64,000 bases of DNA from Dehalococcoidia bacterium (GTDB lineage: Bacteria; Chloroflexota; Dehalococcoidia; Lucifugimonadales; UBA3495): NCBI GenBank assembly GCA_012959605.1, contig DUCU01000032.1, positions 51,883-115,882 of the forward strand. Reading direction: 5' to 3'. This document shows positions 1-64,000 of this stretch, piece by piece; positions within the stretch are counted from its first letter, which is position 1; each line of letters starts with the position of its first letter. Both the position numbers and the translations under genes were made by a program. Below the pieces are notes generated by a model. That model made no database searches and was not told the DNA's origin. It was given only the letters and a program-made list of their open reading frames with translations.

Positions 1-173
1 ACACGGTACGCATGAACGACAATGTGCTCCGGCTGATCAACAACATTCTGGGCATTGCCTCCCAACACCGGGCCACGGTGCGCTGGTCGTCGGATCAGGT
101 GACCTGGGCACCCGAGATCGCGGTATCCGGTTACGGCCTGGAAGAGATTTCCGAATACATGGAGGGCGTCTAA
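1..173 (+). CDS. 3' end of an unidentified gene (partial)
   Basis: Open frame from the window edge (...TVRMNDNVLRLINNILG...EYMEGV*). Its TAA overlaps the ATG of the next gene at 173. Confidence 0.6.
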   Translation, partial: TVRMNDNVLRLINNILGIASQHRATVRWSSDQVTWAPEIAVSGYGLEEISEYMEGV

Positions 174-976
174 TGGCTAATGGAAATATCAAGTTCGAAA
201 AAATGGACGACGTGGGCATCATCACGCTGGACCGCCCAGAGTCCAGAAACTCCCTCACTCCAGACATGGTCGACGAGATGGGAGAAGCGATAGAGGCCTG
301 CAAGCGCAACGATGTCCGGTCAGTACTACTCAACGGGACCGGCGCTGCGTTCTGCTCCGGCGCCGACGTGAAAATGTTCGTCGAAGTGCTGGATAACGGC
401 GGCCCAGAGGGCCTGCACCAGCACATCAGCACCATGGCCGATGCACTCCACACCAAGGTGGTCCTGGGTCTAAGGAGACTGGAGAAACCGGTGGTAGCAG
501 CGATCAATGGAGTGGCTGCCGGCGCCGGTTTCAGCCTGACACTCGGCTGTGACATCCGGTATGCCGCCCAAAGTGCCCGGTTCTTGATGGCCTACGCCAA
601 CATCGGCGCAACGGCTGACGGCGGCTCAACCTACCTGCTGCCCAGATTGGTCGGCTCTGGCCGGGCAATGGAGATATATCTGGCCAGCCAGCCGATCAGT
701 GCGCAGATGGCCTTGGATATGGGTCTCGTCAATCAGGTTGTGGAGGACGAACACCTGTTTCGCCACGCCATGGAAACCGCCGTCAGGTTGGCTCAAGGGC
801 CCACGCTAGCCTACGGAAAGGTAAAAGCCCTGTTCGATCAGTCTTGGGATAAAGACATCGAAACCCAACTGAACGCAGAAACAGAAGCTCTAGCTAACAG
901 CGGACTAACTGCCGATTTCCAAGAGGGAATCAAGGCCTTCGCCGAGCGACGCCAAGCCAGGTTTCAGGGCAAGTAG
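173..976 (+). CDS. Enoyl-CoA hydratase/isomerase (crotonase family, PaaG-like)
   Basis: Crotonase motifs FCSGADV, KPVVAAINGVAAGAG, DGGSTYLLPRLVG and DFQEGIKAF. Confidence 0.92.
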   Translation: MANGNIKFEKMDDVGIITLDRPESRNSLTPDMVDEMGEAIEACKRNDVRSVLLNGTGAAFCSGADVKMFVEVLDNGGPEGLHQHISTMADALHTKVVLGLRRLEKPVVAAINGVAAGAGFSLTLGCDIRYAAQSARFLMAYANIGATADGGSTYLLPRLVGSGRAMEIYLASQPISAQMALDMGLVNQVVEDEHLFRHAMETAVRLAQGPTLAYGKVKALFDQSWDKDIETQLNAETEALANSGLTADFQEGIKAFAERRQARFQGK

Positions 977-985
977 GCTCAGTCC

Positions 986-3487
986 CTACTCCAGTTCGGC
1001 TACGGTGATGCCGTCGCCGCCGGCCCCTTCTCCGTCCTGGGCTGAGATCACCAGGGGGTGACCGCTTAGGTACTCTCGGATGGCTGTCCGTAGCGCCCAA
1101 GTGCCTTTGCCGTGAATCAAGCGTACAGAACTGGCCCCGTCCAAAGATGCGTCGTTCAGGGCGTTATCCACCCTGCTCAGGGCCTCGTCAACTCGCATAC
1201 CGCGCAGGTCTAACTCCGGACTCGGGCCACGCCTAGGCGCTCTACTAGAAGAGCGGCTCAGGTAGACACCCTGGGCGGCCGCAGTAGGGTCCGCATCCGC
1301 CTTTCGTTCTAGTTGGTACACCGGAATCTTGGCTCGCATAGTGCCTAGCAGAACTTCGATCCGCTCCTGGCTGTCGGCCGCGGAGATTACCTCCACTGGC
1401 TGGGCAATGCCACGGATGTAGACTCGATCCCCTTCCTTGAGCGTTTCCTGCCACGGTGTCCTTTCAACGTCGATGGGCGACCAGGACGTAGAGTCCAACT
1501 CACGTTGGACCTCTTTGATTTCATCACGGTGGGCCTGCATCTGCTGTTTGGTCTCTGTTTCAGCTCTGGCAGCGGCTCTAACACGTGCTTCAGCATCCTG
1601 GCGCATCTCGGCGGCTTCCAAAGTGCGTTCTGCCCTGGCCAATCGGTCCAATATCCCACCGATGCGACTCTGAAGTTCTTGGCGCGAATCCTCAACCAAA
1701 TTGGCTTTGGCTGATTCTACGTCGGCCAATTGGACGTCAAGCTCCCGTTGTTTTCGTGCCGAATCTGCCCGAGCAATCTCGGCTTCCTGCCGCAGTTCCT
1801 CAACCACCCGTCGCTCTTGCTGTAACTCTTGCAGGAGACCTTCAGTAGCCTGCTCCACTGGAGAAATGCCGGTGCGGGCATCGTCGATTACTTCCTGGGG
1901 CACACCCAATCTCGCGGCGATGGTCAGCGCATAGCTGCGGCCCGGCAGGCCCAGCGTTACATGATAGGTGGGTTCCAACGTGGTGGGGTCAAGGTCAACG
2001 CTTGCATTGACCATGCCCGGCTGCTCCTGCACAAACCTGGCCACACCACGGTGGTGGGTGGTGCCAACGACAAACGAGCCAATCTTCTGAAAATACCGGA
2101 GCACAGCACTGGCTAAGGCCGAGCCCTCTTCCGGGTCGGTGCTAGTACCAAGTTCGTCCACCAATACCAGGGAATTAACGGTGGCGCGGGACATGATTCC
2201 CTTCAGGTTGGTGATGTGCGAGCTGAATGTGGAAAGCGACTCCGAGATGCTCTGCTGGTCGCCAATGTCCGCGTAGATGCCATCGAACCGGGGGAAGTGG
2301 GCTTCTTCTGCAGGTACGTGCAGACCAGCCTGGGCCATGATGGCCAGCAGACCCACGGTCTTCAGGGTGACCGTCTTGCCACCGGCGTTGGGGCCGGTAA
2401 TCAGCAACACCTCTTGGTCTCGGTCCAGGTCGATGCTGACCGGCACTACGTTGCCAGTGAGCAGGGGGTGTCGCGCCCGAACTAGCCTTAGACGCCTGTC
2501 TGAAACTTCTTGTTCTGAAACCCAGGGCGCAACAGCTTTAATCACCTTGGAGTAGCGGGCCTTGGCAATATCCAAATCAAGTCTAGCAATCTGGTCCAGC
2601 GTCAACATGAGATCTTCGCCGGACAGGCCAACCATGCCGGACAACTGCCGCAGCACCCGTTCAACTTCTCGGTCTTCGGCCAGCCGGGCTTCACGCCAGC
2701 GGTTGCCCACGTCGATGGCCGGCATGGGCTCTACGAACACCGTGGCTCCGCTGTCGGAAACATCATGGACGATGCCCGGCACCCGGTAACGCATCTCTGC
2801 TTTGATCAGCAACACCATGCGGCCGTTGCGCTGAGTTATCAAGGCTTCTTGGAGTACATCGACACGCTGTAGGCGGCGCAGGTTGCGCTCCATGATGTCG
2901 TTCAGTCGATTCTGGGCGTTGCGAGCGTCCTGGCGCAGGTTGTGCAACACGGGGCTAGCGTTATCCAGCACCTCTCCAACCGGACTGATGGAACCGGAAA
3001 GTGTGCGTTCCAAGTCGCCCAACTCAGGGATGCTCTCGCCAATGCTGGCCAGCAGCGGAATCTCTTCGTGACGGCTGAGCTCTGTGCGGTCGAATCGGGC
3101 GGCGCGGAGCAATTCCCGAATGGCAAACAGTTCATCGCCGCGTAGCAGTCCACCCAACAAGGCCCGCTGGAGAATCTCTCTAAAGTCCTGGTCCGGCCCA
3201 AACTCCAAGCCGCCGCCATCGTCCAAATATTGCTTGGCCTCGGATGTCTCCTGCTGCCTGGTGGCAATATCCAACAGATCAAGCGTCGGCGACAGAGACC
3301 GCGCACGCTCGGCGCCAACCACCGTGTGGGTGTGATTGACTAATTGCTCGCGGACTTTATCGAACTCCAACAGCCGCCCGGCAAAGTCAAAGCCGCCCAA
3401 ATCTGTGTTCAGAGTGCGCGTCTCTCGCCGAATCGTAGTCTCCGGAGGGTTATTCATTTCAGGCATTTCAGCTTCAGTGTCGTTCAA
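986..3487 (-). CDS. mutS2: Endonuclease MutS2 (ATPase, coiled coil, KOW, Smr)
   Basis: Walker A ITGPNAGGKT, DIGDQQSI, Walker B LVDELGTSTDP, TTH, KOW-like EGDRVYI and Smr ELDLRGM...IHGKGT. Alternative start is ATG 3466. Confidence 0.95.
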   Translation of the reverse strand: MNDTEAEMPEMNNPPETTIRRETRTLNTDLGGFDFAGRLLEFDKVREQLVNHTHTVVGAERARSLSPTLDLLDIATRQQETSEAKQYLDDGGGLEFGPDQDFREILQRALLGGLLRGDELFAIRELLRAARFDRTELSRHEEIPLLASIGESIPELGDLERTLSGSISPVGEVLDNASPVLHNLRQDARNAQNRLNDIMERNLRRLQRVDVLQEALITQRNGRMVLLIKAEMRYRVPGIVHDVSDSGATVFVEPMPAIDVGNRWREARLAEDREVERVLRQLSGMVGLSGEDLMLTLDQIARLDLDIAKARYSKVIKAVAPWVSEQEVSDRRLRLVRARHPLLTGNVVPVSIDLDRDQEVLLITGPNAGGKTVTLKTVGLLAIMAQAGLHVPAEEAHFPRFDGIYADIGDQQSISESLSTFSSHITNLKGIMSRATVNSLVLVDELGTSTDPEEGSALASAVLRYFQKIGSFVVGTTHHRGVARFVQEQPGMVNASVDLDPTTLEPTYHVTLGLPGRSYALTIAARLGVPQEVIDDARTGISPVEQATEGLLQELQQERRVVEELRQEAEIARADSARKQRELDVQLADVESAKANLVEDSRQELQSRIGGILDRLARAERTLEAAEMRQDAEARVRAAARAETETKQQMQAHRDEIKEVQRELDSTSWSPIDVERTPWQETLKEGDRVYIRGIAQPVEVISAADSQERIEVLLGTMRAKIPVYQLERKADADPTAAAQGVYLSRSSSRAPRRGPSPELDLRGMRVDEALSRVDNALNDASLDGASSVRLIHGKGTWALRTAIREYLSGHPLVISAQDGEGAGGDGITVAELE

Positions 3488-3490
3488 TTA

Positions 3491-4246
3491 TTACCAGTCC
3501 ATACCCCAAACTCGGCTCTCATGTAGCGTGCTACCCAAGTCATCCAGGGTGTCGCGCTTGGGGTCTCGGATGTTTAATCTTCTCTTCAGCGTAATATCTT
3601 TGTATTCGTCCATTCGAGGGCAGACCTTCAAGAAGCCGTTCAGCGTGAATTTCTCTCCACCCAACACCACGTGGTCCAACTCTCGGGCCACGGGCTCAAA
3701 CTGGGCGCGAATAGATTCGCAGACTTTCACGTACAACCGCCGCATCTGCCCTTCTCTGATGCGGGTGTAGCGAAGCTGTGATGTCCCGCCGGCGTGGTGC
3801 TTGCCCTTAACGTAGCGGGAATCTGTCTTGGAACTTTCCAGGTCTGCGCCGCAATAGACGGCCACAGAATATCGTCCCAGCCGCACTAGGACCACCCCAA
3901 CGGTGCGTTCAGTGTCCAACAGAGTCCAGAGCGGCTCCTCGTTCCATCTATCATGCAGGCTGCTTTTCAGCACCGGAAACGGCGGGGCAATGACCAGTGT
4001 CCGATCTCCAGCACGCAGCCCAACCAGACCGCAGCCATTATCCTCGGGGGTGCCGCCCAAGCGGGACAACCGTTCTTTCCATTCGGCAGAACCAGCGGCA
4101 TCGCCCGGACGCAGATAGATAGTCGATGCAATTTCACCGTCACGCGGTTTACGCACGCCCAGCAGATTGCGCAGCCGTTCTTTGGTCAGCCAGTCTCCAT
4201 TGAGGCTCGCCGCAGGCGTGGCAGTCCTGTTTTTAGCTTCGCTCAT
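3491..4246 (-). CDS. acVLRF1-family (Vms1/ANKZF1-like) peptidyl-tRNA hydrolase / release factor
   Basis: GVVLVRLGRYSVAV...KTDSRYVKGKHHAGGTSQLRYTRIRE...VVLGG: eRF1-like core with the GGxSQ loop of the VLRF1 clade. Confidence 0.85.
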   Translation of the reverse strand: MSEAKNRTATPAASLNGDWLTKERLRNLLGVRKPRDGEIASTIYLRPGDAAGSAEWKERLSRLGGTPEDNGCGLVGLRAGDRTLVIAPPFPVLKSSLHDRWNEEPLWTLLDTERTVGVVLVRLGRYSVAVYCGADLESSKTDSRYVKGKHHAGGTSQLRYTRIREGQMRRLYVKVCESIRAQFEPVARELDHVVLGGEKFTLNGFLKVCPRMDEYKDITLKRRLNIRDPKRDTLDDLGSTLHESRVWGMDW

Positions 4247-4355
4247 ATTATTCTGAGGATTGTATCACTGCCGCCTCTTTCGCCGGAACGCCAGCAGTCT
4301 TAGAATGGCCTCACCACTCAGATCCCCGACTGAAAAACCGACGGAGAAACCTGCA

Positions 4356-5156
4356 ATGGCCACAGACGACAATTGGACCCTGCTTCAGCGCCGAGACAAG
4401 GTCTTGGAACAATTGGAAGAATCGCATCGTATTCTTCACGAATCCCTAGAAGGAATCGATCCGGAGGAAGCGTTTTTGGGCTCCCGATGGTCGGTCTGGG
4501 AGGTGCTGAACCACCTGGACACCGAGAACTATGTTGATGCTTTGGAGAAGATTTCTTCGGGCGCGATGGACATGCTGCCGCCATTTGGCAGCCGCAAGGA
4601 AAAACTCAAAGAGGACATCGCCCACCTGGATGAGAATTTTCAGCGGTTTAAGGCGTTGGTCGCCGGGCTAACGGAAGAACGCATGGTCCAACCGGTTGTG
4701 CCGCCGAATCCGGAAAACAATTATCCTGGACTAACATTGCTAGAGCTGATGGAGAGGTCATCAGGCCACGAAGGCTCCCACGCTCGGCAGATCGTGGAGA
4801 CTCGCAAGTATGTGACCGCTTTCGGCGCCAAAGAACGGACCGTAACATTTATTGCCCTCGACCCGCAAAACCCAGATAATTTGGGAGTTTCCACCGTTGG
4901 GTTGCTGAAATATGCCGACAATGTGGCCGGCGCTCCTGAAGCCCTGGACGCAATCAGAAATTTTGCCACCGGAGCAGAGTTAACCCTGGACGGCAAAAAC
5001 ACGGTGGAAATCATTGCACGCCTGGGCAGGGACACCCGCGCCGGGCTCTGGAACGTGGTATGCACTATTGGCAGCCCTTCTGAATCTCACCTGGAACTCT
5101 TGCAGGTTGCCGAGAAGTACTGCGACAAAGTGGTCATCATGCAGGCAAGCCAGTAG
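4356..5156 (+). CDS. DinB-family protein with an extra C-terminal domain
   Basis: WSVWEVLNHL...HEGSHARQI DinB His triad pattern. GGAG RBS precedes ATG 4356. Confidence 0.7.
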   Translation: MATDDNWTLLQRRDKVLEQLEESHRILHESLEGIDPEEAFLGSRWSVWEVLNHLDTENYVDALEKISSGAMDMLPPFGSRKEKLKEDIAHLDENFQRFKALVAGLTEERMVQPVVPPNPENNYPGLTLLELMERSSGHEGSHARQIVETRKYVTAFGAKERTVTFIALDPQNPDNLGVSTVGLLKYADNVAGAPEALDAIRNFATGAELTLDGKNTVEIIARLGRDTRAGLWNVVCTIGSPSESHLELLQVAEKYCDKVVIMQASQ

Positions 5157-5174
5157 CGATTGACGCCGGACCGT

Positions 5175-5203
5175 TTGCCCCGGCAAACCAGGTTTGCTAC
5201 ACT
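5175..5203 (+). promoter_or_regulatory. Sigma70-type promoter candidate
   Basis: TTGCCC-17 nt-TACACT with a TGn extension, upstream of the NIPSNAP gene. Confidence 0.45.
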
Positions 5204-5293
5204 GTCGCCGTACTTTCGGCCCGTCTCTGATTTAGCCTGGTTTTGAGCCTGGCAAGGTGGGCAGAATACAATCTACGTCAGATAGGAGCCACC

Positions 5294-5914
5294 ATGATTT
5301 ACGAAGTGCGTACCTACGTCCTAAAACCCGGCAGCGTCGCCACTTTTGAAGAGAACTTTGCCGCCGCGTTGCCGCACCGCGAGAAATATTCCAAATTGGG
5401 AGCCTTCTGGCACACCGAGATTGGCCCGTTGAACCAGGTAATCCACGTGTGGCCTTACGAGAGCATGGAAGAGCGGAACAGCATCCGCGAGGAGGCTGGC
5501 AAAGACCCCAGCTGGCCGCCGAAAAATGACCCCGACATGTACGTGAGCATGAACTCAGAGATTTTCAACCCGGCCCCGTTCATGCGACCGCTGGGCGGCA
5601 ATCAGGCCCTGGGTTCCATCTACGAGATGCGCTCTTACACCTACAAAGTTGGCAGCATCAACAAGGTCATCGACATTTGGGCCGACGCTGTGCCCGCCCG
5701 CGAAGAGTTCTCCCCCTTGGCCGCCGCCATGTATACCGATGTGGGCGGACTGAACAAGTGGGTCCACATCTGGGCCTACGAAGACCTTGATCAGCGCAAG
5801 AATGTCCGCGCCGAAGCCATCAAGACCCCAACCTGGCCGCCGCCCACTCGGGAGTTCTTGGTCAGCCAAGAGAACAAGATCATGGTCCCGTCGTCCTTCT
5901 CACCAATGCACTAG
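5294..5914 (+). CDS. NIPSNAP family protein (tandem domains)
   Basis: Two copies of IYE(V/M)RxY...HxWxY. AGGAG RBS precedes ATG 5294. Confidence 0.9.
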   Translation: MIYEVRTYVLKPGSVATFEENFAAALPHREKYSKLGAFWHTEIGPLNQVIHVWPYESMEERNSIREEAGKDPSWPPKNDPDMYVSMNSEIFNPAPFMRPLGGNQALGSIYEMRSYTYKVGSINKVIDIWADAVPAREEFSPLAAAMYTDVGGLNKWVHIWAYEDLDQRKNVRAEAIKTPTWPPPTREFLVSQENKIMVPSSFSPMH

Positions 5915-5986
5915 GCCGGCGGCGAGCCGCGTTTTGTTCGGGCAAGTGATCTAACAATTCGTGATTGGTCTTCCAAAGAGTGCAAC

Positions 5987-6030
5987 AGGAGGCTCTGCCG
6001 ATATACCGTGGCAGAGCCTCCTTTCTCTTC
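5987..6030 (+). terminator. Intrinsic terminator
   Basis: AGGAGGCTCTGCC...GGCAGAGCCTCCT stem followed by TTCTCTT. Confidence 0.65.
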
Positions 6031-6044
6031 CTGAGAAAGATTCC

Positions 6045-6182
6045 CGTAGGGGCGGGTTTGTAACCCGCAATGCTTGGGTAGGCCATTTCCAGATGATCCA
6101 AGCAGCTCGCTCGTTGGCTTTGGTTTATCTTGCTGAAAATGACTTGTCGAGACTGAGGGCGGGTTACAAACCCGCCCCTACG
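6045..6182. repeat. REPIN-like inverted pair of GTAG-type REP elements
   Basis: CGTAGGGGCGGGTTTGTAACCCGC (6045-6068) and its exact reverse complement (6159-6182). Each copy is itself a hairpin with a GTAG foot. Confidence 0.8.
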
Positions 6183-6229
6183 CCTGCATCATCACTTTGA
6201 GATATTGAAATAGCAGCACAAGAATCTTC

Positions 6230-6961
6230 ATGACAAATTTTGATGAACAATTGGAAGAACTGGTCACGGCCAACCGCATATTGGCGCGGGAGGGAGTGGT
6301 AGACGCCTTTGGCCACGTGAGCATCAGACATCCGGAGCACCCGGACCGATACATCTTGTCCCAATCCCGCGCGCCAGACTTGGTGAATGTTTCTGATCTT
6401 ATGGAGTACACCCTGGAGGGCGACCCCCTAGACCAACAGGGCCGCACAATGTACTCGGAACGTCCGATTCACGGAGGCATTTACGAGGCCCGTGACGACG
6501 TTCTGGCCATTGTCCACAATCACTCGGCAACGGTGGTTCCATTCACCGTTACAGACACGCCGCTGCGGCCAATGTTTCACCTGGGTGCCCTCATTGGGCC
6601 AGAACTGCCGGTTTGGGACATTCGCGATAATTTCCAGGACACCAGCATGCTGGTCGCCACCATGGACCAAGGTCGAGACCTGGCCCGCTGCCTGGGAGAC
6701 TGCCGTGTTGCCCTCATGCGGGGTCACGGCTGTGTAATTACAGGCAAGTCCATCCGCGAGGTAGTGATGGCTTCAATCTATCTGCAGGTCAATGCCGGGC
6801 TGCTGCTTGAGTCGTTGCGACTGGGCGATGTTAAATACATGACGCCAGGCGAGATTGAACTTATGTCGGAAGGCCAGATGCGCCCCACCGCCCAAGAACG
6901 GGCCTGGGAATACTGGGCCAACCGCGCCGGACGAAGAAAAGACGGGGATAAAAACGCCTGA
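6230..6961 (+). CDS. Class II aldolase/adducin family protein
   Basis: GHVSIR, SERPIHGGIY, IVHNHS and LMRGHG motifs. Confidence 0.9.
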   Translation: MTNFDEQLEELVTANRILAREGVVDAFGHVSIRHPEHPDRYILSQSRAPDLVNVSDLMEYTLEGDPLDQQGRTMYSERPIHGGIYEARDDVLAIVHNHSATVVPFTVTDTPLRPMFHLGALIGPELPVWDIRDNFQDTSMLVATMDQGRDLARCLGDCRVALMRGHGCVITGKSIREVVMASIYLQVNAGLLLESLRLGDVKYMTPGEIELMSEGQMRPTAQERAWEYWANRAGRRKDGDKNA

Positions 6962-6973
6962 GGGAAACGATTA

Positions 6974-7375
6974 ATGGTACCTGAGCCCGAACCAGAGATA
7001 GTAGAAGAACTGAAAGCCGCCAACCAGCGGTTTTATGACGCGTTCTCCGACCTGGATATATCTGTCATGGACCGGGTTTGGGAGGACTCCACGCGGGTGG
7101 TCTGTGTCCATCCTGGATGGACTCCTCTGATCGGATGGGAAGCTGTGCGCATGAGCTGGGACCGTATCTTTCAGAATTCTAACCTCATGCAATTCCAAGT
7201 CCGTTATCTGAACATACTCGTCGAGGGCGATTTCGGCAGCGTCACCTGTGTTGAAGTCATCACCAGCGTGGTCGCGGGAACAGCGTCCAATTTCAGCACC
7301 TTTGCGACCAACGTTTTCGTCCGCCGTGATGACGGCTGGCGCATGGTCGCCCACCACGCTACTCAGTCAGCCTAA
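6974..7375 (+). CDS. NTF2/SnoaL-like protein
   Basis: ANQRFYDAF, CVHPGW, ATNVF...WRMVAHH. Confidence 0.88.
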   Translation: MVPEPEPEIVEELKAANQRFYDAFSDLDISVMDRVWEDSTRVVCVHPGWTPLIGWEAVRMSWDRIFQNSNLMQFQVRYLNILVEGDFGSVTCVEVITSVVAGTASNFSTFATNVFVRRDDGWRMVAHHATQSA

Positions 7376-7566
7376 ACCAACCGTACAATGCCCCGGGAAT
7401 TAGTCCCCTCTCGCCGCAACCCGCACCGGCTTAACTGCCCGGGGTTTTCCCCAACTGTTAAGATAGGCAGTGCTACCCCTCTCCCAATCATGAGCAGATT
7501 GTGCCCAGCCGCACAGGGCAGTTAAAAGGGCTGAAAGCGCCACAGAATTTAAAAAGGACACCCATC

Positions 7567-8817
7567 ATGGCTCCAGATCCACTGTCATTGACAAAGACGG
7601 AACGAAACCTTTGGTCAGCCATTGTCGCTGAGGCTTTGGCCCACTTGAAATATAACGCCTACGCCCACCGAGCCCTGGAAGAGGGTCACCCGGAAGTGGC
7701 CCAAGTCTTCCAAGAAGTGGCCGGCGCCGAGACCATCCACGGCATGAACCACCTGCGGGTTTCGGGCGCTCTGCACACCACCCAGGTCAACCTCCGCACG
7801 GTGACCGAAGGCGAATCCAAAGAATACAGCACCATGTATCCCAAGATGATCCAGGATGCATTGGACGAGGGCCGCCAGGACGCCGCAGATTCATTTGCCT
7901 TGGCCATGGACCGTGAACGCCATCACCTGGAAGTGTTCACCAATGCCTTGAATTTGCTGGACGCCAAGACGGAGGCCATTGCTGCTGCAGGCCTAGAACC
8001 GGTAGTGGCATCATCGTCCAACCCGGTATCCGCCACTGGATCGGCTCCTGGCAGCGCGCTCACCATCGACGACGATGGCATAACCATGGGGGATTACGTA
8101 AGCGCGGCCACAGAGATCGACCGAGAACGCTGGCGCGTGGCCCGGCTGGGAAGATTGCGTGAGGTGGTCTTTGGCGCCCAGGACGGTCTGTTGAGCACAG
8201 TGGCATTGGTCACCGGAGTTGCCGTTGCTGTAGAAAACCAGACCACTGTGTTGGTCGCCGGCTTGGCTGCAGCGCTGCCAGGCATGCTTTCAATGGCCAC
8301 TGGAGCGTTTTTAGGCTCCCGCGCAGAGCAGGATGTGCAGAGGGCAGAGATTGCCCGTGAGGCCTTAGAGCTTGAGGAAAACCCGGCTGAGGAGTTGGCC
8401 GAGCTTGTGGTGCTCTACCAGCGAGAGGGTAAGACCTATCAGGAAGCGAGGCACCTGGCCGATGAGATATCCCAGGATAAAGACCTGTGGCTGCGTACAC
8501 TGGTAGAGAAAGAACTGGGAATCAGCCCCGACGATACCACCAACCCCATGAAAGACGCCCTCACCATGGGAATCGCTTTCATATTGGCAGCCATCATCCC
8601 TATCCTGCCCCATTTCTTCATGGAGGGCGGAGCGGCCATCAGCGTGTCCATCGCAGCCGCGCTCACAGGCTTATTCATCTTGGGCGTGGGCAAAGGCCGG
8701 TTGGTGCAGCGTTCACCGCTGCTGCAAGGACTGGAGATACTGGCCATTGGGGCGATATCTGCCGGGGTCGGCTTCGGCCTGGGCGACCTGATCCCCAGGA
8801 TTATCGACCTTTCCTAA
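7567..8817 (+). CDS. Rubrerythrin-like diiron domain fused to a VIT1/CCC1 transporter (MbfA-like)
   Basis: N-terminal EALAH/ETIH/EGESKE/ERHH diiron motifs. C-terminal REVVFGAQDGL and SMATGAFL VIT1 motifs plus TM helices. Confidence 0.85.
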   Translation: MAPDPLSLTKTERNLWSAIVAEALAHLKYNAYAHRALEEGHPEVAQVFQEVAGAETIHGMNHLRVSGALHTTQVNLRTVTEGESKEYSTMYPKMIQDALDEGRQDAADSFALAMDRERHHLEVFTNALNLLDAKTEAIAAAGLEPVVASSSNPVSATGSAPGSALTIDDDGITMGDYVSAATEIDRERWRVARLGRLREVVFGAQDGLLSTVALVTGVAVAVENQTTVLVAGLAAALPGMLSMATGAFLGSRAEQDVQRAEIAREALELEENPAEELAELVVLYQREGKTYQEARHLADEISQDKDLWLRTLVEKELGISPDDTTNPMKDALTMGIAFILAAIIPILPHFFMEGGAAISVSIAAALTGLFILGVGKGRLVQRSPLLQGLEILAIGAISAGVGFGLGDLIPRIIDLS

Positions 8818-8821
8818 AAAC

Positions 8822-9733
8822 TTAGCCATTCACCTTGGAGAGCAATCCTCGAGCGGCGGTGATGAAATCGACTGGGTTGTCGCCCTGGACCAAATGGCCG
8901 GCGTTTGAAATGGTCTCGGTGGTGCAATCGACCATTACCTCACCCATCTTTGCCAGAGTTTCCTCGGCAAAGATGTCGCTGCGGTCGCCCCTAAGTACCA
9001 ACGACGGACAATCCACCGCCTGCACACATTCCCACAGCTTTTCCACGGGCCAATTGGGGTCGGATCCCATGCGACTCCGGTTCTTGGTCGCCGGGTCCCA
9101 TTTCCAAGACCATTTGCCGTCTGAAGTCTGGCGGATGCTGTATTTGAGCGCCCCAAGAACCTGCTCTTCCGTGCGGCCGGTATATTCTTTGATGCGGTCA
9201 GCAAATTCTTGGAAGCTGTCCAAATCGTTGGGCAGTTCACGGAAATTTCGAATCCGGTCTTGGCCTTGGCGTTGGGTTTCGGGTCCGGTGTCCACAATAG
9301 TCAGAGACCGCAGTGTCTTGGGGTGTCTGGACGCCCAGATGAAGCTGTTGCGACCGCCCATAGAATGGCCCATCAGGTTAAAGTCGTCCAATCCAATGGC
9401 CTCGATTACGCCGTCCATATCAGCCTGCATAGAGTCCAAGGAGTAAATGCCGTCCTCGGCCCAGTCTGTATCGCCGTGGCCGCGTTGGTCCACCGCAATC
9501 ACATGGTAGTCGGGTGACAGGTTCAGGCTGATAAAGTCCCAACTGTGGGCCTGCTGGGAAACGCCGTGGAACATCACCAAGGTGGGCTTGGAAGAATCAC
9601 CCCACTCCAGGTAGTGAAAATTCAGTCCGTTGGCCTTGACCGTCCGGTCTACAGGCTCGTTCTCCTCAGTAAAGGGGACACCCATATTTCTTGCTGCTTG
9701 GTATAAGGAAAGCCCCAGTGAGTGGGAAGCCAT
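8822..9733 (-). CDS. Alpha/beta hydrolase
   Basis: FHG, DQRGHG, GHSMGG nucleophile elbow and AGH. Confidence 0.9.
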   Translation of the reverse strand: MASHSLGLSLYQAARNMGVPFTEENEPVDRTVKANGLNFHYLEWGDSSKPTLVMFHGVSQQAHSWDFISLNLSPDYHVIAVDQRGHGDTDWAEDGIYSLDSMQADMDGVIEAIGLDDFNLMGHSMGGRNSFIWASRHPKTLRSLTIVDTGPETQRQGQDRIRNFRELPNDLDSFQEFADRIKEYTGRTEEQVLGALKYSIRQTSDGKWSWKWDPATKNRSRMGSDPNWPVEKLWECVQAVDCPSLVLRGDRSDIFAEETLAKMGEVMVDCTTETISNAGHLVQGDNPVDFITAARGLLSKVNG

Positions 9734-9892
9734 GTTTTTTCCTCCGGTCAAAGTCCAAAACTATGATAAACCGAGTGTCAAGATTTAAGGTCGCAAAGCG
9801 CCTAAAATGATACTCAAGAAGATGCGGCATTCACTTTCCAGGTGGCTAATGATATTATTAGACGGTTGCGATTCGTCACTTCTCGCATCAAC

Positions 9893-9978
9893 CCTATGTG
9901 CACTAATTCCCAAAGGTTAGCCGTAGCCCTTCTGGCCCATGCGCACTAATTCCTAAATATTGGCCGCAGCCCTTCTGG
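9893..9978 (+). repeat. Tandem 43 bp direct repeat in the rplY leader
   Basis: 9893-9935 versus 9936-9978: 36/43 identical by manual alignment. Confidence 0.85.
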
Positions 9979-10015
9979 GATTCTGAAGTACAAATATACC
10001 GGAGACCATCGTCCC

Positions 10016-10660
10016 ATGACTACGAACTCAGTCCAGATTGAACTAAATCCCAGAGAACTAATGGGCAAAAAGGTAGCGCGCTTGCGCCGCGTCGGAATTG
10101 TCCCTGTCCATCTTTACGGACCCGGAATGGAGCCTCGGTCACTACAGTGCCAAGCCTCCACTCTAATCCGGACACTGGCCACTGCCGGTGGTGCCACACC
10201 CATCCACATCACCATCCAGGGTGAGTCTGGCACGCATTTGGCCTTTGCCAGAGAGATTCAGTGGGACCCGATGCGCGACGACCTGTTGCACGTCGACCTG
10301 CTGGCCGCAGACATCAGCAGGCCGGTAACCGCCCAGGTTCCGATTATACTGACTGGCGAATCTGCCGGCGCACGCTTGGTCAATGGCACAGTGATGCAAC
10401 AACTGCGCACTGTGGATGTCCAGGCATTGCCCCTGGAGATGCCAAACCAGATTGAAGTTGATCTAGCGATCATGGAAAACGCCGACTCGGTGATCCGTGC
10501 CAGTGACCTGGCGATTCCTAGTTCTGCCACACTCTTAACCGATGCCGAAGAGCTGGTGGTCAGGATTGAGCTTCCCAGAGTCGCAGAAGAATTCACCGCA
10601 GCCGAAGGCGGAGCCGAAGAGAGTGGAGACGCCCCTGCCGAAGAATCATCCGAGGAGTAG
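10016..10660 (+). CDS. rplY: 50S ribosomal protein L25 (long Ctc type)
   Basis: RLRRVGIVPVHLYG, EIQWDP..LLHVD, C-terminal beta domain and acidic tail. Confidence 0.93.
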   Translation: MTTNSVQIELNPRELMGKKVARLRRVGIVPVHLYGPGMEPRSLQCQASTLIRTLATAGGATPIHITIQGESGTHLAFAREIQWDPMRDDLLHVDLLAADISRPVTAQVPIILTGESAGARLVNGTVMQQLRTVDVQALPLEMPNQIEVDLAIMENADSVIRASDLAIPSSATLLTDAEELVVRIELPRVAEEFTAAEGGAEESGDAPAEESSEE

Positions 10661-10750
10661 ACTTCGGAACCAGTCGACTTTCAGCTTGATCCATAGTCCC
10701 GTCCGGGTAAACAAGTCAGTTCTCCAGGTCGGAATCGCTAAAGAAATAAA

Positions 10751-10802
10751 AACGCCGGAGGAGCAAATCCCGCATGCGGGGAGGCCTCCGGCGGTTGTTT
10801 TG
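10751..10802 (+). terminator. Hairpin with T-tract, possible terminator between rplY and the DUF3800 gene
   Basis: CGCCGGAGG...CCTCCGGCG stem with an inner CCCGCATGCGGG hairpin, followed by GTTGTTTTT. Confidence 0.45.
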
Positions 10803-10813
10803 GAGATAGGAAA

Positions 10814-11584
10814 ATGTTCCTGACCTATGTTGGAGAATCCGGACTTACCGGCACAACGGTCAATGACCCATCCCAAGGACACCAGATCTACACGGGGCTT
10901 TTCATCCACGAGAGCCAGTCAATCTCGGTAAACGGCGAGTTCAACGCCCTGTGCCGCCGCCATTTTGGCGCGCCGCTGGGCGAAGAAGGCGCACCAAACG
11001 TCATCCGACCGGTAGACCTCTACCAAGGATTGGGCTATTTCTCCTCCTGGACTCCGGCCAAGAGAAACGAACTGATGCAAGACTGCCTGGGTATCATGAT
11101 TCGCCGCGAGACACCGGTAATCACCGCCTACATCAACAAACAAGAGTTCATCGACGCCAGAGCAGCCGGGAACGATGATTACATCAACAGGTGGGATACT
11201 CCTACAGGCCCACTGGTGAATAAATTCTTCTTTGCAATTGGTATGTTCCTAGACGAGCTCAACATGTCCAGCCTATCCGGCGACGACATCATGGACGGCA
11301 CAGTACCCATCGCCAACCATGCCTTGGTCATGGCCCAAAACGGGGCCTCACTGGAAGCTAAGTTCATGGCCGAGTTCCTACGGTCTGATGAGGGCATCGA
11401 CGCCACCGGGTTAATCGATGACATCTGCTTCGTGGAATCGGCACGCTCCGTTGGCAATCAGTTGTCCAATCTGGTCGCCTACTTCGTCCGACGTTGGCTC
11501 CAAAATCCGGAACGTCCCCATCCTTACTTCGACGGCCTCCGGGAAAACAAGGTGATTCAAGTCATTTACCCTGTCAACATCTAA
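10814..11584 (+). CDS. DUF3800-like protein (degenerate acidic motifs)
   Basis: N-terminal YVGESG (family pattern YxDESG) and C-terminal FVES..S...QLSNLVAY (family pattern QLADxxAY). Confidence 0.7.
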   Translation: MFLTYVGESGLTGTTVNDPSQGHQIYTGLFIHESQSISVNGEFNALCRRHFGAPLGEEGAPNVIRPVDLYQGLGYFSSWTPAKRNELMQDCLGIMIRRETPVITAYINKQEFIDARAAGNDDYINRWDTPTGPLVNKFFFAIGMFLDELNMSSLSGDDIMDGTVPIANHALVMAQNGASLEAKFMAEFLRSDEGIDATGLIDDICFVESARSVGNQLSNLVAYFVRRWLQNPERPHPYFDGLRENKVIQVIYPVNI

Positions 11585-11599
11585 AAACCGGTAGCCTGA

Positions 11600-12016
11600 T
11601 TACGGGACTCGCACCAACCGCCGCAGGAACGCGCTGAGCAGGTCCACGGCCACCACCAGAATCAGGTACCACAGGATGATTAGCGCCACATCGGTGTACT
11701 GGAAGAAGCTAAGACTAAGCCTGAATTCTCTGCCTAGGCCACCCGCGCCGACGAATCCCACCACCACAGTGGTGCGAATCACCACCTCCCAGCGGTACAG
11801 CAGGTAGGTGAGGAACTGGGGCATGGCCTGGGGGATAATCCCATAGGCCAGCATCTGCAGATTGCCCGCCCCTGCGGAACGCAACGCTCGTGCCGGCCCC
11901 GGGTCCATGTTCTCCACTACCTCGGCCGAAAGCTTGCCCACGATGCCGTAATTGTGCAGCCCCAGGGCAATGGCTCCGGGCAGTATCCCCGGCGACAGAA
12001 AGAACACGATCACCAT
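11600..12016 (-). pseudogene. phnE: Truncated PhnE/PtxC-type phosphonate ABC permease (C-terminal part only)
   Basis: GKLSAEVVEN, ALRSAGA, YRWEVVIR and VGFVGAGGLG motifs. An in-frame stop lies just upstream, and there is no phnC or phnD nearby. Confidence 0.7.
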
Positions 12017-12388
12017 GGAAACCCAGTGGGACCGCCGGCCAGTCCAGGCCTCCTAGGCGTGGACTCAAGTAAACCCGGCGTTTGGATTCCTCATGGGAAT
12101 TTGGTTTGTGGCTGTCACATCAAAAAGATTAATAGACTATATAAAGACAGTCAAATACAGTGGAGTCTATATTGCCCTTATCAGAGACCAAAACGGGCGT
12201 GCTTGGCCGGGCGATTCCTTTACAACAATTTGGCACGGCATTACAATCGCTAGTCAGAGAAAACGACGTATTTCACTGCTTTCTCTAACTATTTCACCCG
12301 ATTAAACCTACAGATTAAATCAACTGGTTTAACCTGCAACCCATTTCAAACAGCCCGCCACCAAGCCGGCCGGGACCTACAGGATTTG

Positions 12389-13918
12389 ATGCCAGACCCA
12401 GAAGACATTCTAATGGCCAATCGGGCCACCAAGCTCGAACGTATCCGCGGCAACGGCATCGACCCGTATCCTGCCCGTTTCCACCGCTCCTACGACACCG
12501 CCACCGCCACCACACTCTTCGAAGAACTGGAGAACGCTGAGCCAGCCGACGAGAAGCTTCAGAATGTCACCCTGGCCGGTCGTATCTCTTCCATGCGCAC
12601 CATGGGCAAGGCGGCGTTCGTAGACCTGAGAGACGCTTCCGGAGTTATCCAGGTTCTCATGCGTCAGAACAATCTCAATGAGGGATTTGAGCTAATCAAG
12701 GACTTGGACTTGGGCGATCATTTGGGCGTGCGCGGCAATCTGATGCGCACCCGCACCGGCCAAGTCACCATCGACGCACTGGAACTCACGGTCACCGCCA
12801 AAGGTATGCGCCCGCTGCCGGAGAAATGGCACGGCCTGAGGGACGTTGAAACACGATATCGGCAGCGCTACCTGGACCTGATCGCCAACCAGGACGAGAT
12901 CATGCCGATCTTTGTCCTGCGCAGCAACGTAATCAGCGGTATCCGCCGGTTCCTAGACGACCGGGGCTTCTTGGAAGTGGACACTCCCATTCTGGTCCCC
13001 GTGGCCGGCGGCGCCCACGCCCAACCTTTCATCACTCACCACAACGCCTTGGACCAGCAGCTTTACCTGCGCATCGCTACTGAACTCTATTTGAAGCGCC
13101 TAATCATCGGCGGCTTCGACAAGGTCTATGAGATTGGCCGGGTCTTCCGGAACGAGGGTATCGACCAGGACCACAACCCAGAGTTCACCTTGCTAGAGAG
13201 CTATGAGGCCTACGCCGACTACAATGATGTGATGGACATGGTTGAGCAAATGGTCTCAACCATCTGTAAGGCAGTCAATGGCACCACCAAGGTGACCATC
13301 GGCGATGAAGTCATCGACTTTGAGCCGCCGTGGGCGCGGGTCAGCCTGCGTGAGGAACTCGAAAAACGCAGCGGCATCAAACTGGAAACCGTCAATGATG
13401 AAGAACTCCGCAAGAAAGCGTCAGAAATTGGAATCGACACCGTGGTGCTGGAGAGTCGCGGGCGGTTGATTGACAAGTTGCTGTCCACATTTGTGGAGCC
13501 AAACCTGATCCAACCAACCTTTGTCCTGGACTACCCGGAGGAGATGTCCCCGCTGGCCAAGGCCAAGCCAGACACTCCCGGATACGTGGAACGGTTTGAA
13601 GCCTTTGCCTTTGGCATGGAGATCGCCAACTCCTACAGCGAGCTGAACGACCCGGCAGTGCAACGGGCGCGATTTGAAGACCAGGCCCGGATACAGCAAC
13701 TATTCGAAAACGAAGACGTCGACCGACAAGACGATGACTTCCTCACAGCCATGGAATACGGCATGCCCCCCACCGGCGGCCTGGGCATCGGCATCGACCG
13801 GCTGGTGATGCTGCTCTCAGGACAACCATCGATCCGCGACGTGCTGCTGTTCCCCCAGATGCGGACACTGCGCACCGATTCAACAGAAAAAGAGCCGGAA
13901 GAAGAAACAACGGAATAA
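12389..13918 (+). CDS. lysS: Lysine--tRNA ligase (class II)
   Basis: RYRQRYLDL, YLRIATELYLKRL, FRNEG, HNPEFT and GLGIGIDRL. Confidence 0.97.
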   Translation: MPDPEDILMANRATKLERIRGNGIDPYPARFHRSYDTATATTLFEELENAEPADEKLQNVTLAGRISSMRTMGKAAFVDLRDASGVIQVLMRQNNLNEGFELIKDLDLGDHLGVRGNLMRTRTGQVTIDALELTVTAKGMRPLPEKWHGLRDVETRYRQRYLDLIANQDEIMPIFVLRSNVISGIRRFLDDRGFLEVDTPILVPVAGGAHAQPFITHHNALDQQLYLRIATELYLKRLIIGGFDKVYEIGRVFRNEGIDQDHNPEFTLLESYEAYADYNDVMDMVEQMVSTICKAVNGTTKVTIGDEVIDFEPPWARVSLREELEKRSGIKLETVNDEELRKKASEIGIDTVVLESRGRLIDKLLSTFVEPNLIQPTFVLDYPEEMSPLAKAKPDTPGYVERFEAFAFGMEIANSYSELNDPAVQRARFEDQARIQQLFENEDVDRQDDDFLTAMEYGMPPTGGLGIGIDRLVMLLSGQPSIRDVLLFPQMRTLRTDSTEKEPEEETTE

Positions 13919-13920
13919 CA

Positions 13921-15210
13921 ATGCTTTCAATCGAACACATACGAGAGAACCCGGATGAGGTACGCGCCGCCCTCAAAACCAGAGGGGAGGACGACTCCAT
14001 CACGGAGGTTCTTGAACTGGATACGGCAATTCGCGCGACTATCACCGAACGCGACAACCTCAACGCGGAACGAAACCGGGTCAGCAAGGAATTGGGCCAG
14101 GCGCGCTCCCAAGGGCAAGAAGTCTCAGAAGAGGCCAGGGCCCAGATGCGGGAGATTGGCAACCAGGCCGATGCCTTGAACGAGAAAACCAAAGAGATGG
14201 GCAACCGGATGGGCGAATTAATGCTCACACTACCAAATCTGCCCCAGTCTGGCGTGCCGGTGGGCGAAGATGAGACCGGCAGCATCATCATCCGCCAAAA
14301 CGGCGAGCCGCCCGTCATGGACTTTGAACCCAAGCCCCACTGGGACCTGGGCGAAGAACTTGGCATCATCGACTTTGAACGCGGCACCAAGCTGGCTGGA
14401 AGTCGGTTCTACAATCTGGTGGACTACGGCCCCAAACTGGAACGCGCGCTGATCTCCTTCATGCTTGACCTCCACACCAACGACCACGGCTACACAGAGA
14501 TTTCCCTGCCGGCAGTGGTGAAACGAGAAATCATGGAAGGCTCCGGCAACCTGCCCAAGTTTGCCGACAATCTCTACCACGACGACGAAGATGACCTCTG
14601 GCTGATACCCACCGCCGAGGTCCCCATCACCAACCTCTACCGGGACGAGATTATCCCGGCCAACACCCTGCCACTCAAATACGTGGCCCAGACTCCTTGC
14701 TTCCGCCGTGAAAGGGCCTCTGCGGGACGAGATACACGCGGCATCAAACGGGTGCACCAATTCAACAAGGTTGAGATGTATCAGTTTGTGGAGCCTGAGA
14801 CCTCCAATGACGAGCTGGACAAACTCGTGGACCACGCCGAGGACGTATGCCGCAAGTTGGGGTTCACCTACCGGGTTTTAGCCCTCTGCACCGGTGATAT
14901 GGGCTTTGCGTCTTCCAAGACCTACGACATTGAGGTCTGGGCCGCAGGCTGCCAGGAATGGCTTGAAGTCAGCTCCTGCTCCAATTGCACCGACTTCCAA
15001 GCCCGGCGATCCAATATCCGCTACCGTTCTGAAGAGGGCGGCCGCCCCCGCATTCCCCACACGCTGAACGGCTCCGGCCTGGCCCTGCCCCGTGTCATGA
15101 TTGCCATCATAGAGAACTACCAGCAGCCAGACGGGTCGGTGGTTATCCCTGAGGTGTTGCGTCCCTACACCGGGTTTGATGTGATTCCGGCCAAAAAGGC
15201 AACCATCTAG
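13921..15210 (+). CDS. serS: Serine--tRNA ligase
   Basis: LIPTAEVP, FRRE, RVHQFNKVE, EVSSCSNC and HTLNGSGLA. Confidence 0.97.
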   Translation: MLSIEHIRENPDEVRAALKTRGEDDSITEVLELDTAIRATITERDNLNAERNRVSKELGQARSQGQEVSEEARAQMREIGNQADALNEKTKEMGNRMGELMLTLPNLPQSGVPVGEDETGSIIIRQNGEPPVMDFEPKPHWDLGEELGIIDFERGTKLAGSRFYNLVDYGPKLERALISFMLDLHTNDHGYTEISLPAVVKREIMEGSGNLPKFADNLYHDDEDDLWLIPTAEVPITNLYRDEIIPANTLPLKYVAQTPCFRRERASAGRDTRGIKRVHQFNKVEMYQFVEPETSNDELDKLVDHAEDVCRKLGFTYRVLALCTGDMGFASSKTYDIEVWAAGCQEWLEVSSCSNCTDFQARRSNIRYRSEEGGRPRIPHTLNGSGLALPRVMIAIIENYQQPDGSVVIPEVLRPYTGFDVIPAKKATI

Positions 15211-15230
15211 CTCCCGTAATCAATCAACAA

Positions 15231-15833
15231 GACGATGAAGTCATAGTTGAGGAGATTGAGAGCGAAGAACTTGATGCTACTCCGGAGCCAACTTTGACGG
15301 CTGACCCAACTGCAACACCATCGCCAATTACCGAAACTCCGTCAGATCAAGGCCTGGCAAACCTCACCGGGGTTCAGGTAGACGCCGCCCTGACCCGCTT
15401 CGCCTTTATTGAGGAATGGGATTACACAGATAAGAACAAAAGCATCGGACCGGCAGTGGATCACTTCCATTTCGGGTTTAGCCACATCTTCTCCAGGGAC
15501 CCGATAATTCCTTGCGCTGACAGCAGTAACTGCAAAATGGAGGCAGAATCCCACAACCTCAGCATCCGCAACGCGTCTGCACATGAATCTCAGAATGAAG
15601 CCTACTTCATTGACAGGCACGACCACCTTTGCATTACGACCGCAATCAAGACAGACGTAGTCCGGGGTGCCAAGGTGTCGATCTCAGGCACTCGAGATTT
15701 CCGGTTGGAGAAGTTCCGTGAGAACGGCATAATAATCCCCATCGACGAACCCTGCGATGGCTTCTCGAATGTCGCAGTCCACGACGAGACGCTGCGGCTC
15801 TTCAATTCAATAATCAATTTCCTAGCACAATAA
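15231..15833 (+). pseudogene. Hypothetical protein, probably a 5'-truncated remnant of a secreted protein
   Basis: The frame stays open upstream of TTG 15294 with an acidic and P/T-rich linker (DDEVIVEE...ATPEPT..TATPSP) but no signal peptide or clear start. Confidence 0.4.
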
Positions 15834-15900
15834 TCCCCTTAGACAGACGACCCTCCGTGGGCTAGAATGCCTGCAATCTGATTCAGGCTGGAGGTTGACC

Positions 15901-16710
15901 ATGTCGGGAATTTGGCCCGGTGAGACCCAGTGTGTAGTGCTGCTTGGCTTTGACATTGACGGGGTATCGTCCTGGTTAAACCGTGACCCGTCGTTTAAAG
16001 ACCACCCAAGCCTCATGTCCATGGCCGAATACGGTCCGTCAGTCGCTACTCCAAGAATCTTAGACATGCTGGACGCCCACTTGGTCCAAGCCAGCTTCTA
16101 CGTGCCGGGATACGTGGCCGAGACCCACGAAGAAATGGTCGCTGAAATCTTCCGCCGTGGCCACGAGATTGCCCATCATGGCTATATGCACGAACCGCCG
16201 TCCAGCCTCACCCGCGAGCAAGAGATAGACGTCATCGAGTCCGGCATCCGCATCCTCAGCGGGATCACCGGCGAGCAACCGTTGGGCTACCGTTCCCCAA
16301 GTTGGGAGCTTTCGGAGCATTCCCTGGAGTTACTGACCGACCACGGTTTCATCTACGACAGCAGCCTGATGGGAGACGACGCACCCTACATAGTCGAGTC
16401 TCCAACCAACGACAAATCCCTGGTTGAATTGCCCGTGCACTGGTTGCTGGACGATGCGCCAAACTTTGTCTACGCGCCGGTGGCCAACCGGCTTGGCCCC
16501 ATGCGAAACCCGGACGAGGTCTACCAAACATGGGCCGCTGAATTTGAAGGACTCTACCGATACGGCCGGGCCTTTACCCTCACTATGCACCCTCAGTACA
16601 TCGGGCGACCCGGTCGGCTTCTCATGCTGGAACGGTTGATTGAACACATCAAGTCGTTCCCCAACGTGGAATTCATGCGGGCCATAGACGTGGCCGAGAT
16701 GTGGCGGTAA
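15901..16710 (+). CDS. Polysaccharide deacetylase (CE4, PuuE/HpPgdA-like)
   Basis: FDID, EYG, GHEIAHHGYMH, GYRSP, YDSS and TMHP. Confidence 0.9.
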   Translation: MSGIWPGETQCVVLLGFDIDGVSSWLNRDPSFKDHPSLMSMAEYGPSVATPRILDMLDAHLVQASFYVPGYVAETHEEMVAEIFRRGHEIAHHGYMHEPPSSLTREQEIDVIESGIRILSGITGEQPLGYRSPSWELSEHSLELLTDHGFIYDSSLMGDDAPYIVESPTNDKSLVELPVHWLLDDAPNFVYAPVANRLGPMRNPDEVYQTWAAEFEGLYRYGRAFTLTMHPQYIGRPGRLLMLERLIEHIKSFPNVEFMRAIDVAEMWR

Positions 16711-16747
16711 ACCGCTAACCCTAGTATTCGGATGCTGGAGATGACCT

Positions 16748-17839
16748 ATGGATTACGGGATCGGGATTCCTTCATACATCGACGCTTGGCGTGAGGTTCA
16801 AGCGGCCGAGCAAGCAGGGTTCACCCATGCGTGGTTCTACGACTCGCAACTAATCTACAGCGATGTCTACGCAACGATGGCCCTGGCCGCACAAAACACC
16901 ACCCGCATCAAATTGGGCACTCTGGTGTCAATTCCAACCAACCGCATCGCACCGGTGACCGCCTCGGCGATTGCCACCATTAACAAGTTAGCGCCGGGCC
17001 GGGTTATCTTGACCATGGGCACTGGCTACACGGGTAGAAACACCATGGGGCTGCCGCAGTTGTCCGTGCAACGCCTGAGGGAATACACCCAACAGGTGAT
17101 AGGCCTTCTCGCCGGTGAGGATGTGCTCTTCCGGGAGGGTGACAAGGAGCGATGGGTCCGCTTGATCCACGCTGACCACGAAGATTTCATCAACATCAAG
17201 GATCCGATTCCCGTATTTGTTGCCGCCAATGGTCCAAGGGCTCTGGGGGTTGTCGGCGAGCTTGCCGAAGGCTGGGTGACGACTCTGCGAGCCAGGACCG
17301 ACCTGGCCGACAATTATGCGGCGATTAAAAAGTCGGCAGCCCAATCAGGCCGCAGCACCGACAAACCGTATACCGTGGCGCTGAGCTACGGATGCGTACT
17401 GCGAGAGGGCGAATCCCTAAGTTCTGAGCGAGTGCTGGCTCGTGTTGGTCCAAGTATCATGCCTGGAGTGCATGCCCAGTGGGAGGCCAAGTACGGCCCG
17501 GGGGCCAATCTGGGAATGAGTCCCGATTCCGAGGTGGCCGACACCTATGAAGGCTATCTCCAAGAGTTTGCCTCAACCCACGGCACGCCGTCTGACCGTC
17601 TCTACCTGGACGCCCACCGAGGACACATGGTCTTCCTAAAACCGGGCGAGGAGCAATTCACCACTCCGGAACTCATGGCCCGGTCTCTGACTGGCACTGG
17701 GCCTGAAATCATCGAAAAGCTGGAGCGAATGGAAGCCACTGGGATAAATAACGTGGCAGTTTCCGTGACCAATGCCGAAGGCGCACGTGACCTGATCCAA
17801 GACTTTGGTCGTGAAGTAATCGCCAAGCGAGAAAAGTAA
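16748..17839 (+). CDS. LLM-class flavin-dependent oxidoreductase
   Basis: AWFYDS, TTRIKLGTLV, GRVILTMGTG and IPVFVAANGP. Confidence 0.9.
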   Translation: MDYGIGIPSYIDAWREVQAAEQAGFTHAWFYDSQLIYSDVYATMALAAQNTTRIKLGTLVSIPTNRIAPVTASAIATINKLAPGRVILTMGTGYTGRNTMGLPQLSVQRLREYTQQVIGLLAGEDVLFREGDKERWVRLIHADHEDFINIKDPIPVFVAANGPRALGVVGELAEGWVTTLRARTDLADNYAAIKKSAAQSGRSTDKPYTVALSYGCVLREGESLSSERVLARVGPSIMPGVHAQWEAKYGPGANLGMSPDSEVADTYEGYLQEFASTHGTPSDRLYLDAHRGHMVFLKPGEEQFTTPELMARSLTGTGPEIIEKLERMEATGINNVAVSVTNAEGARDLIQDFGREVIAKREK

Positions 17840-17936
17840 GTCACCATCCAGTAATTCGGGACTGGCAACTTCTTGCCAACATGCAACATCAGAATTAACA
17901 TGGGTGCAGATTCGCCCGCATCTTCAGGAGCATAAA

Positions 17937-18239
17937 ATGCCTAAAGTTCATGACCGCGGCGGTTGGCCCAACGAAGACCCCATCGACCAATCCGAGCACG
18001 AGATGGAGGAATGGGAACGCAAGGTGGACGCACTCAACGGCGTGCTGGGCGACCTGGGCCTCAAGACTTCCGACCAACTACGTCGGGCCATCGAGAGCAT
18101 GGACCTGGCCACCTACGAGTCTCTGGCCTATTACGAAAAATGGACGGCCGCCATGGAGATGCTCCTGGTAGAGCAGGGTGTGATGACCACCGCAGAGATT
18201 GACGCCAAGATGGAAACCCTGAAACAGGGGCAAGCATAG
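17937..18239 (+). CDS. scnB: Thiocyanate hydrolase beta-like subunit (N-terminal half of NHase beta)
   Basis: HDRGG, WER, LRRAIES and YYEKW motifs. AGGAG RBS precedes ATG 17937. Confidence 0.75.
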   Translation: MPKVHDRGGWPNEDPIDQSEHEMEEWERKVDALNGVLGDLGLKTSDQLRRAIESMDLATYESLAYYEKWTAAMEMLLVEQGVMTTAEIDAKMETLKQGQA

Positions 18240-18241
18240 TC

Positions 18242-18538
18242 ATGGCCCAGTCTCCATCTGCCAAGTACAAACCAGGCGACCAAGTGCGCATCCGCGTGGG
18301 CGTTCCGCCAACCCATTTCCGGACCCCGGAATATGTGCAGGGGAAACAGGGCGAAATAGAAACCTCTTGGGGGGCTTACCCCAACCCTGAGGGCCTGGCT
18401 TACGGCGGCGACGGACTGCCGGCCCAGCCTCTCTACCTGGTTAAATTCGCCCAGACCGACCTATGGACCAACTACGAAGGCGCAGCAAAAGACGCCCTGT
18501 TACTAGACATCTACGAAAACTGGCTAGAGTCGATTTAA
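18242..18538 (+). CDS. scnA: Thiocyanate hydrolase alpha-like subunit (SH3-like C-terminal half of NHase beta)
   Basis: GDQVRI, HFRTPEYVQGKQG, LYLVKF...LW and DIYENWLE. Confidence 0.75.
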   Translation: MAQSPSAKYKPGDQVRIRVGVPPTHFRTPEYVQGKQGEIETSWGAYPNPEGLAYGGDGLPAQPLYLVKFAQTDLWTNYEGAAKDALLLDIYENWLESI

Positions 18539-18591
18539 ATCAAACAGACCCAGCTAAACAAAATAATTAGGCTGATTCAGGAGAGCATCCC

Positions 18592-19215
18592 ATGGCTGAC
18601 AACGGACACTCCCACGGCGACAACGCAGAATATTACGCACTACGGGCCGAGGCTATCCAAGCACTGCTGATTGAGAAGGGCGTCTGCACCATGGACGATA
18701 TTATGACCATGGCCGACAAGATTGACTCTCGCTCCCCCGCCGACGGCGCTAAGGTGCTAGCCCACGCCTGGGTTGACCCGGAATACAAAGCCAGGCTCCT
18801 GGCCGACGCCGAGTCTGCCCTCCTAGAACTAGGCTATGACTTGCCGGAGACGGCTCCCAAACTCACGGTTTTAGAGAACACGGACGACGTTCACAACATG
18901 GCCGTTTGCACGCTATGCTCCTGCTACCCCAGGGCCATCATTGGCCGACCACCCGCCTGGTACAAAGGCCTGGCCTACCGCTCTAGGGTCGTCGTTGACC
19001 CACGGGGTGTGCTGCAGGAGTTTGGCACGGAGCTTGATGAGGACGTGCAAGTCCGAGTGATCGACAGCAGCGCCGACTACCGCTATTTGGTCCTGCCCAA
19101 GCGCCCCGCCGGGACTGAAGGTATGAGCGAAGAAGACCTGGCCAAGTTGATCACCCAAGAAAGCATGATTGGGGTTGGTTTGGCTCTGACGCCGGAGCAA
19201 GTTAGCGCCAGCTAG
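18592..19215 (+). CDS. scnC: Co-type nitrile hydratase alpha / thiocyanate hydrolase gamma subunit
   Basis: VCTLCSCYP cobalt-binding motif followed by R rather than W. Also AWVDPEYKARLL and RYLVLPKRP. Confidence 0.85.
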   Translation: MADNGHSHGDNAEYYALRAEAIQALLIEKGVCTMDDIMTMADKIDSRSPADGAKVLAHAWVDPEYKARLLADAESALLELGYDLPETAPKLTVLENTDDVHNMAVCTLCSCYPRAIIGRPPAWYKGLAYRSRVVVDPRGVLQEFGTELDEDVQVRVIDSSADYRYLVLPKRPAGTEGMSEEDLAKLITQESMIGVGLALTPEQVSAS

Positions 19216-19234
19216 CAATAATCGCCGTAAACCA

Positions 19235-19269
19235 AAAAGTCATTCCAGATGCTATCTGGAATGACTTTT
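19235..19269. terminator. Bidirectional intrinsic terminator
   Basis: AAAAGTCATTCCAGAT-GCT-ATCTGGAATGACTTTT between convergent genes. Confidence 0.8.
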
Positions 19270-19299
19270 GTTTTTGCTGTGGTGACCCTGTAATCCGTA

Positions 19300-20109
19300 T
19301 TAGTCGGGTCTATCCAGCATCTGTTGGGGAATCTGTCCCAGCAGAATTTCAATGCCAGGCCTGGCCACGTCGTTCCCAAGTCCGATATGTAGCGGCGTAA
19401 TAGATATGCAGTTGCTCTTGATGGCCGCAATGTCGCTGTCCGGATGGGGTATCTCGGTGCTGGGTTTGTTCCTGGAGATCCAGTACCGCTTCTCTGGCCC
19501 AACGTTCTCGGCACGAACGTTTTCCCCCCAGGACCGGCCACCCAAACTGGTAACTCGCACGCCGGCCACCTGGTTCATCTCGATCTTCGGGATATTAACG
19601 TTCAAAAACAGGGTGTCGCCGGTGTAGTCCACAAATTTCTCGGCCAGCGGCTTGAGGATCTTCTCGGCAATGTCGTACTTGGTGTTGGTCACCGCCGCCA
19701 CGGAGATGGCAATCGTGTTTATACCGCGCACGAAGCTCTGTATTGCACCACCCACAGTCCCCGAGACCATCACGTCATAGCCAACGTTGGAGCCGGCGTT
19801 CACTCCGGACACGACCAAGTCTACATTTTCAACCAGACTCTCTAAAGCCAGGATGCAGCTATCGCCGGGCGTGCCTTCCACTGAAAACGCGCTCACCGGG
19901 TATAAGCCATCGCCCTCACCCTGAAATTCTTGTCCGACTGTCCATTCGCCTGCTTTGACCGGCGCATGGAGGGTTAAACACGCCCCCACACCGCTCTGTT
20001 GACGGTCGGGCGCAACCACGACGACCTCACCAACCTGCCGCAGTGCCCGGGCGGCTGCCCAAATGCCTGGAGCATTGATCCCGTCATCGTTTATAACCAG
20101 TATTTTCAT
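19300..20109 (-). CDS. surE: 5'/3'-nucleotidase SurE
   Basis: ILVINDDG, VAPDRQQSG, GTPGDS, VSGVNAG and SGTVGGA. Confidence 0.95.
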   Translation of the reverse strand: MKILVINDDGINAPGIWAAARALRQVGEVVVVAPDRQQSGVGACLTLHAPVKAGEWTVGQEFQGEGDGLYPVSAFSVEGTPGDSCILALESLVENVDLVVSGVNAGSNVGYDVMVSGTVGGAIQSFVRGINTIAISVAAVTNTKYDIAEKILKPLAEKFVDYTGDTLFLNVNIPKIEMNQVAGVRVTSLGGRSWGENVRAENVGPEKRYWISRNKPSTEIPHPDSDIAAIKSNCISITPLHIGLGNDVARPGIEILLGQIPQQMLDRPD

Positions 20110-20220
20110 GTGTCTTTTATGCCTAGACCGTGTATTTATCAATAATAATGGCCGGCCATTATTTTATCAGGTGCTTTTTCCAAACACAAAAGGGACGCGT
20201 CAGGTTACGTCACAATATCA

Positions 20221-20317
20221 GTCATTCCGGGTAAAAGGCCGATTTCGTGCAATTGCGTGGAGATCTGCCGCCAGTAATGAGAATCTTCGTCGGCCTGCGG
20301 CACTCCTCAGAATGACA
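20221..20317. repeat. Degenerate REP-like palindromic element (GTCATTC...GAATGAC type)
   Basis: Ends GTCATTC / GAATGAC, with right arm AATCTTCGTCGG..CTCCTCAGAATGACA. Confidence 0.55.
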
Positions 20318-20340
20318 GGCGTTGGCGGGATCACGCTAAT

Positions 20341-20376
20341 AAAAAAAGGGCACCCCACTTATGTGGGGTGCCCTTT
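20341..20376 (-). terminator. Intrinsic terminator of the coxSLM operon
   Basis: AAAGGGCACCCCAC / GTGGGGTGCCCTTT stem. The A7 run gives a U-tail on the minus strand. Confidence 0.85.
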
Positions 20377-20399
20377 GTGAATGCTACCTTGTCGGTTGC

Positions 20400-21287
20400 T
20401 TAGTTGTGATGAGCAAAGCCTGTGGCGTGGTAGATCGCATGTTTCAGCTCGATGGCCGCCATGGCTTGGCGGTATTCAGCCGAGGCGAAAACATCTCCAA
20501 AGACGTCAGAACCCAAATCGTTATGGATCAGGCTTGTCGCCGCGACGATGTTCTCTTCGTTCAACTCTTTCCCGACGAGAGCTTGTTCGACAGAAGGCCC
20601 GCGTGTGGGAATTGGTGTGAACCCGCCTACCGCTACTCTAGCGGCAGTGCAGATGTTGTTCTCCACGGTCACCACGATTCCAGCGCCCACCACGGCAAAG
20701 GACGTGGCCGGATGGGCCATTTTGGCGTACTCGGCATGCTGGTTGGCGGCCAAGACCGGCATCTCGATGGTTGTGAGAATCTCATTCTCTCCCAAGGCCG
20801 TCTCGAACGGACCAAGAAAGAAATCGTCGGCAGACACGGTTCGGGAACCGCCGCGCATGATGCCGCCAGTTCCCTGGATGGTGAACTTGGCGTCCATTAC
20901 CTTCAGCACCGTGGGCAGGTCTGATGCAGGGTCCGCGTGGGAGATGTTCCCGCCGATGGTCCCTCGGTTCCTCACCTGAGGATCACCGATGCCGTACGCC
21001 GTTTCCCAGAGGATACCGGCATTGTCTTTTACGTCATGTGAGTCGGCGATCTCTGCGTGGGTGGTGAGAGCGCCGATGCGCAGGATGCCGTTTGCGACGG
21101 ATATCCCCCGCATTTCCTCGATTCCGCCAATGTCGATCAGCATCAGAATGCTGGTCAGGCGCAATTTCATCATCGGCAAGAGACTGTGGCCGCCAGCAAT
21201 GATCTTGGCGCCGGGGTTGCTAGCTAGAAGCTGGATGGCTTCTGAGACGGAACTGGCTTTCTGGTAATCAAATTTTGTTGCAAACAT
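20400..21287 (-). CDS. coxM: CO dehydrogenase/xanthine oxidase family FAD-binding medium subunit
   Basis: AGGHSLLPMMKLR, RIGALTTH and IGDPQVRNRGTIGG. Confidence 0.9.
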   Translation of the reverse strand: MFATKFDYQKASSVSEAIQLLASNPGAKIIAGGHSLLPMMKLRLTSILMLIDIGGIEEMRGISVANGILRIGALTTHAEIADSHDVKDNAGILWETAYGIGDPQVRNRGTIGGNISHADPASDLPTVLKVMDAKFTIQGTGGIMRGGSRTVSADDFFLGPFETALGENEILTTIEMPVLAANQHAEYAKMAHPATSFAVVGAGIVVTVENNICTAARVAVGGFTPIPTRGPSVEQALVGKELNEENIVAATSLIHNDLGSDVFGDVFASAEYRQAMAAIELKHAIYHATGFAHHN

Positions 21288-21290
21288 CGT

Positions 21291-23642
21291 TTAGCTCCCC
21301 TGTTGCTGGCGAATGGCCCGCCAGACTTTTTCCGGGGTTAGTGGCATTTCCAGGCTGGTGATGCCCAGTGGTCGCAGAGCGTCGATCACCGCGTTGTACA
21401 CGGTAACCGTGGAGGCGATGGCCCCAGTCTCACCGATACCCTTTACGCCCAACGGGTTGTGGGGCGACGGCGTTTCGGTGCTAAGCACTTCCATGTTTGG
21501 CAGTAGGTGTGCCCGTGGCAGCGCGTAGTCGACCATGGAGCCAGTTATCAACTGGCCATCGTCGTTGTAGACCGCGCCCTCCCACAGAGCCTGCCCAATG
21601 CCTTGTACAACTCCGCCGTGAACCTGGCCTTCAACAATCATCGGGTTTATTTGAGGACCGCAGTCGTCGCCGGCGATATACCGCCGAATTACGATATGTC
21701 CGTTGTCGGCATCTACATCTACCACTGCCAAGTGGGTGCCGAAAGGGTAAACGAAGTTTGGCGGGTCATAGAAGGCCGAAGCCTCAAGACCGGGCTCCAT
21801 TCCTTCCGGCAGGTTCCAGGCCACGTTGGCCATGGTTGCCAACTCCTGGATTGACTTGGTCTGGTCTGGAGATCCCTTTACGGTGAAATGGCCGTCGACG
21901 TATTCAACGTCGGCCTCCGCGGCTTCCAGCAGGTGGGCTGCCAAGAGTCGGGCCTTTTCTTTGATCTTTCGGGCCGCGAGGACCATGGCCGCCGCGCCGA
22001 CTGCTGTGGTCCGGCTGCCGTAGGTTCCCCAGCCCATGGGGGTGTTGCTGGTGTCGCCGTGGACGATGGAAACATCGTCCACATCAACGCCTAATTCGTC
22101 AGATATTATCTGGGCAAAGGTTGTTTCCTCTCCCTGACCGTGGGGGGAGATTCCGGAGTAGACATTGACCTTTCCGGTGGGATGGAACCGCACAATCGCG
22201 CTCTCCCACAGACCACCACCGAAACCAACCGCACCAGCGACCTGGGAAGGGCCAAGGCCGCAGATTTCGGCATAGCAAGTAACACCGATGCCCATGTAAT
22301 GGCCGCTCTCCTGCAACCTGGTCTGCTCTTGGCGCAGGGCCTGATAATCGGCCTGGCCTAGAACCATGTTCAACAGCGGTTCGTAGTCGCCACTGTCGTA
22401 GGTGATACCGCTGGCAACGTCGTGTCCGTCTTCAAACTTGGGTATCAGGTTCTTCCGGCGCAGTTCAACGGGGTCAATACCCAGCTCGACTGCCAACAGG
22501 TCAACCAGTCGTTCCACCAAGAAGGTGGCTTCCGGACGACCCGCACCGCGGTAGGCATCCACCGGAGTAGTGTTGCTGAACACGCCGTAGACGTCGGCTT
22601 TGGTGGCTCCAATGTCGTAGGCGCCAGAGTAAATCAGCCCATGCAAAATGGTCGGCACACCGGGGCCGGCAGTGGAAAGGTAAGCCCCCATACCGGCGTA
22701 GATCTTGGTCCGGATGGCCGTGATCTTACCTTCTCGCGTCGCTGCCATCTCCACGTACTCAACATGGTCGCGGCCATGGATGGTAGACAAGAACCCCTCG
22801 GAACGGGTGGCGGTCCACTTGACCGGGAGGCCCAACTGCATGGAGCAGAAGGACGCGATCATCTCATCGGCGTACATGGGAATCTTGCTGCCAAACCCAC
22901 CACCGACTTCAGTAGCAATAACCCGTATCTTATGCTCGCCAATACCAGTGACCAATGAAGCCAAAAAGCGGCAGATATGAGGATTTTGACTGGTGCTCCA
23001 GAGAGTCAATTCCCCCGTGGCTCTTGTCCAGCTAGCCACTGCAGAGCGAGGTTCCATGGCGTTGGGAATCAACCGTTGTTGGATGATTTTGTCTTTAACA
23101 ATCACATCGGCAGCTTCAAATGCGACATCGGTGTCGCCGCCTTCGGCCACCCAGTGAAAGGCCTGGTTATTGGGTGCGTCTTCGTGCAACTGAGGCGCGC
23201 CCGGCTGCATCGCTGCTTCAGGGTTGGTTACCGCCGGCAGCGGTGAATAATCAACGTTAATCAATTCCAGGGCATCTTCTGCCTGGTATCGGTCCTCAGC
23301 CACCACCACGGCCACGGCGTCACCCTGATAGCGGGCCACATCTTTAGCAATGGATGGGTGGGCGACAGCCACCAAGTCTGCTCCCGGCGGAACCCAGGCG
23401 CAGGGGATGGGATTCAACACGCCGTCCGTATCAGCTCCGGTATATATCGCCACCACCCCTGGCGCTGCGGCCGCTGCGGAGGTATCTACACTATTAATCT
23501 TGGCGTGGGCGTGGGGACTGCGAAGGATGGCTGCGTAGAGCATCCCCGGAAGTTGAACATCGTCTGTGTAGGTTGCGCCGCCGGTGATTAACCTTGGGTC
23601 TTCACGGCGACGTATACCCGATCCAAATATTCTTGTCGTCAT
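21291..23642 (-). CDS. coxL: Molybdopterin large subunit, form II CoxL-like
   Basis: RREDPRLITG, VGGGFGSK, AYRGAGR, HGQG, EGQVHGG and KGIGE. Confidence 0.9.
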   Translation of the reverse strand: MTTRIFGSGIRRREDPRLITGGATYTDDVQLPGMLYAAILRSPHAHAKINSVDTSAAAAAPGVVAIYTGADTDGVLNPIPCAWVPPGADLVAVAHPSIAKDVARYQGDAVAVVVAEDRYQAEDALELINVDYSPLPAVTNPEAAMQPGAPQLHEDAPNNQAFHWVAEGGDTDVAFEAADVIVKDKIIQQRLIPNAMEPRSAVASWTRATGELTLWSTSQNPHICRFLASLVTGIGEHKIRVIATEVGGGFGSKIPMYADEMIASFCSMQLGLPVKWTATRSEGFLSTIHGRDHVEYVEMAATREGKITAIRTKIYAGMGAYLSTAGPGVPTILHGLIYSGAYDIGATKADVYGVFSNTTPVDAYRGAGRPEATFLVERLVDLLAVELGIDPVELRRKNLIPKFEDGHDVASGITYDSGDYEPLLNMVLGQADYQALRQEQTRLQESGHYMGIGVTCYAEICGLGPSQVAGAVGFGGGLWESAIVRFHPTGKVNVYSGISPHGQGEETTFAQIISDELGVDVDDVSIVHGDTSNTPMGWGTYGSRTTAVGAAAMVLAARKIKEKARLLAAHLLEAAEADVEYVDGHFTVKGSPDQTKSIQELATMANVAWNLPEGMEPGLEASAFYDPPNFVYPFGTHLAVVDVDADNGHIVIRRYIAGDDCGPQINPMIVEGQVHGGVVQGIGQALWEGAVYNDDGQLITGSMVDYALPRAHLLPNMEVLSTETPSPHNPLGVKGIGETGAIASTVTVYNAVIDALRPLGITSLEMPLTPEKVWRAIRQQQGS

Positions 23643-23644
23643 GG

Positions 23645-24109
23645 TTAGCTCCTCATTACTTCGGCGGCTGCCTGGATCGACTTAACGATGTTCTGGTAGC
23701 CGGTACAGCGACAGATGTTGCCCTTTAGTCCATCGCGGATTTCATCGTCAGATGGATTAGCATTTTTCTTGAGCAATTCCATCGTGGTGATGATCATTCC
23801 GGAGGTGCAGTAGCCGCATTGCAGGCCATGATTGTTCCAGAACGCCTCTTGCACCGGGTCTAATTCACCGTTATTAGAGACGCCTTCGATAGTCGTAATC
23901 TCACTTCCATTGGCTTGGACTGCCAGACAGGTGCAGGATTTAACCGTCTTGCCGTCCATGCTCACCACACATGCGCCACATTGGCTAGTGTCACAGCCAA
24001 TCTTGGTGCCCGTCAGCCCCAGATCGTCTCTGATGAAATGAACTAGCAGTAAGCGTGGATCTACGTCTTTTTCTTGGACTTTTCCGTTTACGGTTAGCTG
24101 AATATTCAA
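23645..24109 (-). CDS. coxS: 2x[2Fe-2S] small subunit
   Basis: [15 protein letters not shown] and CRCTGY. Confidence 0.92.
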
Positions 24110-24368
24110 GATTGCTCCCTTGCGTGATGAATAAACGGTATATAAATGCCTTGGCCAGGCGTGGATTAAGCTCAGGCGGCAGAAGTGCCCAGAGTATATA
24201 CTTGGCCAGATACAGCGTCAACGGCCTGTAGCCAGGCATGGATTCACGGCTGTAGTTGCGCAAATATTAGGCTGGCACTATCATTTTATCTGCGTCTAAT
24301 TCACGGAGCCTAAATCCCCCGTCCTTTGGCTTTGATTTAAACCAAGCTCCAAACGGCCAATATTAAGG

Positions 24369-25682
24369 ATGACAATGTTCCCTCAGAGTGTTTTTCCCGA
24401 TAGCGCTGAAGTCGACTCGCAAGGCGAGCTGATTCTGGGCGGCTGCAAGGCCAGCGACTTAGCCGCAGAGTACGGCACCCCGGTGTACGTGCTGGACGAA
24501 GACACCCTACGGGCTCGCTGCCGCAGCTTTATTGATGAGTTTCGCAAGATTTACCCCGCCACCAGCGTCTCTTACGCCTGCAAGGCCTACATCAATCCCA
24601 TCTTAGCCAAACTATTTTTGGAAGAGGGCATGGGCTTTGACGTTGTATCCGGGGGTGAGTTAGCCACCACGGTCAGCGCGGGAATCCCCATGGATGAGGT
24701 CTATTTTCACGGCAACAATAAAACCCCTCAGGAGCTTGAAGAGGCGTTGGAACACTCCATTGGCTGGGTGGTTGTGGACAGCTTCCACGAGATTGAACTG
24801 CTGGACCGATTGGCCGGAGAGGCTGGAAAGACCCAGGACATTCTCATCAGAGTATCTCCGGGCGTTGACCCTCACACTCATGAGTACACCACCACCGGCA
24901 TATTGGACTCTAAGTTTGGCTTTTCGATTCAGACAGGCCACGCTGCCGAAGCCATCCGTTTGGGCTTGGCCGCCAAGAACCTGAATCTGCACGGCCTGCA
25001 TTTCCATTTGGGCTCCCCGATCTTTGAGTTGGAGCCGTACCGCGTGGCCGTTGACCTGGTGCTTAGATTTGCCGCCCAGTTCCGCGAAGAAGGACTTGAG
25101 CTGCAGCGTTTCAGCCCTGGTGGCGGGTTCGCCATTAGCTACAAGCGTGAGGATGAGCCACCCGCAGTGTCCGACTACGCCGAGGCGATTATCTCCACTA
25201 TGACGGAAACCTGCCAAGACCTAGGCATGGAACTACCGTCTCTGGTGATTGAACCTGGCCGGGCGATCATCGGACCCGCCGGTGTTGCTCTCTACCGCGT
25301 TGGGGCGATTAAAGACGTGCCAGGTGTTAGGAAATTCGTCAGTGTTGACGGCGGCATGGGCGACAACATTAGGCCCGCGCTCTATCAAGCAGAATACGAA
25401 GTCCTTGCCGCCAACAAGGCCAATCAGGAGCTGGTGGAAAAAGTAACTATCGCCGGCAAGTACTGCGAATCTGGTGACCTTCTGGCCACGGACGTGATGA
25501 TGCCTAAGCTGGAGGCTGGTGACCTGCTGGCAATACCTGCCGCCGGCGCCTACTGTCCCTCCATGGCCAGCACCTACAACATGAACCCAAAGCCGCCAAT
25601 GGTCCTGGTCAAAGACGGCAAAAGCCGCCTGATTCGCCGCAGAGAGACCTACCAAGATTTACTACACCTCGACCTGGTATAA
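24369..25682 (+). CDS. lysA: Diaminopimelate decarboxylase
   Basis: YACKA, FHGNNK, SKFG, HFHLGS, EPGR, DGGM.DN.RP.LY and CESGD. Confidence 0.95.
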   Translation: MTMFPQSVFPDSAEVDSQGELILGGCKASDLAAEYGTPVYVLDEDTLRARCRSFIDEFRKIYPATSVSYACKAYINPILAKLFLEEGMGFDVVSGGELATTVSAGIPMDEVYFHGNNKTPQELEEALEHSIGWVVVDSFHEIELLDRLAGEAGKTQDILIRVSPGVDPHTHEYTTTGILDSKFGFSIQTGHAAEAIRLGLAAKNLNLHGLHFHLGSPIFELEPYRVAVDLVLRFAAQFREEGLELQRFSPGGGFAISYKREDEPPAVSDYAEAIISTMTETCQDLGMELPSLVIEPGRAIIGPAGVALYRVGAIKDVPGVRKFVSVDGGMGDNIRPALYQAEYEVLAANKANQELVEKVTIAGKYCESGDLLATDVMMPKLEAGDLLAIPAAGAYCPSMASTYNMNPKPPMVLVKDGKSRLIRRRETYQDLLHLDLV

Positions 25683-25729
25683 ACCTGACTCATAGTGTCC
25701 TTGCGTTGTATTAATTGGTAGAATTCAGG

Positions 25730-25757
25730 TTGAATACAATATCCTTCAGTTTATAAT
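25730..25757 (+). promoter_or_regulatory. Sigma70-type promoter candidate for holB
   Basis: TTGAAT-16 nt-TATAAT. Confidence 0.5.
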
Positions 25758-25777
25758 CAAGTGGAAAGCAGGTTTTT

Positions 25778-26797
25778 ATGTGGACCATCTTTGGTCAAGA
25801 TCATCTGCTCAAACGGCTTGAGCCAAGCCTCAAGCAACGGCGGCAGTCCCACGCCTACCTGCTGAGCGGCCCATCTCATGTGGGCAAAATGGCACTTGCC
25901 ACTAATATGTGCCAGGCCGTAAATTGTTTAGACGGATTCGGTGAGCCCTGCGGTTCTTGCACACAGTGCACCAGAATAGCCCAGGGGCATCATTCCGACA
26001 TCCGAATTCTGGCTCCCGGCCAAGGTGAAGAAGGCCGGTCTGCCAAAACTATGATTGGCATCAACGAAATAAAAGAAGCACTGCGCCGCGTGCACTTAAA
26101 CCCTTACGAGGGTTCCACAAGCGTAGTGATTATAGATGGCGCTGAATCCATGAGCGACGATGGCGCCAATGCTCTGTTAAAAACCCTGGAAGAACCGCCC
26201 CCGCAGGTCATGTTCCTGCTACTCACAGCCAATGAAGACGCCGTATTGCCCACGGTCCGATCACGCTGCCAAACCATGATCTTGGTGCCGTTACCCAAAG
26301 ACAAGATGATCGAACGGCTGGTCACCGATCACCAAGCAACGCCAGAGTTGGCGGAACAATTGTTCCGCCTCTCACGGGGTTGTCTTGGTTGGGCCATTGG
26401 CGCGTTGGAGAATTCGCAGGTATTGGAACAACGACAAGCAGACCTAGAGAAGATCAAAGAAACCCTGGATGCGGGACTGGAAACCCGTTTCACCTACGCC
26501 AACGAAGTTGCCTCCCTATTTGGCACCGACCGAGATGCCGCTAAGGACTTATTGGCCCTTTGGCTCCGTTGGTGGCGGGACCTTCTCTTAATCAAAGAGG
26601 GCGCGGAAGAATTTCTCCATAATTCGGACCACGCGGATTCCTTAAGGAACCAAGCGTCAGGCTTGAGCACGGCAGAAATCGTGCAGTTTATCAACCGGCT
26701 GATGCAAACGTTGTCGAATCTAGATAGTAACGTCAGCCCACGTCTGGCGATGGAAGTTTTAATGCTGAATCTACCAATTGAAGCAGGCCAAGTATGA
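25778..26797 (+). CDS. holB: DNA polymerase III subunit delta'
   Basis: HAYLLSGP..VGK, Cys4 zinc module (C..PCGSCTQC), NALLKTLEEP and TVRSRC. Confidence 0.92.
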   Translation: MWTIFGQDHLLKRLEPSLKQRRQSHAYLLSGPSHVGKMALATNMCQAVNCLDGFGEPCGSCTQCTRIAQGHHSDIRILAPGQGEEGRSAKTMIGINEIKEALRRVHLNPYEGSTSVVIIDGAESMSDDGANALLKTLEEPPPQVMFLLLTANEDAVLPTVRSRCQTMILVPLPKDKMIERLVTDHQATPELAEQLFRLSRGCLGWAIGALENSQVLEQRQADLEKIKETLDAGLETRFTYANEVASLFGTDRDAAKDLLALWLRWWRDLLLIKEGAEEFLHNSDHADSLRNQASGLSTAEIVQFINRLMQTLSNLDSNVSPRLAMEVLMLNLPIEAGQV

Positions 26798-27609
26798 CCC
26801 AAGTTGTGGGCGTACGCTGGAGAGAAGCAGACCCGGTGAGCTACGCCACTGCAGAAGATTTCACCCTGCCAATGAAAAGCTACGTGGTTGTGCAGATGGA
26901 GAAATCCCAGGAATTAGCCAGGGTTTGCCGCGATAGCAAACAATTGGTGGCCTGCCTCCCCGATTCGGGCCTCGGAATGCGCGTCGTGCACAGGGCCCAC
27001 GGCCGGTGACCTTGGCCGCTTGCAACAGAACCGTGAATCTGAAGAAGTGACCTTCAAGATTGCCCGTAAAAAGCCAGGGAATTAAACATTCCCATGAAGA
27101 TCGTAGGCGCACATTACACCTTTCACCACTCTCGCATGGTGGTGACATTTGGCGCAGAGGGTCGGGTCGACTTTCGTCCGTTGATCCACGCATTGAGCTC
27201 AGCTACCGGTGGCCGAGTCGAATTGCGGCAGGTTGGCGACCGAGACATCGCCAAGCTGACTGGTGGAATTGGCCGTTGCGGAAACGAACTATGTTGCGTC
27301 AAATGGATAGACAAATTTGAATCCGCATCTGTTCGCATGGCCAAAGAACAGTCGCTGCCCATCAGTGCCGAGGGGCTTGCCGGCGCCTGTGGTCGACTGC
27401 GATGCTGCCTGCGGTTTGAGTACGACCAATACCGCCAGGTCAACAAGTTGCTGCCTAAGATTGGGGAATTGGTGGGGACGCCTTCAGGAGCAGCCACAGT
27501 AATCGTGGGACACCGGATGAAAGAAACAGTATCGGTCCGCTACGACGATGACCGGGTGTTGGAACTACCCCTGGCAGAAGTTGTCGCGAACCAACCTTCA
27601 CGCAACTAA
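26794..27609 (+). pseudogene. ricT: PSP1/RicT (YaaT) protein disrupted by two compensating frameshifts
   Basis: N-terminal VVGVRW and C-terminal RVDFR, GRCGNELCC and GACGRLRCCL are in the same frame. The segment ~26998-27070 reads correctly only in a shifted frame. Confidence 0.8.
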
Positions 27610-27613
27610 AAGT

Positions 27614-28201
27614 TTACTCGTTGGTCCCGTCTCTTATGGACCAGGGGATATAGAGCTTCCATTCTTCCAAGATCACCCTATTCTGTAGTATCAGATAGGG
27701 GTTGGGGTCTGGAGCTCTCGGCGTTGTACCCAACCTCATTTTAGCCTCATCCGGAGTGCGCCCTGCTTTGTGCAGGTTGCAGCCGTTGCAGGCCGCCACC
27801 ACATTCTCCCAGGTATTCGCGCCGTGCTGACGCCGGGGAATAACGTGATCCAGCGTTAGATCCCGGGGTTTCTTACCGCAGTACTGACAGGTGTACTTAT
27901 CACGCAGAAAAACTTCCTTCTTGGACAGTTTCCTGGGTAGAAAGGGCCGCTTAACCATGTAGTCCAACCGAATGATCGAAGGGGCGTCGATCTCTCGATC
28001 CACGGTGTGGAGATATCCGGGGTGGTTCTCGAGTAATTCGGCCTTTCCCTTGGTAACCAGGACAATCGCGCGGCGAACCGTGCAAATGTTCACGGGGACG
28101 TAATTCAGGTTCAACACCAGTACTGGCGCTCGGATTAAAACGTCAACGTCCACCGCCTCCGCAACTCCATCTTCTAAAGTGTCGCGGACTGCGCCATTCA
28201 T
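27614..28201 (-). CDS. HNH endonuclease (McrA-like, CxxC...HNH)
   Basis: VLVLNLNY, RDKYTCQYCG, LTLDHVIPR and WENVVAACNGCN. Start uncertain (between about 28153 and 28234). Confidence 0.9.
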   Translation of the reverse strand: MNGAVRDTLEDGVAEAVDVDVLIRAPVLVLNLNYVPVNICTVRRAIVLVTKGKAELLENHPGYLHTVDREIDAPSIIRLDYMVKRPFLPRKLSKKEVFLRDKYTCQYCGKKPRDLTLDHVIPRRQHGANTWENVVAACNGCNLHKAGRTPDEAKMRLGTTPRAPDPNPYLILQNRVILEEWKLYIPWSIRDGTNE

Positions 28202-28229
28202 CAAGGATCGTTTTATTTCCGCCTGTTTT

Positions 28230-28410
28230 ACCATGTCGGCCGGCTACTGGTCCTCCCGCGTCTAGACTAAGGACCCTCCTGGAAGCGTCCAGAAGAGCGA
28301 TAGGGGGAAGTGCCACCCGGATGTCACCGGGGCCACCATAAATGCGCACAAGGCGCGCTACAAACCCAACCTGATTAAAGGCTATCGGGGAGCCTGCTGG
28401 CCAACATAGT
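28230..28410 (-). ncRNA. Candidate structured ncRNA, 6S RNA-like in size and shape
   Basis: 181 nt intergenic segment with complementary ends and several internal hairpins. G-U wobbles slightly favour the minus strand. Confidence 0.35.
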
Positions 28411-28481
28411 AGCACATAGAGTTGGCCGGGTTATTTGAATTTAAAAGGCCCGGCAGAGGTTATCTGTCAGCGGCCCGGCCT

Positions 28482-28994
28482 TTACTGTGTCAGGTTTTCC
28501 AATTCATCGTCCCAGTCACCCGGGAGAATTCCGACGCCTCTGATTACCACGTCAAATTGGTCGGCCAAGAATGTACCTAATTTAGACTCGTCAATGTCCA
28601 CTTCCAAGTCTTTGACCGGGTATTTTTGCACTGCGGTAAGAACCCCAGAGAGCAGCAGGAAACCGATTAACACGCCCACGGCCATTCCGGCCATGCTGTT
28701 AACCAAGCCAAACAGCGGAATGATGCCAAGTATGGACCGGGCCATAAAGTTCAGGATTCCACCAATGATGAACAGCACCCCGAAGACCAGGACGAACCCG
28801 GCCACGGTCTGGGCGTTTTCGTTATCGGTGACAACGGAGAACATGCCGCCAACCGAATCGGCGATGCGGCTGGAGAGTGCCAGACCGATTACCAGGGAAA
28901 CAAGCGGTACAAGAACCCCCATCAGACCCTTGGAATAACCCCAAAGGGCTGTGACTCCCCAAACGACAAGGATGGCGAAATCAATCCAGTTCAT
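28482..28994 (-). CDS. cvpA: CvpA family membrane protein
   Basis: MNWID...GYSKGL, multiple TM helices and NSMAGMAVG. Confidence 0.85.
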   Translation of the reverse strand: MNWIDFAILVVWGVTALWGYSKGLMGVLVPLVSLVIGLALSSRIADSVGGMFSVVTDNENAQTVAGFVLVFGVLFIIGGILNFMARSILGIIPLFGLVNSMAGMAVGVLIGFLLLSGVLTAVQKYPVKDLEVDIDESKLGTFLADQFDVVIRGVGILPGDWDDELENLTQ

Positions 28995-29067
28995 AAAACT
29001 TCACATTACGCGAGAGATAATTGCTAAGCCGAGTGTAGCACGAGGGGAATCTGGTCCGACAAGGAGA

Positions 29068-29718
29068 TTAAGGGTCAGATGCGACCGCGTTTCGGAGTCC
29101 AATCAAAGCCACCAATGCTAGCAATCCTGACATGTATGAGCCGATAACGTCGCTAGGCCAATGGACGCCCATGTAAACCCGGGACATCCCCATGCCAATG
29201 ATAACCAGAATAAGTGCGGCTTGGATTATGCGCCTAGCCAGAATCGGTTTTACCCACAACCCAACGAGATAAATCAGTACACCGCCCAGAATTATGGCTA
29301 ACAGTGAATGGCCGCTGGGAAAACTCAAGCTAGACTGAACCGGTTCAAAAATCTGGTGGTCGGGCCGGGGCCGGTCAACAATCAATTTTAGTCCGTTACC
29401 TGCGCCGATGATCATCAAGCTTACAAAGAGCATGAAAACATCCGCATAACGGCGTAGCAATAACAAACTTACCATCAGCACACCAGCAGATGGCATGAAC
29501 ACCCAGAATAGTCCGAAGCTGGCAAACCATTTTGCGGTTTCATCCAACCAACCAGACCGAAACGATTGGATACCCACCAAAATCCATTCGTCTCCAGGGA
29601 AAGTTGGATAGGCCCAAGCCAGGATATACAGGGTTAGAGTAGCCATTACCCCAAACGCCAATAGGCCCGGTTTTCCCGTAACGTTACGGAAATAAGAGTT
29701 TGTAACGATCGCTGCCAT
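29068..29718 (-). CDS. PAP2 family phosphatase
   Basis: K..VDRPRP, SFPSGH and SRVYMGVHWPSDV. Confidence 0.92.
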   Translation of the reverse strand: MAAIVTNSYFRNVTGKPGLLAFGVMATLTLYILAWAYPTFPGDEWILVGIQSFRSGWLDETAKWFASFGLFWVFMPSAGVLMVSLLLLRRYADVFMLFVSLMIIGAGNGLKLIVDRPRPDHQIFEPVQSSLSFPSGHSLLAIILGGVLIYLVGLWVKPILARRIIQAALILVIIGMGMSRVYMGVHWPSDVIGSYMSGLLALVALIGLRNAVASDP

Positions 29719-29923
29719 TAATAATCACCGGTAAATTTTGCCGGTACCAATACCGACATTGATACTTGCGCTATAGTTTATCGTCCAGAGTCTAATCTAA
29801 CCCCGGTAGTCCGATAACTGCAAGGTAACTTCTTCAAACACGCGGTGTATAATGCCGGTGCGTAGCTATTACGCACAAAATCATTGTTTTAGAACCGGGT
29901 AACAACACCGGCAGAGGTAGCAA

Positions 29924-30592
29924 TTGGCCCACGGAGTGACCGTAATCGCAATCGATGGCCCAGTCGCCGCCGGCAAGACGGCCGTGGGGCGAAAATTGGC
30001 TCAGTCTTTGGGCTTTGCGTATCTGGACACCGGTATCATGTACCGCGCCATCACCTGGCTGGCCCTGAAAAATGACGTACCTGTCGAAGATGAAGCAGCC
30101 CTAGGCGATCTAGCTCGCACCAGCCCAATTGAATTGGTGGGGACCAATAGCGACCACGTTTCAGTTGCCGGGCATACCCTGGGCCCAGAACTGAGGGAAT
30201 CTCCAGTAGACCGAAATGTCTCCGTTGTCTCCAAAGCTACCTCAGTGCGAACCGAAATGGTCGCCCAACAGCGGAAGATCGCCGACCAGAGCAATATAGT
30301 CATGATTGGCCGGGACATTGGCACCGTGGTACTTCCGGACGCCGACCTCAAAATATACCTAACGGCCTCGCCTGAGAACCGGGCCAAACGACGCTGGCAA
30401 GAGATGCAGGACCGCGGACAGGTCGTAGAGCTGATGACGGTCTTGAGCGAGACCCTCAAGCGCGACGAGATTGATACGGGCCGAGAAAATTCCCCTCTGA
30501 AACCCGGCGAAGACGCCTGGGAGCTAAACACCGACGGCCTGAACATCCAGCAGGTGGTGCAACAAATCATCACCCGGGCAGAAAACTTGTGA
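29924..30592 (+). CDS. cmk: Cytidylate kinase
   Basis: AIDGPVAAGKT, DTGIMYRA and GRDIGTVVLP. Confidence 0.95.
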   Translation: MAHGVTVIAIDGPVAAGKTAVGRKLAQSLGFAYLDTGIMYRAITWLALKNDVPVEDEAALGDLARTSPIELVGTNSDHVSVAGHTLGPELRESPVDRNVSVVSKATSVRTEMVAQQRKIADQSNIVMIGRDIGTVVLPDADLKIYLTASPENRAKRRWQEMQDRGQVVELMTVLSETLKRDEIDTGRENSPLKPGEDAWELNTDGLNIQQVVQQIITRAENL

Positions 30593-31272
30593 ACGGTTCT
30601 AAGGATGCCAATCTCCTCTATCGAATTGGGCACTTTTTAGTCCGTTTTTGTTTCCGCGTCTTCGGCCGAATCGACGTAGTTGGCACCGAATGTGTGCCAA
30701 CCTTCGGCCCGGTAATAGTCGTATCCAATCATTTGTCTCTAAACGACCCCCCTTTGTTGGTGGCCGCTATCCCCAGGCCTCTGTACTTCATTGGAAAACA
30801 AGAATTGTTCGGTAACCCTGTTTTCCGGTTTTTGATGCGGGGATTCCACGTGTCACCCTTCAACCGTTCGTCCGCTGGGATTGACGCAATGCGCGCCCTG
30901 ATGCAAAATCTGGAACGCGACAGGGCGGTTGTAATCTTCCCTGAAGGCACCAGAAGCCCGGACCACACCCTGCAAAAAGGTATGCTAGGCGTGGTCTACC
31001 TGGCCATGAAATCACAAGCGCCGATATTACCGGTGGCGGTCATCGGCACCAATAAATTTCCGCTTTGGCGGATTCCGTTTCCGTTCAAAAAGATGAAAGC
31101 TTCAATCGGCCCGCCATTCACCCTGCCAATCATAGAAGGCAAGCCCAGCAGAGCGGTGATGAACAGTCTGTTGGACATGGTCATGGGCCGCATAGCAGAC
31201 CAGTTGCCGCCGGAGCTTCACGGTGTTTACAGCAGAAAAAGAATCACCAACACAGCGGAACCAACCGGCTAA
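30589..31272 (+). CDS. plsC: 1-acyl-sn-glycerol-3-phosphate acyltransferase
   Basis: NHLSLND and IFPEGTRS. Confidence 0.9.
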   Translation: MNGSKDANLLYRIGHFLVRFCFRVFGRIDVVGTECVPTFGPVIVVSNHLSLNDPPLLVAAIPRPLYFIGKQELFGNPVFRFLMRGFHVSPFNRSSAGIDAMRALMQNLERDRAVVIFPEGTRSPDHTLQKGMLGVVYLAMKSQAPILPVAVIGTNKFPLWRIPFPFKKMKASIGPPFTLPIIEGKPSRAVMNSLLDMVMGRIADQLPPELHGVYSRKRITNTAEPTG

Positions 31273-31343
31273 ATCGCCAGGCTAAATCAAGGGATAATAA
31301 TTTTGGGCAACATTTTGCCCCAACAAATATCTGGGAGAGACTC

Positions 31344-31562
31344 ATGCAGCAAGCATCTAAATTCGGCATCTACTTGAACGCCAATGACAATCAGGTGGTG
31401 CGCATCAATTCGCCCTACTGGCTTCCAGAGGAGCCAGACTGGGTTTTCTTGACCAACGAGGTCAATGCCACCCTGCTAAACATCCGCTCTATGATCCAAG
31501 AAAAAGGCCTTTCCAAAGACTCAGGCGCAATCACCTGGGGCACAATTCCCCTCAAAGACTAA
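31344..31562 (+). CDS. Small hypothetical protein (72 aa)
   Basis: GGAGAG RBS before ATG 31344. It fills the gap between plsC and the dGTPase gene and has globular composition. Confidence 0.7.
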   Translation: MQQASKFGIYLNANDNQVVRINSPYWLPEEPDWVFLTNEVNATLLNIRSMIQEKGLSKDSGAITWGTIPLKD

Positions 31563-31624
31563 TCTCAATATGAATCGGTCACAGGGTGGTTGTTAGTCAT
31601 GGTGGGTAGCGGGGTAGATATTTA

Positions 31625-32722
31625 ATGGGAATAGGTCCGGTGGAAAAATTGCAGGTGCGTCAACGGCTGGAAGCCCTGGAGGAGAACCTATCTCCATACG
31701 CCAGCCGATCCAGCCGGTCCTTGGGCCGCGAACGGGATGAGACGCCCTCTCCCCTGCGCACCGAATACCAACGCGACCGCGACCGGATCATCCACACCAA
31801 CGCCTTCCGGCGTCTGAAACACAAGACTCAGGTCTTCTTGGCACCCTCCGGCGACCATTACGTAACCCGACTGACTCATACGCTGGAAGTTGCCCAGGTA
31901 GGCCGCACCATCGCCAGGGCACTGAATCTGAATGAAGACCTGGTTGAGGCCATGTCCTACGGCCACGATCTTGGCCACACCCCCTTTGGACACCTCGGAG
32001 AAGAAACCCTGGATCAGGTCTACGCCCCCGGGTTCACCCACAGCGCCCAGAGCTTGCGTATCGTGGAGCGTCTGGCTAGGGAGGGGGAGGGTCTAAATCT
32101 CACCTGGGAAGTACGCCAGGGGATTATTTCCCATTCCAAACCCCAGGGCGATTTCCTAGACATCAAGCTGGATGAATCATTAACTCTGGAAGCTCAAGTC
32201 CTGCGGCTCGCTGACTCCGTTGCTTACTTGAACCATGACATCGCCGACGCCATTCGCGCCGGGATGCTGAAGGTAGAAGACCTGCCGGAGCGCGCCAATC
32301 GAGTGCTGGGAACAACCCACTCCGAAAGGCTGGATGCTCTGATAACAGCCATCGTTCAAGAGTCTTGGCCTGCCTCTGGGTTGTCCGGCGAGGAATCAGA
32401 CACCAAACCAGTGATTAGCATGGACCAGGAAACCCGCGACGCCATGATGGAACTGCGAGACTACATGTTCCAGAACATCTATCTGCCGTTGGGCGACACT
32501 AGACAATCTGAGGTTGGTCGGGACGTGGTCAAGCTGCTCTACCACTACTTTGTGACGAACGCAGAAGAAATTCCCCCGCCGTATTTCAGCCCCGGTACCG
32601 ACCCTGAACGCGCCGCCGTGGACTACGTGGCCGGTATGACCGACCACTACGCCATTCGCCAAGCCGAAAAGCTGCAATCAGGCATCACTCAGAATGTCTT
32701 CCACAACGTTCCGCTGGAGTAG
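31625..32722 (+). CDS. dgt: Deoxyguanosinetriphosphate triphosphohydrolase (HD domain)
   Basis: RDRDRI, FRRLKHKTQV, RLTHTLEV, GHDLGHTPFGH and DYVAGMTD. Confidence 0.93.
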   Translation: MGIGPVEKLQVRQRLEALEENLSPYASRSSRSLGRERDETPSPLRTEYQRDRDRIIHTNAFRRLKHKTQVFLAPSGDHYVTRLTHTLEVAQVGRTIARALNLNEDLVEAMSYGHDLGHTPFGHLGEETLDQVYAPGFTHSAQSLRIVERLAREGEGLNLTWEVRQGIISHSKPQGDFLDIKLDESLTLEAQVLRLADSVAYLNHDIADAIRAGMLKVEDLPERANRVLGTTHSERLDALITAIVQESWPASGLSGEESDTKPVISMDQETRDAMMELRDYMFQNIYLPLGDTRQSEVGRDVVKLLYHYFVTNAEEIPPPYFSPGTDPERAAVDYVAGMTDHYAIRQAEKLQSGITQNVFHNVPLE

Positions 32723-32729
32723 CATCCCA

Positions 32730-33881
32730 CTATCTCTTGAACGAGGGCATCACCTCTTCTGAGATTATGCTCAGTTGGTCTTTGAAGACTTCTAGCGGCA
32801 TTCCCATCACCGCGCCGATGTTGACTCGCTCCACGCCGGGGTATTTTTCTTCTATGCCCTTGAAGTGCTCAACCACGTCTGCGGAAGTTCCGCAGAGCCA
32901 CGAGCCTGCGGCAACCGCTTCATCCAGCGTAGGCAGAGCAACACCCGGGGTTTGACCCTTGTTGACCACCGATGCGTTTTGCTCCGACGTCAACGGCATC
33001 ACACCGAGAGGGCCAGCAAACTTCATGGCTTCCTCAAAGTAGGGACGGGCCTGTTTGATGGCCCTCTCTTTGGTCTCCGCGATGAATATGCGAAATCCCA
33101 GGGCCATGTCTTCGCCCAGTTCTGTCTCCCGACCGTATTTGGCGCGGGCTGATTGCAGCAGTTGCAGTTTTTCTTCCAGGGCGGCAGGCGGGTTGTTGGC
33201 GATCAACGGCTTGATGCCCATCTTCGCCAGGAAGTCGATGCCCCTGGGATTTGCGCTAACTAGCGGCTGCCAAATCTCCACCGGTTGGGTTATCGGACGG
33301 GGCACCAACGTCAGTTCTTTGAGCTGGTAGCCGCGATACGGAACCTCTGGAGGCAGAGTATAGTGTTTCCCCTGGTGGGAGAATTTTTCCTGACTGAAGG
33401 CCTTGGTGAGCACTTCCAACTGTTCTTCAAACAACTCGCGGTTGGCGTCGGAGTCCCGCATCGGCGCGCCGAAGGTCTCCACTTCCCTGGTGTGATAGCC
33501 GCGGCCAACGCCGAATATGATGCGGCCCTTGCTCAGGATATCGGCCATGGCAAAGTCTTCCGCCAGGCGCAGTGGGTGCCACATCGGCACAATGTTGAAC
33601 CCGCAGCCAAACTTCAATGTCTCAGTCTGGGTCGACAGATAGAGTCCCAACATCAACAGGTTTGGGATGGCTTCATAGCCCTCTGGCTGAAAATGGTGTT
33701 CCGCCATCCAAAATTCTTGGAAGCCCAATTTCTCCAAATGCTTGGAGATGTCCAAGGCCCAATCAAAGGTCTGGATCAGTTGTTCGTTGGTGTAGTTGCG
33801 TTCGTTAGCCGGGATGCCTTCCAGGCCTATTTCGGTGTCGATCACATGCCCGGCATAAGACGCTGAAAAGTTCACTATCAT
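32730..33881 (-). CDS. LLM-class flavin-dependent oxidoreductase
   Basis: WMAEHHF, HPLRLAED and GRIIFGVGRG. Confidence 0.92.
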   Translation of the reverse strand: MIVNFSASYAGHVIDTEIGLEGIPANERNYTNEQLIQTFDWALDISKHLEKLGFQEFWMAEHHFQPEGYEAIPNLLMLGLYLSTQTETLKFGCGFNIVPMWHPLRLAEDFAMADILSKGRIIFGVGRGYHTREVETFGAPMRDSDANRELFEEQLEVLTKAFSQEKFSHQGKHYTLPPEVPYRGYQLKELTLVPRPITQPVEIWQPLVSANPRGIDFLAKMGIKPLIANNPPAALEEKLQLLQSARAKYGRETELGEDMALGFRIFIAETKERAIKQARPYFEEAMKFAGPLGVMPLTSEQNASVVNKGQTPGVALPTLDEAVAAGSWLCGTSADVVEHFKGIEEKYPGVERVNIGAVMGMPLEVFKDQLSIISEEVMPSFKR

Positions 33882-33992
33882 TGGTAAATCCTTAAGATAA
33901 TTGTAGTGGGTTTTAATAGACGGAGGCCCCATTTCTGGGGCCTCTTGTTTATCGATAGGGAATTGACTGGACCAAAGAAACGCGACGCGTCG

Positions 33993-34913
33993 CTATTCTT
34001 TGGGAACTTGGCTGGGGGCCGGGTTGACCAGTTCTATGCCGATGGTCACCGGGAACACCCGTACCAGCTCTTCAACTGTCCACTTCCCGTCCTTCTGGAT
34101 GGTCCGTGTCGGCTCAGGTTCATTGAGCAATGTCACCAGACCCTCTGTGACGTGGAATACGTGGCCATTTACGTGCGCGGCATCGTCAGACGCCAGCCAG
34201 GTCACCATGGGGGCTATATCGTCGGCTCCGCCCCGGAGTGTTAACGCTGCTCCGGTGCTGATACCCCGCGCTGCCCGTAATTCACGAGCATCATCGGGGA
34301 TGCTGCCAATCATCCTGGTGGCGGCGCTGGGGGAGATGGCGTTGGCGGTCACACCGTAACGGCCCAGGTCTCTGGCAACTACGCGGGTGAACCCTGCGAT
34401 GCCATCCTTGGCTGCGCCGTAGTTGGCCTGTCCGGAGTTACCGTACAGTCCGGTTGTGGAGCTGAAGGTGATGATCCGGCCTGACTTCTGCTGTCGGAAG
34501 AGCACACTGGCGTTCTTCACGATCGAGAAAGTCCCCTTCAAGTGCACGGCAATGACGTCGTCCCACTCCTGTTCTGACATATTGAAAATCATCCGGTCTC
34601 GGAGAATTCCGGCCACTGTGACCACAATGTCTAATTTCCCATAATTGTCCAGGGCAGTCTGAATAATCTTCTCGCCGCCGGACATGGTTGCGACCGATTC
34701 CAGGCAGGCGACGCCTTCGCCACCATCGGCCTTAATCTCATTCACCACGTCTTGGGCAAAGGATGAGTCGGCGCCGGTGCCGTCCACGTTCACGCCGGGG
34801 TCAACCACCACAACCTTGGCCCCTTGGGCGGCCATCAGTTTGGCAACACCACGGCCGATTCCGCGGCCCGAGCCGGTTATGATCGCCACTTTGTCTTTTA
34901 ACATTTCCGCCAT
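33993..34913 (-). CDS. SDR oxidoreductase (MFE-2/3R-hydroxyacyl-CoA dehydrogenase-like)
   Basis: TGSGRGIG, AGILRD and GQANYGAAK. Confidence 0.9.
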   Translation of the reverse strand: MAEMLKDKVAIITGSGRGIGRGVAKLMAAQGAKVVVVDPGVNVDGTGADSSFAQDVVNEIKADGGEGVACLESVATMSGGEKIIQTALDNYGKLDIVVTVAGILRDRMIFNMSEQEWDDVIAVHLKGTFSIVKNASVLFRQQKSGRIITFSSTTGLYGNSGQANYGAAKDGIAGFTRVVARDLGRYGVTANAISPSAATRMIGSIPDDARELRAARGISTGAALTLRGGADDIAPMVTWLASDDAAHVNGHVFHVTEGLVTLLNEPEPTRTIQKDGKWTVEELVRVFPVTIGIELVNPAPSQVPKE

Positions 34914-34945
34914 CAGATTCTCTCCATCTGCTTACTTGTCATGTA

Positions 34946-35380
34946 TTAGGCCCGCTTCCACAGTAGGGTCACGGTTAGGTCTGCTCTAGCCCCTTTAATG
35001 GGCTGGGTGTTCAGGCGAAGCTTCTCGCCTTCAAACTCGTAATTCCTGGTCTGGATATCGCCGACCCAGTTAGGGAACAACCCGTTTTCCACATGGTGGG
35101 TTACCTGGCTGTTGGCCTCATCTACCTCGTAGGTCCCGTAGTAGGCGATATATCCCTCAAATGCTTTTTTAATCTCTTCGGGAGTCCCCTTCAGAAGATT
35201 GCCCGACTCAAATGCTGGTCTGCCGCTGCCCGCTATCTGGCCAGAAAAATTACCGTGGTCGTTGTACATCAGTTGACCCTCGGCTTTTTCACCATAGGGA
35301 TAGGTGATGCGGCCGTCGGTCCATTTCCCATAGCAGTCCAACAACCGCCAGGTGGTGCCGGCAAACTTGTCTTTAGCCAA
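34946..35380 (-). CDS. Lipocalin-like domain protein
   Basis: GTTWRL, G.LMY, YIAYYGTY, HHV...FPNWVG and W.R. Confidence 0.85.
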   Translation of the reverse strand: MAKDKFAGTTWRLLDCYGKWTDGRITYPYGEKAEGQLMYNDHGNFSGQIAGSGRPAFESGNLLKGTPEEIKKAFEGYIAYYGTYEVDEANSQVTHHVENGLFPNWVGDIQTRNYEFEGEKLRLNTQPIKGARADLTVTLLWKRA

Positions 35381-35388
35381 CTTGGTCT

Positions 35389-36309
35389 CTACTCTCTGGC
35401 CGGGGCTGGGTTATCGATGTCCTTGGTCAGGACGTCGCGGGCCTGGATGGCCAACTTATCAACGTCCCAGGTTCCGGACGGCTCGTAGATCGCCCGCATT
35501 GGCCTCGGCTGTGACACCAACGATATGGTGTCGCCGTAGACCAAGAAGGTCTGGCCATTTACGTTCTCTGCGAAATCGCTAGCCAAGTAGGCTACGAACG
35601 GCGCGATATGATCCGGATCCATGCTGGCCAGGTCTTCCTCGCCGGCGATGGGAGCCACGCCGCTGCGTGCGCGAATCTCCGATGCGCTGCCGGGAATATC
35701 AGCAATCATGCGGGTGCTGGCACGTGGGGCAATGGCATTGACTGTGACGCCGTAGCGTCCCAAGTCCTTGGCAATGACCTTGGTGAACCCGGCGATGCCG
35801 GATTTGGCTGCGCCGTAGTTGGCCTGGCCGGAGTTGCCCATGAGACCGGACTCGGATGTAAAGGTGATGATGCGACCGGAGCGTTGTTGGCGCATCAGGA
35901 TGCTGGCATTCTTTACTACGGTGAACGTGCCCTTCAGGTGAACGGCAATTACGTCGTCCCACTCCTGTTCAGACATGTTGAAGATCATGCGGTCCCGGAG
36001 GATGCCGGCGCAGGTTACAACTATGTCCAGCTTGCCGAAGTTATCCACGGCAGCCTGGATAATCTTCTCTCCGCCTTCCATCTCGGTGACTGATTCCATG
36101 CAGGCGATGGCGTTACCACCCTCAGCTTTAATCTCAGCGACAACCTGTTCTGCGACGGACTGGTCGGCGCCGCTGCCATCAACGTTCACGCCTGGGTCAA
36201 CCACCACAACGCTAGCCCCTTCTGAAGCCATGAATTTGGCAATCCCTCGGCCAATACCTCGGCCTGAGCCGGTGACTATGGCCACTTTGCCGTTCAACAT
36301 TTCCGCCAT
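35389..36309 (-). CDS. SDR oxidoreductase, close paralog of 33993-34913
   Basis: TGSGRGIG, AGILRDRMIFNMSEQEWDDVIAVHLKG and GQANYGAAK. Confidence 0.9.
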   Translation of the reverse strand: MAEMLNGKVAIVTGSGRGIGRGIAKFMASEGASVVVVDPGVNVDGSGADQSVAEQVVAEIKAEGGNAIACMESVTEMEGGEKIIQAAVDNFGKLDIVVTCAGILRDRMIFNMSEQEWDDVIAVHLKGTFTVVKNASILMRQQRSGRIITFTSESGLMGNSGQANYGAAKSGIAGFTKVIAKDLGRYGVTVNAIAPRASTRMIADIPGSASEIRARSGVAPIAGEEDLASMDPDHIAPFVAYLASDFAENVNGQTFLVYGDTISLVSQPRPMRAIYEPSGTWDVDKLAIQARDVLTKDIDNPAPARE

Positions 36310-36389
36310 TATTGCCTCCCTAGGCCCTTTGTTCTAAATCTATTTAAATTATTTGTCGGCAGGCGCGGCTGCCTTTTTGAGTCAGATGC

Positions 36390-36818
36390 TTAGATAGAAG
36401 GTAACGCCACGATTGCTGAGCCTGGCGTCGTCTTCTCTCCCTTTTCATTTTCAAGCCAGATGTCGCATTCGACGATGTTTGCGCCATTTTCTTGGTATTT
36501 CTTGGTCACAACGCCTTTGGCGGTGACTGGAGTTCCGGGTATGTCCATGCCTCGGTACTGAGCAATCAAGCGTTTCAGGTCACCGTCCGGCCCTATCCAT
36601 TTGGTGACCAGATGGCCCAAGAATGCATTCTTGAGCGCACCGTGCAGAATAACGTCTTCCAGGTCATTATTCTTGGCAAAACCCTGGTCGTAATGGATCT
36701 GGTAGTAATCACCGGACGCTCCGGCGTACTTCACCAACTGTTGGGTGGTTGGGTTCTTCACAACTTCTGGCAATTCCATGCCTTCTGTTACGTCGTCCCA
36801 ATAGACTTGATCAGCCAT
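36390..36818 (-). CDS. MaoC-like dehydratase (catalytic hot-dog subunit)
   Basis: YAGASGDYYQIH hydratase-2 motif and ILHG. Confidence 0.88.
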   Translation of the reverse strand: MADQVYWDDVTEGMELPEVVKNPTTQQLVKYAGASGDYYQIHYDQGFAKNNDLEDVILHGALKNAFLGHLVTKWIGPDGDLKRLIAQYRGMDIPGTPVTAKGVVTKKYQENGANIVECDIWLENEKGEKTTPGSAIVALPSI

Positions 36819-36846
36819 TTTAGGCTCCCATCGCCGTTCCAGGCGT

Positions 36847-37305
36847 TTAGTATCGAATCGAAGTGCTAGTCTGGGTGGCGGCAATCTGGTCAAACTGGTT
36901 GCGGTAGGTCACCACAATCGAGGTGATAATCATCAGACCCATGCGTCCGGTGCGCTCATTGATGTCGGCAATCTCAGAGATGGCCGTGATGCGGTCACCA
37001 GCCCGTACCGGGTGGAAGTATTCCCAGTCGCTGCCGCCGTCCAACAGCCGATTAAAAGGCATGTCGAAGGGATATTCCGGACGATCCACTCCCACGGAAC
37101 GTAGGAAGGTGGGCGGCGCAATTAGCCCGCCGTACCGGCTCTCCCGGGCGGCCATTTCATCGTTGAAAACAGGGTTGTCGTCTTCAATCGCCTGGGCGAA
37201 CTTGATAATGGCACCTTTCTCAATATCTATAGAGCGCGGCGCACTCTTCTGGCCAATGGCCTGTTTACGCATTTCTTCGGTCAAAAATGACGCAGGAGTA
37301 GTCAC
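36847..37305 (-). CDS. MaoC/FAS1-like dehydratase N-terminal-type subunit
   Basis: IEKGAI..FAQAI.D.NP, APPTF and PVRAGD. Confidence 0.88.
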   Translation of the reverse strand: MTTPASFLTEEMRKQAIGQKSAPRSIDIEKGAIIKFAQAIEDDNPVFNDEMAARESRYGGLIAPPTFLRSVGVDRPEYPFDMPFNRLLDGGSDWEYFHPVRAGDRITAISEIADINERTGRMGLMIITSIVVTYRNQFDQIAATQTSTSIRY

Positions 37306-37526
37306 AAAAACCTCCAGTTCCAGTGCTCCGCAAGTCTACAAGTCACCCCCTATGGTGTCAAATATTCTAGAGTTTGGGCACGCCTGCGTTTCATACATAA
37401 TTAATTGGACACGCTAGCTACGCCGATATATAGTTCCCGTAACGATTTTCCAGCCTGGAATGTACCTCTGTATAAAGACATTTTCCGGGTGTTTAGAAAG
37501 AATAAACTCGTCACGGAGCGTTGGCC

Positions 37527-38474
37527 ATGGAATACGGCTTTTATCTCCCAAACAGCGGTTCTTCGATCAATCCTGATGCTCTCACCAACATCGCAAAGCT
37601 GGGCGACCGATTGGGGTTCTTTTGCATGGTCATGCCAGACCATGTGCTGCAACCGAACAAGGTCAGTTCACCCTATCCCTACAGTGTCACCGGCGACATC
37701 TTGGAAGCTGGGCAGTCAGGCGACGGCGAATGGCCGGAGCAGATTACCACCTTGGCCTACTTGGCCGGTGTCACAGAGCGCATCCGCCTAGTCACCAGCG
37801 TGATGATTATTCCATACCGCAACCCGATCCTTACGGCCAAGATGTTGTCCACTCTGGATATGCTCTCCAAGGGCCGTTTAATTCTTGGCGCAGGTGTAGG
37901 CTGGATGGAAGAAGAGTTTGAATTGCTGAACGCCGAACCCTTTGCCGAGCGTGGAGCGGTGACCAACGAATACCTACAAGCGTTTATAGAACTGTGGACA
38001 AGTGACAACCCCACTTTCACGGGTAAATACGTACATTTCTCGGATATAACCTTCCTGCCCAAGCCCGTGCAAAAGCCGCATCCACCCATCTGGATCGGCG
38101 GTCAGAGCAAACCCGCCATCAGGCGTGCAGCCCGATTGGGCAACGCCTGGCATCCTGTGGGCGCGATTCCGGCCACACCACTGGAACCTGAAGAACTTGC
38201 CGAGAACCTGGTACTCCTGCGAGAGTACGCGGTGAAGGCTGGCCGAGATCCGTCAACTATTGACGTTTCAGTGAAAGCCCCGCTGTATGACGCCAGTAAT
38301 ACCAGTGGTCCTAGGCGCAGGTTCACCGGCCCACCCGACGAGGTTTGCCAAGATGTACAGACCTACGCTGACGTGGGAGTCACACACCTGATATTTGACT
38401 TCAGAACGTCTGACCCAAACCAGACTGAAGACCGGATGGCCAAATTCGCCGAAGAAGTAATGGCAGTCACTTAA
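37527..38474 (+). CDS. LLM-class (F420-dependent type) oxidoreductase
   Basis: PDHV, GRLILGAGVGWMEEEF and PKPVQKPHPPIWIGG. Confidence 0.92.
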   Translation: MEYGFYLPNSGSSINPDALTNIAKLGDRLGFFCMVMPDHVLQPNKVSSPYPYSVTGDILEAGQSGDGEWPEQITTLAYLAGVTERIRLVTSVMIIPYRNPILTAKMLSTLDMLSKGRLILGAGVGWMEEEFELLNAEPFAERGAVTNEYLQAFIELWTSDNPTFTGKYVHFSDITFLPKPVQKPHPPIWIGGQSKPAIRRAARLGNAWHPVGAIPATPLEPEELAENLVLLREYAVKAGRDPSTIDVSVKAPLYDASNTSGPRRRFTGPPDEVCQDVQTYADVGVTHLIFDFRTSDPNQTEDRMAKFAEEVMAVT

Positions 38475-38497
38475 CCAGGCATTTTGAGGAGTTTTTA

Positions 38498-39445
38498 ATG
38501 GAGTACGGGTTTTACCTTCCCAGCGGCGGGCCAGCCGCCCAGCCCGACGCCCTGGCCAGTATCGCAAAACAGGGAGACGATCTAGGGTTCTTCTGCATGG
38601 TCATGCCAGACCACGTGGTCCAGCCAAGAAGCGTGGAGTCCCAGTATCCCTACAGCCTGACCGGTGACTTGCACAAGGCCCACGATGCCGCAGTAGAAGA
38701 ACGGCTGGAGCAGGTAACCACCCTGGCTTTCCTGGCCGGTATCACAGAACGCATCCGACTGGTCACCAGCGTGATGATCATTCCCTATCGCAACCCCATT
38801 CTCACAGCCAAGATGCTGTCCACTCTGGACATGCTCTCCAAGGGCCGTCTGATCCTGGGCGCCGGCGTTGGCTGGATGGAAGAAGAGTTTGAACTGCTAA
38901 ACGCAGAGCCATTCGCTGAGCGCGGGGCGGTGACCAACGAGTACCTAAAGGCGTTCATCGAGCTCTGGACCAGTGACAACCCCACGTTTGAGGGTAAATA
39001 CGTCAACTTCTCGGATATAACGTTCTTGCCCAAGCCAGTGCAGAAGCCCTATCCGCCCATCTGGATCGGCGGTGGCAGCAGGCCAGCCATCAGACGCGCC
39101 GCCCAGATAGGAGATTGCTGGCACCCCGTTGGCGCAATTCCCGCCGCTCCTCTGGAGCCTGAGGAGTTAGCCGAAAAACTGGCGCTACTGCGCCAAGATG
39201 CTGAGAAGGTTGGCCGAGACCCGGCCAGCCTCCAAGTTTCGGTCAAAGCGCCGCTCTATGATTCTAGCGACACCAGCGGCCCCAGGCGCAGATTCACAGG
39301 CTCGCCGGATGAGGTGCGGCAGGACGTACAGACCTATGCCGACGTTGGCGTAACCCACCTGATATTTGACTTCCGGGTCGAGTCTGCCAACGAGACCAAT
39401 GACCGGATGGCCAAGTTCGCCGAAGAAGTCATGGCCGTTACCTAA
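38498..39445 (+). CDS. LLM-class oxidoreductase, tandem paralog of the preceding gene
   Basis: Long identical protein blocks shared with 37527-38474. Confidence 0.92.
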   Translation: MEYGFYLPSGGPAAQPDALASIAKQGDDLGFFCMVMPDHVVQPRSVESQYPYSLTGDLHKAHDAAVEERLEQVTTLAFLAGITERIRLVTSVMIIPYRNPILTAKMLSTLDMLSKGRLILGAGVGWMEEEFELLNAEPFAERGAVTNEYLKAFIELWTSDNPTFEGKYVNFSDITFLPKPVQKPYPPIWIGGGSRPAIRRAAQIGDCWHPVGAIPAAPLEPEELAEKLALLRQDAEKVGRDPASLQVSVKAPLYDSSDTSGPRRRFTGSPDEVRQDVQTYADVGVTHLIFDFRVESANETNDRMAKFAEEVMAVT

Positions 39446-39504
39446 TCCAATAACGCTGGAACAACGGCCCTGGAAAACAATCTATTCACTCAGGAAGGCA
39501 CAAC

Positions 39505-39872
39505 ATGGACTCATTGGACCAACGCTTTGAAGATGGCCAGGCCATCCGAGCCCAAATGGCTCAAGACGATCCCAGTCAATATTCTTTACCAGGTATAGAA
39601 GGCGAAGTCGAACGTTTAATCTACGAAAACCATTGGAATACTATCTAGACTCGGTGAGCCGCGCTATCTGCGCCCTCTCCGCTATGACTGTATTAGGCCA
39701 GCACAATCGCCAGATTCGCCGCCGTATTGAGTGCGCCCTCAAGGTGGGAGTCACACCACGACAGATCTTGGAAGTGTTTGTGAACTTGATTCTCTACGGC
39801 GGGTATATCAACTCAAGAACTTCCATGCCGGTAGCCCGCTCGGTGTTCACAGACCAGAGCCTCACTGTCTAG
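39505..39872 (+). pseudogene. Carboxymuconolactone decarboxylase-family pseudogene
   Basis: RBS plus ATG 39505 (MDSLDQRFEDGQAIR...) stops at 39646-39648. The C-terminal part (LDSVSRAIC...ALKVGVTPRQILEV...YGG) continues in another frame. Confidence 0.7.
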
Positions 39873-39927
39873 ATAAACCCAAGAGACCAGCAGTAACAAA
39901 ACAAATCTCCCAACACGGAAGTAAAAA

Positions 39928-40719
39928 ATGAAAATGAAACTAGACGATGGTATAGAACTTTTTTACACCATCGATGACTTCACTGATCCTTGGACCGAGC
40001 CTGAGACCGTGGTCATGCACCACGGTATGGCCAAAAGCCACAAAATGTGGTTTGGCTGGGTGCCGATCATCGCCCGACACTACCGCGTCATTCGTTTTGA
40101 TATGCGGGGCATGGGAATGTCTGGTGTGTCCGGGCCGGAGCACGATTACACCCTGGACACATTCACCGCCGACTTGAAAGAATTCGTCGATAAGACGGAA
40201 CTGGATACGTTCCATCTAATTGGCGAGACGGTGGGTGGTTCTATCTCCATGAATTTTTCCATCAAGAACCAAGAACGGCTGAAGTCGCTCACCGTCTGCA
40301 CCTCACCCACCAATTTTGACGCCCACCACAAAGAAAGCGCAGAGTTGATTGAGCGTGAGGGCATCAACGTGTGGGTGGAAGACTCCATTGGTCGCCGGCT
40401 GGATCCGCAGATAGTCGACCCTGCTTATATCCGTTGGTACGCGGAGCAAATGAAGGCCACCGCGCCCCACGTGGTCGCAGGATTCCAGCGCACCGCTGGC
40501 GGCGATATTGGCCCCATGCTGAAAGATGTTCAAACGCCGATGCTGATGCTGGCCGCAGCAACACTGCGGGAAGAAGTCTTGGGGGATTTCAGGGGAGCTT
40601 CTGATCTGTTCCCCAACGGCCAAAAGATCATCTTTCCAGGCGTTCAAGGGTTCGTCCAGCACATCATGCCGGTACAGTGCGCCCGGGTTTGGTTGGACTT
40701 TGCCCAAAGGCTCGGCTAG
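39928..40719 (+). CDS. Alpha/beta hydrolase fold protein (non-canonical active site)
   Basis: HHG, DMRGMG and the elbow GETVGG. Confidence 0.85.
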   Translation: MKMKLDDGIELFYTIDDFTDPWTEPETVVMHHGMAKSHKMWFGWVPIIARHYRVIRFDMRGMGMSGVSGPEHDYTLDTFTADLKEFVDKTELDTFHLIGETVGGSISMNFSIKNQERLKSLTVCTSPTNFDAHHKESAELIEREGINVWVEDSIGRRLDPQIVDPAYIRWYAEQMKATAPHVVAGFQRTAGGDIGPMLKDVQTPMLMLAAATLREEVLGDFRGASDLFPNGQKIIFPGVQGFVQHIMPVQCARVWLDFAQRLG

Positions 40720-40740
40720 TTAGGTAGTTGGAAATTTCAT

Positions 40741-41364
40741 TTGTCTGATGAAGAAACACAAGGTGGAGAGTCAGATTCTTTAAGCCAGTCTGGCCAATCA
40801 CTTGAACACGAGGCCTGGAACCGACAGGGGATTTTGGAATTGCTGCGCCAAGAAAGCAGCCCCCACCTTTTCGACCCAAAATTCCGCCGCCATTACCGGC
40901 AGTACATTTTCCAAGCAGTATTGGCCACCGTCACAATGGTCATTGTGCTGCTATTTGTTGATTCCCTGGCTACCGCAGCCATCGCGGCAGGCTTGGGGTC
41001 AAGTGTGATTGGCATCTTCATCAACCCATCCGGGCCCACAGCTAGGTTACGGGCGGTGGTGGGTGGGCACACCATGGCCCTGCTTATCGGTTCAGCGCTT
41101 TCTTTAATTCTTTTTTCTAGCTCGATGGAATCATTCACAGTCTCCCATACTGAATTCCATACGCTGATAATGGCCATCTCGGTTGGACTCCTGATGCTGG
41201 TGATGGCCGTTACCGACACTGAGCACCCACCCGCCGCCGGAATCGCCATCGGGATGACCAGTCGAGAGTGGACACCCGAGGTATTCGGGGCCATCCTTGG
41301 TGCCCTAGTCGTCCTGGCGGTGATAAAAATCGTCCTGCGACGTCATCTGCACGACCTGTTGTAA
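40741..41364 (+). CDS. HPP family membrane protein
   Basis: LGSS, VVGGH, TEHPPAAG and TM helices. Confidence 0.85.
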   Translation: MSDEETQGGESDSLSQSGQSLEHEAWNRQGILELLRQESSPHLFDPKFRRHYRQYIFQAVLATVTMVIVLLFVDSLATAAIAAGLGSSVIGIFINPSGPTARLRAVVGGHTMALLIGSALSLILFSSSMESFTVSHTEFHTLIMAISVGLLMLVMAVTDTEHPPAAGIAIGMTSREWTPEVFGAILGALVVLAVIKIVLRRHLHDLL

Positions 41365-41682
41365 TCCACCTGACAACAACGGCTACAGCAACGCTGACGT
41401 CCTTCGCCGTCCGTTGACCCCAATATAACCATTATCACCAAGTCTGGAGACGTATTCACCGGCGAACTAGATGGTAACGAACTGAAATCGGACTTGGCAA
41501 CCGCAACGGCACGATTCAGCGTATTGTTTGAAGACTTGGTTTCGATTGCAAGCAAATTAGACCAAGAATCATCCATCGCCGGGCTCATCAGTACTTGCGT
41601 GCCGGCGTAGATGCACTAGTATTTCCCTGTCAGGCAGGCTCAAACGAACAATCATACTGAAATTCAGGAGAAGCCAAATAGC

Positions 41683-42477
41683 ATGAACCTTTTACTTGAG
41701 GGCAAAATTGCAATCGTGACCGGCAGCAGCAAAGGCATCGGTCGCGCAACGGCATTGGCGCTGGCGGAAGAAGGCGTGGACGTAACCATCTGCGCCAGAG
41801 GAATGGCTGACCTAGAAGACGCTGCGGCTGAGATTCGTGCCGCCACCGGCCGCAAGGTGCTGGCGGTCCAGGCTGATATGAGCGACCCGGAAGCAATCAA
41901 AAATCTGGTGGCCGCCACAGTGACCGAGTTTGGTGGCGTAGACATACTCGTCAACAACGCGGTCAACTCCAGAGCCGCACCATTCATGGAATTAGCCGAC
42001 GAAGACTGGCTGAACCACATCACCGTCAAGGTAATGGGCTACGTACGCTGCTCTAGGGAGGTCATCCCCCACATGCAGGCGCGAGGCGGTGGACGAATCA
42101 TAAACATCGGCGGGATGGCCGCCCGAGCTGCCAACACCTTGGCCAATAGCAACGGTGTGACCAACTCGTCAGTCTCCAACATGGCCAAGAACCTGTCAGA
42201 TGCCTTTGCTTCCGATGGCATCCTGGTCAATTGCATCCACCCCGGTACCACGAGGACCGAGAGGCAAGAGCGGAGCCTGCAAGCCCGCGCCGAACACGCC
42301 AGCATCTCGGTTAAAGAAGCCGAGGAGTTGGCAGTTGCCAGCATACCCATTGGCCGGATGGTGGAGTCCAAAGACATCGCGGATTTAATCCTGTTCCTGG
42401 TCTCCGACCGGGCAGGTGCGATCACCGGCCAAACCATCGCTGTTGAGGGTGGAGCAGGCCGAGGCATGAATTACTAG
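41683..42477 (+). CDS. SDR oxidoreductase
   Basis: TGSSKGIG, DILVNNA and VNCIHPG. The catalytic YxxxK is not evident. Confidence 0.88.
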   Translation: MNLLLEGKIAIVTGSSKGIGRATALALAEEGVDVTICARGMADLEDAAAEIRAATGRKVLAVQADMSDPEAIKNLVAATVTEFGGVDILVNNAVNSRAAPFMELADEDWLNHITVKVMGYVRCSREVIPHMQARGGGRIINIGGMAARAANTLANSNGVTNSSVSNMAKNLSDAFASDGILVNCIHPGTTRTERQERSLQARAEHASISVKEAEELAVASIPIGRMVESKDIADLILFLVSDRAGAITGQTIAVEGGAGRGMNY

Positions 42478-42636
42478 CAAGTTTCGCCATTAGACACTGC
42501 ATCTGTTAGGGTCGATAGCGCATTCAAATTACTGATTAGCAAACTTTGCGCGTCCGCGCGTCCGTTAGATGAGCTCGCCTGTAACACCACGGCAATCAAT
42601 ATGCTAATTAGAACTGACAAATTAAGGAACAAATAG

Positions 42637-43575
42637 ATGCTTATTCCGGGCAACCAACTTGAAACAATCTCGCGGGCGCTCAACCTTCGTACACTTTTGG
42701 TTTTGGTGCCCTTGTTGCTGTTGTTGGCAGCAGCCTGTTCTTCTGACTCAGAGGATCCGATAATCTCCAGCGAACAGGAAGCCGGCGGCCCGGAGTACTC
42801 CGGCACAATCATCACCACCGACCTGGCTGTGGGCGTTAATCGGCTGCTATTTGGAGTGGTTGACCGCAAAGGTATGCCCGTAATCGGCGACTCTGCAGAC
42901 GTGGGTGTCTTCTTCTTAGTTCCAAGAGAAGACGCCAGGGAACTACGGCAACAGGTCACCGCTGATTTCATATCCTGGCCCACAGTGATCGGTGGGGTTT
43001 TCGGGGCCGAGGTAGACATTCCCCTTGGCGGAGTCTACGAACTTGATATCCGTTACACGTCCAGTGATGGCGTGGAGGTCTTCGCCCAAACTAGTTTCTT
43101 GGTTAAAGACGAGTCTGAAACCCCGTCCGTTGGCTCGCCCGCACCGACCAGCGTGACCCACACCCTTGCCGACGCTGAAGAAATTAGCCACATCACCAGT
43201 TCGTCTGAGCCGGACCCGGAGCTTTATCAACTATCCATTGACGAGGCATTATCCGAGCACAAGCCGCTGGTAATAGTGTTCGCCACGCCCGCCTTCTGCG
43301 TCAGCGCAACTTGCGGTCCCCAGGTGGGGGAGATAACCAAGGTGAAAGCCATCGTGGGAGACCAAGCGAACTTCATCCACGTGGAGGTTTTTGAAGACCC
43401 CCACCTGATAGAAAATTCCAGACACGCTGGTCAATTGGTGCCGGCAGTGTTGGAATGGGGACTGCCCACAGAGCCGTGGGTTTTCATAGTGGATAAAGAT
43501 GGCCTGGTCAGCGCCAAGTTTGAACAATTCACAACCGCCGGTGAGATCGAGGCTAAGCTTCTGGAGATTCTCTAG
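42637..43575 (+). CDS. Lipoprotein with a C-terminal thioredoxin-like domain
   Basis: Lipobox LAAAC, FATPAFCVSATC, FIHVE and TEPWVFIVD. Confidence 0.75.
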   Translation: MLIPGNQLETISRALNLRTLLVLVPLLLLLAAACSSDSEDPIISSEQEAGGPEYSGTIITTDLAVGVNRLLFGVVDRKGMPVIGDSADVGVFFLVPREDARELRQQVTADFISWPTVIGGVFGAEVDIPLGGVYELDIRYTSSDGVEVFAQTSFLVKDESETPSVGSPAPTSVTHTLADAEEISHITSSSEPDPELYQLSIDEALSEHKPLVIVFATPAFCVSATCGPQVGEITKVKAIVGDQANFIHVEVFEDPHLIENSRHAGQLVPAVLEWGLPTEPWVFIVDKDGLVSAKFEQFTTAGEIEAKLLEIL

Positions 43576-43580
43576 AGGGT

Positions 43581-43904
43581 TTATCCGCCCGGTTCTACAG
43601 CGTCGCGGACGTCGGAAGCAATAAACTGTCCACCGATTTTCCGATAGGTCACCTCGATTTTTGCACCCAGAGCCTGGTGTTGTCTCAAGTGACCCATGCT
43701 AATACCAACTGGACCATTAGTAGTGAATTCCCAGATTTGGCTATCGGCGTCTCGCATGGTCAGTGACTCAATCTCGACGATATTTCGGGCAATGGCATCA
43801 ACCACTCGCCCTACTACAACCTGCTCGCCGCTGTCATCACCACACGCCACTGCAATCAACAAAATTGTGACGCTTGCCAGGGCGAGTAGTGTTATTTTTT
43901 TCAT
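43581..43904 (-). CDS. Small lipoprotein (beta-rich, unknown function)
   Basis: MKK...IAVAC lipobox and HLRQH. Confidence 0.7.
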   Translation of the reverse strand: MKKITLLALASVTILLIAVACGDDSGEQVVVGRVVDAIARNIVEIESLTMRDADSQIWEFTTNGPVGISMGHLRQHQALGAKIEVTYRKIGGQFIASDVRDAVEPGG

Positions 43905-43918
43905 TTCCGTTCTTCTCG

Positions 43919-44989
43919 CTAACCGAACTTGAACACTTTAATCGCGCCTACTGCTGTAACTACCACCCAGGCGCCCATGGCCGCCAGATACGGCCAGGTT
44001 TCCCAAATCGGTTCGCTATCAATGGCAACCTCGCGCAGCGCGGCCACCATTGGTGTCAGTGGCAGAGCTTGGGCGATTTCAGGTAGCACCCACGGCAGCG
44101 CAGCCGTCGAGAAGAATGCCCCGCCCAGGAACATCATGGGCATGGCCACAGCATTACCCATACCAGATGCCGCTGCCGGTGACTTGGCCCACGCCGAAAG
44201 GATGAACCCAATGTTCAAGAAGACGACACTACCCAGCGCCGTGATCGCAAAGACCCAAAGAATGTTGCCATGGACATGCCCACCAAAGACGAAGACGCCC
44301 AATGCCAGGATGATTCCAGCCTGAACCAGTGCCAACAATACGTGGGCGGTTATCTCAGCGGCAAAAAATTTCCAGATTGGAAGCGGTGTCACCAACAGTC
44401 GCTTCAGAATGGACTGGTTTCTGAAAGTACTGATCCTAACCGCAATTGAAATAATGGAGTTCATCATGATGCCCAACGCCAAAAGGCCAAGCAGCACGTT
44501 GTCGAAATAGTCCACCTCGGGCACCTCAATCACGTCCGCCATGAGTAGTTCGGACGGGACAACAGGGCCGCTGTTGGATTGAATCTCAGAAACCAGGTTC
44601 CGTACCGCACCATCCACCAATTGATTACGGTCTGGATTCCGTGTGCTGTAAACCAAGTTCACTTTAGAGCTGATTGCCGGGTCGTCAAACGATGCGGGTA
44701 TCACTATAAGGTAGCCAAGATCACCGTCGGCGACTTTGTCCCAAGCCTCGCTGAATCCAATCTCATCAGACTCAAGTTCCAGGAATTCAATTTCGTTGAA
44801 CCGTTCTAGTAGCAGCTCTGAATTGGAGCCTTCAGACTGGTCAATCACCACTACATCAGCGGAGCCAACGCCGTTGACTTCAAATAACCCAAACACGACC
44901 ACCAACATCAGGGGAAAGAATAAAGCCCAAAAGATGGCTTGACGATTTCGCGCCATCATCTTGATATTGGCCAGGGTTAAGGCAACCAT
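43919..44989 (-). CDS. ABC-2 type permease
   Basis: FWALFFP, LKRLLVTP, MMFLGGAFF and LPLT. Confidence 0.9.
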   Translation of the reverse strand: MVALTLANIKMMARNRQAIFWALFFPLMLVVVFGLFEVNGVGSADVVVIDQSEGSNSELLLERFNEIEFLELESDEIGFSEAWDKVADGDLGYLIVIPASFDDPAISSKVNLVYSTRNPDRNQLVDGAVRNLVSEIQSNSGPVVPSELLMADVIEVPEVDYFDNVLLGLLALGIMMNSIISIAVRISTFRNQSILKRLLVTPLPIWKFFAAEITAHVLLALVQAGIILALGVFVFGGHVHGNILWVFAITALGSVVFLNIGFILSAWAKSPAAASGMGNAVAMPMMFLGGAFFSTAALPWVLPEIAQALPLTPMVAALREVAIDSEPIWETWPYLAAMGAWVVVTAVGAIKVFKFG

Positions 44990-44992
44990 TGG

Positions 44993-45958
44993 TTAGTCTC
45001 GTAGCTCAGTGCCAGTCAGTTCTAGGAACACATCTTCCAAAGTGACCGGGGTGATTTGAAGGTTTTCCAGACCTAGACCGGTCTTAGCGATCTCGTCCAG
45101 CATGGATTTTAGGGCTGAAGGGCTGTTTGCCAGGCGCAACAGGTACGTGTTCTCTGCGATGTTGCTTTCTTGGTCCTCTGCTGCCGGGTCGTTTTGTTCG
45201 CCAGACTGTAGAACCTCTACGCGGCCGTTCAGGGCTTCCAACTGGGCCATGGTCATGGGCCGGTCCATGGTCAGTTTCACCGCATAGCTGGCTTCCAGCT
45301 TATTGATCAAGTTTCTGGGGGTGTCAACTGCCAGTAGCTTGCCCTGGTCCATGATTGCCAGTCTGCTACAAAGCAATTCGGCTTCATCCATGGCATGGGT
45401 GGTGAGCACTACCGTGACCCCGCGTTGGTTAACCTCTTTGATGAGACTCCAGAGGTTACGGCGTGCCTGAGGGTCTAGACCGGTAGTCGGTTCATCCAAC
45501 ACAACCAATTCAGGGTTGTTGACCAGGCTGGCCGCTACTGCGAATCGCTGCTTTTGGCCACCGGATAGCTCCGCGACACGGTTGACCGCCTTGTCTGACA
45601 ATCCCACCTGTTCCAGCAGAGTGGCAGGCGCGGCCTTGTTGGGGTAAAAGCTGCCTAGAAGGGCTAAAATCTCCGTGAGATTTAGGTAATCGTAGTAGGC
45701 GGAGGCCTGGAGTTGAACTCCGATACGTGCTTTCACCTCAGCTGCTTTGGACTGTAGATCCAGTCCTAAAACGCTGACTCGGCCTTCCGTTGGCTTCTGG
45801 AGACTCTCAATAATCTCCAACGTAGTAGTCTTACCAGCCCCGTTAGGGCCCAATATCCCAAAGACTTCACCACGTTCAACAGCAAAAGTCACCCCGTCTA
45901 ACGCGGTGAAGGTACCGAATCGTTTAACTAAATTTTCAACTTGGACTGCAGGCTCCAT
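44993..45958 (-). CDS. ABC transporter ATP-binding protein
   Basis: GPNGAGKTT, LSGGQ, LDEPTTGLD and TTH. Confidence 0.93.
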   Translation of the reverse strand: MEPAVQVENLVKRFGTFTALDGVTFAVERGEVFGILGPNGAGKTTTLEIIESLQKPTEGRVSVLGLDLQSKAAEVKARIGVQLQASAYYDYLNLTEILALLGSFYPNKAAPATLLEQVGLSDKAVNRVAELSGGQKQRFAVAASLVNNPELVVLDEPTTGLDPQARRNLWSLIKEVNQRGVTVVLTTHAMDEAELLCSRLAIMDQGKLLAVDTPRNLINKLEASYAVKLTMDRPMTMAQLEALNGRVEVLQSGEQNDPAAEDQESNIAENTYLLRLANSPSALKSMLDEIAKTGLGLENLQITPVTLEDVFLELTGTELRD

Positions 45959-46101
45959 AATAGCGCAGAAAATCATATCACAGTCTGGGCTAAAAACTGA
46001 CATCCAAGGCCAGGAATTTGAACATCACATTAATATCGTGGGGGTCTTTTATCATCCAACCGCCGACCGGTTTGGCCGTGCGTGAGCAGGCACGAATTTA
46101 A

Positions 46102-46130
46102 TTGACATCAATTTACCCCTATGATAACGT
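46102..46130 (+). promoter_or_regulatory. Sigma70-type promoter candidate for ctaAB
   Basis: TTGACA-17 nt-TAACGT with a TGn extension. Confidence 0.55.
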
Positions 46131-46372
46131 TCGATTCGTTACGGCAAGACATTTCAGCCCCGTTGAAAACACCGCTGAATTAGCGGCGGTGATAATATAA
46201 CTCCACCGATTTACGACCACCCAACACCCACCAGGAACCCAATGAGACCCAGCATCCAGCTGATATCCATTCACCGCCACGCCTCATGTATATCTGACTC
46301 TAGCTATTCGTATGTTTTTGACTCAAGCTGTTCATTGTACTGTGGGGAGAACCCTCTGATCGGACTTCAGTC

Positions 46373-47320
46373 ATGGAACTAAATCAGAGCAACCAGTTTC
46401 ACAACTGGTTCAGGGGAATATCGGCATTCACCGTGTTGGCAACCTTTGGTTTGGTAATTCTAGGCGGAGTGGTTCGGGTCACTGATTCTGGCCTTGGCTG
46501 TCCCGACTGGCCAGCCTGCCACGGCGGAATTTTCCCTCCCCTTGAGACCAAAGCCATAATTGAATATTCCCACCGGATAACAGCGTCATTTCTGGTTGGC
46601 CCGCTGATTCTGTTTCTATTCATCGCCTCCTGGATGCGTTACCGGCAGGAAAAATGGATCCTGATTCCTGCATCATTGGCCTTTATCCTGGTCATTGCCC
46701 AAGCCATGCTGGGCGGCGCAACGGTGCTGGCGGAACTTCCCGGGGCAACCATAATGGCGCACCTAGCTGTGGGAGAAACCCTGGTCGCAACTTTGGTAGT
46801 AATTGCCGTGGTTGCCTACCGCGGCCCTCTCAGCCTCAAGATACCTGATTGGGGAGTGGGCAAAGTGCGCAGGTTCCCCGTCTTGGTAAGTATTGCCGGA
46901 GTGGCAGTTTTCATCCTTCTGCTTTCAGGCTCATATGTGACAATCACTGGTGCATTTGGCGCCTGTACTGAATGGCCGGTCTGCAATGGTGATGTCATCC
47001 CGGAATTTAGACTACAGATGAATCATATGTTCCACCGCTATGTTGCCGCCGTGGTTGGGCTTTTTGTTTTGTATAGTCTGCACCTCGGCTTTAGAGGCCG
47101 GACGCAGCCAATAGAGATTAGAGTCCTTTCTATGTCGGCCGTGGCGCTCTTCGTTGCCCAGGTCCTGGTTGGCGCGTTCGTTATTTGGGCGGACTTTGCC
47201 CAAGATATACGGGCACTACACCTAGCGATGGCCACCGCCGTGTGGATTGCTGTGTCAGCGTTGGTCGTAATGACTTTCTCCAGCCCCGGCAGTCGATGGA
47301 GCGGAGCTTCTAATGGCTGA
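46373..47320 (+). CDS. ctaA: Heme A synthase (COX15/CtaA)
   Basis: GGVVR.T.SGLGCPDWPAC, EYSHR, second Cys pair CTEWPVC, HR and LH. Confidence 0.9.
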   Translation: MELNQSNQFHNWFRGISAFTVLATFGLVILGGVVRVTDSGLGCPDWPACHGGIFPPLETKAIIEYSHRITASFLVGPLILFLFIASWMRYRQEKWILIPASLAFILVIAQAMLGGATVLAELPGATIMAHLAVGETLVATLVVIAVVAYRGPLSLKIPDWGVGKVRRFPVLVSIAGVAVFILLLSGSYVTITGAFGACTEWPVCNGDVIPEFRLQMNHMFHRYVAAVVGLFVLYSLHLGFRGRTQPIEIRVLSMSAVALFVAQVLVGAFVIWADFAQDIRALHLAMATAVWIAVSALVVMTFSSPGSRWSGASNG

Positions 47321-48257
47321 AAGCACAGATTCCGGACAATCAACAATCAATAACCCTGAAGGTCAATCTGGAACAGGGAACGCTGGTGGTCTCAAGGGTT
47401 TATTAAATGACTATGTGACGCTCACCAAGCCGCCAATAATCTCACTGCTACTGATCACAGCGATCGGCGGCATGTTCTTGGCCGCAGAGGGGGTACCATC
47501 CCTGACTACTCTGCTCCTGGTCTGCGTGGGCGGAGCATTGGGAGCCGGTGGCGCCAACGCCATCAACCATTTCTTGGACCAAGACATTGACGCCATAATG
47601 TCTCGGACCATCAAACGACCGGTGGCCAGCAACCGCATCTCTCCGATGCATGCACTGATCTTTGGCATTGCGCTGAACGTTGGCGCATTCTTTGTTCTGA
47701 CCTATTGGGTGAACCTGATAGCAGCCGTCCTCACCCTAGCTGCCACACTCTTCTACGTACTGGTCTACACCGGCTGGCTCAAACGCAATACACCGCAAAA
47801 CATTGTCATCGGCGGCGCTGCAGGGGCCATACCGCCAATGGTGGGCTGGGCAGCGGTCACGGGCAGTGTGGATTTGCCCGCCTTGTATCTGTTTACCATA
47901 GTTTTCTTTTGGACGCCGCCCCATTTTTGGGCACTGGCTCTGATGATTCAAGACGACTACGCGGAGGCTCGAGTGCCCATGCTGCCGGTGGTGGTGGGTG
48001 AAGAACGCACTGTGCAGAACATTTTCATGTATAGCCTGGCATTGATCGCACTGACGATACTTTTTGCAGCTTCCGACGCTGTGGGCCTAATCTACCTTGG
48101 GTCAGCAGCAGTTCTTGGGGCGTTTTTCATCCATCTGGCTTGGAAGTTGAAACAGGATTACAGCATCCGCAGGGCCAAACATCTGTATCTTTACTCCCTG
48201 CTATATCTGGCGCTTTTATTTGCAGTGATGCTGCCAGACAGCGTCTTCCACTTTTAA
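47313..48257 (+). CDS. ctaB: Protoheme IX farnesyltransferase (heme O synthase)
   Basis: LTKP, DIDAIMSRT..RP, NIVIGG and FWTPPHFWAL. Confidence 0.95.
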   Translation: MAESTDSGQSTINNPEGQSGTGNAGGLKGLLNDYVTLTKPPIISLLLITAIGGMFLAAEGVPSLTTLLLVCVGGALGAGGANAINHFLDQDIDAIMSRTIKRPVASNRISPMHALIFGIALNVGAFFVLTYWVNLIAAVLTLAATLFYVLVYTGWLKRNTPQNIVIGGAAGAIPPMVGWAAVTGSVDLPALYLFTIVFFWTPPHFWALALMIQDDYAEARVPMLPVVVGEERTVQNIFMYSLALIALTILFAASDAVGLIYLGSAAVLGAFFIHLAWKLKQDYSIRRAKHLYLYSLLYLALLFAVMLPDSVFHF

Positions 48258-48512
48258 CCGATAAAACACCCCGTTTTAGGCGTACCATTATGTCTTTACT
48301 AAGCCCAAAACGCGTTGACAGGCCACTTGAGGCTGTGATAGTGTCGGCAAGGTTAGTGAAATTTGGCACACACACGCTCAAGAAGTGGTCATTTTGAGGG
48401 CGATTTAGCCTAAAATAATGAACAACTTCGAGGCGTGATTACCAGGCTAAATAAAACTCCGGGGAGTCAACAAATGGGGCTGCCGCCCTTCCGACGGGCA
48501 GGATCCCTTCCC

Positions 48513-49667
48513 ATGCAACCCTCTTCGAAATCCAATCAACCCACGGGACGCCGCAGTAGTCTAAAGAACCGATCGGTTCTCTTTGGTCTAATGGCGGCCC
48601 TTTTCTTGTTCGCGGTTGGTTGTACCAAAGACGGCCAATCAACCTGGGAAGCATTTGGTCCTGTCGCACAAAAGCAATTAGACCTTTTCAACGTCATTCT
48701 ATGGGTCATGGTCGCCGTCTTCATCTTAGTAGAGGGCGTACTCGTCTACGCAATCGTCCGTTATCGCCGACGTCCAGGAGACGCCAAGCCACCACAGATC
48801 CACGGCAACAACACGTTGGAAATCACCCTGACCATCATTCCAACGATTCTAGTGCTCGCTTTAGGAATCTGGTCGGTATTCGCCCTCTTTGAAATCGACA
48901 AGCCGCCTGAAGACGGACCAGCGCCGCTCCAGGTAACCGTAACCGGCCACCAGTGGTGGTTTGAGTTTGAATACCCCGATGCTGGCAACGGTAAGAAGAT
49001 TATCACCGCTAACGAGATGAGAATCCCGGTTGACCGTCCAATCCAGATAAGCCTGGAGTCAGACGATGTGATTCACAGCTTCTGGGTTCCCAAGCTTGCT
49101 GGTAAATTAGACATGGTTCCAACTCACATCAATAAGATGTGGTTTCAAGCTGACTCAGACAAGATCACAGATGACTTGCCAGTCACATTGTATGGACAAT
49201 GCGCTGAATTGTGCGGCCTAGCCCATGCCTTAATGCGCTTCCGTGTCACAGTCATGGAACAAGATGATTTCGATTCCTGGGTAGCTGCTTACGGGCCGCC
49301 GCCTACCAACACAGCCAAAGCCAAACAGGGCGCACAGATCTTTGCACACCACTGCACCCTATGTCACACGATAGACGGCCCTGACGACCCGGCCCTCTCA
49401 GCCAGCCGTTTGACCGGGTTCCTGACCGGTGGGGACATAACCCCGGTGCCTGCGCCGAACCTGACAGACCTAAGAACTCGCAACACACTTGCAGCGGGCA
49501 TCGTCGACCTGAATGAGACGACCTTGAGACAATGGCTACACAACCCAGAAGACGTGAAGCCCGGCAACTATATGTCGGAACGCGCGGTCTTGTACCAAGA
49601 CGGGCCCGCAAACCTACCCGATGAAGCGATAGATGCCCTAATTGGGTATCTGCTAGACCTGCGGTAG
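48513..49667 (+). CDS. ctaC: Cytochrome c oxidase subunit II with a fused cytochrome c domain (caa3 type)
   Basis: Lipobox FAVGC, HQWW, DVIHSFW, CuA motif CAELCGLAHALM, heme c CTLCH and distal Met PGNYM. Start uncertain. Confidence 0.93.
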   Translation: MQPSSKSNQPTGRRSSLKNRSVLFGLMAALFLFAVGCTKDGQSTWEAFGPVAQKQLDLFNVILWVMVAVFILVEGVLVYAIVRYRRRPGDAKPPQIHGNNTLEITLTIIPTILVLALGIWSVFALFEIDKPPEDGPAPLQVTVTGHQWWFEFEYPDAGNGKKIITANEMRIPVDRPIQISLESDDVIHSFWVPKLAGKLDMVPTHINKMWFQADSDKITDDLPVTLYGQCAELCGLAHALMRFRVTVMEQDDFDSWVAAYGPPPTNTAKAKQGAQIFAHHCTLCHTIDGPDDPALSASRLTGFLTGGDITPVPAPNLTDLRTRNTLAAGIVDLNETTLRQWLHNPEDVKPGNYMSERAVLYQDGPANLPDEAIDALIGYLLDLR

Positions 49668-49740
49668 ATTCTACCAATAGGAGCAAAGACCGTGGCGTTC
49701 TCGATGGCTTAGCCTGAGAAGACCCCGGACAAAGCAAAAG

Positions 49741-51579
49741 ATGGCAGCGATAACCGGCGTAATTCCACGACCAACAAGCTATGCGGGCATATGGGGCTGG
49801 ATGACAACAGTCGACCATAAGCGCATCGCTGTGCTTTACGGCGTAACTGCATTTATTTTCATGTTGATTGCGGGCGTAGAAGCCGGCGTCATACGGTTGC
49901 AGTTGGCTTCAGCCGACAGCGACTTAATCGGTCCTGGCCGTTTCAACCAGATGTTTACCATGCACGCCACCACGATGGTATTCATGGTCATCATGCCGCT
50001 AGGTGTCAGCTTCTTTAACTTCGTAATACCATTGGCCATTGGCGCCCGAGACGTGGCGTTCCCAAGGCTAAATGCCCTCAGCTTTTGGCTCTTCCTGTTC
50101 GGTGGAATACTCATGCACGTGAGTTTCCTTGTAGATCAGGTTCCGGACGCTGGTTGGTTCTCTTACGCCAACCTCACAGAAAAACCCTTCAGCATGAACA
50201 GAGGCTTGGACTACTGGGCCATCAGCCTTTTGGTCATGGGTTCTGCATCAGTTGCTGGTGGGCTTAACTTCGTGGTGACAATAATCAACTTGCGGGCGCC
50301 GGGCATGTCTATGATGCGAATGCCGGTTTTTGTTTGGATGACCTTAATCACATCCATCCTATTGGTGCTGGCCTTCCCAGTGATTACCGTAGGGTTGATT
50401 GAACTAGTCATGGACCGTAACTTCGGTACCCACTTCTTCATTCCTTCTGAAGGTGGTGACCCGGTTCTCTGGCAGCATCTGTTCTGGGTGTTTGGCCATC
50501 CTGAAGTGTACATTCTGATTCTTCCACCAATGGGAATAGTTTCAGAAGTTCTACCGACGTTCTCCCGGAAGCCCCTGTTCGGCTACCCGTTCGTCATTTT
50601 CTCTGGAATAGTCATCGGAATCATGGGATGGGCGGTATGGAGCCACCATATGTTCACCGTGGGTCTTGGCCCAGTGGCGAACTCGGTCTTCACTATCACC
50701 ACCATGTTAATTGCAGTGCCAACCGGCGTGAAAATCTTTAACTGGATTGGAACGCTGTGGAGGGGCTCCATCGAGTTTACGACTTCGATGATGTTTGCCC
50801 TCGGATTTGTAGCTCTGTTCATCGTTGGTGGACTGAGCGGTGTGTCCCATGCTGTGTCGCCTTCAGACTTCCAGCAACAAGACACTTACTACATCGTCGC
50901 CCATATTCACTATGTACTATTTGGTGGATCAATCTTCGGTATCTTCGCTGGCATCTACTACTGGTGGCCGAAGATAACCGGCAAGATGCTCAATGAAACC
51001 TTAGGTCGGCTGAACTTCTGGCTGATGTTCATCGGAATGAACCTCACGTTCTTCCCAATGCATTACCTCGGTCTGAACGGCATGCCCCGCAGGATATACA
51101 CCTACTCTGCAGAGTTCGGCTGGGAGCATCTGAACCAGTTAGCCAGCGTCGGCTACGTAGTATTATTCGTATCCTTCCTGATTTTCATCCTCAACGTTTT
51201 GCAAACCCGTAATTCACGTAAGGTTAGCCACGACCCATGGGATGCCCCGGGTATTGAGTGGAGCATCGCTTCCCCGCCCCCTCCGTATAACTTTGCTGAG
51301 CTACCTGAGGTCGAGGGACGGGACCATTATTGGATTTTGAAAGATCGGGCTGAGGCCGCCGGAACCCCGATTACAGAACCGGAAGCCCTGGTTGACGAAA
51401 GCACTATCCATATGCCTAGCCCGTCTTACTGGCCGATATTAATAGCAGCGGGCGTGGCACTGATCGGCGGTGGGCTTCTGTCCCACTACGCCCTCAGCTT
51501 TGTTGGCGGAGCCATAGCCATGATGGGCGCTGTAGGCTGGAGCAATGAACCCCCAGCCGCACCCAGCGAGCACCACTAG
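49741..51579 (+). CDS. ctaD: Cytochrome c oxidase subunit I (A1 type)
   Basis: DHKRI, TMHA, WVFGHPEVY, WSHHM, AHIHY and GMPRR. Confidence 0.97.
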   Translation: MAAITGVIPRPTSYAGIWGWMTTVDHKRIAVLYGVTAFIFMLIAGVEAGVIRLQLASADSDLIGPGRFNQMFTMHATTMVFMVIMPLGVSFFNFVIPLAIGARDVAFPRLNALSFWLFLFGGILMHVSFLVDQVPDAGWFSYANLTEKPFSMNRGLDYWAISLLVMGSASVAGGLNFVVTIINLRAPGMSMMRMPVFVWMTLITSILLVLAFPVITVGLIELVMDRNFGTHFFIPSEGGDPVLWQHLFWVFGHPEVYILILPPMGIVSEVLPTFSRKPLFGYPFVIFSGIVIGIMGWAVWSHHMFTVGLGPVANSVFTITTMLIAVPTGVKIFNWIGTLWRGSIEFTTSMMFALGFVALFIVGGLSGVSHAVSPSDFQQQDTYYIVAHIHYVLFGGSIFGIFAGIYYWWPKITGKMLNETLGRLNFWLMFIGMNLTFFPMHYLGLNGMPRRIYTYSAEFGWEHLNQLASVGYVVLFVSFLIFILNVLQTRNSRKVSHDPWDAPGIEWSIASPPPPYNFAELPEVEGRDHYWILKDRAEAAGTPITEPEALVDESTIHMPSPSYWPILIAAGVALIGGGLLSHYALSFVGGAIAMMGAVGWSNEPPAAPSEHH

Positions 51580-51591
51580 GAGACTGAGAAC

Positions 51592-52212
51592 GTGGCCCAC
51601 GCAGTAGAACACGAATATACAACCACTGGTTTAAACCACCGGAAAATGCTCATGTGGGTGTTTTTGGGGTCGGACTGTCTTTTCTTCGGCTCTTTGATCG
51701 CCACCTACATGGTCTATCGCGGCCAGAGTTTGGTCGGACCTTATCCCATCGACATCATCGATGTCCCGCTAACAACCGTCAGTACCTTTGTCTTGTTGAT
51801 GAGCAGCTTCGCCATGGTGCAAGCCTTATCGGCAACCCAAGCAGATAATAAGAAAGGACTCGTTACCTGGCTGCTGATTACAGCAGGGCTCGGAGCGATC
51901 TTCATAGGGTTCCAGATCTACGAGTTCAACTCTTTCAAGAATGAGGGCCTGACCTTGGGCGGCAACCTATTCGGTGCCACATTCTTTACGCTTACTGGCT
52001 TCCACGGCGCTCACGTGACCCTGGGAATCATTTGGCTGTTGGCCATGGCCTACATTGGCGGCAAAGGTCGCTTGGGCCCCAACACAGTTCTAGATGTTGA
52101 ACTCCTGGGCTTGTACTGGCACTTTGTTGACATTGTTTGGATTGTAATTTTCACTCTGTTGTACCTTATCGGCGGGTTCGATGCCGGTCCAGTGCCTATC
52201 CCAAGCCCATAA
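51592..52212 (+). CDS. ctaE: Cytochrome c oxidase subunit III
   Basis: TGFHGAHV and YWHFVDIVW. Confidence 0.95.
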   Translation: MAHAVEHEYTTTGLNHRKMLMWVFLGSDCLFFGSLIATYMVYRGQSLVGPYPIDIIDVPLTTVSTFVLLMSSFAMVQALSATQADNKKGLVTWLLITAGLGAIFIGFQIYEFNSFKNEGLTLGGNLFGATFFTLTGFHGAHVTLGIIWLLAMAYIGGKGRLGPNTVLDVELLGLYWHFVDIVWIVIFTLLYLIGGFDAGPVPIPSP

Positions 52213-52257
52213 AACCCATTCTGGACCGAACTCCATTAGGAGTCTCTAAGAAGTAAT

Positions 52258-53055
52258 ATGGCCCACGAAACCGAACATACATCGAATCACCCCACATTCA
52301 ATCAATATGTGTTTATCGCGATTGTCCTTTTCGCGATCACCATTGTTGAATTCGGACTGATCTGGGACCGGATTGGCATCGCAGACGACTTGGGTGTCAC
52401 CAAAATTCCGATACTGATTGGTCTCTCGGCGATAAAATTCGCCATCGTAATCATGTATTACATGCACTTGAAGTTTGATGATCGATTCTTCGGGACCGTC
52501 TTCATTGCCGGTTTGGTACTCGCGTTCGTGGTTGGTGGAGCTTTAATAACGCTTTTCATCGGTTTTGAAGCCAAGCCTCGTGAATACGCCTTGGCCCACG
52601 CTGTCCCATACGAAGGACATGAAGCTGCTGAAGAGCACGCAGCCGAAGTTGTCGAGCCTGGCACTGGCGCAGAAACGACCGTAGCATCCGGGCCCGTGGA
52701 GTTAGCTGTTGGCGTAGTGGGTGAAACACTCGCTTTCGACACGGCCAACATTACCGCAAAATCGGGTTCTGAAGTAACGATTACTTTCAAAAACTCTTCA
52801 GCTAACAACCAGCACAACCTGGTAATTGTTCAAGACGGGACCAAAGACGAGGTTGCCACCGACGGCACGACAGCCGGTCCTGACAACGACTGGGTAGCGC
52901 CCGGCGATGCCAGGGTGGTTGCCAACACTCCGCTATTGGCTTCGGGAGCCTCAGGCGAGGTGATTTTCACCGCTCCGGCCCCAGGCACCTATCAGTTCGT
53001 TTGTACCTTCCCAGGACATAACTTCACCATGTTCGGAGACTTCATAGTCAACTAA
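52258..53055 (+). CDS. ctaF: Cytochrome c oxidase subunit IV fused to a plastocyanin/azurin (auracyanin-like) domain
   Basis: K...V..YYMHLKFD subunit IV motif with 3 TM helices. C-terminal HNLV...YQFVCTFPGHNFTM type-1 copper site. Confidence 0.88.
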   Translation: MAHETEHTSNHPTFNQYVFIAIVLFAITIVEFGLIWDRIGIADDLGVTKIPILIGLSAIKFAIVIMYYMHLKFDDRFFGTVFIAGLVLAFVVGGALITLFIGFEAKPREYALAHAVPYEGHEAAEEHAAEVVEPGTGAETTVASGPVELAVGVVGETLAFDTANITAKSGSEVTITFKNSSANNQHNLVIVQDGTKDEVATDGTTAGPDNDWVAPGDARVVANTPLLASGASGEVIFTAPAPGTYQFVCTFPGHNFTMFGDFIVN

Positions 53056-53082
53056 TCCCGGTGAGCCCCGCTTTAATTGAGT

Positions 53083-53125
53083 AATGTAAAAGACCCTCCT
53101 GTATCACAGGAGGGTCTTTTACATT
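53083..53125. terminator. Bidirectional intrinsic terminator
   Basis: AATGTAAAAGACCCTCCTGT-ATC-ACAGGAGGGTCTTTTACATT perfect 20 bp stem. Confidence 0.9.
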
Positions 53126-53168
53126 GTCTCTTTATGTTCGTCGCTCTTACGTATTGGTCTGATTACCG

Positions 53169-54110
53169 CTAGACGGCATACCCTCCCAGAAACCCATCTT
53201 TAATTGGTTCGACTATTCTTTCGCCCATTTGTCTGGCGGCCGTCTTGAGCCCCTGTTGCGCAAAGAGTAGGTCCCTAGATGTAATCTCCAATTTGGATGA
53301 TGCGGCCAGTTTTACGGCATAGTCGGCCAGGAACCGGTCCACATGTGACTCGTCCTCAGCCATGCTTCTAAAAACCCGGTACATGGGCAGTGTCCGAACA
53401 AAGTTATGCACTTCATCTCGTGTCAGTTCAGGGTGTTGGTCGAGATTCAGTGAAATGCCAAAATCAATCAAGCGACAGGCTCCATTTAAGGCCACTAAAA
53501 GATGCGAGCGACCCTTGGGGTCGGAAAAGGTCACATCGTTGTAGTAAATGTCAGCCTGGTGCAATTGGCGGAGCATTTTGCCCACTTGAAAGCCAATTTG
53601 AGTTAAATGGTCATCTGTCTGCCGTTCTTCGGGTAATTCGGTGAAAAACGTCCCGGAAACAAATTCTTCGGTCAGGTAACCCGGCAAGGTTTCCAACTGA
53701 ACCGGCCCAACGCCAATCTGCCCGGCGATGAGAGCCAGCTGGTCTTCCCTGACGCTCTGTAGCGGTTTGATGACAACCGCCCGGTCGGCAAAGATCAGCG
53801 TGACCACCATTCCTCTGGCGCGGCCGGAGAATTCCAACTTTGGCAGGTCCGATCCAGACCGCAGCCGCTCGAACACTTCTGGGAAGAACGCATAACGGGA
53901 GAGCGCTTTTACCGTAGGGTCTGCAGTGAGACGCAGAAACAACGGTAGCTCCAAATCAAATAATTTCCAGAAGGGCGGCATATGCTCGGGAACAGGCATC
54001 CCCGGAGCCGGCCGCATTGCGTCGATCACTTCTTCGGGCGGCTTTGGTGGTGAAGGTGCAATAGCACGTCTAATGACCGCTACTTCTTCAGGTGAGTAGT
54101 CCAGTGGCAT
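53169..54110 (-). CDS. Atypical protein-kinase-like fold protein
   Basis: Gly loop SGRARG, VVIK, TEEFVSG, LHQADIYYNDV and LIDFG. Confidence 0.7.
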   Translation of the reverse strand: MPLDYSPEEVAVIRRAIAPSPPKPPEEVIDAMRPAPGMPVPEHMPPFWKLFDLELPLFLRLTADPTVKALSRYAFFPEVFERLRSGSDLPKLEFSGRARGMVVTLIFADRAVVIKPLQSVREDQLALIAGQIGVGPVQLETLPGYLTEEFVSGTFFTELPEERQTDDHLTQIGFQVGKMLRQLHQADIYYNDVTFSDPKGRSHLLVALNGACRLIDFGISLNLDQHPELTRDEVHNFVRTLPMYRVFRSMAEDESHVDRFLADYAVKLAASSKLEITSRDLLFAQQGLKTAARQMGERIVEPIKDGFLGGYAV

Positions 54111-54445
54111 CAGTTTTCCAGAAAATGCACGCCATTGGCATCCACCTGCAGAATCCTCTCTCGAACCACCGCGCCGGCGTTCAACATCCCATAGATGTGG
54201 GGGTAGATCTCACCCGACCTACTCGGTTCTTCTTTAAGCGGAGATGTCAGCTTATCCCGGTCCACGTCCAACACCAAAAGGTTTTTATCGCCGGGATACA
54301 GACGCTCGGAAACCTTGAGCAGCTGGGGGATATCTTTAGAACAGTGGATGAACCCCTCTTCTGCCAAACTCGGCGCGGAATATTCACCGGTGGGCTTGGC
54401 GGTCTCCCAAGTGTCTTTGTAGGTCAAGTGAAAGATCAAAGCCAT
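54110..54445 (-). CDS. DUF952 domain protein
   Basis: IFH...W, SL..EGFIHCS and YPHIYG.LN. Confidence 0.9.
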   Translation of the reverse strand: MALIFHLTYKDTWETAKPTGEYSAPSLAEEGFIHCSKDIPQLLKVSERLYPGDKNLLVLDVDRDKLTSPLKEEPSRSGEIYPHIYGMLNAGAVVRERILQVDANGVHFLEN

Positions 54446-54558
54446 TAATAAACCTCCCTGGGTTATAAGTGGTCAATCACAAACTATCGCGGAAAATTGT
54501 ACCTCAGAACTGCCAGTGTTAGGATGATACCCGCAAACAAACGGGGAGGTCATCCAGT

Positions 54559-55239
54559 ATGCGGGGCGAGATACACGAAGGAACCGGACTTCAGTACGTA
54601 ACAATGGTACCGGACGAGTACACGTCGGACTCGTCCTATCCTCTGGTGATAATGCTCCATGGGTTTGGCGCAAACATGCAGGACCTGGCAGGCCTGGCAC
54701 CCGTGATCAACGACACCGACTACGTTTACGCCTGTCCCAACGCACCAATTCCCTTTGAACTTGGGCCAGGGCAAACCGGGTTCGGGTGGATGACACCCCG
54801 TGGCGGCGGCACTCCTGACGAAACAGCCAACTCTGTGAAGTTGGTCGGCGATTTCTTCGATTCTATCTTCAAGGAATTCAACGTCGCGCCCGGAAACGCG
54901 CTATTGTTGGGCTTCTCCCAGGGCGGAGGAATGACCTACCGTTGTGGACTGAGCCGGGCCGACAAGTTCGCCGGCCTAGTTGCCTTGAGCGCCACCCTCC
55001 CCGAGCAGGAAGAATTGGCTGCTGGATTGCCAGAAAAACGCACTCAACCCATCTTCATCGCCCAAGGCAGGCACGACCAGATGGTCTCTGAGGATACCGC
55101 CCATTCTGCCAAAGCGTTTTTGGAAAGCAACGGGTACAGCCCAGATTTCCATCTCTACGACATGGGTCACGAGATCAGCAACGAAGTGCTGCAAGACCTC
55201 ATTCCTTGGGTCGCAAAAGTCCTCCCGCCTAAGGCCTAA
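54559..55239 (+). CDS. Phospholipase/carboxylesterase
   Basis: LHGFG, GFSQGG, D and MGH. Confidence 0.9.
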   Translation: MRGEIHEGTGLQYVTMVPDEYTSDSSYPLVIMLHGFGANMQDLAGLAPVINDTDYVYACPNAPIPFELGPGQTGFGWMTPRGGGTPDETANSVKLVGDFFDSIFKEFNVAPGNALLLGFSQGGGMTYRCGLSRADKFAGLVALSATLPEQEELAAGLPEKRTQPIFIAQGRHDQMVSEDTAHSAKAFLESNGYSPDFHLYDMGHEISNEVLQDLIPWVAKVLPPKA

Positions 55240-55253
55240 CAGAACAAGCCAGG

Positions 55254-55691
55254 CTAGAGATCAGTGTCGTCCTTCCACGAGATTATCTTGTTGATGGAAA
55301 TCTCGATTAAGACCATGCGCTGTTGTCCTAGTAGTTCCTTGGCAAATTCAGCCCCCCTGGTCGGTCCGTCGTAGAGTAGGCACATCCGCTCCACGATATC
55401 GTCTAGACCATCAGATGTCACCCTGGCTTGGCCCTCCAACAACAAGTAAGACAATGGCCGTTCCGGAGTGGCGATTGATAATGCCACCGCCGGGTTCTGT
55501 TTGATATTTTTGACCTTTACTGTGCTAGTGTCGGCCATGACCCAGGCCCTCCCTTTACTACCGGTTGCCTGTTCCCATAAGAACCAAACGGGCGCAACGT
55601 GGGGCCTGCCCCCCGTGCGAACGGTAACAAAATGGGCGATTCTTGCCTCGGATAGAAATGAATCTTGTTCTTCTTGACTCAGTCTGGCCAT
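55254..55691 (-). CDS. Pyridoxamine 5'-phosphate oxidase-like (F420/FMN split barrel) protein
   Basis: GRPHVAPVWF and KVKNI..NP.V. Confidence 0.88.
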   Translation of the reverse strand: MARLSQEEQDSFLSEARIAHFVTVRTGGRPHVAPVWFLWEQATGSKGRAWVMADTSTVKVKNIKQNPAVALSIATPERPLSYLLLEGQARVTSDGLDDIVERMCLLYDGPTRGAEFAKELLGQQRMVLIEISINKIISWKDDTDL

Positions 55692-55813
55692 TGGTTTTCT
55701 CCGTATAATCTTAGGTCCGGGACCGGCCTAATATATCAGCTTGGTCAATCACACTCCTACCGGAGCCTCATATTCATTTCAAACTCAAAAAATTCCTAGC
55801 GTTTGCCTTTAGT

Positions 55814-56854
55814 TTGGTCATGTTGGCGGCTATTGCTTGCAGCGGCTCTCCCACACCAGAAAGCCAAACCAGCTCCGGGCTGCTGGTGAACCTGCCGCAA
55901 GACGAAGCGCCGCACGATGCCGGCATCGAATGGTGGTACTTCAACGGGCTATTCACCGACGACCTTGGTCAGGAATACAGCTACCATTATGTTACGTTCC
56001 AGAGTGAAGCCATGGAGTCGGCTGTGCCACACCTATTACAGGCCAGCTTGGGCGTCCACAGCTCCGGCAAACACATGACAGGCGAGAAGATAATCCTAGA
56101 CACTTTCAGTGCCGACGCAGTAGGTATTGACATCGCAGTCAACGGCTGGGAAATGCTGGGCGACGGCGAGTTCTACAGCCTGGAATTTGACCTGGATGAA
56201 TACGCTTTGGACCTGAAGGCCATCCCCGTACGCCCTCCAATCCTGCACCAAGATGGTCTGGTAAACCTGGGGCCCGCCGGTGACACGTTCTACTACTCCC
56301 GAACCCGCTTGGACACCACAGGCAGCATTACCGTGGCCGGTGAACAGCGAGAAATCACCGGGGTTAGCTGGATGGATCACCAGTGGGGGGACGTTATTGG
56401 CCAGCAGGTTGGCTGGGACTGGGCCAGCGTCCAACTGGACGACGGCAGTGACCTGATGGCAGTTATGGTCTGGAACCCGGCCAACAGGGAACCGTTCTCC
56501 GGGTATGCCACCCTGGTATCACCCGATGGCACAACATCGACCCTGGAGCAACCTGATGTGTCCATTACCTCAATTGAAACCTGGACCAGCCCCGTCACTG
56601 GGATCAAATACCCCAGCGGCTGGAAGATAGACATCAGTTCCCTGAATTTAAGCCTCGAGCTGAAGCCGGTGCTCCTGAATTCGGAGTTCGCCGGCAGCCG
56701 ATACACGCCAGCGGCATATTGGGAAGGGGAAGTACGAGTGGTTGGAACTCGCGAGGGGAAAGATGTTACCGGTAGAGGCTTTGTGGAGTTGGTTGGTTAC
56801 GATCCCACCCAATTAGACAGCCCGGCCGACCCGGCCCTGTACCCGCGACGGTAA
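55814..56854 (+). CDS. CrtC/AttH-like lipocalin-fold lipoprotein
   Basis: Lipobox AAIAC, EWWY, YYS, WMDHQWG, GWDW and YWEG. The true start may lie slightly upstream. Confidence 0.85.
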   Translation: MVMLAAIACSGSPTPESQTSSGLLVNLPQDEAPHDAGIEWWYFNGLFTDDLGQEYSYHYVTFQSEAMESAVPHLLQASLGVHSSGKHMTGEKIILDTFSADAVGIDIAVNGWEMLGDGEFYSLEFDLDEYALDLKAIPVRPPILHQDGLVNLGPAGDTFYYSRTRLDTTGSITVAGEQREITGVSWMDHQWGDVIGQQVGWDWASVQLDDGSDLMAVMVWNPANREPFSGYATLVSPDGTTSTLEQPDVSITSIETWTSPVTGIKYPSGWKIDISSLNLSLELKPVLLNSEFAGSRYTPAAYWEGEVRVVGTREGKDVTGRGFVELVGYDPTQLDSPADPALYPRR

Positions 56855-57094
56855 TTAGGAAGCGAACAGCCCTTTAATTACCTCGGCTACACGAGCCTGT
56901 TGCGCTGGGATATCGTCGGGTTGGACCGGTATGGGAAGGACATTAAGCTCAGCCAGCACCTGCCCCGTCAGTAGAACGGATTCTTCCTCGGAGAGAGCCC
57001 ATTTGCTGGCGATGTCTGCGGCTCCGTAGAGCACTGCCTGTCGAAAGCCGTAGTCGGCCACGGCGCGGTTGGCTATATCGATTAATTTGTCCAT
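56855..57094 (-). CDS. Small protein resembling Os1348/NHLP-leader clan proteins
   Basis: NRAVADYGFRQ...ALSEEE pattern. GAGAG RBS. Confidence 0.55.
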   Translation of the reverse strand: MDKLIDIANRAVADYGFRQAVLYGAADIASKWALSEEESVLLTGQVLAELNVLPIPVQPDDIPAQQARVAEVIKGLFAS

Positions 57095-57123
57095 GAATCT
57101 CTCGTCTTAAAGTAATCGCCAGG

Positions 57124-57888
57124 CTAAGTAGCCGAGGCCATGGCCCCGCCATCAATGGTATAGGTGCTGCCGCTTACATAAGAAGCTTCGTCAGACGCCA
57201 ACCACAAGACTAAGTTGGCCATCTCATCGGCGCTCCCAACGCGACCCATCGGATGACCTTGGTTCCGGTCGTTAAAAACCTCCGCGCTGGCCGTGCTGCC
57301 CCGCATCTGAGGTGTGTCCACGCCACCGGGGGCGATGCAGTTGACCCGCACGCCCTGGGATGTGTACTGGGCCGCCGCAACGGTGGTCAGGTGAATCACT
57401 CCGGCCTTGCTCACGGCGTAAGGCACCGAATAGCCAACCCCGCGCAATCCGGACAGCGATGAGATGTTCACTATCGAACCGCCGCCGTTGTTGATCATGG
57501 CCGGGATGGCGTACTTACAACAGAGAAACACACCTTTAACGTTGGTCTCCATGGTCAAGTCCCAAAGCACTTCATCCACGTCCACCAAAGGCGGCGTCCG
57601 TATCAAGATGGCGGCCCCGTTAATCAGGATGTCTAACCGGCCAAAGTGGGTGACCACGGATTCGACCATGCGCTCAACTTGAAACGCGTCGGAGATGCTG
57701 ACATCGACCATCATGCCGTTGCCTGGCGTGGCGTTCATCAACGTTAGAGTCTCTTCGGCCCCGGCGATGTTCCGGTCGGCAACCGCAACCTTGGCGCCCT
57801 CGCGGGCAAAACGCTGGCAGATGGCCCGGCCGATGCCCGATGCGCCACCTGTGACGATCGCAACTTTATCTTCTAGCCTACCAGTCAA
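57124..57888 (-). CDS. SDR oxidoreductase
   Basis: TGGASGIG, YAVSK and RVNCIAPG. Confidence 0.92.
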   Translation of the reverse strand: MTGRLEDKVAIVTGGASGIGRAICQRFAREGAKVAVADRNIAGAEETLTLMNATPGNGMMVDVSISDAFQVERMVESVVTHFGRLDILINGAAILIRTPPLVDVDEVLWDLTMETNVKGVFLCCKYAIPAMINNGGGSIVNISSLSGLRGVGYSVPYAVSKAGVIHLTTVAAAQYTSQGVRVNCIAPGGVDTPQMRGSTASAEVFNDRNQGHPMGRVGSADEMANLVLWLASDEASYVSGSTYTIDGGAMASAT

Positions 57889-57988
57889 TTTCAGTCTCCC
57901 TAAAGACGGTCATTAAGACCACTATTAAAACGGCTAACGGTCCGTGGCTGGTTGGCACAGATTGTAGCACACGCTCATGCCGCTGCCC

Positions 57989-58017
57989 TTGCCTCAAAAC
58001 CAGGCAGCAGGTATGAT
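57989..58017 (+). promoter_or_regulatory. Sigma70-type promoter candidate for the gcv operon
   Basis: TTGCCT-17 nt-TATGAT. Confidence 0.55.
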
Positions 58018-58080
58018 TCTTCCCGCGCCTGTCGCACGTGGGGTTTTCACGTGCGAAACATCTGCCAAAGTGACAATAAA

Positions 58081-59184
58081 TTGACTGAAGATAACCTTAA
58101 AACTGCCCTCCATCGCACCCATGTAACGCTGGGTGGCCGCATGGTGCCCTTTGGCGGTTGGGATATGCCTGTTCAATACCCAGCCGGCATCCTGGCTGAA
58201 GTGCATGCCGTGCGTAATGCCACCGGGATCTTCGACGTTTCCCACATGGGCCGCCTCTATCTATCTGGCCCCAAGGCCACAGAATTCCTGGACTGGGTGC
58301 TCACGGGCTCTGCGGCATCGCTGCGGGTGGGCCGAGCCCGTTACTGCATGATCTGCAACGAGAAGGGCGGCGTCATTGATGACACCATCTTCTACCGCCT
58401 GGCTGAGGACCGTTATCTGCTGATTCCCAACGCCGGCAACCGACCAGCAGTGGTTGCCTGGTTCCAGCGTTGGATCGGCGAAAAATTCTCCCCCGGCTGC
58501 ATTATGGAAGATGTAACAGACACGACAGGCCTAATCGCCTTCCAGGGCCCCGGCGCGGTGAATGCCATCGACAAGATAGCCGACACGCCTTTGTCTGAAA
58601 TGCGACCATTCTCTTGGGCCGAAGCCACCATCCAAGGCGCTCCCGTGCTGGTGGGTCGCACCGGCTACACCGGCGAGGACGGTTTCGAGATGCTCGTCCA
58701 GGGCGAGGACGTGGTCAAGGTCTGGCAGATACTTGCCGACTCTGGCGCAACGCCCTGCGGACTGGGTGCCCGAGACGTCTTACGCCTGGAAGCCGGCCTT
58801 CCGCTCCACGGCCATGAAATTGATGAAGTGACCACACCCATAGAAGCCGGCCTAGACCGATTTGTCCGGTTCGATAAAGAATACGTGGGCTCTGATGTAT
58901 TGAAAGGCCAACAAGATAATGGTGTTGAACGAAAACTGGTCGGAATAACCCTCCCTGGCCGCAGCGCACCACGCGCCGGATACAACATCCTGCACGAGGG
59001 CGAAACCATTGGAACCGTGACCAGTGGAAGCTTCTCCCCAACCCTTGACACCAGCATCGGCATGGGCTACGTTTTGGAACGTTATGTCGAGCCCGGCGCC
59101 GCACTAGATTTAGATATCAGAGGCCGTACCGTCCAGGTGACAGTGACGGAACTCCCGTTCTACAAACGCCCCAGGAGGACCTAG
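58081..59184 (+). CDS. gcvT: Glycine cleavage aminomethyltransferase T
   Basis: FGGWDMPVQY, FDVSHMG, RTGYTGEDGFE and GLGARDVLRLEAG. Likely TTG start at 58081. Confidence 0.95.
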   Translation: MTEDNLKTALHRTHVTLGGRMVPFGGWDMPVQYPAGILAEVHAVRNATGIFDVSHMGRLYLSGPKATEFLDWVLTGSAASLRVGRARYCMICNEKGGVIDDTIFYRLAEDRYLLIPNAGNRPAVVAWFQRWIGEKFSPGCIMEDVTDTTGLIAFQGPGAVNAIDKIADTPLSEMRPFSWAEATIQGAPVLVGRTGYTGEDGFEMLVQGEDVVKVWQILADSGATPCGLGARDVLRLEAGLPLHGHEIDEVTTPIEAGLDRFVRFDKEYVGSDVLKGQQDNGVERKLVGITLPGRSAPRAGYNILHEGETIGTVTSGSFSPTLDTSIGMGYVLERYVEPGAALDLDIRGRTVQVTVTELPFYKRPRRT

Positions 59185-59189
59185 TCAAA

Positions 59190-59579
59190 ATGAGTCCTGA
59201 AGACCGCAAATTTACTCAAGAACACGAATGGGTGATGGTAGACCCTGCCGCTGCTGGCACTGCCATCGCGGGTATCACCGAGTACGCCCAGGATCAACTG
59301 GGAGACATTGTCTTCTTTGAACTACCCAAGGTTGGTGACGCCGTGGCCCATCTGGGCAAGATGGGAGAGGTTGAATCGGTAAAGGCCGTTTCAGACCTGT
59401 TCTCCCCGATCAACGGCACAGTTACTGAGATTAATGAAAAACTTTTGGACCATCCTGAGCTGGTTAACGAAGACCCCTTCGGCGAAGGTTGGCTCATCAA
59501 GGTTGCCATGACAGACGCTGCGGAGTTGGACGGTCTAATGTCGTCCCAAGACTACGACGCCTTCATCGCTGGATTATAA
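59190..59579 (+). CDS. gcvH: Glycine cleavage H protein
   Basis: EHEW, AQDQLGDIV and lipoyl-Lys VESVKAVS. Confidence 0.96.
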   Translation: MSPEDRKFTQEHEWVMVDPAAAGTAIAGITEYAQDQLGDIVFFELPKVGDAVAHLGKMGEVESVKAVSDLFSPINGTVTEINEKLLDHPELVNEDPFGEGWLIKVAMTDAAELDGLMSSQDYDAFIAGL

Positions 59580-60931
59580 TGACCGCTACTCGACCTAACA
59601 CTTCAGGAACCAACGAGGAGCACTTCCAGTCCCACTACATACCTAGCACTATGGACGAACAGGCTGCGATGCTCGCCGCCCTTGGCATCGATAGCATTGA
59701 CCAGCTCTTTACCGATATCCCAGACGAGTTCCGCAACCCTATTCTGAACCTGCCTGCTCCGCTTTCCGAACTGGAGATTCAGCAGGGACTGGGCCAGATG
59801 GCCGGTAAGAACCGTCCCTTGAGCAGCGGGCCTTCATTCCTAGGTGCGGGGTCGTACCACCACTTTATCCCCTCCATCGTTAAAGCGTTGATAACTCGCG
59901 GTGAGTTCCTCACCGCCTACACCCCCTACCAGGCAGAGGCCAGCCAGGGAACACTGCAGGTTATCTACGAGTTCCAGACCCTGATTTGCAACCTATATGG
60001 CATGGAAGTGGCCAACGCCGGCATGTATGACGGCGCCACCAGCCTGGCCGAGGCCACTCTAATGGCCTGCCGGGTGACCAAGCGAGAGAAAGTAGTCTTG
60101 GCCGATACCATCTCTCCGGCTTACATAGACGTAATTCGTACCTATTGTCAGTCTCAAGACATTGCGGTGGAGGTCGTTGACCCTTCCAACCCCGCGTTGG
60201 ACAACGAGACTGCCTGTCTGGTGCTCCAGTATCCCAATTATTACGGATACATAGAAGACCAGAAAAAGCTGGTGGATGCCGCCCACGCCCAAGGCGCATT
60301 GGCAGTGGTCTCCTGTGATCCCACAGCCATGGGCATGTTGCAGACCCCGGGCCACTACGGCGCGGACATCGTCACCGGCGACGGCCAGCCTTTGGGCATC
60401 CCCACCAGCTACGGTGGACCCTACGTTGGCCTTTTCGCTGCCAAACAAGAATTCATCCGTCAGATGCCCAGTCGGTTATCTGGTCGGACGTTGGACAAGA
60501 ACGGCAAGACTGGCTATGTGCTCACCCTGCAAACCAGGGAGCAGCACATCCGCCGGGAGCGCGCCACTTCCAACATCTGCACCAACGAGGCTCTCTACGC
60601 CCTGGCCGCCACCATTTACCTGGCCGCCTTGGGCAAACAGGGAATGCGTCAGGTGGCCGAGTTGTGCTACCACAAGGCGCATTACGCCGCCGCCCAGATT
60701 GGCCAACTGCCCGGTTATTCCCTGCCGATAAACGGCCCATTCTTCCAAGAATTTGTCGTTCAGTGCCCAGCGTCCCCTACCGAGATAAACAAAAAATTGA
60801 TGGATCGGAACATTCTAGGCGGTCTGGACGTAAGCGAAAAAGTACCCAACGGCATGCTTCTATGCGTTACCGAGATGAACTCCAAAGAGGACATCGACGC
60901 CTTAGTAGCAGCCCTGTCGGAGATCAAGTAA
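59579..60931 (+). CDS. gcvPA: Glycine dehydrogenase subunit 1
   Basis: FLGAG.Y, TAYTPYQ and REQHIRRERATSNICTN. The ATG overlaps the gcvH stop. Confidence 0.95.
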   Translation: MTATRPNTSGTNEEHFQSHYIPSTMDEQAAMLAALGIDSIDQLFTDIPDEFRNPILNLPAPLSELEIQQGLGQMAGKNRPLSSGPSFLGAGSYHHFIPSIVKALITRGEFLTAYTPYQAEASQGTLQVIYEFQTLICNLYGMEVANAGMYDGATSLAEATLMACRVTKREKVVLADTISPAYIDVIRTYCQSQDIAVEVVDPSNPALDNETACLVLQYPNYYGYIEDQKKLVDAAHAQGALAVVSCDPTAMGMLQTPGHYGADIVTGDGQPLGIPTSYGGPYVGLFAAKQEFIRQMPSRLSGRTLDKNGKTGYVLTLQTREQHIRRERATSNICTNEALYALAATIYLAALGKQGMRQVAELCYHKAHYAAAQIGQLPGYSLPINGPFFQEFVVQCPASPTEINKKLMDRNILGGLDVSEKVPNGMLLCVTEMNSKEDIDALVAALSEIK

Positions 60932-62397
60932 TGCAGCAAGGTGGAAACCGGCAGACTGAAAAACTGCTACTACAGCGCAGCGTGCCAGGCCGTGTCGGCG
61001 TGGTACTACCGGGACTAGACGTCCCAGCCCAGCCGATGCCGGCCAATTCTTTGCTGCGAAATGAATTGGCGTTACCTGAGTTGTCAGAACCAGAGGTGGT
61101 TCAGTACTTCACCGGACTGAGCCTGAAAAATTTCTCGATCGACACTCATTTCTACCCGTTGGGCAGTTGTACCATGAAGTACAACCCCAAGATTAATGAC
61201 GAAATTGCTTTCCAGGCCGGATTTGCTGGCATTCATCCCTTGCAGCCCGTCGAACAGTCCCAGGGCGCTTTGGAATTGCTGTACAAGCTGCAGGGTTTCT
61301 TGGGCGAAATCACAGGACTACCCGCCGTCAGCCTGGCCACACTGGCTGGAGCCCACGGGGAGCTTGGCGGCATGCTGATGATTCGGGCCCAACACCTGGC
61401 CAACGGCGAGACAGGTCGACTTAAAGTCGCAATCCCAGACAGCGCCCACGGCACCAACCCCGCGTCGGCCGCCATGGCCGGCTTCGAGGTTGTGGAACTA
61501 GCATCTGACAATGATGGCAACGTCGATCTGGGCGCCCTACGCAGCGTTGCTGGACCCGATCTGGCCGGTGTGATGATTACTCTGCCCAGCACTCTGGGTC
61601 TGTTTGATACTAATATCCTTGAGGTTTGCCGCATCGTCCACGAGGCTGGCGGGCTGGTCTACGGCGATGGCGCCAACATGAACGCGCTACTCGGCCGAGT
61701 TAAGCTGGGTGATCTTGGCTTTGATGTGTGCCACCTAAACCTGCACAAGACCTTCAGCACCCCCCACGGCGGTGGTGGACCCGGCGCCGGGCCGGTGTGT
61801 TGCACTGAACAGCTAGCCCCCTATTTGGCAGCGCCAATGGTTACTCAAAACGGCGACTCCTATGACCTATTCACACCAGAAAAAAGCATCGGGAAGCTAA
61901 GCGGTTTCCACGGGAACTTTGGTGTGCTGGTGCGGGCCTACACCTATATCAGGACACTGGGCGATGCCGGGATAAAGTCCATCAGCGGCAATGCGGTGTT
62001 GAGCGCTAACTACATGATGAATGCTCTGCGCGGCGTCTATCACCTGCCCTATGACCGCACCTGCATGCACGAGGCGGTGTTCTCAGCCGACTTCCAGAAG
62101 GAACGCGGTTCAAGCGGATTGGAGATTGCCAAGCGGTTGTTGGACTATGGCTTCCACGCACCGACGATGTACTTCCCTCTGATCGTCCACGAGGCGCTCA
62201 TGATTGAGCCAACCGAGTCGGAGACCAAGGAAACCATCGACGCGTTCATCCAGGCCCTGATCGACATCGACCGCGAGGTCACCGAAGACACAGAGTTGGT
62301 GAACAACGCCCCCCACACCACGCCGGTGGCCAGGCTGGACGAAGCCAAAGCCGCCCGCCAACCCGACCTACGCTGGCAACCAGAAGCCGCCGACTAG
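60931..62397 (+). CDS. gcvPB: Glycine dehydrogenase subunit 2
   Basis: PLGSCTMKYNP, SAHGTNPASA and NLHKTFSTPHGGGGPG. Confidence 0.96.
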   Translation: MQQGGNRQTEKLLLQRSVPGRVGVVLPGLDVPAQPMPANSLLRNELALPELSEPEVVQYFTGLSLKNFSIDTHFYPLGSCTMKYNPKINDEIAFQAGFAGIHPLQPVEQSQGALELLYKLQGFLGEITGLPAVSLATLAGAHGELGGMLMIRAQHLANGETGRLKVAIPDSAHGTNPASAAMAGFEVVELASDNDGNVDLGALRSVAGPDLAGVMITLPSTLGLFDTNILEVCRIVHEAGGLVYGDGANMNALLGRVKLGDLGFDVCHLNLHKTFSTPHGGGGPGAGPVCCTEQLAPYLAAPMVTQNGDSYDLFTPEKSIGKLSGFHGNFGVLVRAYTYIRTLGDAGIKSISGNAVLSANYMMNALRGVYHLPYDRTCMHEAVFSADFQKERGSSGLEIAKRLLDYGFHAPTMYFPLIVHEALMIEPTESETKETIDAFIQALIDIDREVTEDTELVNNAPHTTPVARLDEAKAARQPDLRWQPEAAD

Positions 62398-62411
62398 GTT
62401 TTCTGACTGAG

Positions 62412-62464
62412 AGGAACGAGCGGCAACGACTTCTCATTCCGCTCATCCTGAGCCTGTCGAAGGA
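62412..62464. repeat. REP-like element (CCTGAGCCTGTCGAAGG type) with an eroded partner
   Basis: CCGCTCATCCTGAGCCTGTCGAAGGA (62439-62464) with partial complement AGGAACGAGCGG (62412-62423). Confidence 0.55.
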
Positions 62465-62474
62465 CCTGTTCTCC

Positions 62475-63410
62475 TTAACCGTTCTTCTCGGCGTCCAGAA
62501 TCGCCTTGATGGCAGCTTCGTCAGCCCGAACCTCTACTCCGGCCCGCTCTTCCTGTAGCAGCATTGCCACCCTGGAATCACGGTCGCCCCAGCCCCGGTT
62601 GATAGCCTCGGTCATCTCCGCCAAAGCCAGGTTGGCCAGGCGCATGGGAACGTCATATTCCCGACCCACGGAAACAGCAAGATCCACGTCTTTACGGGCC
62701 AGGTTCAGCGCGAAGTCCGGCGGGTCGAACTTCCCGGGCAGCAGATGCTCCGCCAGACCTTCAAACGTTCCGCGTCGGCCCTGTGCTCCCTTCCGCACCG
62801 CCTGCCATAGAGCCAGAGGCTCCACACCGGCTTTGACGCCCATTGTGAATACCTCCGCCAGGGCTGCCTGCACTACGTATCCCGCGCAGTTGTGCACCAA
62901 CTTGGCCACCGCACCGCTGCCGATTGGGCCAACGTAATAGGCCTGGTCACCGATCGCATCCAAAACGGGTTTGCAGCGGTCGAAAACATCCTTGTCGCCA
63001 CCAACCCAGATGGCTAGCCGACCACTCTCTGCGCCTCTGGGGCCGCCGCTTACAGGGGCGTCCAGAACTTCTATGCCGCGCGCCGCTGCTTCCGCGTGTA
63101 TCTTGCGAATCATGCCGGGGGTGCTGGTACTCAGGTCAAAATAGACTTTGCCTGCGCTCATCCCTTCCATGATGCCCGACTCGCCCAAAGCCACTGCTTC
63201 CACCTGCGTGGGGCCAGGCAGCGATGTGAAAACAATCTCCGATTGCTCAGCCACTGCTTTCGGGTTATCGGCCCACGTAGCGCCGGCTTCCAGATGACGC
63301 GCGGCCGCAGCCTGGTTGATGTCATGTACAACCAGCTCATTACCGCCGTTCAGGGCGTTGTAGGCCATGTGCCCGCCCATGGTGCCAAGTCCAATAAACC
63401 CTACCTTCAT
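62475..63410 (-). CDS. NAD(P)-dependent beta-hydroxyacid dehydrogenase (3-hydroxyisobutyrate dehydrogenase family)
   Basis: GFIGLGTMG, DAPVSGG, KLVHN and KD. Confidence 0.92.
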   Translation of the reverse strand: MKVGFIGLGTMGGHMAYNALNGGNELVVHDINQAAAARHLEAGATWADNPKAVAEQSEIVFTSLPGPTQVEAVALGESGIMEGMSAGKVYFDLSTSTPGMIRKIHAEAAARGIEVLDAPVSGGPRGAESGRLAIWVGGDKDVFDRCKPVLDAIGDQAYYVGPIGSGAVAKLVHNCAGYVVQAALAEVFTMGVKAGVEPLALWQAVRKGAQGRRGTFEGLAEHLLPGKFDPPDFALNLARKDVDLAVSVGREYDVPMRLANLALAEMTEAINRGWGDRDSRVAMLLQEERAGVEVRADEAAIKAILDAEKNG

Positions 63411-63566
63411 TCTTCCTCCGCAGCGGGAACCCCGCGCAATTTATTCACTTTTAATCGTGGATAACATAGCATGGTCAGCTGCACATGCACCACCGAAGCC
63501 ATAACACTTGAGGTGCGCTAGAATGTAGTCACAAATAATCAGGCTAAAACTGGAGCGTAACCGAGC

Positions 63567-64000
63567 ATGGTGGAACATCAGGAAAAACTGTGGACATTTG
63601 ATGCGGTGGAAGCGGGGCAGATTGGTAACGAAACTACCGTAGAAATTACTGCGGAAAATATCGCTGGGTACGCCCGAATTGCGTTGAACTCTGACCCCTT
63701 TTACCAGTCGGGCGGCAGCGACCTGGTTGCCATGCCGACCATGGTGATGTCTTACGCACCGCTGCTCCGAGAAGAGATTGCAGACGCCAACGGGTTTGTC
63801 GCCTTTGAAGTTTCCGAGACAGCCCGCAGTCAAACTCCGTTCGCCAAATGCGAAGCTCGTTGGTTCTTGCCGGTGATGCCTGGGGATGTCATCACCGGAC
63901 GCCGAAAGGTGCTGGAGAAGTACGAGCGTCGGGGCAGCAAGTTTGTCACCTTCCGGGTGGAGGCCATCAACCAGCGGGGCGAGAAGGCCGCTGAGTACGA
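63567..64000 (+). CDS. MaoC/hot-dog fold dehydratase family protein (partial, runs off the window)
   Basis: GGAG RBS, then an open frame MVEHQEKLWTFD...PVMPGDVI...EKYERRGSKFV...NQRGE. Not in the supplied ORF track. Confidence 0.75.
   Translation, partial: MVEHQEKLWTFDAVEAGQIGNETTVEITAENIAGYARIALNSDPFYQSGGSDLVAMPTMVMSYAPLLREEIADANGFVAFEVSETARSQTPFAKCEARWFLPVMPGDVITGRRKVLEKYERRGSKFVTFRVEAINQRGEKAAEY

Follow-up and report, generated by a model that had tools for sequence, protein, structure and literature searches.

The locus at positions 17937–19215 of the window (the whole 64,000-nucleotide stretch of DNA analysed here) poses the question of what is made by three adjacent genes related to nitrile hydratases (NHases), two of which encode separate pieces of a beta subunit. 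A sequence-only reading had assigned them to a thiocyanate hydrolase (SCNase). The evidence assembled below favours one Co-type nitrile hydratase, composed of an alpha subunit and two beta half-subunits, to which we give a probability of about 0.75; that it is a thiocyanate hydrolase is improbable.

Organization of the three-gene locus

Open reading frames were recovered on the + strand where the sequence-only reading had placed its genes. The first gene, b1 (17937–18239, + strand), encodes a 100-aa protein corresponding to the N-terminal half of the beta subunit (PF21006 NHase_beta_N, 76 bits), and the second, b2 (18242–18538, + strand), a 98-aa protein corresponding to its C-terminal, SH3-like half (PF02211 NHase_beta_C, 80 bits). 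They are followed by the gene for the 207-aa alpha, or metal, subunit (18592–19215, + strand; PF02979, 259 bits), which carries the Co-type motif VCTLCSCYPR. The b2 gene lies in a different frame from b1, its ATG 2 nt past the b1 stop. Each of the three genes has its own ATG with a purine-rich, Shine–Dalgarno-like stretch upstream, which is AGGAG in the case of b1. Start codons, reading frames and Pfam matches therefore agree with the earlier description of a beta subunit split into two genes with their own starts, the metal subunit coming next.

A sigma-70-like promoter match (17873–17901, + strand; 9/12 hexamer matches in a consensus scan) lies ahead of b1, within the 97 nt that separate it from the upstream LLM oxidoreductase gene; it is rated weak because the region holds five such sites where chance alone would give 2.4. 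Twenty nucleotides 3′ of the alpha stop, the same type of scan located a terminator-like hairpin (19235–19279, + strand), a pattern match only, with a 16-pair stem and a 3-nt loop followed by a T-run.

The alpha subunit and the beta half-subunits

The alpha subunit scores 252.9 bits against TIGR01323 (nitrile_alph), above the cut-off of 249.85. Co-type NHases are the nearest solved structures of alpha, b1 and b2 alike, and the best solved relatives of alpha are Co-NHase alpha subunits (E = 1e-63). From a short, His-containing N terminus the chain leads to the V-C-T-L-C-S-C motif at residues 105–111, with cysteines C106, C109 and C111, then R114; the Co-type VCTLCSCY followed by PR had thus been read correctly, and we infer that the alpha–b1–b2 enzyme uses cobalt. 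The accompanying statement that NHases have PW at this point holds for the classical branch and fails among the nearest relatives: of 150 nearest cluster representatives at 50% identity, 138 carry the motif, and the residue after CSCYP is most often Arg (52), with Trp in 31 and other residues in 55.

The two halves of the beta subunit cover positions 1–98 (b1) and 135–225 (b2) of the full-length beta model TIGR03888 of NCBIfam. Their scores of 62.9 and 75.6 bits are both under its cut-off of 152.2, as expected, because each corresponds to half of the model. HMMER alignments place b1 on residues 3–97 of solved NHase beta subunits, and b2 aligns with residues 127–217 of the P. putida Co-NHase beta. 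The LRRAIE motif spans b1 residues 48–53, and L48-R49-R50 lies opposite F/Y-R-H of the solved beta subunits (HMMER), so R49 is the universally conserved arginine and R50 takes the place of the histidine. LRRAIE is therefore present as the sequence-only reading described, but LRR does not lie on the F-R of NHases in the way that reading implied: R49 is itself the conserved NHase arginine. In b2, R27 (within H-F-R-T-P) falls on the arginine of H-T-R in the P. putida protein.

Together with R27 of b2, b1 residues R49, Y65 and W69 align with catalytic residues of solved NHase beta subunits, and these four positions vary little or not at all across the family alignment. By alignment, then, b1 and b2 between them supply the two arginines for the oxidised cysteines and the pocket Tyr and Trp of a Co-NHase. 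Residues A1, D6, G8, G9, W26, E27, D46, R49, E53, Y60, Y65 and E79 of b1 are invariant across a 21-sequence alignment. Against solved structures, both halves match NHase beta subunits better than they match SCNase subunits. Pfam and NCBIfam scores, together with the reading frames, uphold the description of a nitrile hydratase family enzyme of Co type, built from three polypeptides that are encoded in the order beta-N, beta-C, metal subunit.

Conservation of the split beta subunit

The division of beta into b1 and b2 is natural and has been kept in evolution. With each species represented by one genome, a scan yielded at least 473 b1 relatives, and in all of the best 80 of these loci, drawn from several phyla, b1, b2 and alpha are separate ORFs on the same strand (80/80), with no further b1-like accessory gene. 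Within the same order, 29 other loci are more varied: separate b1 and b2 genes stand ahead of alpha in 19, b2 only is present in 3, no beta is found within 1.5 kb in 4, and a classical fused beta with an accessory gene occurs in 3. The tables and trees of same-order loci take in L012, L018 and L023 (genomes G038, G227 and G272, marked unpublished), and no claim depends solely on these. Trees place the alpha subunit within a mostly marine split-beta clade.

The change of frame between b1 and b2 and the stop-to-ATG gap of only 2 nt are what a sequencing artefact or a recent frameshift in a broken beta gene might leave behind. The chance of this is negligible, given the identical split in all 80 of the best relative loci from several phyla; moreover, about 35 residues from the middle of beta (model positions 99–134) are absent and not frame-shifted, and both halves are equipped with a start and a ribosome-binding stretch of their own. 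Contigs from three RNA libraries, about 99% identical, span all three genes, and neither these nor the four independent RNA-library assemblies have an insertion or deletion at the b1–b2 junction. A broken beta gene is thus ruled out by the conservation of the split. Both strands of the locus and of its neighbours are represented in the RNA-library contigs, which are used here to show that indels are absent and not to demonstrate transcription.

Comparison with characterized enzymes and predicted maturation

Classical Co-NHases, such as those of Rhodococcus rhodochrous and Parageobacillus, share the fold families, the metal motif and the catalytic Arg, Arg and Tyr with this enzyme; their alpha subunits are 50–53% identical to the one described here and pass the same TIGR01323 model. 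They differ in their beta–alpha–accessory operons, which encode an accessory protein and often an amidase and a Co transporter as well, and in their sequences: beta is a single chain of about 225 aa with F-R-H, and Trp follows CSCYP in alpha. Neither the single beta nor the accessory gene of the classical type is found here: the halves fall individually below the full-length beta cut-off, and no accessory gene reaches its own. No accessory or activator gene adjoins the cassette, and the sole match to the activator model TIGR03889 in the 91.7% complete genome is b1 itself, whose 26.3 bits fall short of the cut-off of 46. The earlier statement that no P14K/P15K activator is adjacent is thereby borne out and extends, at the cut-off, to the whole assembly. 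The same assembly has no match to the Co/Ni transporters NicO, CbiM and HupE/UreJ and no COS hydrolase candidate of the beta-carbonic-anhydrase family PF00484, so the genome searches that the sequence-only reading had proposed for an activator, a Co transporter and a COS hydrolase came back empty.

An activator-less betaN–betaC–alpha layout is already characterized in Streptomyces. ScNHase of Streptomyces canus CGMCC 13662 (Guo et al. 2020; PMC7329996) has the gene order anhD–anhE–anhA, encoding the beta N-part, the beta C-part and alpha, in a genome lacking an activator; AnhD acts in vitro as a metal and subunit-swapping chaperone, and the enzyme hydrates the neutral nitriles acetamiprid, thiacloprid and benzonitrile. 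It resembles the present enzyme in gene order, in its three polypeptides, in being Co-type and in the lack of a genomic activator.

A three-gene NHase on a Streptomyces plasmid, named nthA by PGAP and used as a stand-in for S. canus, has the same layout (111, 102 and 226 aa) and shares CSCYPR in alpha and RR, as K-R-R, in the beta N-part, with identities of 49% for alpha, 34% for b1 and 43% for b2. It differs in having an aquaporin and a HoxN-type transporter downstream, both absent from the window. Its alpha subunit groups outside the clade of the alpha described here, in trees whose deep branches are weak, and the properties of ScNHase are for that reason transferred by analogy and not by orthology.

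With these enzymes as a guide, Co(III) would be bound by alpha residues C106, C109, S110 and C111, the two later cysteines being oxidised post-translationally and held by Arg49 of b1 and Arg27 of b2, and Tyr65 and Trp69 of b1 would complete the pocket. The enzyme is predicted to convert an organic nitrile and water to the amide, which might in turn be converted to ammonia by one of the many amidases of the genome (14 amidase-signature matches) or another amidohydrolase. By analogy with AnhD, b1 most likely has a second role as metal and subunit-swapping chaperone of alpha, and the quaternary form is probably (alpha–betaN–betaC)2, as in known three-subunit enzymes.

Relationship to thiocyanate hydrolase

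A thiocyanate hydrolase would bind SCN− in an arginine-lined pocket and convert it to COS and NH3. Several features of ScnABC of Thiobacillus thioparus (PDB 2DD4/2DD5) recur here: the sequence-only reading was right that both the split beta and the gene order match scnB–scnA–scnC, the alpha motif is likewise CTLCSCYPR, and R50 of b1 lies opposite SCNase beta-Arg92. The split is nevertheless not specific to SCNases, and a gene named scnC by PGAP on an Azospirillum plasmid adjoins a fused 283-aa beta. The alpha subunit, which passes the NHase cut-off, reaches 182.4 bits (181.7 on the genome) against TIGR03887 (thiocyan_alph), far from the cut-off of 291.45. Among full-length solved relatives, SCNase chains give the weakest matches to alpha, b1 and b2; for alpha, NHase alpha subunits match at E = 1e-63 to 1e-44, as against 5.8e-41 for SCNase gamma.

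Substrate selectivity in the T. thioparus enzyme is set, we assume, by beta-Arg90 and gamma-Arg136, and the sequence-only reading had let its case stand or fall with the alignment of these arginines; one aligns and the other does not. R114 of alpha falls at the gamma-136 position, as in 2dd4_C (the numbering is counted on the alignment, and PDB 3vyg_C has Trp there), but this arginine is non-specific, being present in 52 of the 138 nearest alpha clusters. The beta-Arg90 position is Leu48 of b1 in a MAFFT L-INS-i alignment and Gln47 in the alternative, ungapped phmmer register, non-Arg in both; across all 80 of the best relatives it is L, M, H, N or I and never R. The RR of b1 is present in each of these 80 relatives whether the alpha +3 residue is R, T, S or G, and it is therefore a family trait.

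Further differences from ScnABC lie in the chains and their phylogeny. The b1 protein lacks the N-terminal extension of about 43 residues of SCNase beta, its H5 falling on residue 48 of 2dd4_B, and alpha is about 10 residues short of SCNase gamma (181 versus 191 aligned residues, 2dd4_C), the gamma insertion ahead of the metal motif being missing. The single SCNase gamma anchor lies outside the clade of this alpha in both trees, and the absence of an activator and of a PF00484-family COS hydrolase candidate from the 91.7% complete genome also speaks against thiocyanate as substrate. Taken with the NHase-like scores, the leucine at beta-90 and the family-wide RR, this separate grouping tells against the proposed SCNase-like specificity, and a thiocyanate hydrolase is very improbable. 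For annotation, the combination of CSCYPR and a split beta is no indicator of thiocyanate hydrolase.

Pocket residues and candidate substrates

Relative to classical enzymes, the Co-type NHase described here has Arg114 for Trp in alpha and Leu48 for Phe and Arg50 for His in b1, and its pocket is accordingly predicted from the sequence to be more polar and basic than theirs. The alpha +3 residue and the b1 residue after RR covary in the best 80 loci, as R/A in 48, T/G in 27 and other combinations in 5, and the tree has a T/G group inside the R/A sequences, which suggests that the two positions form a tuned specificity pair.

Apart from thiocyanate, small nitriles of anionic or strongly polar character, such as cyano-carboxylates and cyano-amino acids, are one candidate class of substrate; their charge would be recognised by Arg114 and Arg119 of alpha and Arg50 of b1. 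Three extra basic residues around the motif relative to classical enzymes, together with the covarying R/A and T/G pairs and the nesting of T/G among R/A, fit such a substrate. The assignment of these residues to the pocket lining comes from alignment to known structures only, however, and CSCYPR and RR are also found in the Streptomyces three-gene NHase; the characterized enzyme of the same layout takes neutral nitriles, and no transporter or pathway genes hinting at an anionic or polar nitrile are present among the compared neighbours. We regard an anionic or strongly polar substrate of this kind as quite unlikely.

The three polypeptides and the lack of an activator are shared also with the toyocamycin nitrile hydratase ToyJKL of Streptomyces rimosus, which suggests a 7-cyano-7-deazapurine (toyocamycin or preQ0 type) as a further candidate, to be hydrated to the carboxamide. 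That enzyme is an (alpha–beta–gamma)2 hexamer whose subunits, at 21.2, 10 and 11.4 kDa (PMC8574189), are nearly equal in size to the 207-, 100- and 98-residue chains here, and its alpha subunit alone is reported to be competent (PMC7329996). ToyJKL sits in a deazapurine antibiotic cluster, whereas nothing similar lies near this cassette: no deazapurine or queuosine genes occur among its neighbours, in 16 related loci of 13–17 kb or among the recurrent neighbours of the best 80 loci. The toy genes, moreover, presumably begin with alpha, which also counts against a deazapurine substrate, and we consider one highly unlikely for the present Co-type NHase.

A broader conjecture, itself unlikely in full, is that a specificity switch operates throughout the split-beta clade, which is large, mostly marine and devoid of activators, and that it consists of the alpha +3 position (R or T) and the b1 position behind RR (A or G); the R/A subtype of this SAR202 genome would then be adapted to a small nitrile of polar or anionic character, perhaps even thiocyanate. 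If so, deep-ocean heterotrophs would gain access to an unrecognised pool of nitrile nitrogen and would feed the marine amide pool.

Genomic context and distribution

Gene neighbourhoods were compared across the 16 related loci and the flanks of the best 80 loci. The neighbours are heterogeneous and no amidase or regulator is consistently linked across these loci, so the genomic context yields no substrate. The only recurrent neighbours are genes for seryl-tRNA synthetase, a CE4 deacetylase, Fic, SurE and Cox-like proteins; they were rejected as functional partners because they form a synteny block confined to R-type loci of Dehalococcoidia.

Split-beta NHases are common in SAR202, an abundant bacterial group of the dark ocean. 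The mostly marine split-beta clade appears to have no assayed member; knowledge of its substrate would bear on how nitrile and amide nitrogen is cycled in the sea, and the clade gives enzymologists many Co-NHases that naturally do without an activator and have a covarying pocket pair. Of 151 genomes sampled evenly from the order, 64 encode an alpha homologue, and near-identical copies of the cassette are present in several seawater DNA and RNA libraries.

Architecture of the three-gene locus

The locus encodes a cobalt-type nitrile hydratase (NHase) with a split beta subunit and no activator; the arrangement is genuine and conserved, and the enzyme is a member of a large, mostly marine clade. 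The locus is made up of three open reading frames (ORFs) arranged head-to-tail on the + strand: b1 (positions 17937–18239, 100 residues), b2 (18242–18538, 98 residues, in a frame different from that of b1) and alpha, the metal subunit (18592–19215, 207 residues). The ATG of b2 lies two bases past the b1 stop codon, all three start codons are preceded by a purine-rich ribosome-binding stretch, and a 16-pair hairpin with a T-run lies 3′ of the alpha gene. Among the Pfam families, b1 matches NHase_beta_N at 76 bits, b2 matches NHase_beta_C at 80 bits and alpha matches NHase_alpha at 259 bits. On the NCBIfam full-length beta model, b1 covers positions 1–98 and b2 positions 135–225, the middle ~35 positions being absent from the pair. 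The alpha protein carries the motif VCTLCSCYPR (C106, C109, C111 and R114), and LRRAIE occupies b1 residues 48–53. With the ORFs and both motifs found where the sequence-only reading had placed them, its coordinates and motifs are correct.

The alpha N terminus (18592–18630) contains a short stretch with two histidines, H6 and H8. Longer His-rich N termini occur in the gamma subunit of thiocyanate hydrolase (SCNase) and in a Streptomyces three-gene alpha, so the stretch may be a metal-capturing tail of activator-less enzymes.

The division of the beta subunit

The beta split, described earlier as two genes with their own starts, is real. When one genome per prokaryote species was scanned with A1, an alignment of 21 b1 proteins, at least 473 b1 relatives were found; in all of the best 80 of these, b1, b2 and alpha are three separate same-strand ORFs, and no extra b1-like gene was found in these 80 loci. 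Most of their record titles name Dehalococcoidia/SAR202; others name Gemmatimonadaceae, Latescibacterota, Gammaproteobacteria, Rubrobacteraceae, Acidimicrobiia, another actinomycete and Rokubacteria. Four seawater RNA libraries from four studies contain contigs that cover the locus at about 99% identity to the window, and in three of the four the three-gene span lies on single contigs; such contigs are not proof of transcription. No insertion or deletion relative to the window was seen in these contigs, which excludes an assembly frameshift.

An even set of 151 genomes from the window's order contains an alpha homologue in 64. Besides the window, the 29 best loci comprise 19 in which alpha is preceded by b1 and b2 as two distinct ORFs, 3 with b2 only, 4 (all from one genus) with no beta within 1.5 kb of alpha, and 3 of the classical type, in which a fused beta of ~225–240 residues is followed by alpha and then a small beta-like accessory gene. 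All four genomes of the lone-alpha genus (G411, G500, G466 and G527; loci L052, L053, L055, L056 and L076) have an adjacent b1–b2 pair elsewhere. In G411 this pair is about 2.5 Mb from alpha, with no beta half within 8 kb of alpha; in the other three, no beta was present within the 1.5 kb checked. Across a phylum-wide sample, 47 of 401 genomes have an NHase_beta_N match. The 30 loci fetched from it, including three from genomes marked unpublished (L012, L018 and L023) on which alone no claim is made, have a fused beta in 25, with an accessory gene seen in 14 of these, and a split beta in 3; one further locus, at a contig end, shows b1 alone, and another is a betaN–alpha fusion.

The NHase family has many fission and fusion states. 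A beta half is apparently fused to the alpha N terminus in proteins of about 290–330 residues (locus L028, G026:C56; representatives such as P0122, P0124 and P0144), and fully fused betaN–betaC–alpha proteins of 400–600 residues also occur among the relatives.

Characterized three-subunit enzymes

This layout has already been characterized in Streptomyces (Guo et al. 2020, PMC7329996). The paper describes the Streptomyces canus enzyme ScNHase as encoded in the order anhD-anhE-anhA, AnhD and AnhE being the N- and C-terminal parts of beta, in a genome from which an activator gene is absent; in architecture it is like the window locus. Under reducing conditions AnhA takes up cobalt with no need of an activator, AnhD is a metal and self-subunit-swapping chaperone, and the substrates are acetamiprid, thiacloprid and benzonitrile, not indole-3-acetonitrile. 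Toyocamycin nitrile hydratase of Streptomyces rimosus is described in PMC8574189 as an (alpha-beta-gamma)2 hexamer with subunits of 21.2, 10 and 11.4 kDa. On a Streptomyces sp. plasmid, three genes in this order encode proteins of 111, 102 and 226 residues and are followed by aquaporin and HoxN transporter genes; its proteins are 49% (alpha), 34% (b1) and 43% (b2) identical to those of the window, with CSCYPR in alpha and K-R-R in the beta N-part. By analogy, the assayed S. canus and S. rimosus enzymes would carry the CSCYPR and R-R residues too.

Nitrile hydratase or thiocyanate hydrolase

The locus had been read as SCNase-like, with two arginines regarded as diagnostic. According to a 2013 paper, the SCNase selectivity residues are reportedly beta-Arg90 and gamma-Arg136. 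The PGAP-annotated scnC of an Azospirillum ramasamyi plasmid served as residue reference, and HMMER alignments to the Thiobacillus thioparus chains print chain numbering: the gamma chain reads CSCYP-R136, with W at the same place in PDB 3vyg_C, and the beta chain E88-E89-R90-R91-R92-K93. Alpha R114 occupies the gamma-136 position. HMMER sets b1 L48-R49-R50 opposite F/Y-R-H of solved NHase betas, and MAFFT L-INS-i places SCNase R90-R91-R92 on NHase F-R-x and on b1 L48-R49-R50; from these registers, R49 is the arginine that is conserved universally, R50 stands where NHases have histidine and Leu48 lies at the beta-Arg90 position. The proposed correspondence therefore stands for gamma-Arg136 and falls for beta-Arg90, which leaves the SCNase-like reading half refuted on this count. 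Against it, the 80 best related loci, like the window, have no arginine at the beta-90 position (L in 43, M in 32, H in 3, N in 1 and I in 1). Nor are the two arginines diagnostic: 138 of the 150 representatives closest to alpha (50%-identity clusters) have the motif, with R after CSCYP in 52 of them, W in 31 and another residue in 55, and the b1 R-R is kept in 80 of the 80 relatives. In these best split-beta loci (L093–L172) the position after CSCYP holds R (51 loci), T (27), S (1) or G (1), and it covaries with the b1 residue that follows R-R: alpha R is paired with R-R-A in 48 loci (in the window, R114 with A51) and alpha T with R-R-G in 27, other pairs accounting for 5. R-type loci also typically have Gly-Arg after the motif (44 of 51), and a T/G group is nested within R/A sequences in the alpha tree. 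The covariation looks like pocket tuning inside one enzyme family, not a mark of SCNase.

Profile scores also speak against an SCNase. Alpha passes the NCBIfam NHase alpha equivalog (252.9; cut-off, 249.85) and falls far below that of SCNase gamma (182.4; cut-off, 291.45). Among all solved structures searched, its matches are to Co-type NHase alphas (E 1e-63 to 1e-51), Fe-type NHase alphas (1e-46 to 1e-44) and SCNase gamma (5.8e-41); b1 and b2 are likewise closer to NHase betas (4e-11 and 2.6e-11) than to SCNase beta (1.7e-4) and SCNase alpha (1.3e-6), respectively. Both alpha trees (FastTree, 145 alphas; IQ-TREE quick search, 77 alphas), which have midpoint roots, weak deep branches (79–91) and one SCNase anchor, place the window alpha in a well-supported split-beta group, apart from that anchor. 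In the IQ-TREE analysis this group has 97% SH-aLRT support and 28 rows, 27 of them split and one with beta genes elsewhere in the genome. Classical Trp-type NHases, among them four named anchors, make up a separate supported group (98 and 95). The SCNase gamma anchor belongs to neither of these groups; a third group unites it with many long fused forms and the Streptomyces three-gene alpha. The split beta is itself not a mark of SCNase. On A. ramasamyi plasmid NZ_CP029832.1 (L002), the scnC named by PGAP is close to SCNase gamma of T. thioparus (phmmer E 2.9e-104), and the gene before it encodes one fused beta of 283 residues, so an enzyme of the SCNase type need not have three subunits. Thiocyanate hydrolysis by the window enzyme is highly improbable. 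The predicted reaction of the NHase is, most likely, hydration of an organic nitrile to give the amide, and b1 would most likely serve as the alpha-subunit chaperone as well; a polar or anionic nitrile is a possible but rather unlikely substrate.

The Azospirillum scnC has a HupE/UreJ transporter gene next downstream, and IS elements flank the locus.

Genomic context

The window's genome (91.7% complete) contains a single alpha gene, 14 amidase-signature family matches and no accessory protein over cut-off, which extends to the whole assembly the earlier observation that no activator gene is adjacent. Searches of the same assembly for a cobalt transporter (NicO, CbiM or HupE/UreJ) and for a COS hydrolase candidate of the beta-carbonic-anhydrase family found neither. 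Outside the window, contig C66 (51989–53638) contains an orphan 86-residue ORF resembling the NHase beta N-half (PF21006, 64.7 bits). The ORF immediately follows an amidase-signature gene of the same orientation, with neither alpha nor a beta C-half nearby; it may be an amidase–NHase operon remnant or a stand-alone chaperone.

Cassette neighbours vary from genome to genome. Of the recurrent neighbours, only one may be relevant: the gene of a CE4 ‘polysaccharide deacetylase’ with weak likeness to PuuE allantoinase, upstream of the NHase genes (15895–16710, + strand). Among the best 80 relatives, 24 of 51 R-type loci have it in this upstream, same-strand position versus 0 of 29 others, separated from the NHase genes by a variable gene (an LLM oxidoreductase in the window, Fic elsewhere). 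It could be an amide-hydrolysing partner or reflect conserved synteny only and, since it sits inside a seryl-tRNA synthetase-to-SurE synteny block confined to Dehalococcoidia, it is a lead only. A CoxS/CoxM/CoxL-like molybdenum hydroxylase operon (20400–24109, − strand; 154, 295 and 783 residues) adjoins surE, and its synteny with the NHase locus is kept in a genome of the same family (L065).
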